This document shows, piece after piece, positions 1-64,000 of a stretch of 64,000 nucleotides of DNA (position 1 is its first letter; every line of letters starts with the position of its first letter). The translations under genes were made by a program, and so were the position numbers. The notes under the pieces were generated by a model. The model did not search any database, was not told the DNA's origin, and saw only the letters and a list, made by a program, of their open reading frames with translations. Source of the DNA: an uncultured Chloroflexia bacterium (lineage in GTDB: Bacteria > Chloroflexota > Dehalococcoidia > UBA2979); assembly GCA_963728205.1 (NCBI GenBank), contig CAVSIV010000004.1:32001-96000 (forward strand), read 5' to 3'.

Positions 1-71
1 CCCCCTGCGGAGCGCGGGGCGACGTGCCGAGAATCCAGGCAGGGCGCATTACGCCCGTAGCGGGGGAGCTC

Positions 72-944
72 ATGGTCGGGGTCACGCTCGACGGCATTCC
101 GACGCTCGACGCGGCCATCGCGCACGTCTGCGCGCGGCAGCAGCCGGGCGCGGAGCTGCGCTCGCTGCAGCGCCTGCTGGCGCTGCGTGAGGAGAGCCCG
201 TTCGCGCTGCAGACGCTCGGCGACGTGTGCGCGGCCGACGAGCAGCAGGCGAACCGCCTGCGCGTGGCGTCGTCGCACTACGCCGGCACCCGTCTCGTCA
301 CGATCCGCGACGCGCTGCGCGAGCACGGATACCGCAACGTCTACTGCGTCTCGCTGGTCGGCTGCTTCGTCGGTGCGGTCGACGCCGCGATGCTCGCCCC
401 GGCGCACGCCGGCTGGTGGCGGCACGCCGTGCGACTCGCCGTGATCGCGCAGGCCGTCGCGCGCGGGACCAACGCGCACCTCGACACCGCGTTCGCGGCC
501 GGGCTCGTCGCCGATCTCGGCGACCTGCTGCTCCCCGCGTACTTCCCCGACCTCCATGCCGAGGCTCAGCGCTTCGGCCCGGGCGCCGCGAACGAGCGCG
601 CCGCCTGGGGCTACACGCGCCACGACGTCGCGGCCGGCTTTGTCGCCGGCTGGGGCTTCCCGGACGAGACGGTCGACGCCATCGCCGGTCGGCCCTGCGC
701 GCGCTGCGCGGACCGGCACCCGCCGCAGCTCGTCGACGTGCTCGAGCGCGCGCATCGCGTCGAACGCCGCTACCTCGACCACTGCGGGTCGCCGGAGGGG
801 CCGACGCAGATCTTCCCCGACGAGCCCGTGCTGGCGGCTTACCTCGAGGGGCACGGCGGCCTGCACTGGCTGCACGTCCTCACCGAGAACATGCTCGAAA
901 CCGCGTTCGTCGACCGCCCGCGGCCTTCCACGCTCGTCGCCTGA
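72..944 (+). CDS. HDOD domain-containing protein
   Basis: HDOD-like motifs WRHAVRLA..AFAAGLVADLG..ERAAWGYTRHDV..WGFP; GGGGAG RBS before ATG 72 (ORF open from 24). Confidence 0.7.
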   Translation: MVGVTLDGIPTLDAAIAHVCARQQPGAELRSLQRLLALREESPFALQTLGDVCAADEQQANRLRVASSHYAGTRLVTIRDALREHGYRNVYCVSLVGCFVGAVDAAMLAPAHAGWWRHAVRLAVIAQAVARGTNAHLDTAFAAGLVADLGDLLLPAYFPDLHAEAQRFGPGAANERAAWGYTRHDVAAGFVAGWGFPDETVDAIAGRPCARCADRHPPQLVDVLERAHRVERRYLDHCGSPEGPTQIFPDEPVLAAYLEGHGGLHWLHVLTENMLETAFVDRPRPSTLVA

Positions 945-1020
945 TCCCGGCTTCGCGCGCCAGCGTGCCGCGCCCGGGTCCCGCTCGGCTGCTACGATCC
1001 GGCGCCGGACGGAGGACCCT

Positions 1021-1512
1021 ATGCCCCGCATGTCCCGCGAGCTGCTCGACCGGTTCCTGCTGGAGCCGCATGTCGGCGTGATCGCCACGCTGCGCCGCGA
1101 CGGCCGCCCCTACACCGTGCCGGTGTGGTGGCTCTGGCACGAGGACGCGTTCTGGCTCACCGGCACGACGAACCGCGTGTGGTGCCGGCAGCTGCAGCAC
1201 GACCCGCGCGCGTCGCTCTGCATCGAGTCCGGCGCGCCGCAGCCCGGCCACGTCGGCGTGGACGGCCGCGCGACGGTGCTGGAGCGCCCGGACTTCGACA
1301 TCTGGCCGATCTCGCGGCTGCTCGCCGAGAAGTTCGTCGGCCGCGGCGACCCGGGCCGCGCCGACGCGGTGGACGCGTTCTTCGCGAACATGCAGACGGA
1401 GCCGCGCCTGCTGATCCGGCTCGACCCCGAGGTCTGGCGCGCGATCGACATGAGCGTGTATCGCGGCAAGCGCGCGGACCGCGAGTTCCAGGCGACGCAG
1501 GCGCCGGACTGA
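1021..1512 (+). CDS. Pyridoxamine 5'-phosphate oxidase-like (PPOX/F420-dependent class) protein
   Basis: IATLRRDGRP..VPVW..LQHDPRASLCI split-barrel motif; GGAGG RBS. Confidence 0.8.
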   Translation: MPRMSRELLDRFLLEPHVGVIATLRRDGRPYTVPVWWLWHEDAFWLTGTTNRVWCRQLQHDPRASLCIESGAPQPGHVGVDGRATVLERPDFDIWPISRLLAEKFVGRGDPGRADAVDAFFANMQTEPRLLIRLDPEVWRAIDMSVYRGKRADREFQATQAPD

Positions 1513-1539
1513 CGGCCGCGCGGCGCGGAGACGGCGCGC

Positions 1540-2856
1540 CTAGCTGCACATCCGACGGACGATCCCGTACGTCAGCTCGCAGCCCATGTTCAGGTTCTCG
1601 ACCGTGAGGAACTCGTCGTTCCCGTGGAAGCCGGCGCGCTCCTCGGTGCTCAGGATGCACGGCGCGAAGCCGTACGCCGGCGTCCCCTGCTGGCGCAGGA
1701 ACCGGTTGTCCGTGCCGCCCACGGTCATGCCCGGCACCACGACGGCGTCCTCGATCGCGTCCTTCACCACCGACTCGATCACCCGGTAGAGCTCCGTGTC
1801 CCACGCCACCGTCTGCGGCTCGTCGTCATCCAGGCCCTCGTGGAAGTCGACCTGCACGTCCGGGTCGCCGATGCGGTCCGCCACCAGCTGACGCCACTCG
1901 TCGCGCGACTGGCCCGGCAGCAGCCGGCAGTCGATCACGGCCTCGCTCCTCGCCGGGATCACGTTCGCCTTGATGCCGCTGTGCAGCATCGTCACGTTCA
2001 GCGTGTTCATGAACATCGCGAGCAGCGGGCGCGACCCGCGAATGGCCGACTCCAGCGCCCCGCGCTCGCTCGGCGCGGGCAGCACGCCGGCCTCAGCGAG
2101 CCGCTCGACGTAGGTCGAGGTCTCGGGCGTGAAGACGAGCGGGCGCTCCCATTCCGCCAGCCGCTGGACCGCGCGCGCGAGCCGCACGGCGGAGTTGGAA
2201 TCGATCGGATGCGGGAACGAGCCGTGGCCGGGACGGCCCACCGCCGTCAGCCGCAGCCAGCACACCTGCTTCTCGCTCGTCGCCACCGAGAAGACGCGGA
2301 GCGCCTTGCCCTCGAACTCGTCGGAGCCGGAGCCGCCCTCGTTCAGCTCGTACTCCACGTCGACCACGTCGGGCCGGTGCTTGCACAGCCACCCCATGCC
2401 CCAGTGGCCGAGCGCCTCTTCGTCCGGTACCGCGCAGAACACGAGGTCGCGCTTCAGGCGCAGCCCCCGGCGCTTCGCCAGGAGGAACGCCATCAGCTGC
2501 ATCACGCCGAAGCCCTTCATGTCGACCGCCCCGCGCCCGTAGACGCGGCCGTCGCGGACGACGCCCTCGAACGCCGGCACCGTCCAGTACTCCGGCTCGA
2601 CGGGCACGGCGTCGATGTGGTTGCACAGCATCAGCGGGCGCTTGCTGCCGTCGCCGCGCAGCCGCGCCACGACGACCTCGCGCTCGGGCTGCGTCTCGAT
2701 GTACTCGCACTCGATGCCGTCGGCCGCGAGCAGCGAGCCGAGGAAGCGCGCACCCGCCTTCTCCCGCCCGGGCGGGTTCGACGTGTCGATGCAGAGGTAG
2801 CGGACGAGGATGTCCAGCGCCTCCGCATGCACGCGCTGCCAGTCGATCTCCGGCAT
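1540..2856 (-). CDS. M20/M25/M40 family metallopeptidase
   Basis: HIDAV, GRGAVDMKG, DEE, NEGG, GHGS, GGTD and FHGNDE motifs; GGAGGGG RBS. Confidence 0.9.
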   Translation of the reverse strand: MPEIDWQRVHAEALDILVRYLCIDTSNPPGREKAGARFLGSLLAADGIECEYIETQPEREVVVARLRGDGSKRPLMLCNHIDAVPVEPEYWTVPAFEGVVRDGRVYGRGAVDMKGFGVMQLMAFLLAKRRGLRLKRDLVFCAVPDEEALGHWGMGWLCKHRPDVVDVEYELNEGGSGSDEFEGKALRVFSVATSEKQVCWLRLTAVGRPGHGSFPHPIDSNSAVRLARAVQRLAEWERPLVFTPETSTYVERLAEAGVLPAPSERGALESAIRGSRPLLAMFMNTLNVTMLHSGIKANVIPARSEAVIDCRLLPGQSRDEWRQLVADRIGDPDVQVDFHEGLDDDEPQTVAWDTELYRVIESVVKDAIEDAVVVPGMTVGGTDNRFLRQQGTPAYGFAPCILSTEERAGFHGNDEFLTVENLNMGCELTYGIVRRMCS

Positions 2857-3092
2857 CCGAACGCCCCCCTCCGCGCTTGCGGCTGCGTCCCGACGTCTCG
2901 TGTATCGATGCGGTGTGCCTTGCGGTCGCGGCGGCAACGTACTAGACATGCCGCGCGATTGGTACTCACGGCGCGCTGCAGGCTTCGCGCCTGCCGTGAC
3001 TCGCTGCCGGGGCTTGCTTCGAGCGGATCCGGTGAGGATGCCGGTGGACGCCATCGCGCCCAACCACGTACCCGCAGGAAAGTGAGCCCGAC

Positions 3093-4706
3093 ATGGCCGG
3101 CGCAACGGCAGACCTGGTCTTCTCCGGCGGCCCCGTGCACACGGTCGACGCGACGAACGCCATCGCCGAGGCGGTCGCCGTGTCGGACGGGCGCATCCTC
3201 GCGGTCGGATCGGCCGCCGCAGTGCACGCGACCGCAGGGCCGCAGACGCGGCACGTCGACCTGCGCGGGCGCTCGCTGCTCCCCGGCTTCATCGACGCGC
3301 ACTGCCACTTCAACGGCGTCGGCGCGTCCGCGGACGCGATCGACTGCAAGGCGCCGGGCATGGACAGCATCGCCGCGATTGTGGAGGAGGTCCGCAAGCG
3401 TGCCGAGCGGCAGCCCGCCGGCACCTGGATCCGCGGGCGCGGCTACGACCACACGAAGCTCGTCGAGCAGCGCCACCCCAACCGCCACGACTTCGACGCC
3501 GTCGCACCGAACCACCCGGTGCTGTTTACGCGCACCTGCGGTCACATCAACGCGTGGAACACGAAGGCGCTCGAGCTCTCCGGGCTCCCCGAGACCGCGC
3601 CCGACCCCGATGGCGGCCGCTACGACCGCGAGGCGGACGGGCGGCTCCTCGGCGTCTCCTACGAGCGCGCCAACGGCCCGATCACCACGGCGGCGATGCC
3701 ATCGGTCGAGGATGTGCGGCGCGGCCTCATCAACGCGAACCACGCCTACCTGGAGGCGGGCGGCACGAGCATCCACGACGCCGGCGGGATGGCCGGGCTG
3801 CCGATCGACATCGCCACCGACCTCGTCGCCCGCGACGAGCTGCAGGTGCGCATCTACGCGTTCGTCACCGTGAACGCGCTCGACCACCCGCACGTCGGCA
3901 TCCTGCAGACCGGCTTCCGCACCGGCTTCGGCGACACGCGGCTGCGCATCGGCGCGTTCAAGGTGATCACGGACGGACTCGAGCAGCGGCCCGACCGCCG
4001 CCACCCGCGACCCGTACACGTCGAACTCCGGACGACTCCGGCATCGCGTACTGGAAGCAGAACGACCTCGACGACCTGATCGGCCGCGCGCACCGCGCCG
4101 GCTGGCAGTGCACCGTGCACGCCGTCGGCGACCGCGCGATTGAGATGACGCTCGACGCGATGGCGCGCGCGCAGGCGGAGTTCCCGCGCGAGGGACTGCG
4201 CCACCGCATCGACCACTGCGGCATCACGCCGCCCGACCTGCAGCAGCGCGTGCGCCGCCAGGGCATCGTCCCGGCGATGCAGCCCGCGTTCTTCTGGGAG
4301 TTCGGCGACGGCTACATCCGCAACTACGGCCGCCACCGCGCCGACGTGATGTTCCCGGCGAAGTCGCTGCTCGAGCGCCGGCACCGTCGTCGCCGGCTCG
4401 TCCGACGCGCCCGTCACCGACTATCGCCCGCTGTTCGGCATCGAGCAGGCGCAGACGCGCGCGACGATGGACGGCGACGTGTGCGGCCCCAACGAGCGCG
4501 TCGACCTCGAGACCGCGATCCGCATGCACACGATCAACGGCGCCTACGCGTCGTTCGAGGAGCACATCAAGGGCAGCATCGAGCCCGGCAAGCTCGCGGA
4601 CCTCGTGCTGCTCAGCGAGGACATCCGCCGGGTGCCGACGACGGCGCTGCGCGACCTCCCGGTAGCGATGACGTTCGTCGAGGGCCGCGCGGTCTACGAG
4701 GCCTAG
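3093..4706 (+). pseudogene. YtcJ-like amidohydrolase (Amidohydro_3) interrupted by three +1 frameshifts, probably sequence errors
   Basis: PGFIDAHCH N-terminus, HAVGDRA/RHRIDHC in a second frame, SSDAPV and GSIEPGKLADLV back in the first; apparent insertions near 3977, 4027 and 4377. Confidence 0.85.
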
Positions 4707-4742
4707 GTCCCGATGCGACCGGCGAGCGCCCGCCCGTCGCAA

Positions 4743-4764
4743 GCGGCGGCAGACACGCCGCCGA
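4743..4764 (+). repeat. REP-like palindrome GCGGCGGCAGACACGCCGCCGA (singlet)
   Basis: Matches the family consensus; lies between convergent genes. Confidence 0.8.
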
Positions 4765-4908
4765 TGTGACCGGCGGGCACGCCGCGGTTCGCGGGGGCGG
4801 ACGGGTCGCAATGGCAGGGAAGCTCACCGCCAGCCCCGGTCACCTGCCGGCGTCGCGCCCCCGGCGACACCCACGCGGACGCCCCGCCGCGCGGGAGAGA
4901 TCGGCACC

Positions 4909-5814
4909 CTACCCGCTGCCGCTCGATCCGGCGCCGGGGCCCATCCCCATCGCGTCGCCCGCCGCCGGGAGCGGCGACGGCGCGCGCTCGGCGAGGATGT
5001 CCTCCATGCGCGCGCGAACGCGCTCCTTCACGTTGTCGGGATGCGTCAGGATGTAGAACCGCTCCGCGCGGATCGCATCGAGCACCATGTCGCCCACCCG
5101 CGCCGGCGGCATCCCGAACTCCTGGAAGCGGCGCGACATCATCGTGCGCATCTCGTCACGCCGGCGCGCCGCCGCGTCCTCCACCGTTGCCTCCGCGAGC
5201 GCGGACGGCCGGTTGCGCTCCGCCTCGATGATCCGCGTCGCAACCATACCCGGGCACAGTACCGAGCAGCCCACCTTCGCGTCGCGCGCCTTGAGGTCGT
5301 AGTAGAGGCCCTCGGTGAGCCGCACGACCGCGTGCTTCGACACCCCGTACGGGCTCCCGCCGCCCGACTGCAGCCCGAGCACCGACGCGGTGTTCACGAC
5401 CCACGCCGGCTCGCCCTGCTCGAGCAGCAGGGGCACGAACGCGCGAATCCCGTGGATCACCCCCCACAGGTTCACGCCCAGCACCCACTGCCAGTCCTTG
5501 AGCGACGACTCCCACACCGCGCCGCCGCCGCCCGACACGCCGGCGTTGTTGCACACGATGTGCACGGCGCCATACGCGTCGAGCGCACGGTCGCGCAGCC
5601 CGTCGACCGACCCTGCGTCCGCGGTGTCGACGCGCACGCCGATCACGTCGCGCTCCTGCCGCCGCAACGCGCGGACGGCAGTGTCGAGCGCGTCCTGCTC
5701 GACGTCGGCGAGCACGACCTTCATGCCCTCGGCAGCGAAGCGCGCCGCGATGCCGCGGCCGATGCCGCTGGCCGCCCCGGTCACTACGGCGACCCTGCCC
5801 GCGAAGTCCTGCAT
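4909..5814 (-). CDS. SDR family NAD(P)-dependent oxidoreductase
   Basis: TGAASGIG, NNAG, YGVSK motifs. Confidence 0.92.
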   Translation of the reverse strand: MQDFAGRVAVVTGAASGIGRGIAARFAAEGMKVVLADVEQDALDTAVRALRRQERDVIGVRVDTADAGSVDGLRDRALDAYGAVHIVCNNAGVSGGGGAVWESSLKDWQWVLGVNLWGVIHGIRAFVPLLLEQGEPAWVVNTASVLGLQSGGGSPYGVSKHAVVRLTEGLYYDLKARDAKVGCSVLCPGMVATRIIEAERNRPSALAEATVEDAAARRRDEMRTMMSRRFQEFGMPPARVGDMVLDAIRAERFYILTHPDNVKERVRARMEDILAERAPSPLPAAGDAMGMGPGAGSSGSG

Positions 5815-5910
5815 CGCCCGCTCCTCCACGCCGCGCTCCGTGGGCGCGGCGTACGGTAGCACGCACGCGATGACGCGCCGCCCGCGGTCGTGGGCAGGAC
5901 GGGGACGGAT

Positions 5911-6027
5911 CGGCAGCCGGTCCGGCTGCCGGCATTTGCGGGGGGATGCCCGGAAGGCGACAGGTTCCGGACAGATCGAGAGCCGGAACAGACGCCCGGC
6001 CCAACGCGCCCGTTCCGGCTCTCGATC
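5911..6027. other. Cluster of four adjacent intergenic hairpins
   Basis: Inverted repeats at 5911-5931, 5931-5950, 5950-5970 and a perfect 16-bp pair 5974-5989/6012-6027. Confidence 0.5.
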
Positions 6028-6100
6028 GCGCGCAGGGTACTGCATCCGCGGCGCCTCGACCACCGCCATCTCGCCGATCTCGGGGCGCCGAGAAGCGGCC

Positions 6101-6601
6101 TCAGCCGCCGCCCCCGAAGTGGCCGAGGACGACGCCCAGCGCGAACACGAACCCCCCGCCTCCGAGCACCAGCACGGCGGTCCGCCACGCCGGGAAGTGC
6201 AGCAGGCGCCAGCGGATCCATGCGATCACGGCGAGTTCGATCGCCACCACGATGTATGCGATCAGCAGCGCGAGGTGCATGTCCGTCAGGAGGAACGGGA
6301 GGGTGTGAAAGAGGCCGCCCAGTGCGGTGCCCACGCCGGTCGTCACACCCTTCCAGTAGGGCGCGACTTCGGCGTCCTCCTCGCTGCCATGCGAGAGCGC
6401 CTCCGCGAGGCCCATGCTCAACCCGGCGCCTGTGGCCGCAGCCAGGCCGACGATGAACACCTGGAAGTGACTGGTCATCTGCGCGGCAGCGAAGATCGGC
6501 GCGAGCGTCGACACCGAGCCGTCCATCAGGCCGAGCAGTCCCGGCCGGATGAGCTCGCGGAAGCGAGGATCCTCGGTAGAGATGTCGCCAATCGCGGACA
6601 C
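6101..6601 (-). CDS. VIT1/CCC1 family membrane protein (resembles the MbfA C-terminal iron-export domain)
   Basis: PGLLGLMDGSVSTLAPIFAAA, GAGLSMGLAEALS, GGLFHTLPFL; GAGGAGG RBS. Confidence 0.85.
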   Translation of the reverse strand: MSAIGDISTEDPRFRELIRPGLLGLMDGSVSTLAPIFAAAQMTSHFQVFIVGLAAATGAGLSMGLAEALSHGSEEDAEVAPYWKGVTTGVGTALGGLFHTLPFLLTDMHLALLIAYIVVAIELAVIAWIRWRLLHFPAWRTAVLVLGGGGFVFALGVVLGHFGGGG

Positions 6602-6751
6602 GCGTCCTCCTCTCGGCTCGGCGTGGTGGGCGCCGAAGGCATGGAGGACGGGAACCCGAGGACGCGCTGCGCGGTACAGAACCGGGCCGGAACGGGCGCC
6701 CGGCCCTCTGCGCCCGTTCCGACCCGGCCCGTAGAAGGTCCTGATTCGAGG

Positions 6752-7954
6752 TTACACCCCGAGGGACAGCGGCAACTCCTGGAACCCCCGCATGATGTGC
6801 GTCGCGCGCTGCCGTCGCGCCGGTGCCGCACCGCGCTCGAGCGTGGCGTAGCGATCCAGGAGCACGTCGAGGGCGATCCGTGCCTCCGCCCGCGCGAGCG
6901 GCGCGCCCAGGCAGTAGTGGATCCCGGTGCCGAACGCGAGGTGCCGCGACAGCTCTCGGTCGATCCGGAACGCGTCCGGCTCCGGGAACGCGCGCGGGTC
7001 ACGGTTCGCCGCGCCGAAGCACACGTTCAGCTGCACGCGCCCGGGAACCGCCACGCCACCGAGCGTCTCGCCCTCCAGCACGTAGCGCGGCAGCGTCTGC
7101 ACCGGGCTGTCGTAGCGCAGCGTCTCCTCCACGAATGGATCGAGCAGCGTCCGATCGGCGCGCAACCGCGCCCACAGGTCCGGCCGCTCGACGAGCACGT
7201 TCAGCATGTTGCCGATCAGGTTCGTCGTCGTCTCGTTGCCCGCCACCAGCAGGAGCACCGCGCACCCGATGATCTCGAGGTCCTGCAGCCGCTCACCGTC
7301 GACCTCGGCCTGCGCGAGTGCCGTGATCAGGTCGTCCGCGGGCGCGGCGCGGCGGTGCGCCACCTGGTTCGCCAGGTACAGCGCCATCTCGATCAGCTCC
7401 GCGCGACGCGCCGTGCCCTGCTCCGCCCCGAGCAGCGCGTTCGACCAGCGCTTGAACCGGTCGCCCTCCTCCGGCGGGATGCCGAGCAGCGTCGCGATCA
7501 CGGTCACGGGCAACGGCACCGTCAGCGCCGGGACGACGTCGACGTCGCCGGCCGGGAAGCGGTCGATCTGCTGCTCGACGATCGAGCGGATGAACGGCTC
7601 GAGCTCGCGGACGCGCTTCGGCGTGAACGCGCGGTTCACGAGGCCGCGAAAGCGCGTGTGCCGCGGCGGATCGTCGGTGATCATGACGAGCCGAAACGGG
7701 TCCGCCCCGGCCGCCTCGCCGTCCGCGCCGTGGATCACGCGCTCGCCGGCCGACGAGTAGCGCTCATGGTGGCGCAGCACGTGGTAGGCCTCGTCGAAGC
7801 CAATCACGAGATAGAGGTTCCAGTCGCTCACCCGGACGATCGGCGACTGGTCACGCAGGCGACGCCAGGTCGGGTACGGGTCGTCGAAAAAGGCGTCGGT
7901 CAGCAGATCGCGCTCCGCGATCTCCGGGACGTCGATGGTGGGGCCGCCGGCCAT
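6752..7954 (-). CDS. Cytochrome P450
   Basis: AGNETT I-helix, EETLR, HLAFGTGIHYCLG heme motif. Confidence 0.95.
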   Translation of the reverse strand: MAGGPTIDVPEIAERDLLTDAFFDDPYPTWRRLRDQSPIVRVSDWNLYLVIGFDEAYHVLRHHERYSSAGERVIHGADGEAAGADPFRLVMITDDPPRHTRFRGLVNRAFTPKRVRELEPFIRSIVEQQIDRFPAGDVDVVPALTVPLPVTVIATLLGIPPEEGDRFKRWSNALLGAEQGTARRAELIEMALYLANQVAHRRAAPADDLITALAQAEVDGERLQDLEIIGCAVLLLVAGNETTTNLIGNMLNVLVERPDLWARLRADRTLLDPFVEETLRYDSPVQTLPRYVLEGETLGGVAVPGRVQLNVCFGAANRDPRAFPEPDAFRIDRELSRHLAFGTGIHYCLGAPLARAEARIALDVLLDRYATLERGAAPARRQRATHIMRGFQELPLSLGV

Positions 7955-8096
7955 GCTCGCACCTCGCCGCGAGCCGCCGGCCGGTCGCGGGCGCTCGCTA
8001 TGCTGTCGCTGCTCGGTCGGCGCATCGTACCGCGAGGCGCCCCGGCCGATGGAGAGGTTCTCCGGCGTGCCGGCGGACCGGGAACGCGGGAAAGCC

Positions 8097-8291
8097 ATGA
8101 GGGCCGAGGTCGACTACCGCACCTGCATGAAGACCGGGCAGTGCTATTACCTCCACCCCGAGCTCTTCCGCCGCCGTGAGGACGATCACCCCGAGCCGAC
8201 CGCGGGCGCGTTCCCCGAGGACCTGCGCGACGCGCTCGAGGAGGCAGCCGACCTCTGCCCGACGGAGTCCATCCGGGTGGTGGACGACTAG
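8097..8291 (+). CDS. Ferredoxin ([3Fe-4S]-type, likely P450 partner)
   Basis: CMKTGQC...CPTESI; divergent from the P450. Confidence 0.85.
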   Translation: MRAEVDYRTCMKTGQCYYLHPELFRRREDDHPEPTAGAFPEDLRDALEEAADLCPTESIRVVDD

Positions 8292-8310
8292 CGACGAGCA
8301 CCCGTCGCAA

Positions 8311-8332
8311 GCGGCGGCAGAGATGCCGCCGA
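8311..8332 (+). repeat. REP-like palindrome (singlet variant)
   Basis: GCGGCGGCAGAGATGCCGCCGA followed by a degenerate version of the 52-bp array tail. Confidence 0.7.
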
Positions 8333-8465
8333 CGCCATCGGCGGCGGCGCGCCGCCGGCCCACCCGGCGCCACCTCCGCGGCCTGCGGATCGCGCCACAT
8401 GGTGACCGCCGCCGGCGCGCGCTAGGCTGCGCCGCGACACGCACACCCCGGGGAGGGACAACACG

Positions 8466-9401
8466 ATGAGCAGGGCGCACTTCGGCGTCACGGTTCCCCA
8501 GATCAAGCGCACGTGGGAGGAGTCCCGCGCCGCCGCCACCGAGTTCGAGGAGCTCGGATTCGACTCGATCTGGGTGAACGACCACCTCTACGGCCCGCAG
8601 TCGCCGCAGATCCCGATGCTCGAGGCCTGGTCGATGGTCGCCGCGCTCGCCGCCGCCACGAGCCGCGTCGAGATCGGCACCCTCGTCACGCCCGCCGGCA
8701 TGCGCAACCCCGCCCACCTCGGCAAGGTGATCGCGACCATCGATCACATCGCGGGCGGCCGCATCATCCCCGGCCTGGGCGCCGGCTGGATGCCGCGCGA
8801 GTTCACCGACTTCGGCATGCCGTTCCTCTCCGCGAAGGAACGCCTCGGCCAGTTGCGCGAGACCATCACGCTGCTCAAGCGCATGTGGAACGACGACGAG
8901 CCCGTCACCTTCGAGGGCAAGTACGTGCAGGTCCACAACCTCGTCACGCTGCCGAAGCCCGAGCGGCGCGTGCCGATTCTCGTCGGCGGCTCCGGCGAGC
9001 AGGTCACGATGAAGATCGCCGCGCGCGAGGCCGACATCTGGAACAACCTCGCCGGGCAGCAGGGCAACCTCGCGCACAAGGTCGACGTGCTCAAGCAGCA
9101 CTGCGCCGACGTCGGCCGCGACTTCTCGGAGATCCGCATCGGCCAGCAATGCCTCGTCACGATCGCGCCCGACGACGCGACGGCCGGGCCGATGGCCGAG
9201 ACCGCGAAGAAGATCTTCGGCGGGCACATGGGCGACCCGACGGGACCGCTCGCGCTCACCGGCACGCCCGACCGCATCGTGGAGCAGATCGAGAAGCACC
9301 TCGAGCTGGGCTGCACGATGTTCATGATCGAGTTCTTCGGGCGCGACACCCGCGAGCCGGCGCGGCTGTTCGCCGAGACCGTCCTGCCGCGGTTCACGTA
9401 G
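8466..9401 (+). CDS. LLM class (probably F420-dependent) oxidoreductase
   Basis: GFDSIWVNDH, TIDHIAGGR..GLGAGW, PILVGGSGE. Confidence 0.9.
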   Translation: MSRAHFGVTVPQIKRTWEESRAAATEFEELGFDSIWVNDHLYGPQSPQIPMLEAWSMVAALAAATSRVEIGTLVTPAGMRNPAHLGKVIATIDHIAGGRIIPGLGAGWMPREFTDFGMPFLSAKERLGQLRETITLLKRMWNDDEPVTFEGKYVQVHNLVTLPKPERRVPILVGGSGEQVTMKIAAREADIWNNLAGQQGNLAHKVDVLKQHCADVGRDFSEIRIGQQCLVTIAPDDATAGPMAETAKKIFGGHMGDPTGPLALTGTPDRIVEQIEKHLELGCTMFMIEFFGRDTREPARLFAETVLPRFT

Positions 9402-9406
9402 CGCGG

Positions 9407-10456
9407 ATGCCGCCGCTGACCGTCCGCCCGCTGCTGCCGCACGACGCGGAGGCGGCGGCGCCGCTGATCGCCGCGCGCCACGCGCGGCTGCGCGCGCAGC
9501 ACCCCGCGCTGCCCGAGCGCTTCGCGGTCGCAGAGCCATGCGCCGCGGCGCTGCGTGCGCAGCTCGCGGAGCCACTCGCCGCAGGCGCAGCCGCCGAGCG
9601 CGACGGGCGGCTCGTGGGCGTTCTCGTCGGCGTGCGCGTGCTCTTTGCGCCCGACGCCTTCTTCGCGCAGTACGAGGAGACTCACACCGTCACCATGCCG
9701 GCCGCCGGGCACGCGGTGGCGGAGGACGAAGACGCCGCCGCCGTCTACAACGCGCTCTACGCGTTCCTCGCCCCGCCCTGGATCGACGGCGGCTCCTTCG
9801 GGCACCGCATCTCGCTGCTCGACGGCGACGCCGCGGCGGCGGAAGCGTGGCAGCTGCTGGGCTTCGGCATGGCCACCTCGTTCGCCGCGCGCGACACGCG
9901 TCCGCTCGATGCACCCTCGCCGCGCGCGGACCTCGACGTCCGCGCCGCGACGGGCGAGGACCGCGCGGTCGTCTCGCACTTCGCCGATCTGACCGCGCGC
10001 TGGCACCGCGAAGCGCCGATGTTCTGGCCGTACCTGGCGGACGACGTCGCGACCGCGGTGCATGACTTCGAGCGGCGCACGCTCGCCGACCCCGCGAACG
10101 CGACGCTGCTCGCGTACGACGGCGACCGCCCGATCGCGATGCACATGCTGCTCGCGGACGGCTTCGGTCCGTCGCTCGCGCAGCCCGACCACTCGGTCTA
10201 CCTCTACGAAGGCATCACGGAGCCCGACGCCCGCGGGGCAGGCGCCGGCGCCGCGCTCCTCGAGCGCTCGCTCGCGTGGGCGCGCGAGCGCGACGCCGCG
10301 TGGTGCACGCTCCACTTCGCCACCGCGAACCCGAGCGGCCGCCCGTTCTGGCTGAAGCACGGGTTCCGCCCACTCGAGCACACCTGGGCGCGACACGTCG
10401 ACGAGCGCGTCGCATGGGCGCGGCCCCGCGACGCCGCCGCTGAAGGGAACCGCTGA
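9407..10456 (+). CDS. GNAT family N-acetyltransferase (two-domain)
   Basis: C-terminal acetyl-CoA motif PDARGAGAG and NPSGRPFWLKHGF. Confidence 0.75.
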   Translation: MPPLTVRPLLPHDAEAAAPLIAARHARLRAQHPALPERFAVAEPCAAALRAQLAEPLAAGAAAERDGRLVGVLVGVRVLFAPDAFFAQYEETHTVTMPAAGHAVAEDEDAAAVYNALYAFLAPPWIDGGSFGHRISLLDGDAAAAEAWQLLGFGMATSFAARDTRPLDAPSPRADLDVRAATGEDRAVVSHFADLTARWHREAPMFWPYLADDVATAVHDFERRTLADPANATLLAYDGDRPIAMHMLLADGFGPSLAQPDHSVYLYEGITEPDARGAGAGAALLERSLAWARERDAAWCTLHFATANPSGRPFWLKHGFRPLEHTWARHVDERVAWARPRDAAAEGNR

Positions 10457-11250
10457 TGCCGAGCGACACGCTGCGCTTCGAGGTCGACGATGGCGTCGCG
10501 CTGATCACGCTCCACCGCCCCGAGGCGCTGAACGCGCTGAACGCCGAGCTCGTGCGCGCGCTGATCGAGGCGCTGCACACGGTGCGCTCCGACGACGCGA
10601 TTCGCGTCGCGATCCTCACCGGCGAGGGGCGCGCGTTCAGCGCCGGCGCCGACCTCAAGGAGCGCGCGACGGGCGACAACCGCGGCGCCGGCAACAACTC
10701 GCCGGGCGAGTTCTTCGCCGCCGACCCGCCCGATGCCTACGCCACCTTCAACCCCGGCAAGCCGACCATCGCCGCAATCGGCGGCTTCTGCCTCGCCGGC
10801 GGACTCGAGCTCGCCCTCACCTGCGACGTCCGCATCGCCGCCGACGACGCGCGCTTCGGCCTGCCCGAGATCACGCGCGGCTTCTTCCCCGGCGCCGGCG
10901 GCCCGCAGCGGCTGCCGCGCATGATCCCGCAGGCGCTCGCCATGGAGATGCTGCTCACCGGCGACCCGATCGACGCGGAGCACGCGCTCCGCGTCGGACT
11001 CGTCAGCCGCGTCGTCCCGCGCGCGGAGCTGCTCGCCGAGGCGACGCGCATCGCGCGGCGCATCGCGTCGCACGCGCCGCTCGCCGTGCGCGCGGTGCGC
11101 GAGCTCGCCTACGCGACTGACGACCTCACGCTCGCGCAGGCGATGCGCTTCGGGGGGTCGCTGCGGTCGATCATCGGGCAGACCGAGGACGCGCTCGAAG
11201 GCCCGCGCGCCTTCGCCGAGAAGCGCGAGCCGAAGTACCGCGGCCGCTAG
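10456..11250 (+). CDS. Enoyl-CoA hydratase/isomerase family protein
   Basis: AFSAGADL, AGGLEL, FGLPE; TGATG coupling to the upstream gene. Confidence 0.92.
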   Translation: MPSDTLRFEVDDGVALITLHRPEALNALNAELVRALIEALHTVRSDDAIRVAILTGEGRAFSAGADLKERATGDNRGAGNNSPGEFFAADPPDAYATFNPGKPTIAAIGGFCLAGGLELALTCDVRIAADDARFGLPEITRGFFPGAGGPQRLPRMIPQALAMEMLLTGDPIDAEHALRVGLVSRVVPRAELLAEATRIARRIASHAPLAVRAVRELAYATDDLTLAQAMRFGGSLRSIIGQTEDALEGPRAFAEKREPKYRGR

Positions 11251-11334
11251 CCGCCGGGAGGCTGGCTTCGAGCGGCGCCTGCTCAAGTCGCTGCGCCGCA
11301 TGACGCGGGCGCCACGGGCGCGCGAGCGTGGGGG

Positions 11335-12009
11335 TCAGGGCTGCGCCGGCGGCTCGTCGATGTGGTGCAGCCGCATCGTGCGCGCGCGGTGGGCGTGGCG
11401 GCGCAGCGCGAGCAGGATCGGCTCGAAGAGCACGGTGCCGAGCACGGCCGACTTCACGGCGTCCGCACGCCCGTCGCGCAGATCCCGCAGATCCAGCCCG
11501 CGCGGGATCATCTCGAACTCGAACCGCGAGATCTCCCACGCCGCGCGCGCGTACGGCTCGAGCGAGCTGGCGGGGAAGTCGGCCCACGCGTAGCGCCGGA
11601 TCTTCAGCAGCGCGTCGGCGATCTCGCGCTCGAAGACGGCCTCGTCGCCCGGCGCCGTCCACGGGAGCGAGTCGAGGAAGGCACGCACCTCGGCGCGCGT
11701 CGCTCGCTCCTCGTCACTCTCGTCGGCGTCCGCGTGCTTCGCGTAGATCGCCTCGAACGCGACCTCGAGCGGGTGCGCCTCGCGGCCCGGCGCGTCGATG
11801 CCGCGCAGGACGTGGCGTGTGACCTCCACGCTCAGTCCGCCGACTTCGCGCAGCGCACGGATCAGGTCGAGCCGCTCGAGGTGTGCCTTGCTGTACTCCG
11901 CCTGGTTCGGGCCGCGTCGTTCGCCCGGCGGGAGCAAGTCCTCGCGGATGTAGAACTTGATCGACGAGATCGGCACGCCGGAGCGGCGGCTGAGCTCGGA
12001 GATACGCAC
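11335..12009 (-). CDS. MerR family transcriptional regulator
   Basis: RISELSRRSGVPISSIKFYIREDLLP HTH; GTG start after AAGGGG. Confidence 0.9.
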   Translation of the reverse strand: MRISELSRRSGVPISSIKFYIREDLLPPGERRGPNQAEYSKAHLERLDLIRALREVGGLSVEVTRHVLRGIDAPGREAHPLEVAFEAIYAKHADADESDEERATRAEVRAFLDSLPWTAPGDEAVFEREIADALLKIRRYAWADFPASSLEPYARAAWEISRFEFEMIPRGLDLRDLRDGRADAVKSAVLGTVLFEPILLALRRHAHRARTMRLHHIDEPPAQP

Positions 12010-12049
12010 GGGCCGGTCCCCCTTCGCGCCTCCGTAAGTCGGTTGCACA

Positions 12050-12064
12050 GATACTAGGAGTATC
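12050..12064. promoter_or_regulatory. Dyad GATACT-AGG-AGTATC, candidate operator upstream of the merR-family gene
   Basis: AT-rich palindrome about 40 nt upstream of the start, in a GC-rich background. Confidence 0.4.
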
Positions 12065-12138
12065 GAGCCCCGACGGATTGTCCGCGGAATGACACACTGC
12101 GCGATGCCGCAGATCCGCCGAGAGCGTCCCGCATCCCC

Positions 12139-13716
12139 TCAGAGCCCGTAGGCTGCGCCGTCCGCGCGCACCCACTCGCCGACCCGCTCGCCGATCATGA
12201 TCGACGTCAGGTTGGTGTTGGCTCGCGGCACGCTCGGCATGATCGACGCGTCCGCGACGACCAGCCCGTCGACGCCGTGCATGCGGCCGCGCTGGTCGAC
12301 GACCGCGCCGCCATCGCTCGCCGGCCCCATCTTCGCCGTGCCACACGGGTGGTAGCCGCTGCCGGCGAGCCGGCGCAGCAGCCGCGCGATGTCGTCGTCG
12401 GCGGGCTCGCCGCGCGAGGCGTCGGGGAACACGACGTGCGAGACGAGGTCGGCGAGCGGCCGCGTGCGCGTGAACGCGAGCGTGTCCTTGAAGCACGCGA
12501 CGAGCCGGCGGGTGTCGCGTTCGTCCTCGCAGAAGCGCTGCTCGATCACCGGCTTCGCGTGCGGGTCGGCCGACTCCAGGCGCACGGCGCCGCGGCCGTA
12601 CGACTGCTCGAGCACCGCCGCGATCGCGAGCGTGCCGCCGTCGGCCGTGCCGCCGTCGGCCGCGCCGCCGGCGCGCCGCGACGACCAGGTCAGCAGCTCG
12701 ATCTGCAGGTCGTTGCGGTGCTCGCTGCCGGGCGCCGTGTAGCGGAGGATCGTCTGGATCAGGGGCAGGCCCTCGTCGGCGACCGCGCCGTCCTTCACCG
12801 CGCACACGACCGACAGCGCGGGGTGGTCGCAGAGGTTCGCGCCGACGCCCGGCACGTCGCGCACGACGTCGACGCCGAGCCGCTCGAGGTCCGCGCGCGG
12901 ACCGAGCCCGGACCGCAGCAGCACCGCCGGCGACTGGATCGCGCCGGCCGAGAGCACGAACAGGCGTCCGCGCACCACCTCGACGGCGCCGTCGCGCTCG
13001 ACCTCCACGCCCGTGACGCGGCCACGCTCGACGATGAACCGCCGCGTGTGCGTGTCGCCGCGGATCTCGAGATTGGCGCGGATCCGCGCCGGCGCGAGGT
13101 ACCCGACGGCCGTGGAGACGCGCAGCCGGCCCAGCTTGTTCATCGGGTGCGGGCCCGCGCCCCAGCCGTCGGGGTCGTTGGCGTCGGGGCAATCGGGGTA
13201 GCCGAGCGCGCGCGACGTCTCGAGGAACGCCTGGTGCGAGGCGGTCAGCTCGTCCCACGGGTAGCGGCGGATCGTGATCGGTCCGGCGTCGCCGTGGTAC
13301 GGCCGGTCGCCGAAGTCCAGGTCGCGCTCGAGGCGCCGGAACGCGGGGAGGACGCGCTCCCACGCCCACTCGTCGTTGCCCTCGGCGGCCCAGCCGTCGT
13401 AGTCCTCCGGCATGCCGCGCAACGCGATGGTGGTGTTCACCGCGCTGGAGCCGCCGGTGACGCGGCCGCGCGGAAACGGACCGGATCGCCCCTCCGCCGT
13501 CGGCCGGTAGTCGAAGTGCCAGTCGTGGGCCTCGGTCGAGTTGTGGTGGCCGTTCACGAGGTCGTCCGGCGTGTCGCGCACGAGCGGGTAGTCCGGTCCC
13601 GCTTCGAGGAGCAGCACCGAGCAGTTGGGATCCTCCGAGGCCCGAGCGGCGATCACGGCCCCCGCCGACCCCGCGCCCACGATCACGACGTCGTACAGCG
13701 GCCCGCTCGCGTTCAC
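12139..13716 (-). CDS. GMC family oxidoreductase (choline dehydrogenase/MftG-like)
   Basis: GAGSAG, RGRVTGGSSAVN, YHPCGTAKMG, DASIMP..ANTN. Confidence 0.92.
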   Translation of the reverse strand: MNASGPLYDVVIVGAGSAGAVIAARASEDPNCSVLLLEAGPDYPLVRDTPDDLVNGHHNSTEAHDWHFDYRPTAEGRSGPFPRGRVTGGSSAVNTTIALRGMPEDYDGWAAEGNDEWAWERVLPAFRRLERDLDFGDRPYHGDAGPITIRRYPWDELTASHQAFLETSRALGYPDCPDANDPDGWGAGPHPMNKLGRLRVSTAVGYLAPARIRANLEIRGDTHTRRFIVERGRVTGVEVERDGAVEVVRGRLFVLSAGAIQSPAVLLRSGLGPRADLERLGVDVVRDVPGVGANLCDHPALSVVCAVKDGAVADEGLPLIQTILRYTAPGSEHRNDLQIELLTWSSRRAGGAADGGTADGGTLAIAAVLEQSYGRGAVRLESADPHAKPVIEQRFCEDERDTRRLVACFKDTLAFTRTRPLADLVSHVVFPDASRGEPADDDIARLLRRLAGSGYHPCGTAKMGPASDGGAVVDQRGRMHGVDGLVVADASIMPSVPRANTNLTSIMIGERVGEWVRADGAAYGL

Positions 13717-13782
13717 CTCGGCCTCCTTCGCCCCGCGCGAGTCTAAGGGGCGCCGCGCTCGCGACGCGCTATGCTCCCGCGC

Positions 13783-15369
13783 ATGCCCGCGTTCGATCTG
13801 CTCATCCGCGGCGGCACCGTCTTCGACGGCACGGGCGCCCCCGGGCGCACGGCCGACGTCGGCGTGCGCGACGGGCGCATCGCCGCGGTGGAGGCGCTCG
13901 GCGGCGCGGAGGCGGCGCGGGTGATCGACGCGGCGGGGCTCGCGGTCACGCCCGGGTTCATCGACACGCACGCGCACTCGGACGGCGCGCTGCTCGTCGA
14001 CCCGCAGCACGCCAACGGCATCCGCCAGGGCATCACGACCGAGATCGTCACGCAGGACGGGATGGGCTTCGCGCCGCTCGACGCCGACCAGTACCGCGCC
14101 CACCGCCGCTACCTGTCGGGCATTCTCGGCTTCCCGCCCGAGGACCTCGACATGTCGAGCATCGCCGCGCTCCGCGCGCACTACGACGGCCGCGTGGCGT
14201 GCAACGTGGGCGTGCTCGTGCCGCACGGGGCCCTGCGCTTCGCGGTCGCGGGCTTCCACGACGTCCCGCTGCGCGGCGACCTGCTGGAACGCGCGAAGCG
14301 ACTCGTGCGGGAAGGCATGGAGCAGGGCGCGCTCGGCCTGTCGACCGGACTCTCGTACTACCCGCAGTCGTACAGCGACACGGACGAGCTGGTCGCGCTG
14401 TGCGAGGTCGTCGCCGAGCACGGCGGGGTCTTCGTGATCCACGTGCGCAACCACAACGTCGACCGCGCCGCCGCCGGCGGCGGCGTCGGCGAGGCGCTGG
14501 AGGTCGGACGGCGGAGCGGCGTGAAGGTGCACGTCTCGCACTTCAAGACCGCGCCGGCGACGGCCGGCGGCGTCGACGCGCTGATGGCGCCGGTCGACGC
14601 CGCGAAGGCGGCGGGCGTCGACGTCACGCTCGAGTGCTATCCCTACCCGGTCGGCTCCACCGTGCCCGGCTACTTCCTCCCCGGCGCGCTGCACGAGGGC
14701 GGCGCCGACGCCCTGCTCGCCCGCCTCGCCACGCCGGCTGGCCGCGCCGCGGCAATCGAGGGCTTCCGCACGCTCTTCCCCGGCGCGCTCCAGACCGCCT
14801 GCTGGACGCACGTCGCGTCCGACGCCAACCGCGCACTGGAGGGCCTCGCCTTCACCGACGCCGCGGCGCTGCGCGGCCAGCAGATCGAGGAGATGGTGTG
14901 CGACGTGATGCGCGAAGAGCGCCTCGCGTGCGGATTCCGCTACATCCCGACCGGCAGCGTCGCGACCTGGCGCCGGCTCGACGACGACGTGATGCGCCTG
15001 CTCGACCGCGACGACTACATGGTCGGCAGCGACGCGATCCCGCACGGCGGCCTGCCGCACCCGCGCGCGTACGGCTGCTTCCCGCGCGTGCTCGGCCGGC
15101 TGCGGCGGCGCCACAGCGTCCCGCTCGAGCGGCTGCTCCCGCACGTGACGTCGATCCCGGCGCGGCGCTTCGGGCTCGCCGGGCGCGGCATGGTCGCGCC
15201 GGGTGCCGTGGCGGACCTGGTCGTGTTCGACCCGGAGCGGATCGTGGACCTGGCAACGTTCGAGGACCCGAAGGTGCACCCCGCCGGTATCCCGTATGTC
15301 GTGGTGAACGGGCGGCTTGCGGTGGAGGCGGAGGAGTGCACCGGCGTGCTCGCGGGGCGAGCGGTCTGA
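13783..15369 (+). CDS. N-acyl-D-amino-acid deacylase family protein
   Basis: PGFIDTHAHSD, GLSTGLSY, HPRAYGCFPR, ADLVVFDP. Confidence 0.9.
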   Translation: MPAFDLLIRGGTVFDGTGAPGRTADVGVRDGRIAAVEALGGAEAARVIDAAGLAVTPGFIDTHAHSDGALLVDPQHANGIRQGITTEIVTQDGMGFAPLDADQYRAHRRYLSGILGFPPEDLDMSSIAALRAHYDGRVACNVGVLVPHGALRFAVAGFHDVPLRGDLLERAKRLVREGMEQGALGLSTGLSYYPQSYSDTDELVALCEVVAEHGGVFVIHVRNHNVDRAAAGGGVGEALEVGRRSGVKVHVSHFKTAPATAGGVDALMAPVDAAKAAGVDVTLECYPYPVGSTVPGYFLPGALHEGGADALLARLATPAGRAAAIEGFRTLFPGALQTACWTHVASDANRALEGLAFTDAAALRGQQIEEMVCDVMREERLACGFRYIPTGSVATWRRLDDDVMRLLDRDDYMVGSDAIPHGGLPHPRAYGCFPRVLGRLRRRHSVPLERLLPHVTSIPARRFGLAGRGMVAPGAVADLVVFDPERIVDLATFEDPKVHPAGIPYVVVNGRLAVEAEECTGVLAGRAV

Positions 15370-15658
15370 CGGCTGCGATCGTCACCGCATCGGCCGGCCC
15401 GCGGCGGCTTCCCGGCCCGCCTCCGGATACCGCCTGACGACGCCGCCGGGCCTGGAGCGACCGGTGCCTCGTCCGCCCGCGTCCCCGGTCCCGCTCGGAG
15501 CGTGACAATCGTCACTTGCCCGCCGGGGCGCGTGGCCCGACAAGGAGCGTCCAAGGTCCCGGCCGTATTCGTCGCGCGTGCGGGGTGATGTCCTGCGCTC
15601 GCGGCGGCCTCCCTCGGCGGCCCGCCACTGACGTCCACTGGAATCACGAGGAGGCCCC

Positions 15659-16861
15659 ATGCCAGGGCTCACCGCTTCGCACCCGCGTCGACGCGCGCTC
15701 CTGCACTTCGTGCTGGGCGCAGGGGCCGTGCTGCTGCTCGGCGGCGGCTTCCAGCTCGTGAGCACGGCGTTCGCGCGGACGCCCACGCTCATCAGCGCCT
15801 GCTACCGCGTGGGCGGCGGGTCGAACGAGGGCGCCATGCGCCTCGTGAGCGCGTCGACCGCCTGCCGCAAGGACGAGTCGCTCGTCCAGTGGAACCAGGT
15901 CGGGCCGCAGGGCGAGGCCGGCCCGCAGGGTGACGCCGGGCCGCAGGGTGACGCCGGGCCTCAGGGCCCGAAGGGCCTGCCGGGCGAGCGAGGTGCGAAC
16001 GGAGCGCCAGGTCCGGCCGGGCCGCAGGGGCCCGACGGTGTGCAGGGCGTCATGGGCCTGCCCGGGACTCCCGGCGCGGCGGGCGCCACAGGGGCTCAGG
16101 GTCTACCGGGTCCGATGGGTCCCGCGGGGACGCTGGCCGCGCAGGGCTGCCCGGGAGGTCAGTTCGTCGTCGGCGTCGATCCGGGCGGGACGCTGATCTG
16201 CATGATGCCGGGCACACTCCCCGGCACGGGTGGTGGACCCGTCGTCCTGCTGGCAATCGAACAGCTCGGGTTGAACACGATCCTCGACGGCTCCGCGCTC
16301 GACTTCCGGGTGACAAACGTTGGCGACGTGACGGAGAGCTCGATCGCGGTCTCGCTCTCGGACATGGCGGCCTTCACCCTCTCGAGCAACACCTGCAGCG
16401 CGGCGCCGCTTGAGCCACACGGGACGTGCACGTTCACGGTGGCATTCAATGCATTGCCAGGGACGACGAGCGCCGACACGACGTTGACGGTGTCGCCCAG
16501 CGGCGGCGTGGCAGAGACGTTTGCGCTGCTCGGCGTCGTCCCGCGCGCGGTGCTGTTCCTCGACCCGGGTGGTGCGGGTGCGATGACGCCGGACGCGCCA
16601 GTTCACTTCATCCTGTCCAACACGGGGAACGCTCCCACAGGATCGCTCATCATCGGATCGCCCCATCCGCTGTTCTCGATGTCGAACAACACCTGCGCTG
16701 CCGGGCTTGCTCCGACAGAAGTGTGCTCGTTCGATCTGACATTCACTGCGCCGCCGACGGCGCCGCCGGGCGGCGTCACGTACTCGACACTCGTCGTCAC
16801 GCCGCGGGGCTCGGGTCAGGTGATCATCGCGGGGATTGGCGGTGTGTCGCCGTCGCCATAG
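15659..16861 (+). CDS. Secreted collagen-like protein with two C-terminal Ig-like (choice-of-anchor D-like) domains
   Basis: Signal peptide, about 25 Gly-X-Y triplets, two repeats of N.G...F.(L/M)S.NTC..L.P..C.F...F. Confidence 0.8.
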
Positions 16862-16934
16862 TTGACGCGCGCCTGCGGGTGCCGCGCGCGCAACCGGCAC
16901 GTTCACCACGCGTCGCTCGAAGCGGACTCGGCGG

Positions 16935-18212
16935 TTAGCCGGCAGCGCTCGGGTGCGGGTGGGACTCCCGCACCGCGCCGTTGACCGGCGCGTGGCCGTT
17001 CGCCGACGGCGCTCGGCCGTTCGACTCCACGATGCGGATGCCCGCCTCGCTCGTCGGGTCGACGGCAAGGGTGGTGCTTCCGCGCAGCCAGTCGAGCATC
17101 GCGCCGCCGGCCAGCTCGCGGCGCCAGCCGCGCAGCAGCGGGAGGTCGGGCTCCTCCTGGTGGTCGCCCGTGAGCCACCACGCGACGAGCGTGTCGATGT
17201 CGCTGCGCGTCGCGACGAAGCGCGGCGCGATATTGGCGTCGCGGCAACCGGCCTGCACGATGCCGCTGAGGATCGCCGGCCAGGCGCGGCCGTACGGCGG
17301 CACCGCCGGGCGCTTCGGCTCGGCGGGCGGCGGGTCCTCGAGGCCCTCGTTGATCGCCTGCAGCAGCGCGCGGCCGTAGCGCTGCACCGTGCCCTCTCCG
17401 AGCCCGCGGACCTCGCGCATCGCGGCCTCGTCCTCAGGGGGACGACGGCAGAGTTCGAGCATCGTGCGGTCGTTCATGATCCAGGAGGGCGGCCGGTTGG
17501 CGCGCAGCGCCTCGCGCTCGCGCCAGGCCGCGACGGCGCGCAGCGCGCCCTGCGAGCGCCGGCGCAGGCCGTTCCAGCCGCGCACGCGCCGGTACATCTG
17601 CTCGGGCGGCACGCGCTCGGCCCATGTCTCCGCAAGCCGGTCCGACTCCTCGGCGACCCACGTCAGGCGCCCGCGCCCTTGGAGGTCGTTGCGCAGCGCC
17701 TGCCATACGCGCGGCAAGTAGCGCACGTCGTCCAGGGCGTAGTGGACCTGGTCCTCGGACAGCGGGCGGCGCGACCACTCCGTGAACTGCGCGCTCTTGT
17801 CGAGCCGCACGCCGCACACGCGCTCGACCAGTGCCGCGTATCCGACCTGGTCGCCCATGCCGAGGAACGCGGCGGCAATCTGCGTGTCGAAGACGTTCTG
17901 CCCGCGAATCGCGAACTGCTGGCCAATCAGCGCGAGGTCCGCCTGCCCGGAGTGCAGCACCGTGAGGATGTCGCCCTTGCCGACGAGCTGGAGCACCGGC
18001 AGCGGATCGACCCGCAGCGGATCGATGGCCGCGACCTGCGGCTCGTCGGTGTCGCCCCAGCCGACCTGCACGAGCGACAGCTCCGCGACGTAGCGGCCGT
18101 CGGTCATGAACTCCAGGTCGAGCACGAACTCACCCGCCGACTCAACCGCGGCAGCGATCTCTGCGACGCGGGCCTGATCGGTAACGGGATATTCGCCGGG
18201 ATCGAGGGTCAT
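16935..18212 (-). CDS. rnd: Ribonuclease D (3'-5' exonuclease plus HRDC domain)
   Basis: DLEF, FDTQIAAAFLG, WSRRPLS..YALDDV, WREREA HRDC. Confidence 0.88.
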   Translation of the reverse strand: MTLDPGEYPVTDQARVAEIAAAVESAGEFVLDLEFMTDGRYVAELSLVQVGWGDTDEPQVAAIDPLRVDPLPVLQLVGKGDILTVLHSGQADLALIGQQFAIRGQNVFDTQIAAAFLGMGDQVGYAALVERVCGVRLDKSAQFTEWSRRPLSEDQVHYALDDVRYLPRVWQALRNDLQGRGRLTWVAEESDRLAETWAERVPPEQMYRRVRGWNGLRRRSQGALRAVAAWREREALRANRPPSWIMNDRTMLELCRRPPEDEAAMREVRGLGEGTVQRYGRALLQAINEGLEDPPPAEPKRPAVPPYGRAWPAILSGIVQAGCRDANIAPRFVATRSDIDTLVAWWLTGDHQEEPDLPLLRGWRRELAGGAMLDWLRGSTTLAVDPTSEAGIRIVESNGRAPSANGHAPVNGAVRESHPHPSAAG

Positions 18213-18456
18213 TGCGTCTACGATACGACATCAGGCCATTAAGGCGGAGCACCGGCAGGCTTCACGGAGTCGGAGAGCGCACCAAACCTGTAGGGCGGCG
18301 AACAATCTGCACATGCGCATAAGCAGCAGCACCGACACGCATCGCGTGCGTTATCATCGATCCGCCGAACGTCCGCCGGGCGGCTCTGGACGCTCGACGT
18401 AGCCCGTACAATCCCCCGCGCCGCAACCACCCAGCCCGCCGCCGGAGGAATGCCCC

Positions 18457-19537
18457 ATGAAGGCCGCCGTGTTCCGCGAGGTGAAGCAGCCGCTGACCAT
18501 CGAGGACATCGAGATCGACACGCCACGCGACCGCGAGGTGCTCGTCCGAACCGTCGCGAGCGGCGTCTGCCACAGCGACCTGCACTTCATCGAGGGCCTC
18601 TACCCGATGAAGACGCCAGCGCTGCTCGGCCACGAGGCCGCCGGCATCGTGGAGCAGGTTGGCCCGAGACGTCACCGAGTTCAAGGCCGGCGACCACGTG
18701 ATTGCCTGCCTCTCGGTGTTCTGCGGCCACTGCGAGCGCTGCCTCAGCGGCGAAACGCACCTCTGCCGTAACCGCCCGGCGCGCGGCGCCGACGAGCCCC
18801 CGCGCCTGAGCACGCAGGGCCAGCCCGTGACGCAGTTCGCGAGCATCGGGTCGTACGCCGAGCGCATGCTGCTGCATGAGAACGGCATCGTGAAGATCGA
18901 CGACGACATGCCGTTCGCGCAGGCCGCGCTGATCGGCTGCGGCGTGACCACGGGCGTGGGCGCGGCGCTGAAGACGGCGAAGGTGGAGCCGGGTTCGACC
19001 GTGGCGGTGTTCGGCGCCGGCGGCGTCGGCCTGTCCGCGATCCAGGGCGCCCGCATCGCCGGCGCGCGCATGATCATTGCCGTCGACATGGTCGAGCACA
19101 AACTCGCCACGGCCCGCGAGCTCGGCGCCACGCACGCCGTCGACGCATCGATCCAGGACCCGGTGGACAAGATCCGCGAGCTCACCGGCGGCGGCGTCGA
19201 CTACTCGTTCGAGGCGATCGGCCTGAAGAAGGTCGCCGAGCAGTGCTTCGAGGCGATCCGGCCGGGCGGCACGGCGACGATCATCGGGATGATCCCCGTC
19301 GGCGAGAAGGTCGAGATCCCGGGCTCGGCGCTGCTCAGCGAGAAGAAGCTGCAGGGCAGCAGCATGGGCTCGAACTCGTTCAAGGTGGACATGCCGAAGT
19401 ACATCGAGCTGTACCGCCAGGGCCGCCTGCGGCTCGACGAGATGGTGACGAAGCGGGCGCCGCTCGAGGACATCAACAACCGTTTCACCGCGATGAAGAA
19501 CGGCGAGGTCGCGCGCAGCGTGATCATGTTCGAATAG
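18457..19537 (+). pseudogene. Zn-dependent alcohol dehydrogenase with one +1 frameshift near 18667, probably a sequence error
   Basis: GVCHSD and GHEAAG in the first frame; CGHCERC..C and GAGGVG in the second. Confidence 0.9.
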
Positions 19538-19635
19538 GCCGGAGCGCGAGGCGCCGGGGTGTTGGGCCCCTGCGCGTCTCGAGGCGGCGTCATGAGGGGC
19601 GGCTCTGCAGGCCGCCCCTCTGTCCGCCCTCCCCC

Positions 19636-20094
19636 GCGGCGGCAGACACGCCGCCGATACCATCGCCGGCATCCGCCGGCGCCCACAGCGGCGGCAGACA
19701 CGCCGCCGACACCATCGCCGGCATCCGCCGGCGCCCACAGCGGCGGCAGACACGCCGCCGACACCATCGCCGGCATCCGCCGGCGCCCACAGCGGCGGCG
19801 GACACGCCGCCGATACCATCGCCGGCGTCCGCCGGCGCCCACAGCGGCGGCAGACACGCCGCCGACACCATCGCCGGCACCGCCGGCGCCCACAGCGGCG
19901 GCAGACACGCCGCCGACACCATCGCCGGCATCCGCCGGCGCCCGCAGCGGCGGCGGACACGCCGCCGACACCATCGCCGGCATCCGCCGGCGCCACAGCG
20001 GCGGCAGACACGCCGCCGACACCATCGCCGGCACCAGCCGGCGCCCACAGCGGCGGCAGACACGCCGCCGACACCATCGCCGGCACCAGCCGGC
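19636..20094 (+). repeat. Tandem array of 9 units of 51-52 bp, each carrying the REP-like palindrome
   Basis: Unit GCGGCGGCAGACACGCCGCCGACACCATCGCCGGCATCCGCCGGCGCCCACA starts at 19636, 19688, 19740, 19792, 19844, 19895, 19947, 19998, 20050. Confidence 0.95.
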
Positions 20095-20107
20095 CGGAGG
20101 ACCGCAG

Positions 20108-21283
20108 ATGACCACCGTCGACGTCGAGATCCAGGGCCACTGCACGCCGGGCTTCGAGCCGGTCCGCGAAGCGTTCGTGCGCAACTTCGCCGATCACGGC
20201 GACATCGGCGCGTCCGTCGCCGTCGTGCAGGACGGCGAGCGTGTCGTCGACCTCTGGGGCGGCCACGCGAACGCCGAGCGCTCGCGGCCGTGGACGCGCG
20301 ACGAGATCGTGAATGTCTACTCGACGACCAAGGGCATCACCGCCCTCTGCGCCCACATGCTCGCCGACCGCGGACAGCTCGACTTCGATGCGCCGGTCGC
20401 GCGCTACTGGCCGGAGTTCGCGCAGGCCGGCAAGGAGTCGATGCCGGTGCGCTACCTGCTGACGCACCAGGCGGGCCTGCCGGTCGTCGACCGGCCGCTG
20501 CCGCGCGGCGCGACGCTCGACTGGGACCTCATGGTCGACGCGCTCGCCGCGCAGCGTCCGGTGTGGGAGCCGGGCACGCGGCACGGCTACCACACGGTCA
20601 CCTACGGGTGGCTCGTCGGCGAGGTCGTGCGCCGCGTGAGCGGCAAGCGCATCGGCGCGTTCCTGCGCGACGAAGTGACGAGCCCGCTCGGCGTCGACTT
20701 CTTCATCGGCACGCCGGCCGAGGAAGACCACCGCGTCGCCGATACGGTGAACCCGCCGCGCCCAACGGGCGGCGGGGCGGAGCCGCCGGTGCCGGCCGTC
20801 GATCCGGAGTCGCTGGCGTTCCGCTCCAACCTGCCGGGGACGAGCAAGCCGGGCGTCGGCGTGAACGGACGCGAGTACCGCGCGGCCGAGGTCCCCGCCG
20901 GCAACGGCCACGGCAACGCGCGGGCACTGGCGACAATCTACGGCGCGCTCGCGCGCGGTGGCGAGATCGACGGCGTGCGGCTGCTCAGCCCGGCGGCCGT
21001 CGAGCGCGCGGCCGCCGAGCAGGCCAGCGGGCCCGACGCGGTGCTCGGCATGCCGTCGCGCCGCTCGCTCGGGTTCATGCTGCCGATGCCGGAGCTGGGC
21101 GACCCGCGCGGCCCGCGCGCGTTCGGCCACGCGGGACGCGGCGGCTCATACGGCTGGGCCGACCCCGAGGCGAAGATCGGCTTCGGCTACGCCATGAACC
21201 AGATGTGGCCCGGCGGGCCGTCCACGCCGGACCCTCGCGCCGGCCTGCTGGCGCGCGCGGTCTACGAGTCGCTGGGCCTCTAG
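20108..21283 (+). CDS. Serine hydrolase, beta-lactamase/EstB family (paralogue 1)
   Basis: SxxK (STTK), LLTHQAGL, GYH, FGHAG; GGAGG RBS. Confidence 0.92.
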   Translation: MTTVDVEIQGHCTPGFEPVREAFVRNFADHGDIGASVAVVQDGERVVDLWGGHANAERSRPWTRDEIVNVYSTTKGITALCAHMLADRGQLDFDAPVARYWPEFAQAGKESMPVRYLLTHQAGLPVVDRPLPRGATLDWDLMVDALAAQRPVWEPGTRHGYHTVTYGWLVGEVVRRVSGKRIGAFLRDEVTSPLGVDFFIGTPAEEDHRVADTVNPPRPTGGGAEPPVPAVDPESLAFRSNLPGTSKPGVGVNGREYRAAEVPAGNGHGNARALATIYGALARGGEIDGVRLLSPAAVERAAAEQASGPDAVLGMPSRRSLGFMLPMPELGDPRGPRAFGHAGRGGSYGWADPEAKIGFGYAMNQMWPGGPSTPDPRAGLLARAVYESLGL

Positions 21284-21294
21284 CCGTCACCAAC

Positions 21295-21316
21295 GCGGCG
21301 GCAGGCATGCCGCCGA
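21295..21316 (+). repeat. REP-like palindrome (singlet variant)
   Basis: GCGGCGGCAGGCATGCCGCCGA. Confidence 0.75.
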
Positions 21317-21376
21317 CCCGAACGCCCGGCCGACGCCGGCGCGATACGCGACGACCCCCAGCCCAGGAGGCCCCCG

Positions 21377-22513
21377 ATGACCACCACCGACGTCGACATC
21401 CATGGCACCTGCGACGACCGCTTCGCCGCCGTCCGCGACGCCTTCGCCGAGAACTTCGCCGCCGAGCCCGAGGTCGGCGCCTCCGTCGCCGTCACGCTCG
21501 ACGGCGCGCCGGTCGTCGATCTCTGGGCGGGCTACGCCGACCGCGAGCGCACGCGCGCGTGGGAGCGCGACACGATCGTCAACGTCTTCTCGACGACAAA
21601 GGGCATGGTCGCGCTCGCCGCGCACATGCTCGCCGACCGCGGCGCGCTCGACTTCGACGCGCCCGTCGCGCGCTACTGGCCGGAGTTCGCGCAGGCCGGC
21701 AAGGCCGAGCTCCCGGTGCGCTACCTGCTGACGCACCAGGCGGGGCTCAACGTGCTCGAGGGCAACCTGTCGCCCGCGCAGACGCTGGACTGGGACGCGG
21801 TGTGCGCGCAGCTCGCGAGCCAGGCTCCGCGCTGGGAGCCCGGCACGAAGCAGGGCTACCACACCGGCACGTTCGGGCACCTCGTCGGCGAGGTCGTGCG
21901 GCGGGTCGACGGCCGCACGGTCGGCACCTTCGTGCGTGAGGAGATCGCCGCGCCGCTCGGCGTCGACTTCCTGATCGGCTTCGGCCCGGAGGAGGATCAT
22001 CGCGTCGCCGACATCCTCGCGGACACGCGCACGCCGCCGGGCGACGATGTCACCGCCGCCATCGCCGCGATCGACTGGAACGCGCGCGAGCGGCGCGCCG
22101 CGGAGCTGCCTTCGGGCGGCGGGCACACGAACGCACGCGCCCTCGCCGCGGTCTACGGCGCGCTCGCGTGCGGCGGCGAGGCGCGCGGCGTGCGGCTGCT
22201 GCGCGCGGAGGCGGTCGAGCGCGCGCGCGTCGAGCGGGCGAACGGCCGCGACGAGACACTGGGCGTGCCGACCCACCGCACCCTCGGGTTCATGCTGCCG
22301 TTCGCGGAGTTCGGCGACGTGCGGCCGGTCGGCACCTTCGGCCACGCGGGCGCGGGCGGGTCGCAGGGCTTCGCCGATACCGAGCGGCACATCGGCTTCG
22401 GCTACGCGATGAACCAGGCGCTCTCGCCGCAACCGGGCGAGACGCGCCCGCCCACCGGCGGCATGGACCCGCGCGGCCAGCGCCTGGTCGGCGCGCTCTA
22501 CCGTTCGCTGTGA
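21377..22513 (+). CDS. Serine hydrolase, beta-lactamase/EstB family (paralogue 2)
   Basis: STTK, LLTHQAGL, GYH, FGHAG; AGGAGG RBS. Confidence 0.92.
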   Translation: MTTTDVDIHGTCDDRFAAVRDAFAENFAAEPEVGASVAVTLDGAPVVDLWAGYADRERTRAWERDTIVNVFSTTKGMVALAAHMLADRGALDFDAPVARYWPEFAQAGKAELPVRYLLTHQAGLNVLEGNLSPAQTLDWDAVCAQLASQAPRWEPGTKQGYHTGTFGHLVGEVVRRVDGRTVGTFVREEIAAPLGVDFLIGFGPEEDHRVADILADTRTPPGDDVTAAIAAIDWNARERRAAELPSGGGHTNARALAAVYGALACGGEARGVRLLRAEAVERARVERANGRDETLGVPTHRTLGFMLPFAEFGDVRPVGTFGHAGAGGSQGFADTERHIGFGYAMNQALSPQPGETRPPTGGMDPRGQRLVGALYRSL

Positions 22514-22529
22514 CCAAAGTCCGTCGTAA

Positions 22530-22551
22530 GCGGCGGCAGACACGCCGCCGA
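22530..22551 (+). repeat. REP-like palindrome (singlet)
   Basis: GCGGCGGCAGACACGCCGCCGA. Confidence 0.8.
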
Positions 22552-22676
22552 TCCGGGGCACGCGCCAGCGCGGTCCCGACCGGGCGAACGCGCTCGATCA
22601 GCGACGCGTCCGCCTCCTCCACCTCCGCAGACGGGCCCCCCCACGTGCGACTGACGAGGAGACATCGACCGTGTCC

Positions 22677-23321
22677 ATGGCAGGAGAGCTCGTCACGGAG
22701 ACGTTCGAGTACGACGGTGGGCGCGAGGTCACCGTGTATGTCCCGCCGACGCCTCCGGAGGCAGTCGTGTTCGCCGGCGATGGCCAGCTGATCTCGCAAT
22801 GGGGCGACGTCCTCGAGGCGGCCGACGTGCCGGCCACGATGATCGTCGGTGCGCATCGCGTGGCGGATGAGACGCTGCGGCTCCACGAGTACTCGCCGGG
22901 CTTTGCCCCGGAGCGGTTCGCCGCGCACGAGCGGTTCTTCCTCGAGGACGTGCGCCGGTGGGTACGGACCCGTTTCGGTGTCGCGCCGTCCGCCGGCCGC
23001 ACCGCGGTGTTCGGTGTCTCGGCGAGCGGAGAGCTGGCACTCGCCATCGGGCTCCGGCATCAGGACGTGTACGGTGCGATCTTCTGCGCCTCGCCGGGTG
23101 GGGGTTACCGACCGCCCCGCGTCATGCCGAGCTCGATTCCACGCACGTACCTCGTCGCCGGCACGGGAGAGCCGTGGTTCCTCGAGAACGCGGCCCGGTG
23201 GGCGGAGGCGCTGCGCGATGCCGGCGCGGACGTTGTCATGACGGAGCGGCCCGGTTCGCACGGCGAGGCGTTCTGGCGCGAAGAGCTCCCCCTGATGGTG
23301 GGATGGGCGTTCGGAGAGTGA
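22677..23321 (+). CDS. Alpha/beta hydrolase, putative esterase (Fes/IroE-like)
   Basis: VTVYVP, GVSASG nucleophile elbow, C-terminal GSH..FW; start may be GTG 22671. Confidence 0.75.
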   Translation: MAGELVTETFEYDGGREVTVYVPPTPPEAVVFAGDGQLISQWGDVLEAADVPATMIVGAHRVADETLRLHEYSPGFAPERFAAHERFFLEDVRRWVRTRFGVAPSAGRTAVFGVSASGELALAIGLRHQDVYGAIFCASPGGGYRPPRVMPSSIPRTYLVAGTGEPWFLENAARWAEALRDAGADVVMTERPGSHGEAFWREELPLMVGWAFGE

Positions 23322-23339
23322 ACCATCGCGACGCGGCCC

Positions 23340-24155
23340 CTATCGCCCCTCGAAGTTCGGCTCGCGCCGCTCCAGGAATGCCGCGACGCCTTCCTTGAAG
23401 TCGTCGCTGCCGAAGAGCGGGCCGAGGTAGACCGCGAGGTGGTCGACCGTCGTCTCGAACGTCTCGTCGACGCCGAGCCGCATCATCCGCTTCGTAGCCT
23501 GCACGGCGAGCGGCGCGTTCTGGGCGATCTCCTGCGCGAGCTCCATCGTCGCAGCCATGAGCTCGGCGTCGGGCACCACGCGGTTCACGAGGCCGAAGTC
23601 GAGGCACTCCTGCGCCGAGAGCACGCGGCCGCGGAACAGGATCTCGGCGGCCTTCGCCCAGCCAATGAGCCGCGGCAGCAGCCAGTTGCCGCCGGACTCC
23701 GGCAAGACGCCGCGCTTCACCATGACCGGCGCGAGGCGGCCGTTCTCGCCGGCGATGCGGATGTCGCAGAGCAGCGCGAGGTCCATGCCGTAGCCGGCGG
23801 CCGCGCCGTTGAGCGCGCAGATCACGGGCTTGTCCATGCGATGCAGGACGATCGGCGGCGCGTCGCGCAGGTCGAAGGGGCGCCAGGCGCGGCGCTGCGA
23901 GCGGTCGCTGCCGATGCCGGCCTGCTGCTGGTCGACGAGGTCGAGCCCGGAGCAGAAGCCGCGGCCGGCGCCGGTGAGCACGACGACGCGGACGTCCGGG
24001 TCGCGGTTGCACTCGACGAGGCGCTCGGAGAGCGCGGCGAGCATGGGACCGGAGATCGCGTTCAGGCGGTCGGGGCGGTTGAGGGTGAGGACGGCGACGT
24101 GGCCGTCGCGCTCGAAGAGGAGCTCGTCCGCGTCGGTGCCGGTGTCGGTGGCCAT
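23340..24155 (-). CDS. Enoyl-CoA hydratase/isomerase family protein
   Basis: LNRPDRLNA, GFCSGLDL, NGAAAGYG, EGVAAFLERREPNF. Confidence 0.92.
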   Translation of the reverse strand: MATDTGTDADELLFERDGHVAVLTLNRPDRLNAISGPMLAALSERLVECNRDPDVRVVVLTGAGRGFCSGLDLVDQQQAGIGSDRSQRRAWRPFDLRDAPPIVLHRMDKPVICALNGAAAGYGMDLALLCDIRIAGENGRLAPVMVKRGVLPESGGNWLLPRLIGWAKAAEILFRGRVLSAQECLDFGLVNRVVPDAELMAATMELAQEIAQNAPLAVQATKRMMRLGVDETFETTVDHLAVYLGPLFGSDDFKEGVAAFLERREPNFEGR

Positions 24156-24250
24156 GGGGGGTGCCTTTCTTGTGGTGTCGGCTGTCGCCGACGATTGAGG
24201 GTCGGCGGCCCGTGGGCCGCCGCTGACGCGGGCCGTGCGCCCGCCGGAAA

Positions 24251-24390
24251 TCGGCGGCGTGTCTGCCGCCGCTTGCGACGAGCGCTCGGGGCGAGTCCGC
24301 CGGAAGTCGGCGGCGTGTCTGCCGCCGCTTGCGGCGAGCGATCGCGGTGAGCCCGCCCGAATCGGCGGCGTGTCTGCCGCCGCTTGCGAC
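24251..24390 (-). repeat. Three direct copies of the REP-like palindrome, 55-56 bp apart
   Basis: TCGGCGGCGTGTCTGCCGCCGCTTGCG at 24251, 24307, 24362. Confidence 0.9.
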
Positions 24391-24405
24391 GGTGCGACGG
24401 GCGGG

Positions 24406-25290
24406 CTAGCGGTCCTTCGCGGAGCGGTAGTCCTGGTACGGACCGTCGCGCCAGGCGAGCGCTTCCTTGAGGCCGCCCTCGCGCATCCTGTCCTGCCACT
24501 CGTACGCCTGCGAGGTGAAGCCGCCGGCGGCATCGAGATCGGTGCTCGAGTGCACCGACGAGTAGATGCCCATGTTCTCGTGGAATCGGTTCATGTGGAT
24601 CTTCAGCATCGCCAGGTGGTCGGCCGGGAGGATCGCGATGCGGTCAGCCATCGCGATCGTGCGGTTCTCGAGCTCGTCGACCGGGCAGGCGAAGTTCACG
24701 AGGCCGATGCGCGCCGCCTCCTCGCCGCTGATGTTGTCGCCGGTGTAGAAGAGCTCCTTCGCCTTCCGCATGCCGATCAGCAACGGCAGGATCATCGAGG
24801 TGCGGGTGCCGGCGAAGCGCAGGCCGGGGTGGCCGAACTTCGCGTCGTCGGCGCAGGTCACGAGGTCGGCCATCATCGAGAGCTCGCAGCCGCCGGCGAT
24901 GGCGTAGCCGTGCACCTGCGCGATCGTGATCTTCTGGATGTTCCAGAAGTACATGTGGATGTTCGTGATGCGCTGCATGCCGGCGCGCACGCCCTGCCAG
25001 AGGCGGCGGCCCTGCTCGTCGCGCGCCTTGAAGGCGCGGACGACGGCGTCCTCGCCCGTGCGCTGCGCCGGGGTCAGGTCGTAGCCGGCGGAAAACGTGC
25101 GCCCCGCGCCGCGTACGATGATCACGCGCGCGCTGTCGTCGGCTTCGAGGTCCTCGAGCGCGGCGCGAAAGTCGAAGAGCAGCTCCTGGGAGAGCGCGTT
25201 CATCTTCTCGGGGCGGTTGAGGGTGATGCGCGCGATGCGCCCGTCCGTTCCCACCCGGTCGATCAGCAGGTTCTCGTACTCACGCGCCAT
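24406..25290 (-). CDS. Enoyl-CoA hydratase-related (crotonase) protein
   Basis: LNRPEKMNA, FSAGYDL, HGYAIAGGCEL, FGHP. Confidence 0.9.
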   Translation of the reverse strand: MAREYENLLIDRVGTDGRIARITLNRPEKMNALSQELLFDFRAALEDLEADDSARVIIVRGAGRTFSAGYDLTPAQRTGEDAVVRAFKARDEQGRRLWQGVRAGMQRITNIHMYFWNIQKITIAQVHGYAIAGGCELSMMADLVTCADDAKFGHPGLRFAGTRTSMILPLLIGMRKAKELFYTGDNISGEEAARIGLVNFACPVDELENRTIAMADRIAILPADHLAMLKIHMNRFHENMGIYSSVHSSTDLDAAGGFTSQAYEWQDRMREGGLKEALAWRDGPYQDYRSAKDR

Positions 25291-25688
25291 CCCGGGCCTC
25301 CGTCTGTCGCCTGTGCCGTGTTGCGTCGATGCGGCGCGAGTATAGCGAGCGCCGCCATGCCGTCCCGCCCGGGCCCCGTGCGCGGCGGGACCTTCGGCGG
25401 TCGTCACGCTGCGCGCCTTCGATAGGATCGGATCGACGGCGGAGATGCGCATCGGCGCGCGCGGTGACAACAGCCCGCCGCGGCGCCCGCGCTCGCCGCC
25501 GCGGCGTCCGCGCTCGCCGTCGCGACGGGCGCGGGACGCCGGCGGCCCGACCGTGACGACCTCCGCAGCACCCGCGCGCCCGCCGGAGCGACGAGCGCGT
25601 GAGCGCGCGGAGCGCAGGCAGAGAGGTCCGGTGCGAGGCGCGGGACGACGCGCCTCGCCTCGCACCGGACCGGTAGCGCGGAGAAGCT

Positions 25689-25910
25689 ATGACCAGCGAA
25701 CGCACGTCCGAAGTGATCGCCGGCGAGATCCGCGGACTCCTCGAGGACGAGCCGACCTGGGTCGATTTCGAGGGGCGCGACGACCAGCTCGTGGGCTACC
25801 TCCTCCAGGAGGGCCAGTCGCGGCACGTGCCGCGCGAGCTGCTCTGGGAGTACACCGCCGCGCGCTGGCAGGAGCTGTACGCGCCCGAGGACGACGACAT
25901 CGAGTCCTGA
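25689..25910 (+). CDS. Small acidic hypothetical protein (73 aa)
   Basis: GGAGAAG RBS, GC-ending codons, protein-like composition. Confidence 0.7.
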   Translation: MTSERTSEVIAGEIRGLLEDEPTWVDFEGRDDQLVGYLLQEGQSRHVPRELLWEYTAARWQELYAPEDDDIES

Positions 25911-25972
25911 GCGCCGCTCGCGCACGAGGGCACTTGCGGGCGCGATTTGCCGCCGCGGCACACACTGTCCAC

Positions 25973-27257
25973 ATGGACGCCCTTGACTCGCTCCGCGCCC
26001 GCGCCCATGAGCAGTTGCGCGCAAACACGCGCACGGGCGAGCGAGAGGGCCGCCGCTACACCTTCAGCGTGCCGTCGCCCGCCGCCTACCCGTTCCAGTG
26101 GTTCTGGGACTCCTGCTTTCACGCCATCGCGTGGGCCCACTTCGACGTCGAGCGGGCCGCCGAGGAGCTGCGCGCCCTGCTCGCCTGGCAGCGCGCCGAC
26201 GGCTTCATTCCTCACGTGATCTTCTGGGACCGCCCGCGCGTGCTGCGTAAGCCCTGGCACTACCTCGAGTCGAAGGACTGGCTCGCCTTTCCCTGGCCGC
26301 CGTTCGAACGCCGTCCCGCGACCACCGAGCTGATCCAGCCGCCCGTGCTCGCGCAGGCGGTCGAGCGCGTCTTCGACGCCGGCGGCGGCGAGCCGTTCGT
26401 GCGCGAGGTGCTCCCCGCCCTCCTCCGCTACCAGCGCTGGCTGCTCGCCGCGCGCGACCCCGACGACGACGGCCTGATCTCGATCGTCGCGCCGTCGGAG
26501 TCGGGGCTCGACTTCTCGCCCGCGTACGACGCCGCGCTGGGCCTCGCGCGCAACCCCGGCGGCGTGCCGATCGCGGCGGCCATGCGGATGGCGACGCTGC
26601 GCAACAAGCTCCGCGGGTGGTCGTCATACCGCATCCTGCACGCGCCCGGCGCGTTCGCGGTGGAGGACGTGCTCGTGAACTCGTGCCTGATCGCAGGGCT
26701 GGCGAGCACCGCCCGCCTCGCGCGGGTCGCCGGCGACGACGCGGCCGCGGCATGGGCCGAGCAGCAGGCGGAGCGCTCGCTCGCCTCGCTGCTCGACCGC
26801 AGCTACGACGCGCACGAGGGGACGTTCTGGAACCTCGACGGCCCGTACGAGCGCCCGGCGATGATCCACACCATCGTGTCGCTGATGCCGCTCATGCTGC
26901 GCATGCTCCCGCGGGCCGTGGCGGACGACCTCGTGAAGAGTGAGCTCACCCGCACCGACCGCTTCTGGCCGCGCTACCCGGTGCCGTCTGTGTCGCTGCA
27001 CGAGCCGGAGTTCCGGGCAAGCAGCCGCCTGCGCGGTCGCGAGCGCATCTGGCGCGGCGGCTCGTGGATCAACACCAACTGGTTTCTCGTCCACGGGCTT
27101 CGCCAGCACGGCTACTCGGACGAGGCGCGCGAGAATCCGCGCCGCAAGCCTCGAGCTCGTCGAGCGCCACGGCTTCCGCGAGTACTTCAACCCGCTCAGC
27201 GGCGCGCCCGGCGGCGCGTCGGGCTTCGGGTGGTCGACGCTCGTCATCGACATGTAA
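25973..27257 (+). pseudogene. MGH1/GH63-like glycoside hydrolase with a +1 frameshift near 27134, probably a sequence error
   Basis: YPFQWFWDSCF, QPPV, ESGLD.SP, WRGGSWINTNW; FREYFNP..FGWST in the next frame. Confidence 0.85.
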
Positions 27258-27316
27258 TCGCGTACGACACCGCGGCACGCGCTCGCCGCACGGCGCGCGG
27301 CTCGTATACTCGCGCC

Positions 27317-27967
27317 ATGACCACAATCGACCCCGACACGAAGCTCTCCATCACCGTCGTCTCCGACTACATCTGACCCTGGTGCTACGTCGGCCTCGTG
27401 GAGGTCGAGCGGATCCACCGGGAGTGGGACGTGACGCTGAAGTGGGCGCCGTTCCTGCTCGACCCCTCCATCCCGCCGCAGGGACGCGAGCGCCAGCCGC
27501 AGACGACGACCGACACGCCGAAGAGCCACCTCGAGCTGATGGGTGAGCAACGGGGCATCGAGTTCCGCCGCGGGCGGACCTTCACGCCGAACTCGCACCT
27601 CGCGCTCCAGGCCGGTGAGTACGTCGTCGAGCATGGGACGACCGAGCAGATCATCGCCTACAACATGGCCGTCTTCCGCGCCTACTTCACCGACTTCGAG
27701 AACATCGCGGACGCGGACGTGCTCGTGCGCATCGCGGGCGAGCACGGCTTCGACGCGGACGACGTCCGCGAGGCGCTCGCGACGGGCCGCTACCGCGAGC
27801 CGGTCGACCAGGGCATCGCGAACTCGTACGAGATCGGCGTGACCGGCATCCCGACGTTCATCTTCCTGGACCGCTACGCCGTGGTCGGCGCGCAGGAGTA
27901 CGAGACGTTCGAGCGGGCGCTCGAGCAGCTCGGCGCGCGCCGTCGCCCGACCGATGGGGATGCCTGA
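27317..27967 (+). CDS. DsbA/FrnE family oxidoreductase, predicted selenoprotein (Sec at codon 20)
   Basis: MTTIDPDTKLSITVVSDYI-TGA-PWCYVG continues in frame to GVTGIPTF..GAQ; the TGA at 27374-27376 falls on the first Cys of the CPWC motif. Confidence 0.88.
27390..27408 (+). promoter_or_regulatory. Candidate bacterial SECIS hairpin
   Basis: TCGGCCTC-GTG-GAGGTCGA, 8-bp stem with one G-U pair and a loop starting with G, 13 nt after the UGA. Confidence 0.6.
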
Positions 27968-28029
27968 CCCGGTGCGTGGCGGATAGGCTCGGCGCCGAAA
28001 CCACGGGCCGGTCGCCCCGGAGGCATCGC

Positions 28030-28821
28030 ATGCCGTCCACCACCCACCCCGACTTCACGACGATGGCGGAGCTGTCGGGCGCGCTCGGCGACGTGGGCGC
28101 CCGCTACACCGCACGCGGCAGCCGGCTCGGCTACTTCGCGGCGCTCTACGAGACGATGACGCGGCGCGTGGCCGCGGGCGTCGCGGCCGGGCGGTTCTCC
28201 GACGGCGCGCTGATGGAGCGACTCGCCTGCCACTTCGCCGGGCGCTACCTCTCGGCGGTCGCGCAACACGAGGCCGGCGATGCGCCGCCGCGCTGCTGGG
28301 CCGTCGCGTTCGAGGCGGCGGAGCGCTGGCGGCCGGTCATCCTGCAGCACCTCCTGCTCGGGATGAACGCGCACATCAACTTCGATCTCGGCATCGCGGT
28401 CGCGGAGGTGGCGGACGGCGACGCGCGCGGCGTGGCCGAGCTGCGGCCCGACTTCCTCGAGATCAACGAGGTGCTCGCGGAGCTGCTGTCCGTCGTCGAG
28501 CGCCGCATCGAATCGGTCTCGCCGTGGATGTGGCTGCTCGACCGCGTCGGCGGCTGCACGGAGACGGCGGTGATCAACTTCAGCATGGGCCGCGCGCGCG
28601 ACGCCGCGTGGAGCGTCGCCGAGCGCTTCGCGGCGCTGCCGGCGGAGCAGCGGCCGGCCGCCGAGGCGCGGCTCGACCACGAGTTCGCGGAGTTCGCCGA
28701 CGTCATCCGCAAGCCGGGCGCGCTCGTCACGCTCGCCCTGCTTCCGGCACGGCTACGCGAGCAGCAGGACGTCGGGCGTGTGATCGAGGCCCTGCTCGGA
28801 CCGCCGGAGACGTCGCGCTAG
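28030..28821 (+). CDS. DUF5995-like protein
   Basis: GYFAALY, FAGRY, W..AF, LLGMNAHINFDL. Confidence 0.75.
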   Translation: MPSTTHPDFTTMAELSGALGDVGARYTARGSRLGYFAALYETMTRRVAAGVAAGRFSDGALMERLACHFAGRYLSAVAQHEAGDAPPRCWAVAFEAAERWRPVILQHLLLGMNAHINFDLGIAVAEVADGDARGVAELRPDFLEINEVLAELLSVVERRIESVSPWMWLLDRVGGCTETAVINFSMGRARDAAWSVAERFAALPAEQRPAAEARLDHEFAEFADVIRKPGALVTLALLPARLREQQDVGRVIEALLGPPETSR

Positions 28822-29261
28822 CGGCCGATGAGCGCGTCCAACGAGAGCGCGCCCGACCCGAGCAGCACGAGCGCCGCTGCACCGGCGATCATCAGCACGT
28901 CGAGCTCGTAGCCCTGGACGTCACCGCCGCCGAACGGGGCGCGCACCAGGAACTTCTGCGTGTAGGTCGCGCCGAGCATGTTCGCCGCGAGCGGGATCGC
29001 CGCCCACGAGGTGAACAGTCCGGCAATCAACATCAGGCCGCCGACCACCTCCAGCGACGCCGTCCAGCGCGCGAGCGCCTGCGGCGCCGGCAGCCCGAGC
29101 CCGCGCATCCACTCGCCCGTCCCGGCGATGCCGCCCCGGAACTTGCGCGCACCGGAATAAAGGAAGATGTACCCGAGAACGATACGCAGCGGCACCGCGC
29201 CCCAGTCCGCATGCGCCGACCAGCCGAAGAGCTGCACCCACGGGTCGGTCAGGACGTGCAT
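28818..29261 (-). CDS. DoxX family membrane protein
   Basis: LRIVLG..F..G..K, EVVGGLMLIAGL, GYE, GSGALSLD; GAGGAGG RBS. Confidence 0.9.
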   Translation of the reverse strand: MHVLTDPWVQLFGWSAHADWGAVPLRIVLGYIFLYSGARKFRGGIAGTGEWMRGLGLPAPQALARWTASLEVVGGLMLIAGLFTSWAAIPLAANMLGATYTQKFLVRAPFGGGDVQGYELDVLMIAGAAALVLLGSGALSLDALIGR

Positions 29262-29353
29262 CGCCGCCTCCTCCTCACGCCGGGGCGCAGGGTAGCGGTG
29301 TGGTGCTCACCGCGCGCCGGGCGGACGCTTGCGCACACGCGCCATCCTGAGAG

Positions 29354-30151
29354 GTGCTTCCGTATCAGAAAGGCAGGCCCGCCATCTCGCTCCGACGCCC
29401 GTTCGGACTCTCCCTCCTCGTCCCGCTGCTCGCCATCGCCGCCCTCGCCGGCGGCGGCGCCACCGCCCGCGCCCAGTCGACGCTCACCTGCACGGCCAGC
29501 GCGGTGAATGCCGTTGGCGCGCACGCAGGCACGCTCGCCATCCGCGTCGCTGCCACGGTCGACTGCGGCCGGCAGGCCACGCTGCACTTCACGCTGCCCG
29601 GGGGCGAGCGCTACGCGTTCGACACCGACGCCAGCGGCCACTTCCAGGGCGTCGCCGGCGACGCGTACCTCTGCCAGAGCCAGGCGCCGAACATCGCCGT
29701 GCGCGCCGTGGCGTCGGACGGAGCGACGTGGCTGCAGTCGGTGCACATCGACACGGAATCGGGCGTGCCGGCTGTGAGCGGCTACGGACCCGAGTGCGAC
29801 GTGCTCCTGCAGCCAAACCTGAACTTCTTCACCTGGGGCGGCCCGCTCGTGTCCGCCACCGACGGGCTCTCGCGGCAGACGCTCGGCAACCCGCTGCCGC
29901 GGAGCGACAACTCGAGCACCAACCCGGTCGACCACATCTCCGCGGTCGAGGGCTACGACCCGCACAGCGACACCTGGCTGTCGTGGTTCCCCGGCGCGCC
30001 GGCCTTCACGGCGACGCTCTCGGTGCTCGTGCCGGGCGAGAGCTACGTGATCCGCTCCGACGCGGACATCCCGCTCACCTACCCGGCCGCCGGCGCCACG
30101 CCGACGCCGACCGCAACGCCGCTGCCGGCCACGCCGACCGCGACGCCGTAG
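29354..30151 (+). CDS. Secreted hypothetical protein with a Pro/Thr-rich C-terminus
   Basis: Hydrophobic signal peptide ending ARA, Cys-containing domain, terminal TPTPTATPLPATPTATP; start uncertain. Confidence 0.7.
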   Translation: MLPYQKGRPAISLRRPFGLSLLVPLLAIAALAGGGATARAQSTLTCTASAVNAVGAHAGTLAIRVAATVDCGRQATLHFTLPGGERYAFDTDASGHFQGVAGDAYLCQSQAPNIAVRAVASDGATWLQSVHIDTESGVPAVSGYGPECDVLLQPNLNFFTWGGPLVSATDGLSRQTLGNPLPRSDNSSTNPVDHISAVEGYDPHSDTWLSWFPGAPAFTATLSVLVPGESYVIRSDADIPLTYPAAGATPTPTATPLPATPTATP

Positions 30152-30167
30152 CGGACGAAGCCCGTCG

Positions 30168-30247
30168 TCAAGCGGCGGCAGCATGCCGCCGATGCCGGCG
30201 CGGCCATGGGGCCGCGAGAGCATCGGCGGCATGCTGCCGCCGCTTGA
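30168..30247. repeat. Inverted REP doublet (REPIN-like)
   Basis: 28-bp perfect inverted repeat 30168-30195/30220-30247 between convergent genes. Confidence 0.88.
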
Positions 30248-30254
30248 GTCGAAC

Positions 30255-30743
30255 CTATTCGCTGATCGCGGGGGCGGCCGCGCGTCGAGGCAGCTCGACG
30301 ACGGCCGTGCCCTGCACGGGCCGCTCGCCGCGCTCGTTCTCGAAGAACACGTCGAGCGTGGCCAGCGGCTCGCCCGTCGAGTCGTCCGCGTCCGTCACCA
30401 GCGCCACCGCGCGGAGCTTGTCGTCGTGCATCACCGGGCGGCGGAAGCTCGCGTCGATGCTGTGCAGGTGCCCCATCGCCCCCATCCAGTCGGTCACGAG
30501 CCGCGTGATCAGCGCCATGCTCATGTTGCCGGGCACGATCGGCCGGGCGAGGCCGAGCTGCTTCGCGAGGGCCTCGTCCTGGAACCGGCCGTCGCCGGGA
30601 CCGCGGCGCCCCTGCCGGTCGGGCCCCGTCATGTTGTGCAGATCCATGAACTCTTCGACATCGGCCTTCGTCGGCTGCAGCTCGATCGCGAACTCGTCGC
30701 CGGGCCACACGTCCTCGTAGTAGCGCTGCGTCTGTTGCGTCAT
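30255..30743 (-). CDS. MaoC-like dehydratase (hotdog fold)
   Basis: YYEDV.PGD, DEALAKQLGL..PIVPG, FRRPV..D. Confidence 0.82.
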   Translation of the reverse strand: MTQQTQRYYEDVWPGDEFAIELQPTKADVEEFMDLHNMTGPDRQGRRGPGDGRFQDEALAKQLGLARPIVPGNMSMALITRLVTDWMGAMGHLHSIDASFRRPVMHDDKLRAVALVTDADDSTGEPLATLDVFFENERGERPVQGTAVVELPRRAAAPAISE

Positions 30744-30766
30744 CGTCTTCGTCTCCCCCACCCGAC

Positions 30767-32074
30767 CTATTCGCGCGGTGCGACCTGGCGGTGCACCAGG
30801 GATGTCTCGTGCGCCGCGACGTCCTCGCCGCGCTGGTTCGCGAAGCGCGTCCGGTTCACGACGAAGACCATGCGGCCGCTGCGGCCGGTCTTCTCGTAGA
30901 CCTCCTTCACCGACGCGAAGGCGGTGATGGTGTCGCCCGGCCGCACCGGCGCGTACGCCTCGAGGCGCGTGCCGGCCATGAACGACGTGTTGCCGTAGTG
31001 CACCTTCGCGTCGGGTCCGCGGCCCTGGATCAGCGCGTTCAGCAGACCGGTCGGCGCGATGATCCCGCCGTACGGGCCGGCCTTCGCCGCGGCCTCGTCG
31101 GTGTAGAGCGGGTTTGTCTCGCCCACCGACTCGCAGTACGCGGCGATCTGCTCGTGCGTGATCTCCGCGGAGCCGATCTGCTGCTCCACGCCGATCACGC
31201 TGCGGTCGTAGTCGACCTCGCCGCCCTCGTGGTGCGCGATCTCGAGGTCCGACCGTCGCGCGAGCAGGCGCCGCGAGCGCTCGCGGATCTCCTCGTCGTC
31301 GTGCGTCTCCTCGACGGCCACCGCGCGCATGTTGCCCGCCCGCAGCTGCTCCACCAGCGCCTCGATGCTGCGCGCCGGCTCCGGGAACGCGGTCAGGCAG
31401 CGCGCGACGCCGCTCACGAAGTGCGCGTCGCTCCCACCGACCACCTTCAGCCCGTGCGCCTCCGCCAGCTCGATGCCGATGCCGTTCTCGGCGTCGCTGC
31501 TGCCGCCGTTGAGCGCCTCCACAATCTCGATGCCGTCGAGCGACACCCCGCGCTGCTCGAAGTGCTCGGCGAGCCCGATGCGCGGCCGCCCGGCGTGCGC
31601 GCCGACCGCGATCCCGCCGTGCTCGCGCGCCGCGCGGAACACGTCCTGGTACGGGAGCGCCACGTTCTTCAGATCGAACTCGCGATAGAAGCCGTCGCCG
31701 ACGCCGTAGACGAGCACGTGCCCGACGTCGGTCTCCACCTCGACGCCGCGCAGGATCACGACGCCGTACTGGTCGGCCAGCGCCGAGTAGTCGCGCTTCG
31801 CGTCGAAGTTGCGGTGCTCGGTGAGCACGAAGCCGTCGATGCGATAGCCGAAGCGCCGCCTGCCGGTGATCCACCGCAGGTAGCCCTCCACGGTGGCGCC
31901 GGCGTCGTCGGAGCCATCGGCGGAGTGGGTGTGCAGATCCAGGTAGCAGTAGTCGCCGGGGTTCGATTCCAGGGGCTGTGTGATGGTCGGGTCCTTCCCG
32001 CGAGGCGTGGTCGGGATGACGGCCGCGATTCTCACGCCCGGGGCGCGGCGCGTCAACGCGGACGCGACACGCAC
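30767..32074 (-). CDS. PHP-domain phosphoesterase fused to a MaoC N-terminal (FAS1-like) dehydratase domain
   Basis: DLHTHS..SDD, TEH, GH, AH, GGSDAH, then YCESVGETNPLYTD..GPYGGIIAP..PVRPGD; start uncertain (31984-32074). Confidence 0.82.
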   Translation of the reverse strand: MRVASALTRRAPGVRIAAVIPTTPRGKDPTITQPLESNPGDYCYLDLHTHSADGSDDAGATVEGYLRWITGRRRFGYRIDGFVLTEHRNFDAKRDYSALADQYGVVILRGVEVETDVGHVLVYGVGDGFYREFDLKNVALPYQDVFRAAREHGGIAVGAHAGRPRIGLAEHFEQRGVSLDGIEIVEALNGGSSDAENGIGIELAEAHGLKVVGGSDAHFVSGVARCLTAFPEPARSIEALVEQLRAGNMRAVAVEETHDDEEIRERSRRLLARRSDLEIAHHEGGEVDYDRSVIGVEQQIGSAEITHEQIAAYCESVGETNPLYTDEAAAKAGPYGGIIAPTGLLNALIQGRGPDAKVHYGNTSFMAGTRLEAYAPVRPGDTITAFASVKEVYEKTGRSGRMVFVVNRTRFANQRGEDVAAHETSLVHRQVAPRE

Positions 32075-32075
32075 G

Positions 32076-32164
32076 CAACCACAGCGGCGGCAGACATGCC
32101 GCCGACAGGGGGGCCGCTGCTGCCGGCGGTTCTGTCGGCGGCATGTCTGCCGCCGCAGTGGTTG
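32076..32164. repeat. Inverted REP doublet (REPIN-like)
   Basis: CAACCACAGCGGCGGCAGACATGCCGCCGACAG ... CTGTCGGCGGCATGTCTGCCGCCGCAGTGGTTG. Confidence 0.88.
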
Positions 32165-32179
32165 GGCCGACCTGACCGA

Positions 32180-33028
32180 CTACAGCGCCCGGAACCAGCG
32201 CCGACCGTGAAGCCGCACCACTTCGCCCCACCCGGGCTCGGGAAGGTGCCCGCCCACCAGCCGCATCCCCTCCGCTTCGACGCGCTCGACGAGCGCGACG
32301 CGCGTGCGGATGCCCTGCGCACGGTCGAGGTCGGAGCCGAACGGCCGCTCGGGCTCGCTCACGTAGAACGGGCTCACAATCACGTCGCCGGTCACCACGG
32401 CCCGCTCGCCCGCGGACGCAATCAACAGGCTCATGTGACCGGGCGTGTGGCCCGGCGTCTCGATCGCGGTCACCTCGTCGGTGAGCGCGGTCTCGCCGGC
32501 GAGCAAATCGAGCACGCCGCGGTCCCGCAGCGGCGCGACGAACCGCTCGATGTAGCGCGGCGGCGGCTGCCGGTGCTCGGCGTACTCGTGCCAGTCCGCG
32601 CGATGGAGCAGGTAGCGCGCCCGCGGGAAGAACGGCGCGCCCGCGCCGTCGAGACTCCACCCGACGTGGTCGGGGTGCGCGTGCGTGAAGAACACCGTGT
32701 CAACGTCGCCGGGCGCGACGCCGGCGCGCACCATCGAGTCGGGCAGGCAGCCCTCGAGCCCGGCGTAGCGGGGGTACGGCCCAACGCCGACGCCGAGGTC
32801 GACGACAATCGACCGTCCCCGCGACCGCAGCAGGTAGCAGCCGTTGTGGATGCGCCAGTGATGCTCGTCGCCGTGGAAGCCGTCGGGGTGGCGCGCGTGG
32901 TAGGCCGCCCAGTCCGCGGGCGCGGCGTCGGCGTCGACGTCGCGCCCCATCGGGTGCCCGCCGAGGTTCGCCGCGCCGTCGGGCAGCGACACCACCTCCA
33001 CGTTGCCCACGCGCATCTGGTCGATCAT
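32180..33028 (-). CDS. MBL fold metallo-hydrolase
   Basis: THAHPDHVG, TPGHTPGH, GD, GHLP. Confidence 0.92.
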   Translation of the reverse strand: MIDQMRVGNVEVVSLPDGAANLGGHPMGRDVDADAAPADWAAYHARHPDGFHGDEHHWRIHNGCYLLRSRGRSIVVDLGVGVGPYPRYAGLEGCLPDSMVRAGVAPGDVDTVFFTHAHPDHVGWSLDGAGAPFFPRARYLLHRADWHEYAEHRQPPPRYIERFVAPLRDRGVLDLLAGETALTDEVTAIETPGHTPGHMSLLIASAGERAVVTGDVIVSPFYVSEPERPFGSDLDRAQGIRTRVALVERVEAEGMRLVGGHLPEPGWGEVVRLHGRRWFRAL

Positions 33029-33070
33029 GCCGTCGCCCTCCCGGGCGGGAGTATGACACGATGCCGGGCG

Positions 33071-33688
33071 ATGACCGCCACCGACGCGACCCGCGACCCG
33101 TCCCCCCCGAGCGATCCCGAGCTCAACGCGTGGCTGCGCGGCGTCGCCGACGTCGACCGCCCGCGGCGCGTCGTCCGCGTCGACGACGACCGCATCCTCG
33201 TGTCGAAGTTCGAGCCGGGTTTCGCCGCGCGCCTGCACGAGCTCCTCGACCTCATGCCGGAGCTGCTCGACGAGGGGTCGGTGGTCGCCGCGTACGACCG
33301 GCTCGCGGCCGCGACCGACCCCGGCGCCTCGCGCACCGCGACCTGGCGCGAGGCGCTGCACGCTGCGCTGCGCGCCGCGGGCGAGCGCCACGCGATCCCC
33401 GACCTGCGCCAGGCCGAGGTGCGCACCGGCATCGACTCGGTCGCCGCGGTGCTCGACTCGGTGCTGTGGACCGACCCGAAGGTCGGCGCGGACTACGCGC
33501 CCGGCGCGGGCGAGGTGGACGCGTACCGCGACGGTCTGCAGAGCCTCGATCCCGGCCGCGACCTGTTCACGCGCCACTACGGCGTGTGGGACGGGCGGGC
33601 CGTGGTGAACCATTGCCCCGGTGCCGCCTTCGCGCGGGTGATGCTCGCCCACGCCTGGCGGGCGTGCACGGGAACGCCCGCGCCCTAG
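33071..33688 (+). CDS. Hypothetical protein
   Basis: GC-ending codons in this frame, fills the gap, divergent from the MBL gene. Confidence 0.65.
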   Translation: MTATDATRDPSPPSDPELNAWLRGVADVDRPRRVVRVDDDRILVSKFEPGFAARLHELLDLMPELLDEGSVVAAYDRLAAATDPGASRTATWREALHAALRAAGERHAIPDLRQAEVRTGIDSVAAVLDSVLWTDPKVGADYAPGAGEVDAYRDGLQSLDPGRDLFTRHYGVWDGRAVVNHCPGAAFARVMLAHAWRACTGTPAP

Positions 33689-33725
33689 GCGCGCGGCAGG
33701 CGTGAGGCCTCCGTCGGAACGTCAA

Positions 33726-33811
33726 AGCGGCGGCAGACATGCCGCCGACAGAAGCGCGGCGCCAGCCGCGGACAGCATCCGCAGCCTGGCGGCGGCATGT
33801 CTGCCGCCGCT
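33726..33811. repeat. Inverted REP doublet (REPIN-like)
   Basis: AGCGGCGGCAGACATGCCGCCG ... CGGCGGCATGTCTGCCGCCGCT between convergent genes. Confidence 0.85.
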
Positions 33812-33854
33812 GAGGGAGACCGTGAGGCGCTCACAATCGACGGCCGGCCTCAGC

Positions 33855-35384
33855 TCAGTCCTGCCGCGCGCCCAGCCGCTCCCGCACCGCGTGGCGCTGC
33901 ACCTTGCCCGACGCGGTGCGTGGCAGCGGCTCCCCCCACAGCGCGATCGCCCGCGGCACTTTGTAGCCGGCGAGTCGCTCGCGCAGGAACGACTGCAGCG
34001 CCGCCTCGTCCGTGTCGTCGCCGTCCCCGGCGACCACCACCACCGCGGTCACGCGCTGACCCCACCGCTCGTCGGGCACGCCCACGACCGCGCACTCCAC
34101 GACGGCCGGGTGCGCGAGCAGCGCCGACTCCACCTCCGCGGGATAGACGTTCTCGCCGCCGCTCACGATCAGGTCGTCGCGGCGGTCCACCACGGTGAGG
34201 TAGCCCGCGTCGTCCACCGTCCCGAGGTCGCCGGTGTGCAGCCAGCCGTCGCGCAGCGCCTCCGCCGTCGCATCCGGCCGGCCCAGGTAGCCCGGCGTCA
34301 CGGTCGGCCCGGCGACGAGGATCTCGCCGACCTCGCCGGCCTCGGCGCGGCGGCCGGCGACGTCGATGCACAGCGTCGTTCCGGCGAGCGGCAGGCCCGC
34401 GGACCCGAGCCGGCGCAGCGCCTCGTCCGGCGCGAGCGTGCTCACCTGCGAGGTCGCCTCGGTCAGCCCGTACGTCTGCAGCACCGGCATGCCGCGGTCG
34501 CGCGCCGCCTCGAGCAGCGGGCGTGGCGCGGGGCCGCCGCCGAGCAGCACCGCGCGCAGCGTCGCGGGATAGGCCGCTCCGTCCGCGGCGAGCATCCGCT
34601 GCAGCATCGTCGCGACGACCGAGAGCAGCGTGATGCGCTCCTCGCGCAGCGCGCGGTTCACTCGCGACTCGTCGAACCGCTCCTGGATCACGGCGGTCGT
34701 GCCGTAGATCGCGGAGCGCAGCAGGATGCTCAGCCCGCCGACGTGAAACAGGGGCATGCAGGCGAGCCAGCGGTCGTCGGGCTCGACGCCGAGGTTCGCG
34801 GCCGAGCCGGCGGCGCTCCAGTAGAAGTTGCCGTGCGTGAGCAGCGCGCCCTTCGGCCGGCCGGTGGTGCCGGACGTGTAGATCACGCTGTGCGGCCGCG
34901 CCGGGTTGACCGCGCGCTCCGCGAGCAGCGGGTCGCCCGGCGCCGCGTCGGCGCCGGCGACCGCCTCCGCCTCCACCACGGTCGCGCCGGCGTCGGCGGC
35001 GACCGCCGCCGCGACGTCGCGCGACGCGGCGTCGGCGACGACCAGCCGCGCGCCGGCGTCGCGCACCTGCCACACCATCTCGCCCGGCCGCAGGCGCGCG
35101 TTCAGCGGCATCAGCGCGCCGCCGGCGCGCGGCACGGCGTGCGCGACAATCGCGAACGCGGCGCCCGCTTCCATCAGCACCGCCACCGGCTCGCCCGGCG
35201 CGTCGAGCCGCGCGGCCAGCGCGGCGGCGGCGCCCGCGACGCGGCGGTGCAGCGCGGCGTAGGTGAAGGCGCCGTCCGGCGCCTCGATCGCGGGGTGCGC
35301 CGCGTGGGTGCGCGCGCGCAGCGCCATCCAGTCGGCGAGCGCGACGGCGGGCGGCGCGCCCGCCGCGTCGGCGTGGCTCGTCAC
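33855..35384 (-). CDS. menE: o-Succinylbenzoate--CoA ligase
   Basis: YTSGTTGRPKG, PLFHVGG, TYGLTEATSQ, SGGENVYPAEVE; in the men cluster, GTGA overlap. Confidence 0.9.
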   Translation of the reverse strand: MTSHADAAGAPPAVALADWMALRARTHAAHPAIEAPDGAFTYAALHRRVAGAAAALAARLDAPGEPVAVLMEAGAAFAIVAHAVPRAGGALMPLNARLRPGEMVWQVRDAGARLVVADAASRDVAAAVAADAGATVVEAEAVAGADAAPGDPLLAERAVNPARPHSVIYTSGTTGRPKGALLTHGNFYWSAAGSAANLGVEPDDRWLACMPLFHVGGLSILLRSAIYGTTAVIQERFDESRVNRALREERITLLSVVATMLQRMLAADGAAYPATLRAVLLGGGPAPRPLLEAARDRGMPVLQTYGLTEATSQVSTLAPDEALRRLGSAGLPLAGTTLCIDVAGRRAEAGEVGEILVAGPTVTPGYLGRPDATAEALRDGWLHTGDLGTVDDAGYLTVVDRRDDLIVSGGENVYPAEVESALLAHPAVVECAVVGVPDERWGQRVTAVVVVAGDGDDTDEAALQSFLRERLAGYKVPRAIALWGEPLPRTASGKVQRHAVRERLGARQD

Positions 35385-36502
35385 ACGCTCGCCTCGCGCC
35401 ACGGGCTGGTCGCCACGGCGTCGAGGGCGGCGGCGTCGTAGTCGACCCCGAGCCCGGACGCCCCCGGCAGCGCGAGCCGCCCGGCGCGCGGCCGCAGCGT
35501 CTTCGCCACGACGTCGGCGGCGAGATGCTCGCCGGTGCCGAGCCCGTGCGCCGCGTCGGACGGCAGCGCGGCGGCCAGCTGCAGCGCGGCCGCGATGCCG
35601 ATCGACGAGTCGTAGGTCGTCGTGACGAAGGCGCCCATGCCCTGCTCCGCCGCGCGCCGCGCGATCGCGAGCGCCGGCCGCAGCCCGCCCAGCAGCATCG
35701 GCTTCAGCACCACGAGGTCCGCCGCCTTCGTCCGCAGCACCTCCTCGCGCGAGTCGGCACGCTGCACCGACTCGTCGGCGGCGATGCGCAGCGGGGCGGT
35801 CTGGCGCACGCGGCCGAGCGCCGCGACATCGTCGGCCGCGACCGGCTGCTCGAGCAGCTCGATGCGCTGCGGGTACAGCAGCGCGATGGCCTCGCGCGCC
35901 GTCGCCTCGTCCCACGCGCAGTTCGCGTCGATGCGGATGGTCGCCTCCGGGCAGGCCTCGCGCAGGCGCTCGATGCGCAGCAGGTCTTCGCGCACCGACG
36001 TCATCCCGACCTTCACCTTGAGCACCGAGTAGCCGGCTTCGAGCGCCTCCAGGCCGTGCTGCGCGACCTCGCGCGCCGGCCCGCCGCCGATGATCGCGTT
36101 CGCAGCCACCCATGGGGCAGGCTCCTCGGCGAGCAGCGCCGCGATCGGCAGATCGCGCGCGCGCGCCTCGCGGTCGAGGTCGGCGACGTCGAGCGCGCAG
36201 CGCAGCGCCGGCGCACCGGCGACGTCGCCGAGCGCATCCGCCGCCCCGGGCGCGAGTACCCCGGCGCGGAGCGCACGCAGCAACTCGGCGCCGTGCGCGT
36301 CGAGCAGCGCGAGCACGTCCGCGACCACCCCCTGGCCGAGCGCCGGCAGCGGCGACGCCTCGCCGACGCCGCGCCCGCCGTCGGCGTCGCGCACCTCGAT
36401 GAGCACGCCCTCGCGGTCGTCGAGCGCGCCCGTCGCCGTCTCGAAGCGCGCACGCATCGGCAGCCGGAACGGCCGCCACCGGATCGTCGCAGGCTCGGTC
36501 AC
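35381..36502 (-). CDS. menC: o-Succinylbenzoate synthase
   Basis: Enolase fold: GEASPL, KVKVG, DANCAW, EQP, ADES, LKP, HGLGTG. Confidence 0.9.
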   Translation of the reverse strand: MTEPATIRWRPFRLPMRARFETATGALDDREGVLIEVRDADGGRGVGEASPLPALGQGVVADVLALLDAHGAELLRALRAGVLAPGAADALGDVAGAPALRCALDVADLDREARARDLPIAALLAEEPAPWVAANAIIGGGPAREVAQHGLEALEAGYSVLKVKVGMTSVREDLLRIERLREACPEATIRIDANCAWDEATAREAIALLYPQRIELLEQPVAADDVAALGRVRQTAPLRIAADESVQRADSREEVLRTKAADLVVLKPMLLGGLRPALAIARRAAEQGMGAFVTTTYDSSIGIAAALQLAAALPSDAAHGLGTGEHLAADVVAKTLRPRAGRLALPGASGLGVDYDAAALDAVATSPWREASV

Positions 36503-37407
36503 AGCAGCACCCCCACCGCGAGCAGGATCCCGAACACGATGTGCAGCCGCGCAGTCGCCTTCAGCGCGCCGTTGAGCGGCGGGCCGTCGGTTCGCGTGAG
36601 CACCGCGCGCACGGGGGCGATCGCGAGCGGGAGGCTCAACCACGCGACGAGCACGCCCGCCGAGAACCCGGCGAGCGGCCACAGCAGCGCCGCGGCGACA
36701 TAGGCCGCCGCCACGGTCAGCACGTACTGGATGCGCGCGCGCGGCCGGCCGAGCATCACGGCGATCGTGTGCTTGCCGGCGGCGCGGTCGGTGTCGACGT
36801 CGCGCACGTTGTTCACGACGAGGATCGCGGTGACGGTGAAGCCGATCGGCACCGCCGCGGCGACGGCGCTCCCGGTGAGCGCGCCGGCCTGCACGAAGTA
36901 CGTGCCGGCGACCGCGACGAGCCCGAAGAAGATGAAGACGAAGACCTCCCCGAGCCCGCGGTAGCCGAACGGCCACGGCCCGCCCGTATAGGTGATGGCC
37001 GCCGCGATCGAAGCGAGCCCGACCGCGATCACCGGCCACCCGGCGACCCACGTGAGGTACAGGCCGGCGACGGCGGCCAGCCCGAAGACCGCCCACATGC
37101 CGGCGAGCACCTGCCGCTCCGTGAGGATGCCCTGCGCGGTCACGCGCAACGGGCCGAGGCGCGTCTCGGTGTCGGCGCCGCGCCGGAAATCGGAGACGTC
37201 GTTCGCGAGGTTCGCGCCGACCTGCAGCAGCAGCGCGCCGAGCAGCGCCGCGAGCGCCGGCCACGGCGCGAAGACGCCGTCGCGCTGCGCGAGCGCGGTG
37301 CCGACGAGCACGGGCGCGACGGCGGCCGGCAGCGTGGCCGGCCGGCTGGCGAGCAGCCACGCCTGCGCGCGGCTCGGTCGGGACGCGGACTGCGAGAGCG
37401 ACGTCAC
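36499..37407 (-). CDS. menA: 1,4-Dihydroxy-2-naphthoate polyprenyltransferase
   Basis: RPATL, NLANDVSDF..GAD..RLGP, YTGGP, NNVRD..TD..GKHT. Confidence 0.93.
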   Translation of the reverse strand: MTSLSQSASRPSRAQAWLLASRPATLPAAVAPVLVGTALAQRDGVFAPWPALAALLGALLLQVGANLANDVSDFRRGADTETRLGPLRVTAQGILTERQVLAGMWAVFGLAAVAGLYLTWVAGWPVIAVGLASIAAAITYTGGPWPFGYRGLGEVFVFIFFGLVAVAGTYFVQAGALTGSAVAAAVPIGFTVTAILVVNNVRDVDTDRAAGKHTIAVMLGRPRARIQYVLTVAAAYVAAALLWPLAGFSAGVLVAWLSLPLAIAPVRAVLTRTDGPPLNGALKATARLHIVFGILLAVGVLL

Positions 37408-37508
37408 CGGCGACCCCTCCGGTTCGGGCGGGAGGCCCGCGCCGGGGCGGGCGTCCGTGCCCGACCCCACCTCACGCGGCCTCCGCGCTCTGACGCGAGA
37501 TCGGCAAC

Positions 37509-38345
37509 CTACCGGCTGCCGCTCGTGCCGTGCACACGGCGCAGGAACTCGAGCACGAGCGAGTGGAACTCGTCCGGCTGCTCGAGGTGGGCGGCATGCC
37601 CGGCACCGTCGATCTGGCGAACGGTGGCGTCCGGCAGCGACCCCGCCATCTCCCGCGCGATCTGCGAGAACTTCGCGTCGAGAGTACCGGTCACCAGCAG
37701 CACGGGCACGCCGATCTCCGCGAGGCGCGCGTGGACCGGCTCCTGCGCGCCGGTACCCATCCCGCGCAGGCTGTTCGCGAGGCCGGTCGCGCGCTGCGAC
37801 ATCCGCTGCGCGCGCAGCGCCTCGTGCTGCACCGGCGACAGCGTCTCGCGCTGGCTCGCCCACAGCGGCAGCGACCCCCAGTAGTCGACGAACCAGTCCA
37901 GGCCGTCGCGCTCGATGCGGTCCGCGAGCGCCTCGTCCGACGCGACGCGCGCCGCCCGCTCCCCGGGGTCGGCGAGGCCGGGCGTGGCGCCCTCGAGCAC
38001 CAGCGCGGACACCACCTCCGGGTGGCGCGCCGCGACCTGGAGCGCAACGCGGCCGCCGAGTGAGTAGCCCAGCCACGTCGCGCGCTCGTAGCCGAGGCGA
38101 TGGAGCAGTGCGGCGAGATCGTCGACGGCGCGGTGCATGCGGTAGCGGTCCACCTCCGTTGGCGAGCCGGAGAGGCCGTGGCCGACGAGGTCGACGGAGA
38201 GCGTCGTGAACTCGGCGTCGAGCGCGCGCACGAGCGGCCGCCACGTCTCACGCGAGCCGGTGAAGCCGTGGATGAGGACGACCGGCGGGCCCATGCCGTA
38301 GCGGTCGACGTTCAGCGCGAGCCCATCGACCTCGACGTGCGGCAC
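37509..38345 (-). CDS. menH: SHCHC synthase
   Basis: HGFTGS, GYSLGGR, R..R..SD, W..LPLW.SQ, D.KF, GHAAH. Confidence 0.9.
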   Translation of the reverse strand: MPHVEVDGLALNVDRYGMGPPVVLIHGFTGSRETWRPLVRALDAEFTTLSVDLVGHGLSGSPTEVDRYRMHRAVDDLAALLHRLGYERATWLGYSLGGRVALQVAARHPEVVSALVLEGATPGLADPGERAARVASDEALADRIERDGLDWFVDYWGSLPLWASQRETLSPVQHEALRAQRMSQRATGLANSLRGMGTGAQEPVHARLAEIGVPVLLVTGTLDAKFSQIAREMAGSLPDATVRQIDGAGHAAHLEQPDEFHSLVLEFLRRVHGTSGSR

Positions 38346-38347
38346 CG

Positions 38348-40114
38348 CTAGTCCCCGGCGGGCGTCGCCACGGCGACGGCCCCGCGCACCGCCTCCGCGA
38401 CGCGCGCCCACACCTGGCGGTGGAGCGCGACGTTGCGGTCGCGCTCGGTGCGCAGCTCGAGGACGTCGAGGCCCGGGCGGGCGAGCGCGGCGGCGATGGC
38501 GGCGGTGATGTCGGTGGCGCCGTCGAGCACCCCGTGGCGGCCGCCGTGCAGCGCGACCGCGTGCGCGAGGTCGAGGCCGTGCGGCGTGCCGAACCACGGC
38601 TCGAACTGGTCGGGCGCCTGCTGGCGCTGCGGCAGGAAGTGGAAGATGCCGCCGCCGTCGTTGTTCACGAGCAGCACCGTGAGGTCGAGCCCGTGGCGGC
38701 CGACGGGCCACAGCCCGTTGAGGTCGTGTAGGAACGAGAGGTCGCCGATCAGCAGCGCAACGGGCCCGCTGCGGGCGGCGGCGGCGCCGGCCGCGGTGGA
38801 CACGACGCCGTCGATGCCGGACGCGCCGCGCGTGCCGACGATGCGGATGCGCCGGTTGGTCGCCGGGAAGAACGAGTCGATGTCGCGGACGGGCATGCTG
38901 TTGCCGGCGACGAGCGTCGCGCCGTCGGGCAGCGCGTCGGCCAGGGCGAGCGGGAGCGCGCCCTCGAAGGGCTCGCCGAGCGCGGTGACGGCGTCGCGCA
39001 GCACGCCGCGGGCGGCGCCGTTGGCGGCGACCCACGTGCGGCGCCAGCCCGCGTCCGCGGCCGCGCGTCCCGCCAGCGCGGCGCCGAGCGCCGCGCAGAA
39101 CGCCGCGGGGTCGGCCGTGACCATCGCGGTCGCGACCTGCTCCGGGTCGCGCCAGCCGCCGGCCGGGTCGACGACGACGGCCTCGAGCCCGGCGATGCCG
39201 CCGAGCCACTGGTTGAGCGGCTTCGAGGTCATGCCGGCGCCGAAGCGGATCACCACCTCCGGCTCGGCCGCGTCGAGGAACGCCGGCTCGCGGACCAGCG
39301 CGTCGTAGGTCTCGACGACGCCGTCCAGCGCGTGATCGCCGGCGCGCAGCCCGGAGAGCGGGTCCGCGAGCACGGGCCAGCCAAGCGCGTCGGCGAGGGC
39401 AACGATGGCGTCCGCGGGGAGGCCCATCGACTCCGGACCGCAGAGGACGAGGCCGCGCCGCCCGGTGCAGGCCTCCGCGAGGCGGGCGACGTCTGCGGAC
39501 GCCGGCTCGCGACGCCCGGGCGTCGTGGGCGCGAGGGTCGCGCCGCCGGCGGTCGCGAAGCGCGGCGGCCCGCCGGGCTCGAGCAGCGGCTCGCGGAACG
39601 GGAGGTTCACGTGCACCGGCCCCGGCGGCGCCTCGAGCGCGAGCGCGGCGATGCGCGCGGCCGTCGCCGCCCACGCGCGCTCCACCGCCGGATCGCCGTC
39701 GGCGACCGGCAGGTCGGCGGCCCACTTCGCGTGGCTGCCGTACATGCGCACCTGGTCGATGGTCTGCGGCGCGCCGATGTCGCGCAGCTCGGTGGGCCGG
39801 TCGGCGGTGAGCACGAGCAGCGGCACACGCGACAGCCGCGCCTCGACGACCGCGGGCAGGAAGTTCGCGGCCGCGGTGCCCGAGGTGCACGAGACCGCGA
39901 CCGGTCGCCCGGTCTGACGCGCGAGCCCGAGCGCGAAGTAGCCGGCGGAGCGCTCGTCGAGGTGAAGGAGGGTCTCGAACGGGCTGTCCGGCAGCGACGC
40001 CGCGAGCGTGAGCGGGGTGTTGCGGGAGCCCGGCGCGATCACGATGTGGCGCACACCGCTGCGCGCGAGCTGCGCGAAGAACGCGAGGACGGCGCGGTCG
40101 GCGGGTGGGGTCAT
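38348..40114 (-). CDS. menD: SEPHCHC synthase
   Basis: PGSRNTPL, DERSAGY, CTSGTA.AN, NSMPVRD, RGASGIDG, GDLSFLHD. Confidence 0.95.
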   Translation of the reverse strand: MTPPADRAVLAFFAQLARSGVRHIVIAPGSRNTPLTLAASLPDSPFETLLHLDERSAGYFALGLARQTGRPVAVSCTSGTAAANFLPAVVEARLSRVPLLVLTADRPTELRDIGAPQTIDQVRMYGSHAKWAADLPVADGDPAVERAWAATAARIAALALEAPPGPVHVNLPFREPLLEPGGPPRFATAGGATLAPTTPGRREPASADVARLAEACTGRRGLVLCGPESMGLPADAIVALADALGWPVLADPLSGLRAGDHALDGVVETYDALVREPAFLDAAEPEVVIRFGAGMTSKPLNQWLGGIAGLEAVVVDPAGGWRDPEQVATAMVTADPAAFCAALGAALAGRAAADAGWRRTWVAANGAARGVLRDAVTALGEPFEGALPLALADALPDGATLVAGNSMPVRDIDSFFPATNRRIRIVGTRGASGIDGVVSTAAGAAAARSGPVALLIGDLSFLHDLNGLWPVGRHGLDLTVLLVNNDGGGIFHFLPQRQQAPDQFEPWFGTPHGLDLAHAVALHGGRHGVLDGATDITAAIAAALARPGLDVLELRTERDRNVALHRQVWARVAEAVRGAVAVATPAGD

Positions 40115-40175
40115 GCGCCGGACAGTGTAGGCGGACGGACTGCTGGGGGCACGGCGACCGAATGCGCGTCGCGGG

Positions 40176-41001
40176 TCAGGCCGGCGGGCCCGCCGCCAGG
40201 CGCTCTCGCACCACGCGGTCCCGGTCCGCGTCCGCGACCGTCCATCGCGACTCGAGCCACCACGTGCACCCGGCATCCGCCCACGGGGCAACCGCTGCGC
40301 GCGCGGCAGCCGCGTCGGCCGCGGGCGTCTCGCCCTCCGTCACGACGTCGAAGCCGGGCCGCAGCGGGCCGCGCTCCTCGAGCCACGCGCGCATCGCCCG
40401 GATGTCGTCGGGCGTGGGGGGGCGATGCCCGTTCTCGTCCACGTAGTTCGGGAGCAGACCGTCGCAGCGCAGGACGCGCCGCATCGACTTCGGCCGCGGC
40501 CACGCGCCCACCACCCAGATCGGGACGCGCCCCTGCACGGGCCGCGCGTCCGGCGCGAGCGCGACCGCGCGCCGTGAAGTCGACGGCGTAGTGGCGGCCT
40601 TCGAAGCGCAGCCGGCCCGCCCACAGCCCCGTGATCAGGTCGATGCCCTCGTCGAGGCGCTCCGCGCGGATGCGGCGGTCCGTCTCCTCGCCGCTCTCGC
40701 CGAGCACCGGGTCCGGCGCGCCGAGGCCGACCGCGAGGATGGCGCGGCCGCCCGATACCTGGTCGAGCGTGGCGGCCTGGCTCGCGACCTTCCACGGCCG
40801 CCGCCACGGCAGCGGCGTGAGCATCGTCCCGAGGCGGATGCGCGACGTCCGCTGCGCGATGGCGGCCAGCAATGTCCAGGCGTCGACGCCGTACGCGCCC
40901 TCCCAGGCGAACACTCCGTCCCAGCCCGCCTCCTCGGCGAGCACGGCTTGCGCGAGCTGCTCGGTGGCTGAGCCGCCGGGAAGGACGAAGCCGTAACGCA
41001 T
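40176..41001 (-). pseudogene. LLM class flavin-dependent oxidoreductase with a +1 frameshift near 40567, probably a sequence error
   Basis: AEEAGWDG, LGTMLTPLP.RRPWKVA, TLDQVSGGR; then PIWVVG.WP in the next frame. Confidence 0.85.
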
Positions 41002-41062
41002 GCGGCGCATCGTAGCGGCCCGACGGAGCGCGCGGCGTGCGTGCGCGCCGCGCTCGATGCCC

Positions 41063-42418
41063 TCAGGGGAACGCGCGCCCCCCGAGCGCCCCGGCCAGCG
41101 GCCGGAACTTGAGCCGCACCTCGGACAGCTCCGACCGCGGCTCCGAGTCGCCCATGATGCCGTTGCCGGCGAACAGCCACGCGCGGTCGTCGCGCACCAG
41201 CGCCGAGCGCAGGCCCACCGCGAATTCGCCCTCGCCGTGGGTGTCCACCCAGCCGACCGGCCCCGCGTACCAGCCGCGGTCGAAGCGCTCGTGCTCGGTG
41301 ATCACGTCGCGCGCGACGTCCTGCGGGTAGCCGCACACCGCCGGCGTCGGGTGCAGACGGCGCACGAGGTCGAGCACGTCGACGCCCGGGCGCGCACGCC
41401 CGGTAATCGGCGTCGAGAGGTGCTGGATGTTCGCGAGCTTGCGCAGCGACGGCGCGTTCGGCGCGCGCAGGTCCTCGGTCGCGCCCTCGAGCCGCTCGCG
41501 GATCGCGCGCACGACGGTCTCGTGCTCGATGCGGTTCTTCGCGCTCTCCAGCAGCTCGCGGCCGAGGCGGTCGTCGTCCTCCTCGGTGGCGCCGCGCCCG
41601 ATCGATCCGGCGAGCCCGAGCGTCTCGACCTGCCGGTCGCGCAGCCGCACGAGCAGCTCCGGGCTCGCGCCGAGGAACACCGCGCCCTCCGCGCGCATCG
41701 TGAAGAGGTGACAGTCGGGATAGCCGAGGCGCAGGCGGCCGAGCGCCCCGCCGACGTCGATCGGCTCGCGCCCGCGCAGCTCCAGCGTCGTCGCCAGCAC
41801 GGCCTTCTCGTAGGCGCCGCGGCGCACCTCGGCCGCGATCGCGCCGACGCTCGCGCACCACGCCGCTTCGTCGACGCCGTGCACCTCGCGCAGCGGGTTC
41901 GGCGCGACCGTGCCGTCGGCCGGCGGGCGCAGCGCCGCGACGAGCAGCGGCTCGACCTCGGCGGCGTCCACACCCGGCGCGACCACCACGCCGCACACGG
42001 CGCCGTCCGCGACAAAGAGCAGACGCGGCAGCACGAGCCACCCCGTGCCGAAGGCCTCCCACGGACGCGTCGGCGCGGGGCCGGGGTTGAAGCGAAAGCC
42101 GCCGAGCGCGCGCGGGCGCAGCGCCGGCTCGTCGGCGTCGACGCGCACCGCGAGCATCCGGCGCGCGGCGCCGCGCGCCGCCGACGGTCCCTCGCGGCGG
42201 CGGACCGCGACGCGGCGCGTCTCGCCGACGGCGACGAGGGCCAGTCCCTGCGACGGCCGCTCGTAGGATGCGACCACGCCGTTCAGATCGGGATGCGTGA
42301 GCAGCGCGCGCGGGTCGAACGCCGGGTCGAGGCGGATCCCGTGGAAGCGGCCGTCGCCGGTGTCGACGCGCACGGCGATGCGCGTGACGGCCTCCGCGAC
42401 GCGGGGATCCGCATTCAC
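41063..42418 (-). CDS. menF: Isochorismate synthase
   Basis: KAVLA, GASPE, LAGS, KNRIEH, HPTPAVCG, RGWYAGP, FAGNGI. Confidence 0.92.
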   Translation of the reverse strand: MNADPRVAEAVTRIAVRVDTGDGRFHGIRLDPAFDPRALLTHPDLNGVVASYERPSQGLALVAVGETRRVAVRRREGPSAARGAARRMLAVRVDADEPALRPRALGGFRFNPGPAPTRPWEAFGTGWLVLPRLLFVADGAVCGVVVAPGVDAAEVEPLLVAALRPPADGTVAPNPLREVHGVDEAAWCASVGAIAAEVRRGAYEKAVLATTLELRGREPIDVGGALGRLRLGYPDCHLFTMRAEGAVFLGASPELLVRLRDRQVETLGLAGSIGRGATEEDDDRLGRELLESAKNRIEHETVVRAIRERLEGATEDLRAPNAPSLRKLANIQHLSTPITGRARPGVDVLDLVRRLHPTPAVCGYPQDVARDVITEHERFDRGWYAGPVGWVDTHGEGEFAVGLRSALVRDDRAWLFAGNGIMGDSEPRSELSEVRLKFRPLAGALGGRAFP

Positions 42419-42591
42419 CTGCTGGTTCCCTTCGCGCTCGGGCGTGACCGGGGGAGCTCGTGGCGTCTCGCACCAGTATAGGAACCGGCGCGCTGGCCGA
42501 AATCAGGGCCTTGCCGCACCCGCGCACGGCATCGAGACTCGAACGTGCGCCCGCCGCCCCCCGCGCTCGCGGCGCAACACCGGGGATGCTC

Positions 42592-42990
42592 ATGAGCTGG
42601 CTGCAGATCTACTACCGCTCGGCCGTGCTCGGGCGCTGCCCACACTGCGGCGTCGGTGCGATGTTCAAGGGCTATTACTCGCTGCACGAGCGCTGTGCGC
42701 ACTGCGGCACGCGCTTCGAAACCTCCGACGGCGCGTGGCTCGGCGCGGTCGCAGTGGGCTACGCATTCGGCGCGGCGTTCGGGATCATCGCGGCGGTCGT
42801 CGAGATCGTGTGGCGGCCGATCACGCACCTCGGCCTGGACCCCACATGGACGATCGCCATCGCGGCGCTGCCGGTGACGCTGCTCTGCTACCGGCCCGCC
42901 AAGGGACTGTGGTTTGGGCTGCTCTACCAGTTCGGGTTCATGGAGACGCCGGCCGGCAAGCAGGCGCCGCCGCCGGCCGCCGGCGCGTAG
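42592..42990 (+). CDS. DUF983 family protein
   Basis: RCPHCG.G.MF..CAHCG..DG plus two TM helices and RPAKG. Confidence 0.75.
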   Translation: MSWLQIYYRSAVLGRCPHCGVGAMFKGYYSLHERCAHCGTRFETSDGAWLGAVAVGYAFGAAFGIIAAVVEIVWRPITHLGLDPTWTIAIAALPVTLLCYRPAKGLWFGLLYQFGFMETPAGKQAPPPAAGA

Positions 42991-43017
42991 CGCGCGGCGG
43001 CGGCCCGGCCGCGGCCG

Positions 43018-44682
43018 TCAGCGGATCGTCACCTGCTGCTCGACCGTCGGCGAGCCCTCCCGCTCGCTGACGATCGTCATCACGCTCCCGTGCCCCTGCT
43101 GCTGCGGCAGCAGCAGGCCGATGCACGCGCCGCCGGCGGCGACCACGCCGCAGCTCTTCACGACCGTCCCCTGCGGGTTCGCGGCGCTCCCCGCGTAGAT
43201 CGTGAACCTGCGCGCGGGACCGCTCGCGTTCACCACGCCGCCGATGGTGAACCGAATGCCGGCCTGCGGGACGTCGTACGCCCACGCGAGGTAGTCGAAG
43301 TCGACTCCCCACGCCGCCCACTGCACGCCGCCGGCCAGCGGCCCCGCGCCGGGCGCCGAGCAGCCGACCGAGTTGCAGGCGGCGAGCGTCGTCGCCTTCG
43401 CGCCGCTCGTGAGCACGCGCCGATTGGCCGCGCTCCCCGCCGCGCCCAGCACCAGCTGCCAGCTCACCGGCACCTGTGGCTGCGCGACCGACGAGCAGGC
43501 GCCGTCGGCGCAGAAGCGGTAGTCCGCCGCGTTCGGCACCGCGTCCCACTCGAGCAGCGCGCGGCCCCCGGACGGGAGGAAGCTCGCCAGCGACGGAGCC
43601 GTCCGCGGCGCCATGTTCGCCTGGTCGATCGAGATGGACACGTCGGCGCTCGCCGCGTGCAGGTAGAGATCGCGCGCGGTCACCTGCAGGCGCACCATCC
43701 CGCCGGCGGCCTGCGGCGCCGTGAAGCGCGCTGATGGGCCATCCGCCGTCACGGTCACCGTCGGCCCGCTGAGCTGCGTCCACAGGTAGGTGATGGCATC
43801 GCCCTCGGGATCGGATGCCCGCGCGCTCAGCGACACGCTCGTCCCGGTGAACGCATTCTGCGGACCTTGCAGGGTCACGGTGGGCGGCAGGTTCACGCCG
43901 TACAGCTCGGCGAGGCGCGCCCGCTCGGCGGCGCTCGCCGTCTGGCGGCAGCTGTTCGGGTCGTTCGGGTCGAAGGTCGGGTACATCAGGTCGCCGGGGT
44001 CGTCGCTGTGGCCGAGGCCCAGCGCGTGCCCCATCTCGTGCGCGACGATCGAGCGGAAGCAGCGGTCGGGCACGTTCATCTGGCTGTCGAGGATGATGTC
44101 GAACTCGTCGAACTGGCGATCCTGCACGGTGCCGAAGGACGGGATGTTGATCCAGCTCCCGCGCGCCACGCCCGCCGTCGTGCCCGAGATCACGTGGCGC
44201 GAGTCGTCGAAGGCGATCTCGTTCCGCGCGTCGTTCGTCTGCCAGGTGATCCCGCTGGTGCAGTCGCCGGTGTAGCCCACGCCGACGCCGACGTCGGTGG
44301 CGTTCCACATCGTGGCGGCGGCGGCGACGGCGTCGCGAAAGGCCTGCGCGGTGACGGTGGCCGGCCGGTTCGACTCCATGCTGCAGAACTGGACGGGGAC
44401 GCTCGCCAGTGCCCAGTGGCCGGGCGGGCCGCCGCATCCGCCGAAGTCGCCCGGGCCGCAGTCGGTGAAGAACTGGAGCGACTGCCCCTGGACGGCGCCG
44501 GGCGTGTGGTCGCTGATGACGTAGCCGTGGTCGTATGGGCGTGGGCCGGCGGGGGCGCCGCCATCGGCGCGCGCGGCGGCCGGGAGCGCGAGCGCGACGA
44601 GCGCGACGGCGAGAGTCGTGAGCAGCGCGAACCGCGAGGCCGGCGCCAGGCTGGGGATTCTCACGTGACCACCCGAGTTCAT
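43018..44682 (-). CDS. Secreted matrixin (M10-like) metalloprotease with PKD-like and further beta-rich domains
   Basis: Signal peptide, HEMGHALGLGH, Met-turn LMYP, SDPEGD.ITYLWTQLSGP; start uncertain (44664-44700). Confidence 0.85.
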   Translation of the reverse strand: MNSGGHVRIPSLAPASRFALLTTLAVALVALALPAAARADGGAPAGPRPYDHGYVISDHTPGAVQGQSLQFFTDCGPGDFGGCGGPPGHWALASVPVQFCSMESNRPATVTAQAFRDAVAAAATMWNATDVGVGVGYTGDCTSGITWQTNDARNEIAFDDSRHVISGTTAGVARGSWINIPSFGTVQDRQFDEFDIILDSQMNVPDRCFRSIVAHEMGHALGLGHSDDPGDLMYPTFDPNDPNSCRQTASAAERARLAELYGVNLPPTVTLQGPQNAFTGTSVSLSARASDPEGDAITYLWTQLSGPTVTVTADGPSARFTAPQAAGGMVRLQVTARDLYLHAASADVSISIDQANMAPRTAPSLASFLPSGGRALLEWDAVPNAADYRFCADGACSSVAQPQVPVSWQLVLGAAGSAANRRVLTSGAKATTLAACNSVGCSAPGAGPLAGGVQWAAWGVDFDYLAWAYDVPQAGIRFTIGGVVNASGPARRFTIYAGSAANPQGTVVKSCGVVAAGGACIGLLLPQQQGHGSVMTIVSEREGSPTVEQQVTIR

Positions 44683-44846
44683 GCCGCCCGCCGTCACCAC
44701 GGCTGGACTGAGTGTAAACGGTCACGTCGCAAGGTTCGTTCTGTCGCGTCGCCGGACGCGCAGGCGCAGCCACGGCCGAGTTGACGGGCCGACACCCGCG
44801 GCCTATCTGTGACCGCGCCGCCCCACGCAGGGGCGAGGAGGTCCCG

Positions 44847-46049
44847 ATGACCGAGACGGCTCCCCGCGCGACCGGCTTCGCGCCCGCCACGATCGAGGCG
44901 CGCATCCGCGCCTTCGAGTCGTTCGGCATCCACCGCACCGGCTGGGAGGGCGACGACCGCACGAGCACGTGGCTGCGCGACGAGCTGCGCGCCGCCGGCG
45001 TCGACGCCGAGCTCGAGCGGTTCGACTTCCCCCGCGTCGAGGTGCGGCGCGCCCGCGTCTCCTGGTCCGACGGCGGCGCCGACGGCCTGCCGATGTACGA
45101 CGGCGGCTTCACCGACGCCGGCGGCATCGACGGCGAGCTGTGCGCCGAGGACGACGCCGACGTCTTCGGCAAGATCGTCGTCGCGACGTCCGGCCTGAGC
45201 GGCGACCGCACCTGGAGCGCACCCGGCGCGGACGCGCGCTACGACGAGCTCGTCGCTCAGGGCGCGGTCGGGCTGGTGGTGCCGTGCGGGGACCCCGACG
45301 GCAATATCGTCGTGCGCAACGCCGAGCGCATCCTGCGGCCGTTCAAGCTGCCCGTGCTGCAGGTCGCGCCGCGCGACGTGCGCGACCTGGCGGGCGCGCT
45401 GGTGGTCGGCACCGAGGGGGTGCTCGAGATCGACGGCGAGCGGCTGCGCTCGCGGGCCACGAACGTAGTCGCGACGCTGCCGGGGACGGACCCGGACGCG
45501 CGACCGGTGGGCGTGATGACGCCGAAGTCGGGGTGGTTCACCTGCGCGGCAGAGCGCGGGGGCGGCATCGCGATCTGGCTCGCGCTCGCCGAGGCGCTGG
45601 CGGCGATGCCGGCGCGGCGGCGGACCGTCCACCTGGTCGCCTCGGCCGGCCACGAGCTGCACCACCTGGGGCTGCTCGACTACTTCAAGCGCCGGCCGGA
45701 CGCCGCGCCGGGCGCGGCGGCGTGGCTGCACCTCGGCGCGTCGATTGGGGCGCGCGAGCCGGCGGCGCGCATGGGCGCGAGCGGCGACGCGCTGCACGCG
45801 CTCGCCACCGGCGCGCTGGAGCGCGCCGGCGCGGGCCCCTACGAGCCGCTGCCGGCGGGCGCGCCGGGGGGCGGCGAGGCGCGCGAGATCCACGAGCGCG
45901 GCGGCCGCTTCGTCACGTTCCTGGGCGGCCACCGCTACTTCCACTCGCCGAGCGACACCGTCGAGCGCGCAGTCGACGCCGAGAGCGTCGCGCGCTGGGG
46001 CGCCGCCGCGCGGGAGATCGTCGAGGGCATGCTGGCGCTGCCCGACTGA
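44847..46049 (+). CDS. M28/PA-like Zn-peptidase-fold protein
   Basis: GIHRTG..GD, NVVATLPG, ERGGG, GHEL, FHSPSD; GAGGAGG RBS. Confidence 0.6.
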   Translation: MTETAPRATGFAPATIEARIRAFESFGIHRTGWEGDDRTSTWLRDELRAAGVDAELERFDFPRVEVRRARVSWSDGGADGLPMYDGGFTDAGGIDGELCAEDDADVFGKIVVATSGLSGDRTWSAPGADARYDELVAQGAVGLVVPCGDPDGNIVVRNAERILRPFKLPVLQVAPRDVRDLAGALVVGTEGVLEIDGERLRSRATNVVATLPGTDPDARPVGVMTPKSGWFTCAAERGGGIAIWLALAEALAAMPARRRTVHLVASAGHELHHLGLLDYFKRRPDAAPGAAAWLHLGASIGAREPAARMGASGDALHALATGALERAGAGPYEPLPAGAPGGGEAREIHERGGRFVTFLGGHRYFHSPSDTVERAVDAESVARWGAAAREIVEGMLALPD

Positions 46050-46154
46050 GGGCGCGGCGCACCCGCGGGGCGCGGAACGCGCAAGCGTTTCCGACCATTC
46101 GGCAGGCAACCGATCTGTTCGGCAGGCAATCGTTCCCGTCCTGAGGAGGCATCC

Positions 46155-47128
46155 GTGAGCAGCGTCCAGACCATCCGCGGGCAGATCGACTCCTCGGCGC
46201 TGGGAAAGACGCTCTCCCACGAGCACCTCACCAACGGCGTGAGTGGCATGGAGCGCATCCCCGGCCTGTTCGACCGCGACGAGATGGTCGACCGCTGCGT
46301 CGAGGCGCTGGAGCGCGTGCACCGCTCCGGCATCGACAGCGTGATCGACCTCACGCCGTTCGACCTCGGCCGCCAGGTGTGGCTCTTCGAGCGCGTCGCG
46401 GAGCGCTCGCCCGTGAACGTGGTCTGCGCGACGGGCGTCTACCGCTGGGTGCCCTCCATCTACTTCGGGTGGGACGAGGACGAGATCGCCGCGCACTGGT
46501 CGCGCGAGATCCAGGACGGCATCGAGGGGACGTCGGTGCGCGCCGGCATCATCAAGCTGGCCTGGGACTTCGAGTACCGGCTGAACGACGGCAACCCGCG
46601 CTTCACGCCGCGCGGCGATGCTCGAGAAGACCGCCCGCGCCGCCGCCCGCACGGCGAAGGCGACGGGCGTGCCGATCTCGTGCCACACACGCGCCGTCGA
46701 CGAGCTCGGCACACCGCTGCTCGACATCTTCGAGGACGAGGGGCTGGACCTGCGCGCGGTCACGATTGGTCACTCGAACGATACGCAGGACCTCACGTAC
46801 CTGAAGGCGCTTGCCGAGCGCGGGTGCCGTCGTTGGGCTCGACCGCTTCTTCTCGCGCGAGGACGACTACGTCGCGCAGCGCTCCGGCATCGCGCTCGCG
46901 CTGATCCAGGCGGGCTTCGCCGAGCAGGTCTGCCTCGGCCACGACGCCACGCCCGCCGGCCTCTGGGGCCGGTGGCGCGAGGAGCGCAACCCGGAGTGCT
47001 GGTGCCTCGTCCCCGACTACGAGGTCCCGTGGCTGCGCGCCAACGGCGCGACCGACGACGACGTCGACGCCGTGCTGCGCCGCTCGATCCGGTCGACGTT
47101 CGAAGCCGCGGCGGCGATGGCGGGCTGA
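46155..47128 (+). pseudogene. Phosphotriesterase family protein with two +1 frameshifts (about 46612 and 46826), probably sequence errors
   Basis: TLSHEH, D.TPFDLGR, RAGIIK; PISCHT, IGHSND; GLDR, LGHD, spread over three frames. Confidence 0.85.
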
Positions 47129-47451
47129 CGCCAGCCACGGCGAGCAGGGCGGCGTGAGCCCCCGGTTTCCGGCGCCCCATCCCATCGCGGGCGACCGACC
47201 GCCTCGCCCCGACGCCCGCGCGTGAGGGACCCTGTGGCCTCGTGGCCCCGCTTCGTGATCGGCCGCCGGAAACCGGCGGCTGACACCACCCGGCTCGCCC
47301 CATCCCACCCTTGCCCGGTTGCGCTAGCCTCGATTCGCCTCCGCCCCACCGCTAGGAGGCGCGACCGCCACCCCGGACCTGCTGGGCCGTCGTTGCCGGG
47401 CGCGCGGGCGGCGTGCGTATACTCCGGCTCGCATCGGACGGGGGGACGACG

Positions 47452-49200
<1,749 letters not shown>

Positions 49201-49299
49201 CGGGCCCGGCGCGCGGAACGCGCCAGCGTCCCGACGAGCCACGTAGGTACGGCGGCGCGCCCCGGCGGGCGCGCCGCTGTGTGACGGATGGGACGTGCG

Positions 49300-50448
49300 A
49301 TGCCGACCGACGCGAGCGACGAGATCCAGATCGACCGCGGCCTGAACGGCGTCTACTTCGACCGCAGCAACGTCTGCTTCATCGACGGTCGCGAGGGCCG
49401 GCTGCTCTACCGCGGCTACAACATCCACGACCTCGCCGAGCGGTCGACCTCCGAGGAGACCGCCTACCTCCTGCTCCACGGCGAGTTGCCCACGCGCGAG
49501 CAGCTCACGGCGTTCGACGCCGAGCTGAAGGCGGCCCGCGCCATCCCGGCGCCGGTGCTCGACATCATTCGGGCGGTGAAGGACGCGCACCCGATGGAGG
49601 TGCTGCGCACCGCCGTTTCCGCGCTCGGCGCGTTCGACCCGGAGGTCGCCGACAACTCCATGGAGGCGACGCGCCGCAAGGGCGTGCGCCTGTCCGCGCA
49701 GGTGCCGATGCTGATCGCTGCCCACCACCGCATTCGCTCCGGCGAGGAGCCGGTTGCCCCGCGCGACGACCTCGGCCAGGCCGCGAACTTCCTCTACTGC
49801 CTCAAGGGCGAGGCCCCCTCCGCGGACGCCGCGAGCCTGATGGACACCGACTTCATCCTCCACGCCGAGCACGGCTCGAACGCCTCCGCCTTCACCGCGC
49901 GCGTCGTCGCCGGCACCGCGGCCAACCTGCACGCGGCGGTCACCGCCGCCGTCGCCGCGCTGTCCGGGCCCGCGCACGGCGGCGCGGCCGAGAACGTGAT
50001 GCGCATGGCGCAGGAGATCGGCGAGCCGGAGCGCGCGCAGGCGTACGTCGAGAACCTGCGCAAGAACCGCCAGCCCGTGATGGGCTTCGGCCACCGCGTC
50101 TACCGCGCGGAGGACCCGCGCGCCCGCCACATGCGCGACGGCGTGAAGCGCCTCTCCGAGGAGATGGGCCAGCCGAAGTGGTACGCCATCCTGGAAGCGG
50201 TGGTGGAGGCGATGCGCCCGTACGCGCGGCTCGGCGTGAACGTGAACGTCGACTTCTACGCCGGCGTCGTCTACTACCTCCACGGCATCCCGGAGGATCT
50301 CTTCGTCCCGATTTTCGCCATCGGCCGCGTCCCGGGCTGGTCGGTGCAGGTGCTCGAGCAGTTCGAGCACAACATCCTGATCCGGCCGCTCACCCAGTAC
50401 ACCGGTCCCGACGAGCGTCCCTACGCGCCGATCGAGCGGCGGGGTTAA
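49300..50448 (+). CDS. Citrate/2-methylcitrate synthase (short type)
   Basis: LHAEH..NAS, GPAHGGA, MGFGHRVY..DPR, NVDFY. Confidence 0.93.
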   Translation: MPTDASDEIQIDRGLNGVYFDRSNVCFIDGREGRLLYRGYNIHDLAERSTSEETAYLLLHGELPTREQLTAFDAELKAARAIPAPVLDIIRAVKDAHPMEVLRTAVSALGAFDPEVADNSMEATRRKGVRLSAQVPMLIAAHHRIRSGEEPVAPRDDLGQAANFLYCLKGEAPSADAASLMDTDFILHAEHGSNASAFTARVVAGTAANLHAAVTAAVAALSGPAHGGAAENVMRMAQEIGEPERAQAYVENLRKNRQPVMGFGHRVYRAEDPRARHMRDGVKRLSEEMGQPKWYAILEAVVEAMRPYARLGVNVNVDFYAGVVYYLHGIPEDLFVPIFAIGRVPGWSVQVLEQFEHNILIRPLTQYTGPDERPYAPIERRG

Positions 50449-50537
50449 ATGACGTCCCTGCACGTGCCGGCGGCCGAGCTGTCGCGCCACCCGTCGCCGC
50501 CGGCGCGCGGCCGCAGCGGCCCCACGAGCGTGTAGCG

Positions 50538-51164
50538 GTGCCGCTCCTGCCGGCCTTCCGCGGCGCCGCCGTCGCCCGCGGGCACCTTCCCGACGACACG
50601 CCCGTCACGGCCGCCGCCGCCTTCGCGCTCGTGCGCGACATGCCCTACGAGCGCGCGTCGTCGCGCGACCCTGCCGTCACCGTGGACGAGTGGCGCGGAA
50701 CCTGCTCCGGCAAGCACTACCTGCTGCGCGCGTTGTTCGAGGAGCTGGGCGTCCCGACGGTCCTGCTCGCATGCACGCACGCCTTCACGCTCGAGAACGC
50801 CCCGTGGGCGCCGCCCGACCTCCGCGCGATCCTCGAGGGCGGCCCCGTGCCCGACGTGCACAACTTCCTGCGCATCCAGCCCTTCCCCGGGACGGAGCGC
50901 GCCGATGAGTGGACCACCGTCGACGCCACCTGGCCGCTGGCGGCGGCGAGCCTGGGCCTGCCGGTGAACGAGCGCTTCGAGCTCGGTCGCGACCAGCGTG
51001 TGGCCTGTGACCCGATCGAGGTCTTTCACGTCCCGGACGACATCGACCCGCAGGAACTCAAGGAGCGACTGCTGGAGATCCATGTGGGGGACCAGGGCGA
51101 CCGGCGCGAGCGCTTCCTCGCCGGGATGATGCGCTGGCTGGCGGCGGAGCTAGCGGCGCGCTGA
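50538..51164 (+). CDS. Transglutaminase-like hypothetical protein
   Basis: Candidate Cys-His-Asp triad GTCSGKH, VHNF, VDATW; start uncertain. Confidence 0.65.
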   Translation: MPLLPAFRGAAVARGHLPDDTPVTAAAAFALVRDMPYERASSRDPAVTVDEWRGTCSGKHYLLRALFEELGVPTVLLACTHAFTLENAPWAPPDLRAILEGGPVPDVHNFLRIQPFPGTERADEWTTVDATWPLAAASLGLPVNERFELGRDQRVACDPIEVFHVPDDIDPQELKERLLEIHVGDQGDRRERFLAGMMRWLAAELAAR

Positions 51165-51211
51165 GACGCGGTCCGCTGCATTCAAGCGCGAATGGGCGTT
51201 AGCATGCGCCC

Positions 51212-51514
51212 GTGCAATCCCAGTCGTTTCGCCAGTCGCTCGTACTCTCCATGCTCTTCACCGGCGTGTGGGGCGTCGTGGGCTACATCTGGGGCGGCCA
51301 GGACCTCCTGGCGACGCTGCTCCAGCTGCCGCTCTTCTTCGCGATCATCCTGTTGACGATGCGCGGAACGAACCGCATCACGAACATGCTGATGGGGCGG
51401 TTCGGCCCGAAGCCGAAGCCGCCGCCCCCGCCGCTGGAGCCGACCACGGACCGCCCCGAGCACGTCCAGCGCCGGCGCCGGTCGCGGCGCCGCAGGAGCG
51501 GCCGCAACGCCTGA
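51212..51514 (+). CDS. Small membrane protein with a Pro-rich then Arg-rich tail
   Basis: Two hydrophobic segments; TAGCAT hexamer 6 nt before GTG. Confidence 0.7.
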   Translation: MQSQSFRQSLVLSMLFTGVWGVVGYIWGGQDLLATLLQLPLFFAIILLTMRGTNRITNMLMGRFGPKPKPPPPPLEPTTDRPEHVQRRRRSRRRRSGRNA

Positions 51515-51539
51515 CGCGCCGTCCCCGGCGCACCGCCCG

Positions 51540-51585
51540 AAAACGAAGCGGCCCGACGATCAGCCTGATCGTCGGGCCGCTTCGT
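51540..51585 (-). terminator. Intrinsic terminator (probably bidirectional)
   Basis: 20-bp perfect stem ACGAAGCGGCCCGACGATCA/TGATCGTCGGGCCGCTTCGT with TTTT on the minus strand. Confidence 0.85.
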
Positions 51586-51604
51586 ACCTTTGCCGTCTAG
51601 CGGA

Positions 51605-51643
51605 CTAGGTCCACTCGATACCGGCAGTCCACTTCGCGCGCAT
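51605..51643 (-). CDS. Candidate 12-aa peptide MRAKWTAGIEWT
   Basis: ATG..TAG, SD AAGGGA 6 nt upstream, own near-consensus promoter and downstream terminator; an in-frame TGA just upstream prevents extension. Confidence 0.55.
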   Translation of the reverse strand: MRAKWTAGIEWT

Positions 51644-51685
51644 CGCGAATCCCTTCGCTCAGCACCGGCCCTCCGTGGCCGTCAA

Positions 51686-51715
51686 AATCTATGTGGAGTT
51701 AAGAATTCATGTCAA
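51686..51715 (-). promoter_or_regulatory. Sigma70-type promoter TTGACA-18 nt-TAGATT
   Basis: Perfect -35 (51715-51710) and near-consensus -10 (51691-51686) in an AT-rich patch. Confidence 0.7.
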
Positions 51716-51776
51716 TCCGCTGGATGACGTAAGGCCCAGCAGAACGGCGACCCGAGCGTGAGAGGAACGCTGCGAT

Positions 51777-54368
51777 TCAAGAGGCAGCCCGAAGGCCACC
51801 CGAACGTTCGCGAACATATCCTTCGATCACGTCGGCCGGCTGTGGTCGCGAGAAGTAGAAGCCCTGTGCGGTCGCGCACCCGATATCCGACAGGATCTGG
51901 ACCTGCTCGGGGCGCTCGATGCCCTCCGCCACGACCTTGAGCTCCAGCGCGCGCGCCACGTTCACGACCGCGCGGACGATGTTCGCCTCGCGCTCGTCGT
52001 GATCCACGTCGGTGACGAAAGAGCGGTCGACCTTGAGCACGTCGGCCGGCAGGCGGCGTAGGTAGTTCAGCGACGAGTAGCCGGTCCCGAAGTCGTCGAT
52101 TGCGATCTCGACCCCGAGTCCCTTCAGCTCGAAGAAGACCTTCCGCGCGAGCGTGACATCGCGCATCAGCACGCTTTCGGTGATCTCGATGCGGAGCAGC
52201 TCCGGACGCAGATTCGCGTCGCGCAGCGTCTTGGCGACACGCCACGTCAGGTCCGGCTCCATGAACTCCTTCGCAGAGAGATTCACGGCCATCGTGAAGT
52301 GACCGAGGGCGGGGATCTTCTTCTGCCACTCGCGCGCCTGGCGACAGGCCTCAGCGAGGACCCACTGGCCGATGGGCACGATCTCGCCCGTCTCCTCGGC
52401 GAGCGGGATGAAGTCGTTCGGGGGGACCAGGCCACGCGTCGGGTGCTCCCAGCGCACGAGCGCCTCGAACCCCACCACCTGGAGCGTCTCGAGATCCAGC
52501 TCGGGCTGGTAGAACACCCGCAGCTGCCCCTCCTTGACCGCCTGCCGCAGGTCGGCCTCCAGCTCGAAGCGCTTCATCGACGAGGCGTCGATCGCATCGT
52601 CGAAGACCACGTGCCGCGCGCGGCCCTCTTCCTTCGCGCGGAACACGGCGACGTCCGCGCGACGCACGAGGTCCCGCGAGTCATTCTCGCCAGGCGTGCT
52701 CAGTGCGACGCCAATGCTCGCGGTCACCACGGCGCTGTGCACCCCAAACTCCAGCGGCTGCGAGAACGCCTGGAGCAGCTTGCGCGCCATCAGGTCGACG
52801 TCGAGGGGCGAGTGGAGGTCTTCCAGAAGGATCACGAACTCGTCGCCGCCGAGACGCGCGACGGTGTCATCGGGACGCAGCACCTCGGTGATTCGCCGGG
52901 CGGCCGTCACAAGCAGATCGTCGCCAGCTGCATGGCCAAGGCTGTCGTTCACCACCTTGAAGCGGTCGAGGTCGATGAAGAGTACCGCCACCTGCGCGCC
53001 GCGCCGCGCTGCGCCCGAGAGCGCATGCGCGAGGCGGTCGAGGAACAGCGCGCGGTTCGGGAGCTGGGTCAGCGGGTCGTGGAATGCCTGGTGCCGGAGC
53101 TGGTCCTCGAGCGCCTTTCGGTCGGTCACGTCGTGCGCGTTCACGACGATGCCATGGACGGCGTCGTCCTCGAGCAGGTTCTGCACGATTGCCGTGTAGT
53201 CGCGCATGGTGCCGTCGCGCAGCGTGAGGCGAAGGTCCATCGTGGCCTGCAAGTCCGGATTCGCGAGGACCTCGGCGAGGACGCTTGTCACCTGCGGCAG
53301 CTCCTCTGGCCGCGCGAGCGCGAGGAAGTCGCGCTCGGCCTCACCCTCGAATGTGCGGCGCTCGCCGTTGGGACCAGGACTCAGGTACTGGATCGAAGCG
53401 TCCGCATCGAGGACGGCGATGAAGCCGGGAGCGTTCTGGACGAGCGAGCGGAACCGCTGCTCGCTGCGACCGAGCGCACGGTTGGCCTCCTGGAGACGCT
53501 CGACACCAGCCCGCGCGCGGCTCGTGTACTGACGCGACGCCAGCGCCAGCATGGCGACGGGCATCGCGAAGATCGCCACGCCAACGAATCCAAGCTCGAC
53601 GAAAGAGATGGCGCTCGCATAGGCCGCGAGACCGAACGCCCCATAATGCGGCGCGAGCCAGCGGAACTTCTCGTCCCACACCGGGTATGGTCCGCGCCCC
53701 GTGCTAATCGACACCGCCAGCGCGACGAGCCAGGAGTTGACCAGGAAGGCCGTCTCCGCGGAGAGAAGCACGACGGGCAGATCGCGCAGGATCCGGCTCG
53801 CGGACGGACCACCGGTGATCGCGTAGAACATCGCGAGCCCGACCATCGCCGAGAGCGGCACCAGGCAGGCGTTGAACACGTACTTGTACCAGGTGCGCCG
53901 CTCGTGAGCCGACGCAACCAGGATCGAGAGCACGGAGACCAGACCGGCCACGCCCGGGCCGACCACGACCCCCATCGCGAAGACGGGGACGAACGCGAGC
54001 GTGAGCCGGCTGCCGCCGAAGAGGTCCGTCTCCCAGTTCTCTAGACCGGCGATCAGCACGGCCAGAAACAGGATGGACGTCCAGCTCGGGCGGGTGACCG
54101 TCGCGACCGCCAGCGGCCCGAGCAGCGTCGCCCAGATCAGCAGCGCCGTGGCGCCGAAGACGCCCACCAGGTAGACGCCGAGCACGGCCCCCGCGCGCGG
54201 GCGCACGCGTGACGCCGGAGCGTCGGACGTCGCGCGCCGGCCGGCGATTCCGGTCCCGGCGCGAAACGCATAGCGGAGTCGTCGACCAGTCGTTGCCACG
54301 GCGTCGGCCTCTCGGCCCCACCCCTCTCGGTTCCTTCTCCCGATCACTATCGACTCGCCATACGTCAT
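51777..54368 (-). CDS. Membrane sensor (MASE-like)-PAS-GGDEF-EAL diguanylate cyclase/phosphodiesterase
   Basis: About 7-8 TM helices, RFRSLVQN PAS, HDPLTQLPNR, RLGGDEF, EALVRW, DDFGTGYSS; true start may be GTG 54206. Confidence 0.93.
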   Translation of the reverse strand: MTYGESIVIGRRNREGWGREADAVATTGRRLRYAFRAGTGIAGRRATSDAPASRVRPRAGAVLGVYLVGVFGATALLIWATLLGPLAVATVTRPSWTSILFLAVLIAGLENWETDLFGGSRLTLAFVPVFAMGVVVGPGVAGLVSVLSILVASAHERRTWYKYVFNACLVPLSAMVGLAMFYAITGGPSASRILRDLPVVLLSAETAFLVNSWLVALAVSISTGRGPYPVWDEKFRWLAPHYGAFGLAAYASAISFVELGFVGVAIFAMPVAMLALASRQYTSRARAGVERLQEANRALGRSEQRFRSLVQNAPGFIAVLDADASIQYLSPGPNGERRTFEGEAERDFLALARPEELPQVTSVLAEVLANPDLQATMDLRLTLRDGTMRDYTAIVQNLLEDDAVHGIVVNAHDVTDRKALEDQLRHQAFHDPLTQLPNRALFLDRLAHALSGAARRGAQVAVLFIDLDRFKVVNDSLGHAAGDDLLVTAARRITEVLRPDDTVARLGGDEFVILLEDLHSPLDVDLMARKLLQAFSQPLEFGVHSAVVTASIGVALSTPGENDSRDLVRRADVAVFRAKEEGRARHVVFDDAIDASSMKRFELEADLRQAVKEGQLRVFYQPELDLETLQVVGFEALVRWEHPTRGLVPPNDFIPLAEETGEIVPIGQWVLAEACRQAREWQKKIPALGHFTMAVNLSAKEFMEPDLTWRVAKTLRDANLRPELLRIEITESVLMRDVTLARKVFFELKGLGVEIAIDDFGTGYSSLNYLRRLPADVLKVDRSFVTDVDHDEREANIVRAVVNVARALELKVVAEGIERPEQVQILSDIGCATAQGFYFSRPQPADVIEGYVRERSGGLRAAS

Positions 54369-54541
54369 CCGTAGAAGCGGTTGCCCCGGGAAGGACGCGG
54401 CGGTCCCACCCGAACCGAGAACGGCCCGAATCAGCGGCTGTCATAAGTCAGTCTGCTGCCGTACACAGCGGCGTCGTGCGGTCCCACCGGGGGATGCGTA
54501 CGTGATGCGCGGACGGTGCCCGGAGGTGCCGGCTCGGACTG

Positions 54542-55525
54542 CTACGGCATCGCCAGCACGAGCTTGCCGAAGTTCTCGTTCGCCTCCATCGCGCGGTGCG
54601 CGTCGGCGACCTCGGCCAGTGGAAACACGCGGTCCACGATCGGGCGCACGGCCCCGGAAGCGAACAGCGGTACCACCCGCGCGACGAACTCCTGCGTGAG
54701 CTGCGCCTTCTGCTCCAGCGGCCGCGCACGCAGCAGCGTGCCGTGCACCTGCAGCCGCTTACCCATCAGCGCGCCGAGGTTCACCTCGAGCTTCGCGCCG
54801 CCCATCGTGCCGACGATGATCATTCGCCCCTGCTGACCGAGCGCCGCCAGGTTCTGCTCCCAGTACGGTGCGCCGATCACGTCGAGCACCACCTGCACGC
54901 CGGCGCCGGCGGTCTCGCGCGCGACGACCTCCGCGAAGTCCTGCTCGCGGTAGTTGATGCCGACATCGAGGCCCAGCGCCCTGGCGGCGTCGAGCTTCGA
55001 GGCCGAGCCGGCGGTGCCGAACGTCCGGCAGCTCGCCGCGTGCGCCAGCTGGATCGCGGCCGTGCCCACGCCCGACCCGGCGGCGTGCACCAGCACGGAC
55101 TCGCCCGTCGCGAGCCCGCACTGCCGGAAGAGCGCGTCGTACGCGGTAAGGAAGACCTCCGGAATCGCCGCCGCCTCGTCGAAGTCGATGTTCGCCGGCA
55201 CCGGCATCAGCATTCGCTCGTGCACCACGACCTTCGACGCGTAGCCGCCCCCGGCGAGCAGCGCCATCACGCGGTCCCCCGGCTCCCAGCCGGTCACGCG
55301 CTCGCCCACCGCCTCAACGACACCGGCCATCTCCAGCCCCGGGATGTCGTCGCGCGTGCCCTTCGGGCCGGGGTACCGCCCGCGCCGTTGCAGGAGGTCG
55401 GCGCGGTTGAGCGCGGTCGCCCGCACCGCCACCCGCACCTCCTCCGCGCCGAACGCGGGGTCGTCGACCTCCTGGATGGCGAAGACGTCGGGGTCTCCGG
55501 GCGTCGTGATCACGGCTGCGCGCAT
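54542..55525 (-). CDS. NAD(P)H-quinone oxidoreductase, PIG3 family
   Basis: NRADLLQRRGRYP, PGLE, PEVFLTA, HAAGSGVG, GKLVL. Confidence 0.92.
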   Translation of the reverse strand: MRAAVITTPGDPDVFAIQEVDDPAFGAEEVRVAVRATALNRADLLQRRGRYPGPKGTRDDIPGLEMAGVVEAVGERVTGWEPGDRVMALLAGGGYASKVVVHERMLMPVPANIDFDEAAAIPEVFLTAYDALFRQCGLATGESVLVHAAGSGVGTAAIQLAHAASCRTFGTAGSASKLDAARALGLDVGINYREQDFAEVVARETAGAGVQVVLDVIGAPYWEQNLAALGQQGRMIIVGTMGGAKLEVNLGALMGKRLQVHGTLLRARPLEQKAQLTQEFVARVVPLFASGAVRPIVDRVFPLAEVADAHRAMEANENFGKLVLAMP

Positions 55526-55630
55526 GGGGCCTCCTCCGGCCGGATGGTACCCCGCCTCGCCGCTGCGCCGAACGCCGGTGCGGTCGATGGGGCTCCTATA
55601 CTCGACGCGGTCGTCCCCTGGAGGTGCCCG

Positions 55631-57028
55631 ATGCCCGACGCCGCCCCCGGCCCCACCCGCGCGCTCGCCAACTTCGTCGCCTCCGCCGGCGTCCCCGCCG
55701 CCGTCCGCGACGTCACGCGGCGCTACCTGCTCGACTGGCTCGGCTCCGCCGTCGCCGGCGGCGAGTTGCGCCCGCCCGCCATCGCGCGCGCCGTCGTCGC
55801 CGACCTCGGCGGCCACCCGCAGGCGACCGTGCTCGCCACCGGCGAGCGCACCTCCGCGCCCCTCGCCGCCTTTGCCAACGCCGCCGCCGCTCACGTGCTC
55901 GAGATGGACGACCTCGACCGCGAGTCGATCTCGCACCCCGCCGCGCCCATCGTCGCGGCCGCGCTCGCGGTCGGCGAGCGTGAGGGCGCCGACGGCGCGG
56001 CGCTGCTCGACGCCATCGCCGTCGGCTACGAGGTGAGCATCCGCGTCGGCGAGGCGCTCGGCCCGCGCCACTACGAGCACTGGCACACCACCGGCACCGC
56101 CGGCACCCTCGGCGCGGCCGCCGCCGCCGCGCGGCTCGCCGGCCTCGACGCGGCGACCACCCTCCAGGCGCTCGGCAGCGCCGGCACGATGACCGCCGGC
56201 CTGTGGGAGTTCCTCGCCGACGGTGCGATGTCGAAGCAGCTCCACCCGGCGAAGGCCGCGCACGACGGCATCCTCGCGGCGCTCCTCGCCGCCCGCGGGT
56301 TCTCCGCCGCCACGCACATCCTCGAGGGCCCGAAGGGCGTGCTCGCCGCGATGAGCACCGACGCCCGCCCCGAGCGGCTCACGCACGGCCTGGCGGTCGA
56401 CATGAGCGACTGGCGCATCGCAAAGGTGTCGTTCAAGGTCCACGCCTCGTGCCGGCACACCCATTCCGCGGTCGACGCGGCGCTGGCCCTGCGCCGGCAG
56501 CACGCCCTGGCGCCGGACGCGATCGCCCGCGTCGACGTGCGCGTCTACTCGCAGGCGCTCGGGCTGCTCGACGGCATGGAGCCGACCACGCCGTACGCCG
56601 CGAAATTCTCGCTGCCGTTCTGCGTCGCCGCCGCGCTCGTCCATGGCGACCTCGCTCCCCAGCGCTTCACAGACGACTCCATCACCGAAGCCGGGACGCT
56701 CGCCCTCACCGAGCGGGTCCACTTCACGACCGACCCCGCGCTCGACGCGCTCTACCCGACCGCGTGGCCGAGCATCGTCACCGTCACCCTCGCGGACGGC
56801 ACGCAGCTCGAGGCGCGCGTCGACCACCCCGCGGGCGATCCCGAGAGCGGCATCACCGAGGCAGACATCGCCGCGAAGTTCCGCACGCTGACCGACGCGC
56901 TGCTCGGCGACGCGGCGCAGCGCCTCGCGCACGACGTGCTCGCCGCGCAGCCGCCGCCGGCCCCCGGGGCGATCGTCGCCGCCGTGACGGCGGCCACCAC
57001 CGGCCATCGGCTCGTCTCCGCAGGCTGA
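55631..57028 (+). CDS. MmgE/PrpD family protein
   Basis: HVLEMDD..H.AAP, WHTTGT, K.LH, FKVHASCRHTH, AKFS. Confidence 0.92.
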   Translation: MPDAAPGPTRALANFVASAGVPAAVRDVTRRYLLDWLGSAVAGGELRPPAIARAVVADLGGHPQATVLATGERTSAPLAAFANAAAAHVLEMDDLDRESISHPAAPIVAAALAVGEREGADGAALLDAIAVGYEVSIRVGEALGPRHYEHWHTTGTAGTLGAAAAAARLAGLDAATTLQALGSAGTMTAGLWEFLADGAMSKQLHPAKAAHDGILAALLAARGFSAATHILEGPKGVLAAMSTDARPERLTHGLAVDMSDWRIAKVSFKVHASCRHTHSAVDAALALRRQHALAPDAIARVDVRVYSQALGLLDGMEPTTPYAAKFSLPFCVAAALVHGDLAPQRFTDDSITEAGTLALTERVHFTTDPALDALYPTAWPSIVTVTLADGTQLEARVDHPAGDPESGITEADIAAKFRTLTDALLGDAAQRLAHDVLAAQPPPAPGAIVAAVTAATTGHRLVSAG

Positions 57029-57124
57029 TCCGCGCGTCCGACCCCCGTTCCCCGTGCGTTCGTGCCGTGACGCGGCAAGGGTGCGTGCTACGATCCGCGT
57101 CGATTCACGGAGCGAAGAGGGGGA

Positions 57125-59629
57125 GTGGTGCCCGGACTGAGAGACTCGCACCGACTGACCGTCGACCAGGTCACCGCACCGCTCGATCCCGCGTCCCTCT
57201 CCTTCCAGCGCACCGATGAGCTGCCGCCGATTGAGGCCGTCTTCGGCCAGGAGCGGGCCGTGCGCGCAATCGAGTTCGCGCTCGGCATGGAGGCGCCGGG
57301 CTACAACCTCTTCGCCTCCGGACCGGATGGCATCGGCAAGTCGACCATCGTCGAGTCGTTCCTGCGCCGCCGCGCCGCGCAGATGCCGGCGCCGCAGGAC
57401 TGGATCTACGTCCGCAACTTCCACGACACCGACCGGCCAATCGGCATCGCGATGCCGCCGGGACGCGGACGCGCGTTCGCGGAGGCGGTCGCCAACGCCG
57501 TGCAGGCCGCCGGCCGCGAGATCCGCGCCGCCTTCGACTCCGACGACTACGCCCGCCAGCAGCAGGCACTCGGCTCCGAGCTCGAGGAGGAGCGCTCGCG
57601 GCAGCTGCAGCACCTCCAGGACCAGGCGCGCGAGCTCGGCTTCTTCCTTCAGCTCACGCCGCAGGGCATCAACTCGGCGCCGCTGATCGACGGCCAGCCA
57701 GCCACGCAGGAGCAGTTCGATGCGCTCCCCGAGGAAGAGCGCAACCGCGTGCAGGAGCAGGCCAAGCAGCTCGAGTCGCTCGTGCAGGACACGATGCTCA
57801 AGCTCCGCGCCACCGAGCGCGGCGCCCGCGAGCGCTCGACGCAGCAGGACGAGGACGTCGCGGCGGCGGCGATCCACGACATCTTCGAGGCGCTGCTCGC
57901 CGAGTACGGCGACAATCCGGAGATCCGCGCCTTCGTCGAGGCCGTGCGCGACGACATCCGCAAGGAGCGCGACCGCTTCCGCCAGGAAGGGCAGCCGACG
58001 GGGCTCCCGGCGATGCTCGGCGGCCAGCAGGGCCCGCCGGTGCGGCGCTACGAGGTCAACGTCGCGATCAGCAACGACCCGTCGGACGGCGCGCCGGTGA
58101 TCCGCGAGCGCCACCCGACGTTCAACAACCTCCTCGGCCATGTCGAGTACCAGGGCCAGTTCGGCGCGGTGACGACCGACCACACGATGATCAAGGCCGG
58201 CTCGCTGGCGCGGGCGAATGGCGGCTTCATCGTGCTGCGACTGCGCGACCTCCTGCAGCAGCCCGTGGCGCTGGACGCGCTGAAGCGCGCACTGGACGCC
58301 GGGGAGATCGCGATCGAGAACGTCGCCGAGGCCTATGGCCTCGCGCCGACGGTCGGGCTGCGGCCGGCGCCGATCCCGCTGCACGTGAAGGTCGTGATCG
58401 TCGGAGACGCGCAGCTGTACTCGCTCCTCTACCGCTACGACCCCGACTTCCGCGAGCTGTTCCGCGTCAAGGCCGACTTCGAGGTCGACGTGCCGCGCAC
58501 GCCCGAGAACATCCGCGGGCTCGCCGGCTTCATCGCGAGTCACTGCGAGCGTCACCACCTGCGATGCTTCAGCGCCGCAGCCGTCGCGCGGCTCGTCGAG
58601 CACTCGTCCCGCACGGTCGAGGACCGCGAGCGGCTGTCGGCGAACCTCGGCGGGTTCCTCGACACGATTCGCCAGGCCGACTACTGGGCGTCCGTGGACG
58701 GCCAGGAGACGGTCGAGGTGCGTCACGTCGAGCGGGCGCTCGAAGAGCGCATCTACCGGTCGGCGCTGGTGCGCGACCGCATCCAGGAGGCGATCGAGAA
58801 GGACGAGATCCACGTCGAGGTCGAGGGCGAGCGCGTCGGCCAAATCAACGCGCTGGCGGTGTACGACCTGGGCGACTTCGAGTTCGGCCGGCCCTCGCGG
58901 ATCACGGGCGTGACGTCGGCCGGGCACGGCACCATCGTCATGGTCGACCGCGAGAGCGACCTGTCCGGTCGCATCCATACCAAGGGCTTCTTCATCCTGC
59001 GCGGGTTCCTCACGGAGCGCTTCGGCCAGGTCCGCGGCGGCCAGCTGCACGCCAGCCTCACCTTCGAGCAGCTCTACGGCGACATCGACGGCGACTCCGC
59101 TTCCTCGACCGAGCTCTACGTCCTGCTGTCCGCGCTGGCCGACGTCCCGATCGACCAGGGCGTCGCCGTCACGGGCTCGGTCGACCAGCTCGGCCGGGTG
59201 CAGCCGATCGGCGGCGCGATCGCGAAGATCGAGGGCTTCTATGAGGTCTGCCGCCAGCACGGCCTGAACGGCAAGCAGGGCGTGATGATCCCGGCCACGA
59301 ACGTGCGGCACGTGATCCTGCGACCGGAGATCGCGCAGGCCGTCGCGTCCGGGCAGTTCCACGTGTGGGCGGTGTCGACCATCGAAGAGGGCATCGAGAT
59401 CCTGACCGGCATGCCCGCCGGTGTGCGGGGCGACGACGGTGCGTACCCCGAGGGGACGGTCTACCGGCGCGTCGAGGACCGCCTCGCCGCGTTCGCGCTG
59501 GAGATCCGCGAGCAGGCGGCGCCGCCGGGCGCGGCGCCGGGCATGCGCGTCGTGATGCCGCAACAGCAGCAGCCGAACCCGCCGGGCATCCCGCCGCAGC
59601 CCCCGCCCGAGCCGCCGGTCCACGTGTGA
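57125..59629 (+). CDS. Lon protease family protein (LonC-like AAA plus S16 domain)
   Basis: GQERA, Walker A GPDGIGKS, GQINAL, FEQ.Y..DGDSAS, GG..AKIEGF (Ser-Lys dyad). Confidence 0.9.
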   Translation: MVPGLRDSHRLTVDQVTAPLDPASLSFQRTDELPPIEAVFGQERAVRAIEFALGMEAPGYNLFASGPDGIGKSTIVESFLRRRAAQMPAPQDWIYVRNFHDTDRPIGIAMPPGRGRAFAEAVANAVQAAGREIRAAFDSDDYARQQQALGSELEEERSRQLQHLQDQARELGFFLQLTPQGINSAPLIDGQPATQEQFDALPEEERNRVQEQAKQLESLVQDTMLKLRATERGARERSTQQDEDVAAAAIHDIFEALLAEYGDNPEIRAFVEAVRDDIRKERDRFRQEGQPTGLPAMLGGQQGPPVRRYEVNVAISNDPSDGAPVIRERHPTFNNLLGHVEYQGQFGAVTTDHTMIKAGSLARANGGFIVLRLRDLLQQPVALDALKRALDAGEIAIENVAEAYGLAPTVGLRPAPIPLHVKVVIVGDAQLYSLLYRYDPDFRELFRVKADFEVDVPRTPENIRGLAGFIASHCERHHLRCFSAAAVARLVEHSSRTVEDRERLSANLGGFLDTIRQADYWASVDGQETVEVRHVERALEERIYRSALVRDRIQEAIEKDEIHVEVEGERVGQINALAVYDLGDFEFGRPSRITGVTSAGHGTIVMVDRESDLSGRIHTKGFFILRGFLTERFGQVRGGQLHASLTFEQLYGDIDGDSASSTELYVLLSALADVPIDQGVAVTGSVDQLGRVQPIGGAIAKIEGFYEVCRQHGLNGKQGVMIPATNVRHVILRPEIAQAVASGQFHVWAVSTIEEGIEILTGMPAGVRGDDGAYPEGTVYRRVEDRLAAFALEIREQAAPPGAAPGMRVVMPQQQQPNPPGIPPQPPPEPPVHV

Positions 59630-59641
59630 GACGGGCCCCCG

Positions 59642-60202
59642 GTGCCCGCTGAGGCCGCGGACGAGCGCCCATTGCTCACGCTCGACTTCGACGGGGTGAT
59701 CTCCAGCCCGCCGTTCGGGCGCAACCTCGGCATCCATCGCGCGTTCCTCGACGCCGCCGCGCCGCCGCTCCCGGCGAGCCGGTGGCCGCGCTGGCTGGGC
59801 GACCCGCTCGACCGCCTGCGGTTCGACTTCCGCCGACCGCTCCCCGAGGCGCCGCAGGCGCTGCGCGCGCTGGCGACGGTGCGCCGCCTCGTCGTGCTCA
59901 CCGGCCGGCGCTCGTCGCCCGCGGCGTGGATCGCGCGCCACCGGCTCCCGGACGTCTTCGAACGCATCGTCATCAACGACGGCTCGCTGCGCAGCCCGCA
60001 CTTCAAGCTGCACGCGATCGAGCTGCTGGGGGCCGATGAGCACATCGACGACGACCCGCGCACCGCGCAGCTCCTCGCGGAGCGCACCGACATTGCCGTC
60101 TACCTCCGCGACTGGCCGCGCAACCGCGACCTGCCCTACGACCCGCGTGTGACGCGGGTCGCCGACCTCGCGGACCTCGCGCGGCGGCTCACGCAGGACT
60201 GA
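59642..60202 (+). CDS. HAD superfamily-like protein
   Basis: DFDGV, LTGR, K, HIDD motifs I-IV. Confidence 0.7.
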   Translation: MPAEAADERPLLTLDFDGVISSPPFGRNLGIHRAFLDAAAPPLPASRWPRWLGDPLDRLRFDFRRPLPEAPQALRALATVRRLVVLTGRRSSPAAWIARHRLPDVFERIVINDGSLRSPHFKLHAIELLGADEHIDDDPRTAQLLAERTDIAVYLRDWPRNRDLPYDPRVTRVADLADLARRLTQD

Positions 60203-60293
60203 TCGGCAGCCTGCCGCTTGGCCGCTCGCCGCACGCGGTCGCGATGCGCACCACCTGTTCCCACCGCCGCCCGCCGTGTGCGATCCTCCGCGC

Positions 60294-60956
60294 ATGACCG
60301 ACACGCCCCGACCGTCGGACCCCGACGCCAACGCCGCGCCGGCCCTCCCGTCGCACCTCTTCCGCCGCCAGGACGAGTCGCCGGACGGCGCGTTCTACCG
60401 GGAGCCGCGCTTCGTCACGCACATCGACGACGCCACCATGGACGCGCTCACGCAGCTCTACCGCGAGGTGCTCACGCCCGGCGCCGACGTCCTCGACCTG
60501 ATGTCGTCCTGGGTCTCGCACCTGCCGGAGGACGTCCGCTACGGGCGCGTGGCCGGCCTCGGGCTGAACGAGCGGGAGCTCGCGGGCAACCCGCGGCTCG
60601 ACGACTACGCCGTCCACGACCTCAACCGCAACCCGGAGCTGCCGTACCCGGAGGCGTCCTTCGACTTCGTCGTGAACGCGGTCTCCGTGCAGTACCTCAC
60701 GCGGCCGATCGAGGTCTTCGCGTCGGTCGCGCGCGTGCTGCGGCCGGGCGGGACGTACCTCGTCGCGTGCTCGCACCGAATGTTCCCGACGAAGGCGGTC
60801 GCGGTGTGGCAGGCGCTGCAGCCCGACGACCGGATCCGGCTCGTCGGGTCGTACTTCTCCCTCGCCGGCGCCTTCGACGAGCCCGGCTTCGTCGACCGCT
60901 CGCCGGCGGGCGCCGATCCGCTGTGGGTGATCTACGCGCGGCGCGTCGCCGGCTGA
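60294..60956 (+). CDS. Class I SAM-dependent methyltransferase
   Basis: FY..PRFVTHID, LDLMSSWVSH, SVQYLTRP, FPTKA. Confidence 0.9.
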   Translation: MTDTPRPSDPDANAAPALPSHLFRRQDESPDGAFYREPRFVTHIDDATMDALTQLYREVLTPGADVLDLMSSWVSHLPEDVRYGRVAGLGLNERELAGNPRLDDYAVHDLNRNPELPYPEASFDFVVNAVSVQYLTRPIEVFASVARVLRPGGTYLVACSHRMFPTKAVAVWQALQPDDRIRLVGSYFSLAGAFDEPGFVDRSPAGADPLWVIYARRVAG

Positions 60957-61140
60957 CGCGATCGCGCCGAGCTCGGCGCCCGCGAGGCGCGATTGGCGCG
61001 AAATTTCTCCGACTTTTTTCGCGATCGGCCATGCGCGACCATCCACGTAAGCAGACCGGACGTTATTCTCATCGTCGTGGGAAGAGGGCCCAACAAATAT
61101 CTTCCCCACAGCTGTGTTCTTGAAGAAAGGAACACCGAAG

Positions 61141-61227
61141 TTGGCCACGAAGAAGGCTCCGGCGAAGGCTGCCCCCAAGGCTGCGCCCGCGAAGAGCGGC
61201 GCGAAGGCCCCGGCCAAGAAGAAGTAA
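61141..61227 (+). CDS. 28-aa Lys/Ala/Pro-rich histone H1-like microprotein
   Basis: MATKKAPAKAAPKAAPAKSGAKAPAKKK; AAAGGA SD, TTG start, all Lys codons AAG, terminator follows. Confidence 0.75.
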   Translation: MATKKAPAKAAPKAAPAKSGAKAPAKKK

Positions 61228-61270
61228 GTGAGTCCGCGATCGCGGACCGGACTGCAGACCGGGCCGCGAC

Positions 61271-61311
61271 AACGAAGAGGCCGCCGGGTGACCGGCGGCC
61301 TCTTCGTTTCT
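61271..61311 (+). terminator. Intrinsic terminator
   Basis: AACGAAGAGGCCGCCGG-GTGA-CCGGCGGCCTCTTCGTT followed by TTCT. Confidence 0.85.
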
Positions 61312-62138
61312 CAGATCGGCGCGCCGAGCCGACGCAGCAGCGTGCGACAGGCCTCGGGCGCGCCCGCCGCGTACGGCGGCACCCCAATCTGCTGCGGCGA
61401 GAGGGCCAGCGGAGTCCCGTCCACCCGCAGCACCCCGCCGCCGACCCCTTCGAGCACCGCGACCCCGCCGGCGACGTCCCACACCGAGCGTGGGCCCGTC
61501 GAGAAGTAGACGTCCGCCTGCCCCGTCGCCGCGTGCACGAGCTTCACGGCGGCCGAGCCGCACGGATACACGTCGTAGGGAATCTGGTACTGCAGCTCGC
61601 GCCACTCGTAGTCGTGCCGCGACACCACGACGCGGCTCACCGACCCATCCTCGCCGAGCGCCGCCATCGGCTCGCCGTCGCGGCGCGCCTCGCGACGGTC
61701 GCCGGCGACCAGCCCCGAGAGCACGGAGCGCTCCGGCGGCAACCCCACCGCGCCGAGCACGAGCCGGTCGTCGACGAACAGCCCGACCGAGACCCCGAAC
61801 TCGGGAAGCCCGCGCAGGAACTCGCGCGTGCCGTCGAGCGGGTCGACGACCCAGGTCGGCTCGCCGCGGATCAGCGGCGCGACCTGCACCGACTCCTCCG
61901 ACAGCCAGTGCGAGCCGCCGATCAGCGGGACGAGACGCTCGTGCAGGACGTCGTCGGCCGCGTGATCGGCCTCGGTGACGGGTCCCTCGCCGGGCTTGTG
62001 ACCGACGCGCACGTAGTCCTGGTCGAGCACGCCGCGGATGGCGTCGTTCGCCTCGCGGATCGCGGCCTCCAGGCCGTCCCGGACCGCGTCCAGGTCCAGC
62101 CCCGGCAGGAACGACCCGCCGGCCCGCGGCTCGCTCAC
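61311..62138 (-). CDS. Inositol monophosphatase / CysQ family protein
   Basis: PVTEAD, LSEE, WVVDPLDGTREF, WDVAGG. Confidence 0.9.
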   Translation of the reverse strand: MSEPRAGGSFLPGLDLDAVRDGLEAAIREANDAIRGVLDQDYVRVGHKPGEGPVTEADHAADDVLHERLVPLIGGSHWLSEESVQVAPLIRGEPTWVVDPLDGTREFLRGLPEFGVSVGLFVDDRLVLGAVGLPPERSVLSGLVAGDRREARRDGEPMAALGEDGSVSRVVVSRHDYEWRELQYQIPYDVYPCGSAAVKLVHAATGQADVYFSTGPRSVWDVAGGVAVLEGVGGGVLRVDGTPLALSPQQIGVPPYAAGAPEACRTLLRRLGAPI

Positions 62139-62145
62139 CGCGCGC

Positions 62146-62904
62146 TCACAGGCTCGCGCCGCCGTCGACCACGATCGTCTGGCCCGTAACGTGCACGTTG
62201 TGCTCGATGAAGCCGAGGATCGCGTCGGCGCAGGTCTCCGGCGTGGCGACCGCGCCCAGCGGCGCGCGCCGGGCCGCGGCATCGCGCGCCTGCTCGTAGC
62301 GCTCGCCGAGCCCGCCGCGCAGCCAGCGGCCGTCGATGAACCCCGGCGCGATGCAGTTGACCCGGATCTCGGGCCCGAGGACGCGCGCCAGCGACTTCGT
62401 CATCGCGATGATCGCGGCCTTCGAGGCCGCGTACGGGATGGACGAGCCGCCGCCGTTGATCCCGGCGATCGACGCCACGTTCACCACGGCGCCTTCGCCC
62501 GCCGCCTTCATGTGCGGCGCCGCGGCGCGCGTGCAGTTGAACGTCCCGCGCACGTTCGTGCCGATGATGCCCTCCCAGACCTCGTCGGTGACGCGGTCGA
62601 GCTCGGCGTGCGGGATGAACTGCGTCATCCCGGCGTTGTTCACGAGGATGTGCAGCGCGCCGAAGGTGTCGACGGCTTCCCGGATCAGCGCGCGGCACTG
62701 CGCGTCGTCGCCGACGTCGGCCTGCACCGCGTGCGCGGCGCCGCCGGCCGCGCGGATGCCGTTCACGACCTCCTCGGCGTCGGCCGCCGAGTGTGCGTAG
62801 TTCACGACGACCTTCGCGCCCAGCCGCGCCAGCCGCTCCGCCGTCGCCCGGCCCACGCCGGCCGACGACCCGGTGACGACCGCGACCTTGCCCGCAACGT
62901 CCAT
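62146..62904 (-). CDS. SDR family oxidoreductase
   Basis: TGSSAGVG, NNAG, YAASK. Confidence 0.92.
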   Translation of the reverse strand: MDVAGKVAVVTGSSAGVGRATAERLARLGAKVVVNYAHSAADAEEVVNGIRAAGGAAHAVQADVGDDAQCRALIREAVDTFGALHILVNNAGMTQFIPHAELDRVTDEVWEGIIGTNVRGTFNCTRAAAPHMKAAGEGAVVNVASIAGINGGGSSIPYAASKAAIIAMTKSLARVLGPEIRVNCIAPGFIDGRWLRGGLGERYEQARDAAARRAPLGAVATPETCADAILGFIEHNVHVTGQTIVVDGGASL

Positions 62905-62979
62905 CGCCCGCTCGCTTCCCGTCGCGGCGCCCGCCGCTCCCCAGGCCCTCCGGTGGGCCGATGCTACACTCGCGCCACG

Positions 62980-64000
62980 ATGCCGACGAATGACGCCTCC
63001 CCGCTCGTCCGCGACCTCCAGGCGGCGCTCGGCGAGGCTCACGTCCTCTTCGCACCCGAGGATCTCCTCGTCTACGAGTACGACGCGACGATCGACCGCG
63101 CGCTGCCGGACGTCGTCGTCTTCCCGTGCTCGGCGGAGGACGTCGCCGCGGTGGTGCGCGTCGCAACCGCGCACGGCACGCCGATCGTGCCGCGCGGGTC
63201 GGGCACGGGGCTGGCGGGCGGCGCGCTCGCCGTGCGCGGCGGCGTGCTCGTCGTGATGACGCGGATGAACCGCATCCTCGAGATTCGACCGGGCGAACCG
63301 CGTGGCGGTCGTCGAGCCCGGCGTCATCAACCTCGACCTGCAGCAAGCCGTCGCGGCGCACGGCCTGGCCTACGCGCCGGACCCCTCGTCGCAGCGCGTC
63401 TGCACGCTCGGCGGGAACATCGCGAACAACTCGGGCGGGCCGCACACGCTCGCGCACGGGTCGACGGTGAACCACGTGCTCGGCGTCGAGGTGGCGCTGC
63501 CCGACGGCCGGCTGGTGTGGCTGGGCGGACGGCTGCCGGACATGCCGGGTCCGGACCTCCGCGGGCTGTTCGTGGGCTCCGAGGGCACGCTCGGCATCGC
63601 CACGAAAATCTGCGTGCGCCTGGTCCCACAGGCCGAGGCCGTGCGTACGATGCTCGGCGTCTTCGACAGCGTGGAGGCGGCGTCGGAGGCGGTCTCGGCG
63701 ATCATCCGCCGCGGGGTGATCCCGGTCGCGCTGGAGATGCTCGACCAGGAGATCATCCGCATCGTCGAGCCGCGCATCCAGGCGGGCTACCCGCTCGACG
63801 CCGGCGCCGTGCTGCTGATCGAGGTCGAGGGGCTGCGCGAAGGCGTCGCGCTCGAGGCCGACGCGGTGGTCGCCGCGTGCCGCGAGCAGGGCGCGCGCGA
63901 GGTGCGCGTGGCCGAGGAAGCCGCGGAGCGAGAGCGCCTGTGGGAGGCGCGCAAGGCCGGCATCGGCGCGATCGGCGCGGCCAGCCCGGCGTTCTACCTG
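62980..64000 (+). CDS. FAD-linked oxidase, GlcD-like (3' partial, +1 frameshift near 63284)
   Basis: YEYDA, PRGSGTGLAGG, then DPSSQ..TLGGNIANNSGGPH and GSEGTLG in the next frame; runs off the window end. Confidence 0.88.
   Translation, partial: MPTNDASPLVRDLQAALGEAHVLFAPEDLLVYEYDATIDRALPDVVVFPCSAEDVAAVVRVATAHGTPIVPRGSGTGLAGGALAVRGGVLVVMTRMNRILEIRPGEPRGGRRARRHQPRPAASRRGARPGLRAGPLVAARLHARREHREQLGRAAHARARVDGEPRARRRGGAARRPAGVAGRTAAGHAGSGPPRAVRGLRGHARHRHENLRAPGPTGRGRAYDARRLRQRGGGVGGGLGDHPPRGDPGRAGDARPGDHPHRRAAHPGGLPARRRRRAADRGRGAARRRRARGRRGGRRVPRAGRARGARGRGSRGARAPVGGAQGRHRRDRRGQPGVLP

What the first reader, a model, noticed from the sequence alone, without database searches (positions are those of the whole stretch)
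51540..54368. Stand-alone 12-aa Trp peptide gene beside a membrane-sensor c-di-GMP enzyme: candidate peptide signal/receptor system
Seen: just after the stop of the TM-PAS-GGDEF-EAL gene, on the same strand, lie TTGACA-18-TAGATT (the closest consensus promoter I noticed in the window), SD AAGGGA, the ORF 51643-51605 MRAKWTAGIEWT and a 20-bp terminator. The unit contains nothing else. The peptide has two xxWT half-repeats (AKWT, IEWT), and its ATG sits in the loop of a TTCGCG/CGCGAA hairpin. The next gene is convergent, so this is not an attenuator leader. Established: GGDEF/EAL domains make and break c-di-GMP, and ligands of most MASE-type sensors are unknown. Inference: the peptide is the ligand or modulator of the adjacent 7-8 TM sensor, forming a quorum-like c-di-GMP switch. 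From memory, unverified, similar sensors often neighbour tiny ORFs or protease tails with G/SxxW motifs. The peptide has no signal sequence, so export is unexplained; an sRNA is the alternative.
Basis: partly seen in the sequence, partly recalled or inferred. Interest (0 to 1): 0.85.

Follow-up and report, generated by a model that had tools for sequence, protein, structure and literature searches.

The report
Trp-tailed micro-peptide gene beside MASE9 sensor
A 12-codon gene with its own promoter and terminator sits behind a membrane c-di-GMP enzyme, and related tiny genes whose peptides end in tryptophan are kept beside related sensors in several bacterial families, which makes the peptide a candidate signal or modulator for a sensor domain that has no known ligand.

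Summary
On the minus strand, after the stop of a MASE9-GGDEF-EAL gene, lie TTGACA-18-TAGATT, an SD, the ORF 51643-51605 (MRAKWTAGIEWT) and a 20-bp hairpin.

Three further genomes of the genus hold four more variants of the unit. Start codon, frame and the W-[D/T]-TAG end are kept. Lengths are 39/36/33/33/30 nt and GC3 is 49/52.

The decisive result is that the unit travels with the sensor gene. Orthologous sensors in three other genera of the family are followed by MRKIRGIAW (two genomes) or by long forms with a signal-peptide-like head (…AGSITW, …AGNISWV).

In a second family, 27 of 28 testable MASE9-HD-GYP genes have a convergent 6-8-codon gene x-F-R-[V/I]-x-W. Arg is invariant there but written with four codons. 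That gene lies behind a near-consensus promoter and the operator of a neighbouring TetR gene. Three more families carry long or short forms.

Best reading: a new family of Trp-tailed micro-peptides functionally paired with MASE9 c-di-GMP enzymes. Direct binding, export and the direction of the effect are inferred, not shown. No RNA data were available and the complex prediction gave no verdict.

Interest is high.

The parts
51777..54368 (-). MASE9-(PAS)-GGDEF-EAL membrane enzyme, 863 aa. GGDEF, EAL and DDFGTGYSS motifs are present.
   Evidence: ORF and translation. Pfam EAL 1.1e-72, GGDEF 4.4e-47, MASE9 31.9 bits against cut-off 24.3. Orthologues found.
51686..51715 (-). Sigma70-type promoter TTGACA-18-TAGATT of the peptide unit.
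   Evidence: the only site in 12 kb, 10 of 12 consensus matches. TTGACA-17-TAnnnT is kept in G002 (two copies) and G003, and TTGACA-17-TAGATT in G012 and G090, with a similar TTGACA-type site read by eye in G031 and G016.
51667..51680 (-). 5' palindrome/hairpin GGCC-ACGGAG-GGCC at the likely transcript start. It could be an RNA stem-loop with a CANGGANG-type loop, or a protein operator.
   Evidence: GCC-N6-GGC is kept in all 5 genus variants. In genus g10 the position holds GCCAT-N4-ATGGC with no GGA.
51645..51658 (-). Hairpin GCGAA-GGGA-TTCGC that carries the Shine-Dalgarno sequence.
   Evidence: Invariant apart from A/G in 5 of 5 genus variants. Related GTGAAAGGATTCAC in G014 and AGCGAAGGGAGTCGCT in G016.
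51605..51643 (-). Micro-ORF of 12 codons plus TAG, MRAKWTAGIEWT.
   Evidence: In-frame homologues MRWAVGGTRWD, MRTERGAAWD, MSVKRGTSWT, MRSSSPGWD. GC3 is 49/52.
51539..51585 (-). 20-bp GC-rich hairpin plus GUUUUC. Terminator of the unit and, read on the other strand, probably also of the convergent 100-aa gene.
   Evidence: fold; coordinates. One search shows different but equivalent hairpins in the other complete variants; the G002b copy ends at its contig end.
51212..51514 (+). Convergent 100-aa membrane protein with no Pfam family. It is a neighbour only within this genus and is not part of the conserved pair.
   Evidence: In G016, G012, G031 and G090 its partner gene p208 lies on a different contig from the sensor.

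Best explanation
The stretch 51539-51715 (minus strand) is an independent, strongly promoted micro-gene. Its roughly 135-nt mRNA is translated into the 12-residue peptide MRAKWTAGIEWT.

The peptide is a shortened member of a previously undescribed family of Trp-tailed small peptides of 6-33 aa. Their C-terminus reads [G/R]-[V/I/T/A]-x-W, followed by 0-1 residue and the stop. The genes are kept next to MASE9-type polytopic membrane domains of c-di-GMP enzymes (GGDEF-EAL in this family, HD-GYP elsewhere) in at least five families of one class of Chloroflexota.

Most likely mechanism, which is inferred: the hydrophobic and aromatic C-terminal tail acts on the MASE9 membrane domain of the neighbouring enzyme and shifts its balance of c-di-GMP synthesis and breakdown.
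- Long forms reach the membrane or the outside through a Sec-type signal or anchor segment.
- Short forms such as this one, made from a near-consensus promoter, reach the membrane from the cytoplasmic side or through an unknown exporter.

Shown: the unit, its conservation, frame and codon evidence, and its linkage to the sensor. Inferred: translation in vivo, binding, export, and the sign of the effect.

My odds: about 0.8 that this is a real conserved peptide gene functionally tied to the sensor; about 0.45 that the peptide acts directly on MASE9.
For: 1. Conservation within the genus. Five variants come from four genomes.
- The start is ATG four times and GTG once.
- ORF lengths are 39/36/33/33/30 nt, so every length difference is a multiple of 3.
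- All end W-[D/T]-TAG.
- GC3 is 49/52, like the neighbouring genes (0.87-0.96).
- In the unalignable middle codons GC3 is 29/32 against 44/64 at positions 1+2 (one-sided Fisher p = 0.014).

2. Linkage to the sensor rather than to the other flank.
- The same-strand unit follows the orthologous sensor in G016 (MRKKLWLVVSLAAAASALVPGIASAGSITW), in G012 and G031 (MRKIRGIAW, with CGT/CGC and TAG/TAA differences) and in G014 (MKIGLGIALGAAVAALPAVAAAGNISWV).
- In G016, G012 and G031 the genes that are convergent in the window lie on other contigs.

3. A second family (f53). Of 29 sensor loci examined, 28 were testable, and 27 of the 28 carry a convergent micro-ORF 90-334 nt from the MASE9-HD-GYP stop.
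- In the 26 short forms, Arg is 26/26 with four codons (CGC 21, CGA 2, CGG 2, CGT 1).
- Trp is 26/26.
- V/I is 24/26 with six codons.
- Ser is written both AGC and TCC/TCT.

4. Further families. Family f16 has 30-aa long forms …(M/A)LTISW in 6 loci. Families f49 and f74 have long or short forms.

5. Background.
- The strict pattern gives 4 hits in 8.25 million strand-bases of the own genome.
- The wide filter gives 1 hit in 87,060 nt of 26 unrelated loci.

6. The MASE9 domain has no known ligand. Its describers inferred that ligand binding occurs within the membrane (passages read).
Against: - There is no expression, ribosome or peptide evidence for any member.
- The window's peptide and the g10 and f53 forms have no signal sequence, and no exporter, protease or modifying enzyme is encoded nearby.
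- Residues other than the tail are barely conserved within the genus.
- Homology between the family-f1 and family-f53 peptides cannot be proven for sequences this short.
- About half of the more distant MASE9-like genes examined in the class show no such ORF within about 0.7-0.9 kb. In the two batches of 20 loci, 12 and 9-10 were positive.
- Fifteen loci from other classes gave only one weak candidate.
- Paralogous sensors in G002 and G003 have none.
- G001 keeps the unit although no orthologous sensor was found in it (genome 95% complete).
- In f53 and f16 a TetR gene is equally conserved in the cluster, so the peptide's partner could be something other than MASE9.
Confidence: 0.5

Rival explanations
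1. A regulatory micro-ORF or small RNA. What matters is the act of translating the ORF (for example ribosome pausing or arrest at …x-W-stop) or the RNA itself, not the free peptide. The roughly 135-nt transcript would then act in cis or in trans. One route is its 3' overlap with the convergent transcript. Another is read-through that is antisense to the sensor in families where the unit is convergent.
For: - Conservation is concentrated on the last 3-5 codons next to the stop and on the 5' UTR hairpins.
- The ORF body is free to vary and even to lose about 20 codons.
- A strong hairpin always follows.
- In f53 and f16 the unit converges on the sensor operon and shares its terminator.
Against: - No gene lies downstream on the same strand in the window's genus, in f53 or in f16, so there is nothing for an attenuator to control.
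- Orientation relative to the sensor differs between families (same strand in f1, convergent in f53 and f16), so no single cis mechanism fits all of them.
- Nothing is shared at RNA level between families except what encodes the peptide tail.
- Long forms keep a signal-peptide-like segment in four families, which an arrest peptide would not need.
- No Rfam family matches.
Confidence: 0.17
2. The peptide is real, but its partner is not the MASE9 domain. It could act on the TetR regulator as an inducer or co-repressor, on the GGDEF enzyme of the same cluster, or on an unlinked target. The sensor would then be only a co-regulated neighbour.
For: - In f53 the micro-ORF is transcribed divergently from a TetR gene. 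The palindrome ATACCGAC-NN-GTCGGTAT sits directly after a TTGACA-18-TATAAA promoter, and a separate GGDEF gene follows.
- In f16 the TetR gene follows the sensor and the same type of operator precedes the peptide gene.
Against: - In the window's family no TetR gene is near. None of the 10 TetR_N hits in the genome lies on the window's contig.
- The only partner common to f1, f16, f49, f53 and f74 is the MASE9-like domain, whose output domain varies (GGDEF-EAL or HD-GYP).
Confidence: 0.15
3. A CsrA-bound RNA. The two 5' stem-loops, GCC-ACGGAN-GGC and GCGA-A(A/G)GGAU-UCGC (the second covering the SD), would be CsrA sites like those of flagellin leaders. The RNA would then be a CsrA-repressed message or a small CsrA titrator.
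For: - The genome has flgL-fliW-csrA.
- Three of its four flagellin leaders show A(N)GGA hairpins plus an SD GAAGGAGG.
- The first loop fits CANGGANG in 5 of 5 genus variants.
- Two adjacent ANGGA loops, the second on the ribosome-binding site, is the design described for C. jejuni flaA (passages read).
- Two sites 10-63 nt apart can be bridged by one CsrA dimer (passage read).
Against: - Only 2 conserved GGA loops are present. Loosely defined tandem GGA hairpins occur 717 times in the genome.
- In genus g10 the first hairpin has a UCUU/UCAU loop and no GGA.
- The f53 and f16 units instead carry a TetR-type operator.
- csrA is present in 4 of 5 further genomes tested whatever the type of unit.
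- At best this is an extra layer of control in some genera, not the function of the unit.
Confidence: 0.06
4. A chance ORF in a conserved intergenic spacer, with no function.
For: The ORF is tiny and open frames are common at 73% G+C.
Against: - Frame, start and stop are kept through four length classes.
- The same kind of ORF is found in 27 of 28 testable loci of another family, with synonymous codon turnover.
- The genome-wide background is about 0.0005 per kb per strand.
Confidence: 0.03

Closest known systems
Peptide pheromone and polytopic membrane receptor gene pairs of Gram-positive bacteria (ComX-ComP, AgrD/AIP-AgrC, CSP-ComD). Recalled knowledge, not checked in a call.
   Same: - A small peptide gene lies next to the gene of a multi-pass membrane sensor.
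- The active part is a short C-terminal or internal piece, and in ComX it contains an essential Trp.
- The peptide sequence varies quickly between close relatives while the pairing is kept.
   Different: - The receptor output here is c-di-GMP turnover (GGDEF-EAL or HD-GYP), not a histidine kinase.
- The sensing domain is MASE9.
- No ComQ-, AgrB- or ABC-type maturation or export gene is nearby.
- Many members are only 6-12 codons long and have no leader at all.
Phr-type pro-peptides of Bacillus (Sec signal peptide plus a C-terminal pentapeptide). Recalled.
   Same: The long forms (for example MRKKLWLVVSLAAAASALVPGIASA|GSITW in G016 and MARLRMLLVAGALAAVAVVSTAA|PMLTISW in f16) look like a signal peptide followed by a 5-8-residue tail.
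   Different: - The partner is a membrane c-di-GMP enzyme, not a cytoplasmic Rap or RRNPP protein.
- The window's own form lacks the signal segment.
- The cleavage sites are guesses. No signal-peptide predictor was available.
Small membrane-protein modulators of sensors (MgrB or SafA with PhoQ). Recalled.
   Same: A small protein encoded separately that acts on the membrane part of a sensor. The long forms could be single-pass membrane partners.
   Different: Those proteins are 47-65 aa and act on histidine kinases. Here the conserved part is a 4-5-residue Trp tail, and the hydrophobic segment can be dispensed with.
MccA heptapeptide gene of microcin C, one of the smallest known genes. Recalled.
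   Same: A 7-codon stand-alone ORF beginning MR…, followed by a hairpin, and translated in its own right.
   Different: MccA ends in Asn and is followed on the same strand by mccB-E. Here the end is Trp(+1) and no such genes follow.
flaA/hag-type CsrA-controlled leaders (Dugar et al. 2016, PMC4894983, passages read).
   Same: Two adjacent stem-loops with ANGGA loops, the second over the ribosome-binding site, in an organism with FliW-CsrA.
   Different: The design is seen in only some genera of the family. The ORF behind it has 12 codons and is not a flagellin.

Membership tests
MASE9 sensor domain (PF20972) | Pfam model match above the gathering score on the N-terminal polytopic region. | tested here: met
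   31.9 bits against cut-off 24.3, residues 117-280. The f53 sensor scores 29.0 bits. The G016 orthologue scores 23.9 bits, just under the cut-off, and the f16 sensor has no hit at E<=0.001. These two are linked to the others only by tblastn or HMMER hits to the window's N-domain.
Active GGDEF-EAL enzyme | GG[DE]EF motif, EAL motif and the DDFGTGYSS metal-binding loop. | tested here: met
   RLGGDEFVILL, FEALVRW and DDFGTGYSSL can be read in the translation. Activity itself was not tested.
Intrinsic (Rho-independent) terminator | GC-rich stem-loop followed directly by a U tract. | tested here: inconclusive
   A 20-bp stem is present, but only 4 U follow, so the scan that asks for at least 5 T did not list it. 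The hairpins of the genus relatives have even poorer tails.
Trp-type transcription attenuator leader peptide | Leader ORF with regulatory codons, alternative antiterminator and terminator pairing, and a regulated gene downstream on the same strand. | tested here: not met
   The next gene is convergent. In f53 and f16 the unit runs into the 3' end of the sensor operon. Three of the 5 genus variants have a single Trp codon.
Sec-exported pro-peptide | Positively charged n-region, hydrophobic h-region of about 12-16 residues, and a small-residue c-region. | tested here: not met
   The window's 12-aa peptide has no h-region. Relatives in G016, G014, f16, f49 and f74, and one f53 genome, do have one, judged by eye. 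Only a weak Pfam signal-peptide-type match was found (E 0.13).
ComQXPA / Agr / RRNPP peptide signalling cassettes | A dedicated maturation or receptor partner (ComQ prenyltransferase, AgrB, or a TPR-type cytoplasmic receptor) encoded beside the peptide gene. | tested here: not met
   Pfam scans of the surrounding ORFs in 43-62 kb of the window show PrpD, a Lon-like protease, a methyltransferase, citrate synthase, an AMP-binding enzyme and peptidases. None of the cassette partners appears.
CsrB/RsmZ-type CsrA sponge RNA | Many (about 7-20) GGA motifs in hairpin loops. | tested here: not met
   Counting by eye on the sequences gives 2-4 A(N)GGA motifs per variant, of which 2 are conserved.
Any described RNA family (Rfam 15) | Covariance-model match at the gathering score. 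| tested here: not met
   0 matches in the whole window at gathering score. The best sub-threshold matches in 50500-52500 have E >= 0.25 and are implausible.
Any described protein family for the long-form peptides | Pfam or NCBIfam match. | tested here: not met
   Four long forms were scanned and nothing scored below E 0.07. The Atlas feature search gave best scores of 0.78, which is within noise.

The most novel reading that the evidence does not exclude
Trp-tailed micro-peptides, some encoded by genes of only 6-7 codons, are the long-sought ligands of the MASE9 membrane domain. They would form a peptide-controlled c-di-GMP switch: peptide gene, MASE9 enzyme, and in some families a TetR repressor. 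Long, Sec-exported forms would act as cell-to-cell signals. Repeatedly evolved leaderless forms would act cell-autonomously from within the membrane. This would be the first peptide-receptor pair that feeds directly into c-di-GMP turnover, and these would be among the smallest functional genes known.
Probability: 0.35. Interest if true: 0.9.

Novelty: new variant of a known kind. Interest (0 to 1): 0.8.

Why it matters
- Ligands of almost all MASE-type membrane sensor domains are unknown. A genetically linked peptide gives MASE9 a concrete candidate ligand that can be synthesised.
- It would connect peptide signalling directly to c-di-GMP, which is usually described as responding to small molecules, light, gases or two-component input.
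- The genes have 6-12 codons, so gene callers do not see them. Their strong conservation (27 of 28 testable loci in one family) shows how much regulatory coding capacity can hide in 'intergenic' DNA.
- Repeated loss of the signal-peptide segment with retention of the tail is an unusual evolutionary pattern. It constrains where the binding site can be.

Tried and rejected
1. Rfam, at gathering score on the whole window and in E-value mode on 2 kb: nothing credible.

2. BLAST of the intergenic DNA in 61 relatives found only the G001 copy.

3. A covariance model (R1) built from the 4 genus sequences was too genus-specific.
- It found the 5 genus copies only.
- All other hits had E >= 0.0027. The 10 I inspected lie in sequence that reads as coding.
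- It missed the units of the other genera, which I found later by following the sensor gene.

4. Pattern scans of public collections.
- Genome contigs: 36 stretches, of which 4 are true and all from the genus.
- Metagenome contigs: 5 stretches, of which 3 are true.

5. The idea that the unit belongs with the convergent p100/p208 genes was rejected. In 13 other-genus loci the DNA beyond p100 holds no such unit, and the unit travels with the sensor.

6. The idea of a CsrA sponge or CsrA-regulated RNA was downgraded. See the rival explanations.

7. A Pfam MASE9 search of 401 genomes of the phylum at E <= 1e-10 found 0. The threshold was too strict for this divergent domain, since the window's own protein scores only 1.6e-7. 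The result is uninformative.

8. Other classes of the phylum: 15 loci were examined and gave one weak candidate (MRRYSLTW). The few other filter hits are unconvincing.

9. Complex prediction with the G016 MASE9 domain (alignment of 9 rows) and the G016 30-aa peptide gave no verdict: scores 0.22 and 0.26 against a mark of 0.32. This is evidence neither for nor against binding.

10. The look-up of sequencing runs listed no RNA holder. It listed 3 rows, 2 of them DNA holders with small shares from one soil study. This says nothing about expression.

How the peptide family is annotated in protein databases therefore could not be checked.

12. Literature. Six searches were seen as listings. Passages of three papers were read. 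I found no description of a small ORF paired with MASE9 or HD-GYP genes. Figure S5 of the MASE9 preprint, which I could not see, may show gene neighbourhoods.

Full report
THE OBSERVATION

- The 863-aa gene 54368-51777 ends at 51777.
- TTGACA (51715-51710), 18 nt and TAGATT (51691-51686) follow.
- About 35 nt later comes the hairpin GCGAAGGGATTCGC, which holds the SD.
- One base further is the ATG at 51643. The ORF reads MRAKWTAGIEWT, with TAG ending at 51605.
- A 20-bp GC-rich hairpin at 51585-51545 is followed by GTTTTC.

The promoter scan of 46000-58000 returned this site alone (1 found; 0.3 +/- 0.5 in shuffles). The 145-nt RNA folds at -80.4 kcal/mol, z = -6.0. The terminator rule did not list the hairpin because only four T follow it.

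The large protein is MASE9 (31.9 bits, cut-off 24.3) + GGDEF + EAL, with intact GGDEF, EAL and DDFGTGYSS motifs. The next gene, a 100-aa membrane protein (51212-51514, +), is convergent. It is followed upstream by a 208-aa protein without a Pfam family and by a citrate synthase. No Rfam family matches.

WITHIN THE GENUS

The window lies in a 4.1-Mb, 73% G+C genome. Record titles of the same-genus matches name them as Chloroflexota MAGs.

The three other genomes of the genus contain the unit, and one contains it twice. Two public-collection scans added only copies of these.

The five variants share:
- TTGACA-17/18-TAnnnT, which is lost in G001 where an IS transposase end abuts the unit;
- a 5' palindrome GCC-N6-GGC;
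- the SD hairpin GCGAA(A/G)GGATTCGC;
- a start codon;
- the end TGG-GAC/ACC-TAG.

The ORFs read MRAKWTAGIEWT, (GTG)MRWAVGGTRWD, MRTERGAAWD, MSVKRGTSWT and MRSSSPGWD. Their lengths are 39, 36, 33, 33 and 30 nt, so every length change keeps the frame.

Third-position G+C is 49/52, as in the neighbouring genes (0.87-0.96). In the middle codons, which cannot be aligned, it is 29/32 against 44/64 at positions 1 and 2 (Fisher p = 0.014, not corrected for shared ancestry). No longer ORF is shared on either strand.

This already favours translation. But the body of the peptide is hardly conserved, and the association with the sensor could have been simple inheritance within one genus. EAL-gene synteny is seen for G000, G003, both G002 copies and L096. 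G001 has no orthologous sensor that I could find.

A DETOUR: CsrA

The two 5' stem-loops carry A(N)GGA in their loops. The first fits CANGGANG in all five variants.

The genome has flgL-fliW-csrA and four flagellin genes. Three of the four flagellin leaders show similar hairpins plus an SD. The design resembles the C. jejuni flaA leader (passages; binding rules).

The idea lost weight for three reasons.
- Loosely defined tandem GGA hairpins occur 717 times in the genome.
- The related units of genus g10 have no GGA in the first loop.
- csrA is present in most genomes whatever their type of unit.

I keep it as a possible extra layer of translational control in some genera.

THE DECISIVE STEP: FOLLOW THE SENSOR

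I searched the 99 genomes of the family with the N-terminal membrane domain (residues 50-310). It found orthologues in genera g10, g12 and g14, plus a weak 25%-identity hit in g21 and paralogues. I read the DNA behind their stop codons.

- G016 (g14): same strand. TTGACA promoter, hairpin GCC-AAGGAA-GGC, SD hairpin AGCGAAGGGAGTCGCT, then MRKKLWLVVSLAAAASALVPGIASAGSITW.
- G012 and G031 (g10): TTGACA-17-TAGATT in G012 and a similar promoter in G031, then MRKIRGIAW in both. The two differ by CGT/CGC and by TAG/TAA.
- G014 (g12): a deletion fuses the sensor, cut inside GGDEF, to the SD hairpin GTGAAAGGATTCAC and MKIGLGIALGAAVAALPAVAAAGNISWV.
- G090 (g10): the promoter remains, but about 75 nt including most of the ORF are gone, leaving CC-TGG-TAG. 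The sensor reads in two frames near residue 501. This is either co-decay or an assembly error.
- The paralogous sensors of G002 and G003 have no such ORF.

In G016, G012, G031 and G090 the p208 gene, which is convergent to the unit in the window, lies on another contig. The unit therefore stays with the sensor while the other flank changes.

The window's peptide aligns with the long form as MR-AK-W … AG-IEW-T against MRKKLW…AG-SITW. In other words it looks like a long form that has lost its hydrophobic core.

BEYOND THE FAMILY

In 401 genomes sampled from the class, 54 have a homologue of the N-domain at E <= 1e-12. Most are about 500-aa MASE9-HD-GYP proteins. I fetched two batches of 20 loci.

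First batch:
- 11 loci have a tiny ORF with a strong SD on the opposite strand just behind the sensor gene: MFRIQW, MFRINW, MVFRVGW, MYRVSW, MFRVMW, MTFRVTW, MFRVSW (twice), MTFRVQW, MTFRITW and MVQRVSWG.
- One more locus has a long form ending …LLWISWWWR.
- One locus had no downstream DNA.

Second batch:
- 6 loci of family f16 have a 30-aa long form: MARLRMLLVAGALAAVAVVSTAAPMLTISW and variants.
- One f74 locus has a 32-aa long form.
- Two loci have short forms, MKKFHWW and MTKTILW.
- One is doubtful.

A dedicated search of family f53 found the sensor in 31 of 36 genomes. I examined 29 loci; the thirtieth belongs to an unpublished genome and was left out. One of the 29 ends at the contig edge. 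Of the 28 testable loci:
- 24 were found by the regular expression;
- 2 more read MVQRATWG;
- 1 has the long form MKKLLWAAAGVAAAVLSGLGFRW;
- 1 has none.

Across the 26 short forms:
- Arg is invariant but written CGC (21), CGA (2), CGG (2) and CGT (1);
- Trp is invariant;
- V/I occupies 24 of 26 with six codons;
- Ser is written AGC as well as TCC/TCT;
- Phe is TTC or TTT;
- the stop is TAA 22 times and TAG 4 times.

That is the signature of selection on the amino acids, not on the RNA.

Each f53 unit has a near-consensus promoter (for example TTGACA-18-TATAAA). The palindrome ATACCGAC-NN-GTCGGTAT follows directly, and then a divergent TetR gene and a separate GGDEF gene. In f16 the TetR gene follows the sensor, and the same kind of operator precedes the convergent peptide gene. 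In the window's genome no TetR gene lies on the contig.

CONTROLS
- The strict description of the short form matches 4 places in the 8.25 million strand-bases of the window's genome. The unit is one of them. I inspected two of the other three, and both lie antisense inside coding sequence.
- The wide filter, which also takes long forms, gives 1 hit in 87,060 nt of 26 unrelated loci.
- Negative results stand beside this. About half of the distant MASE9-like loci of the class showed nothing within about 0.7-0.9 kb. Fifteen loci from other classes gave one weak candidate.

WHAT IT IS AND HOW IT PROBABLY WORKS

Shown:
- a conserved, separately promoted micro-gene;
- frame and codon evidence for translation;
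- a C-terminal motif [G/R]-[V/I/T/A]-x-W(+0-1) shared by long and short forms;
- persistent linkage to MASE9-type membrane domains through changes of orientation, of output domain (GGDEF-EAL or HD-GYP) and of the remaining neighbours.

Inferred:
- The peptide tail acts on the MASE9 domain and tunes c-di-GMP turnover.
- The long forms have the look of Sec signal peptides or single-pass anchors with the tail outside.
- Short forms arose repeatedly by loss of that segment, in f1 (g1, g10), f53, f16 and f49.
- This suggests the target site can also be reached from the cytoplasmic leaflet. That fits the published inference that MASE9 binds its ligand within the membrane.

No export, processing or modification genes accompany the window's unit.

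I put about 0.8 on 'real peptide gene functionally tied to the sensor' and about 0.45 on 'acts directly on MASE9'. The rivals are a translation- or RNA-level regulator, the TetR protein or another protein as partner, a CsrA-bound RNA, and chance. They are set out with their tests in the rival explanations.

COMPARISON WITH WHAT IS KNOWN

The closest known kinds are these (mostly recalled, see the Closest known systems section):
- peptide pheromone plus polytopic receptor pairs (ComX-ComP, AIP-AgrC);
- Phr-type pro-peptides;
- small membrane-protein modulators of sensors (MgrB-PhoQ).

This system differs in four ways.
- The receptor domain is MASE9.
- The output is c-di-GMP turnover.
- No maturation genes are present.
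- The genes are extremely small.

Neither Pfam, NCBIfam nor the Atlas knows the long forms. Six literature searches found no description. The only papers holding the word MASE9 are the preprint that defines the domain and one unrelated paper.

I therefore rate it a new variant of a known kind, with a substantial chance that it gives MASE9 its first candidate ligand.

LIMITS
- All genomes are uncultivated or unnamed, and no transcript or peptide data exist here.
- The structure-based test gave no verdict.
- Peptides this short cannot be proven homologous between families.
- My filters for long forms are hand-made.

Noticed in passing
Own genome outside the window: G000 C6:1479393-1482542 (L100) and C6:1386935-1398698 (L101-L104): A flgL-fliW-csrA cluster and four flagellin genes. 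Three of the four flagellin 5' UTRs (the fourth, at 1398288, differs) have a sigma28-like promoter (TAAG-N15-GCCGATGA), an A(N)GGA hairpin (for example CGAC-AGGAU-GUCG, which matches ACARGGAUGU) and the SD GAAGGAGG. This points to a Bacillus-type FliW-CsrA-flagellin circuit in a Chloroflexota genome.
   Followed up: partly
L002:1-140 / L095 (G001): The C-terminus of an IS3-type transposase (…YNTRRPHSS…) abuts the peptide unit. The -35 box is gone and the start is GTG. No orthologous sensor was found in this 95%-complete genome, so this may be a decaying copy.
   Followed up: partly
L128:1980-2460 minus strand (G014): A deletion joins the sensor gene, cut inside its GGDEF domain, directly to the SD hairpin and to the long-form peptide gene MKIGLGIALGAAVAALPAVAAAGNISWV. 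The peptide gene outlives its receptor's output domains.
   Followed up: partly
L127 (G090), about 200-290 nt after the sensor stop: The promoter TTGACA-17-TAGATT is kept, but about 75 nt with the 5' UTR and most of the micro-ORF are deleted. The sensor reads in two frames near residue 501. This is either joint decay or a long-read indel error.
   Followed up: no
L151-L180 (family f53) and L190-L199 (family f16), between the peptide gene and the TetR gene: A conserved palindrome, ATACCGAC-NN-GTCGGTAT (ATACCGGCCGGTCGGCAT in f16), lies directly after a near-consensus promoter. It is a likely TetR operator. In f53 the cluster is MASE9-HD-GYP, peptide, TetR, GGDEF.
   Followed up: partly
L007:2640-2679, L008:2650-2700, L056:150-190 (minus strand): One or two copies of the palindrome TTCCGGAA, in AT-rich DNA just upstream of the -35 box of the unit, in G002 and G003 but not in the window. 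This could be an UP element or a regulator site.
   Followed up: no
window 50538-51514 (+): A gene pair without a Pfam family: a 208-aa protein found in 60 of 99 family genomes and a 100-aa membrane protein with a basic, Pro-rich tail. The pair shares its terminator hairpin with the peptide unit, so the two transcripts probably overlap at their 3' ends.
   Followed up: partly
window 47413-50448 and 54596-59629: Genes suggesting a methylcitrate or propionate route (AMP-binding enzyme, citrate-synthase-type enzyme, PrpD) and a LonB/LonC-like protease flank the sensor locus.
   Followed up: no
L133, L135, L137 (families f58 and f60): Two MASE9-like genes stand in tandem, the second starting within a few bases of the first one's stop. 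No Trp-tailed ORF was seen there.
   Followed up: no
G000 C1:696400-704102 (L119, L121, L122): Three short (227-313 aa open frames) MASE9-like membrane proteins lie clustered within 8 kb, 29-31% identical to the sensor's N-domain. None has a Trp-tailed ORF nearby.
   Followed up: partly
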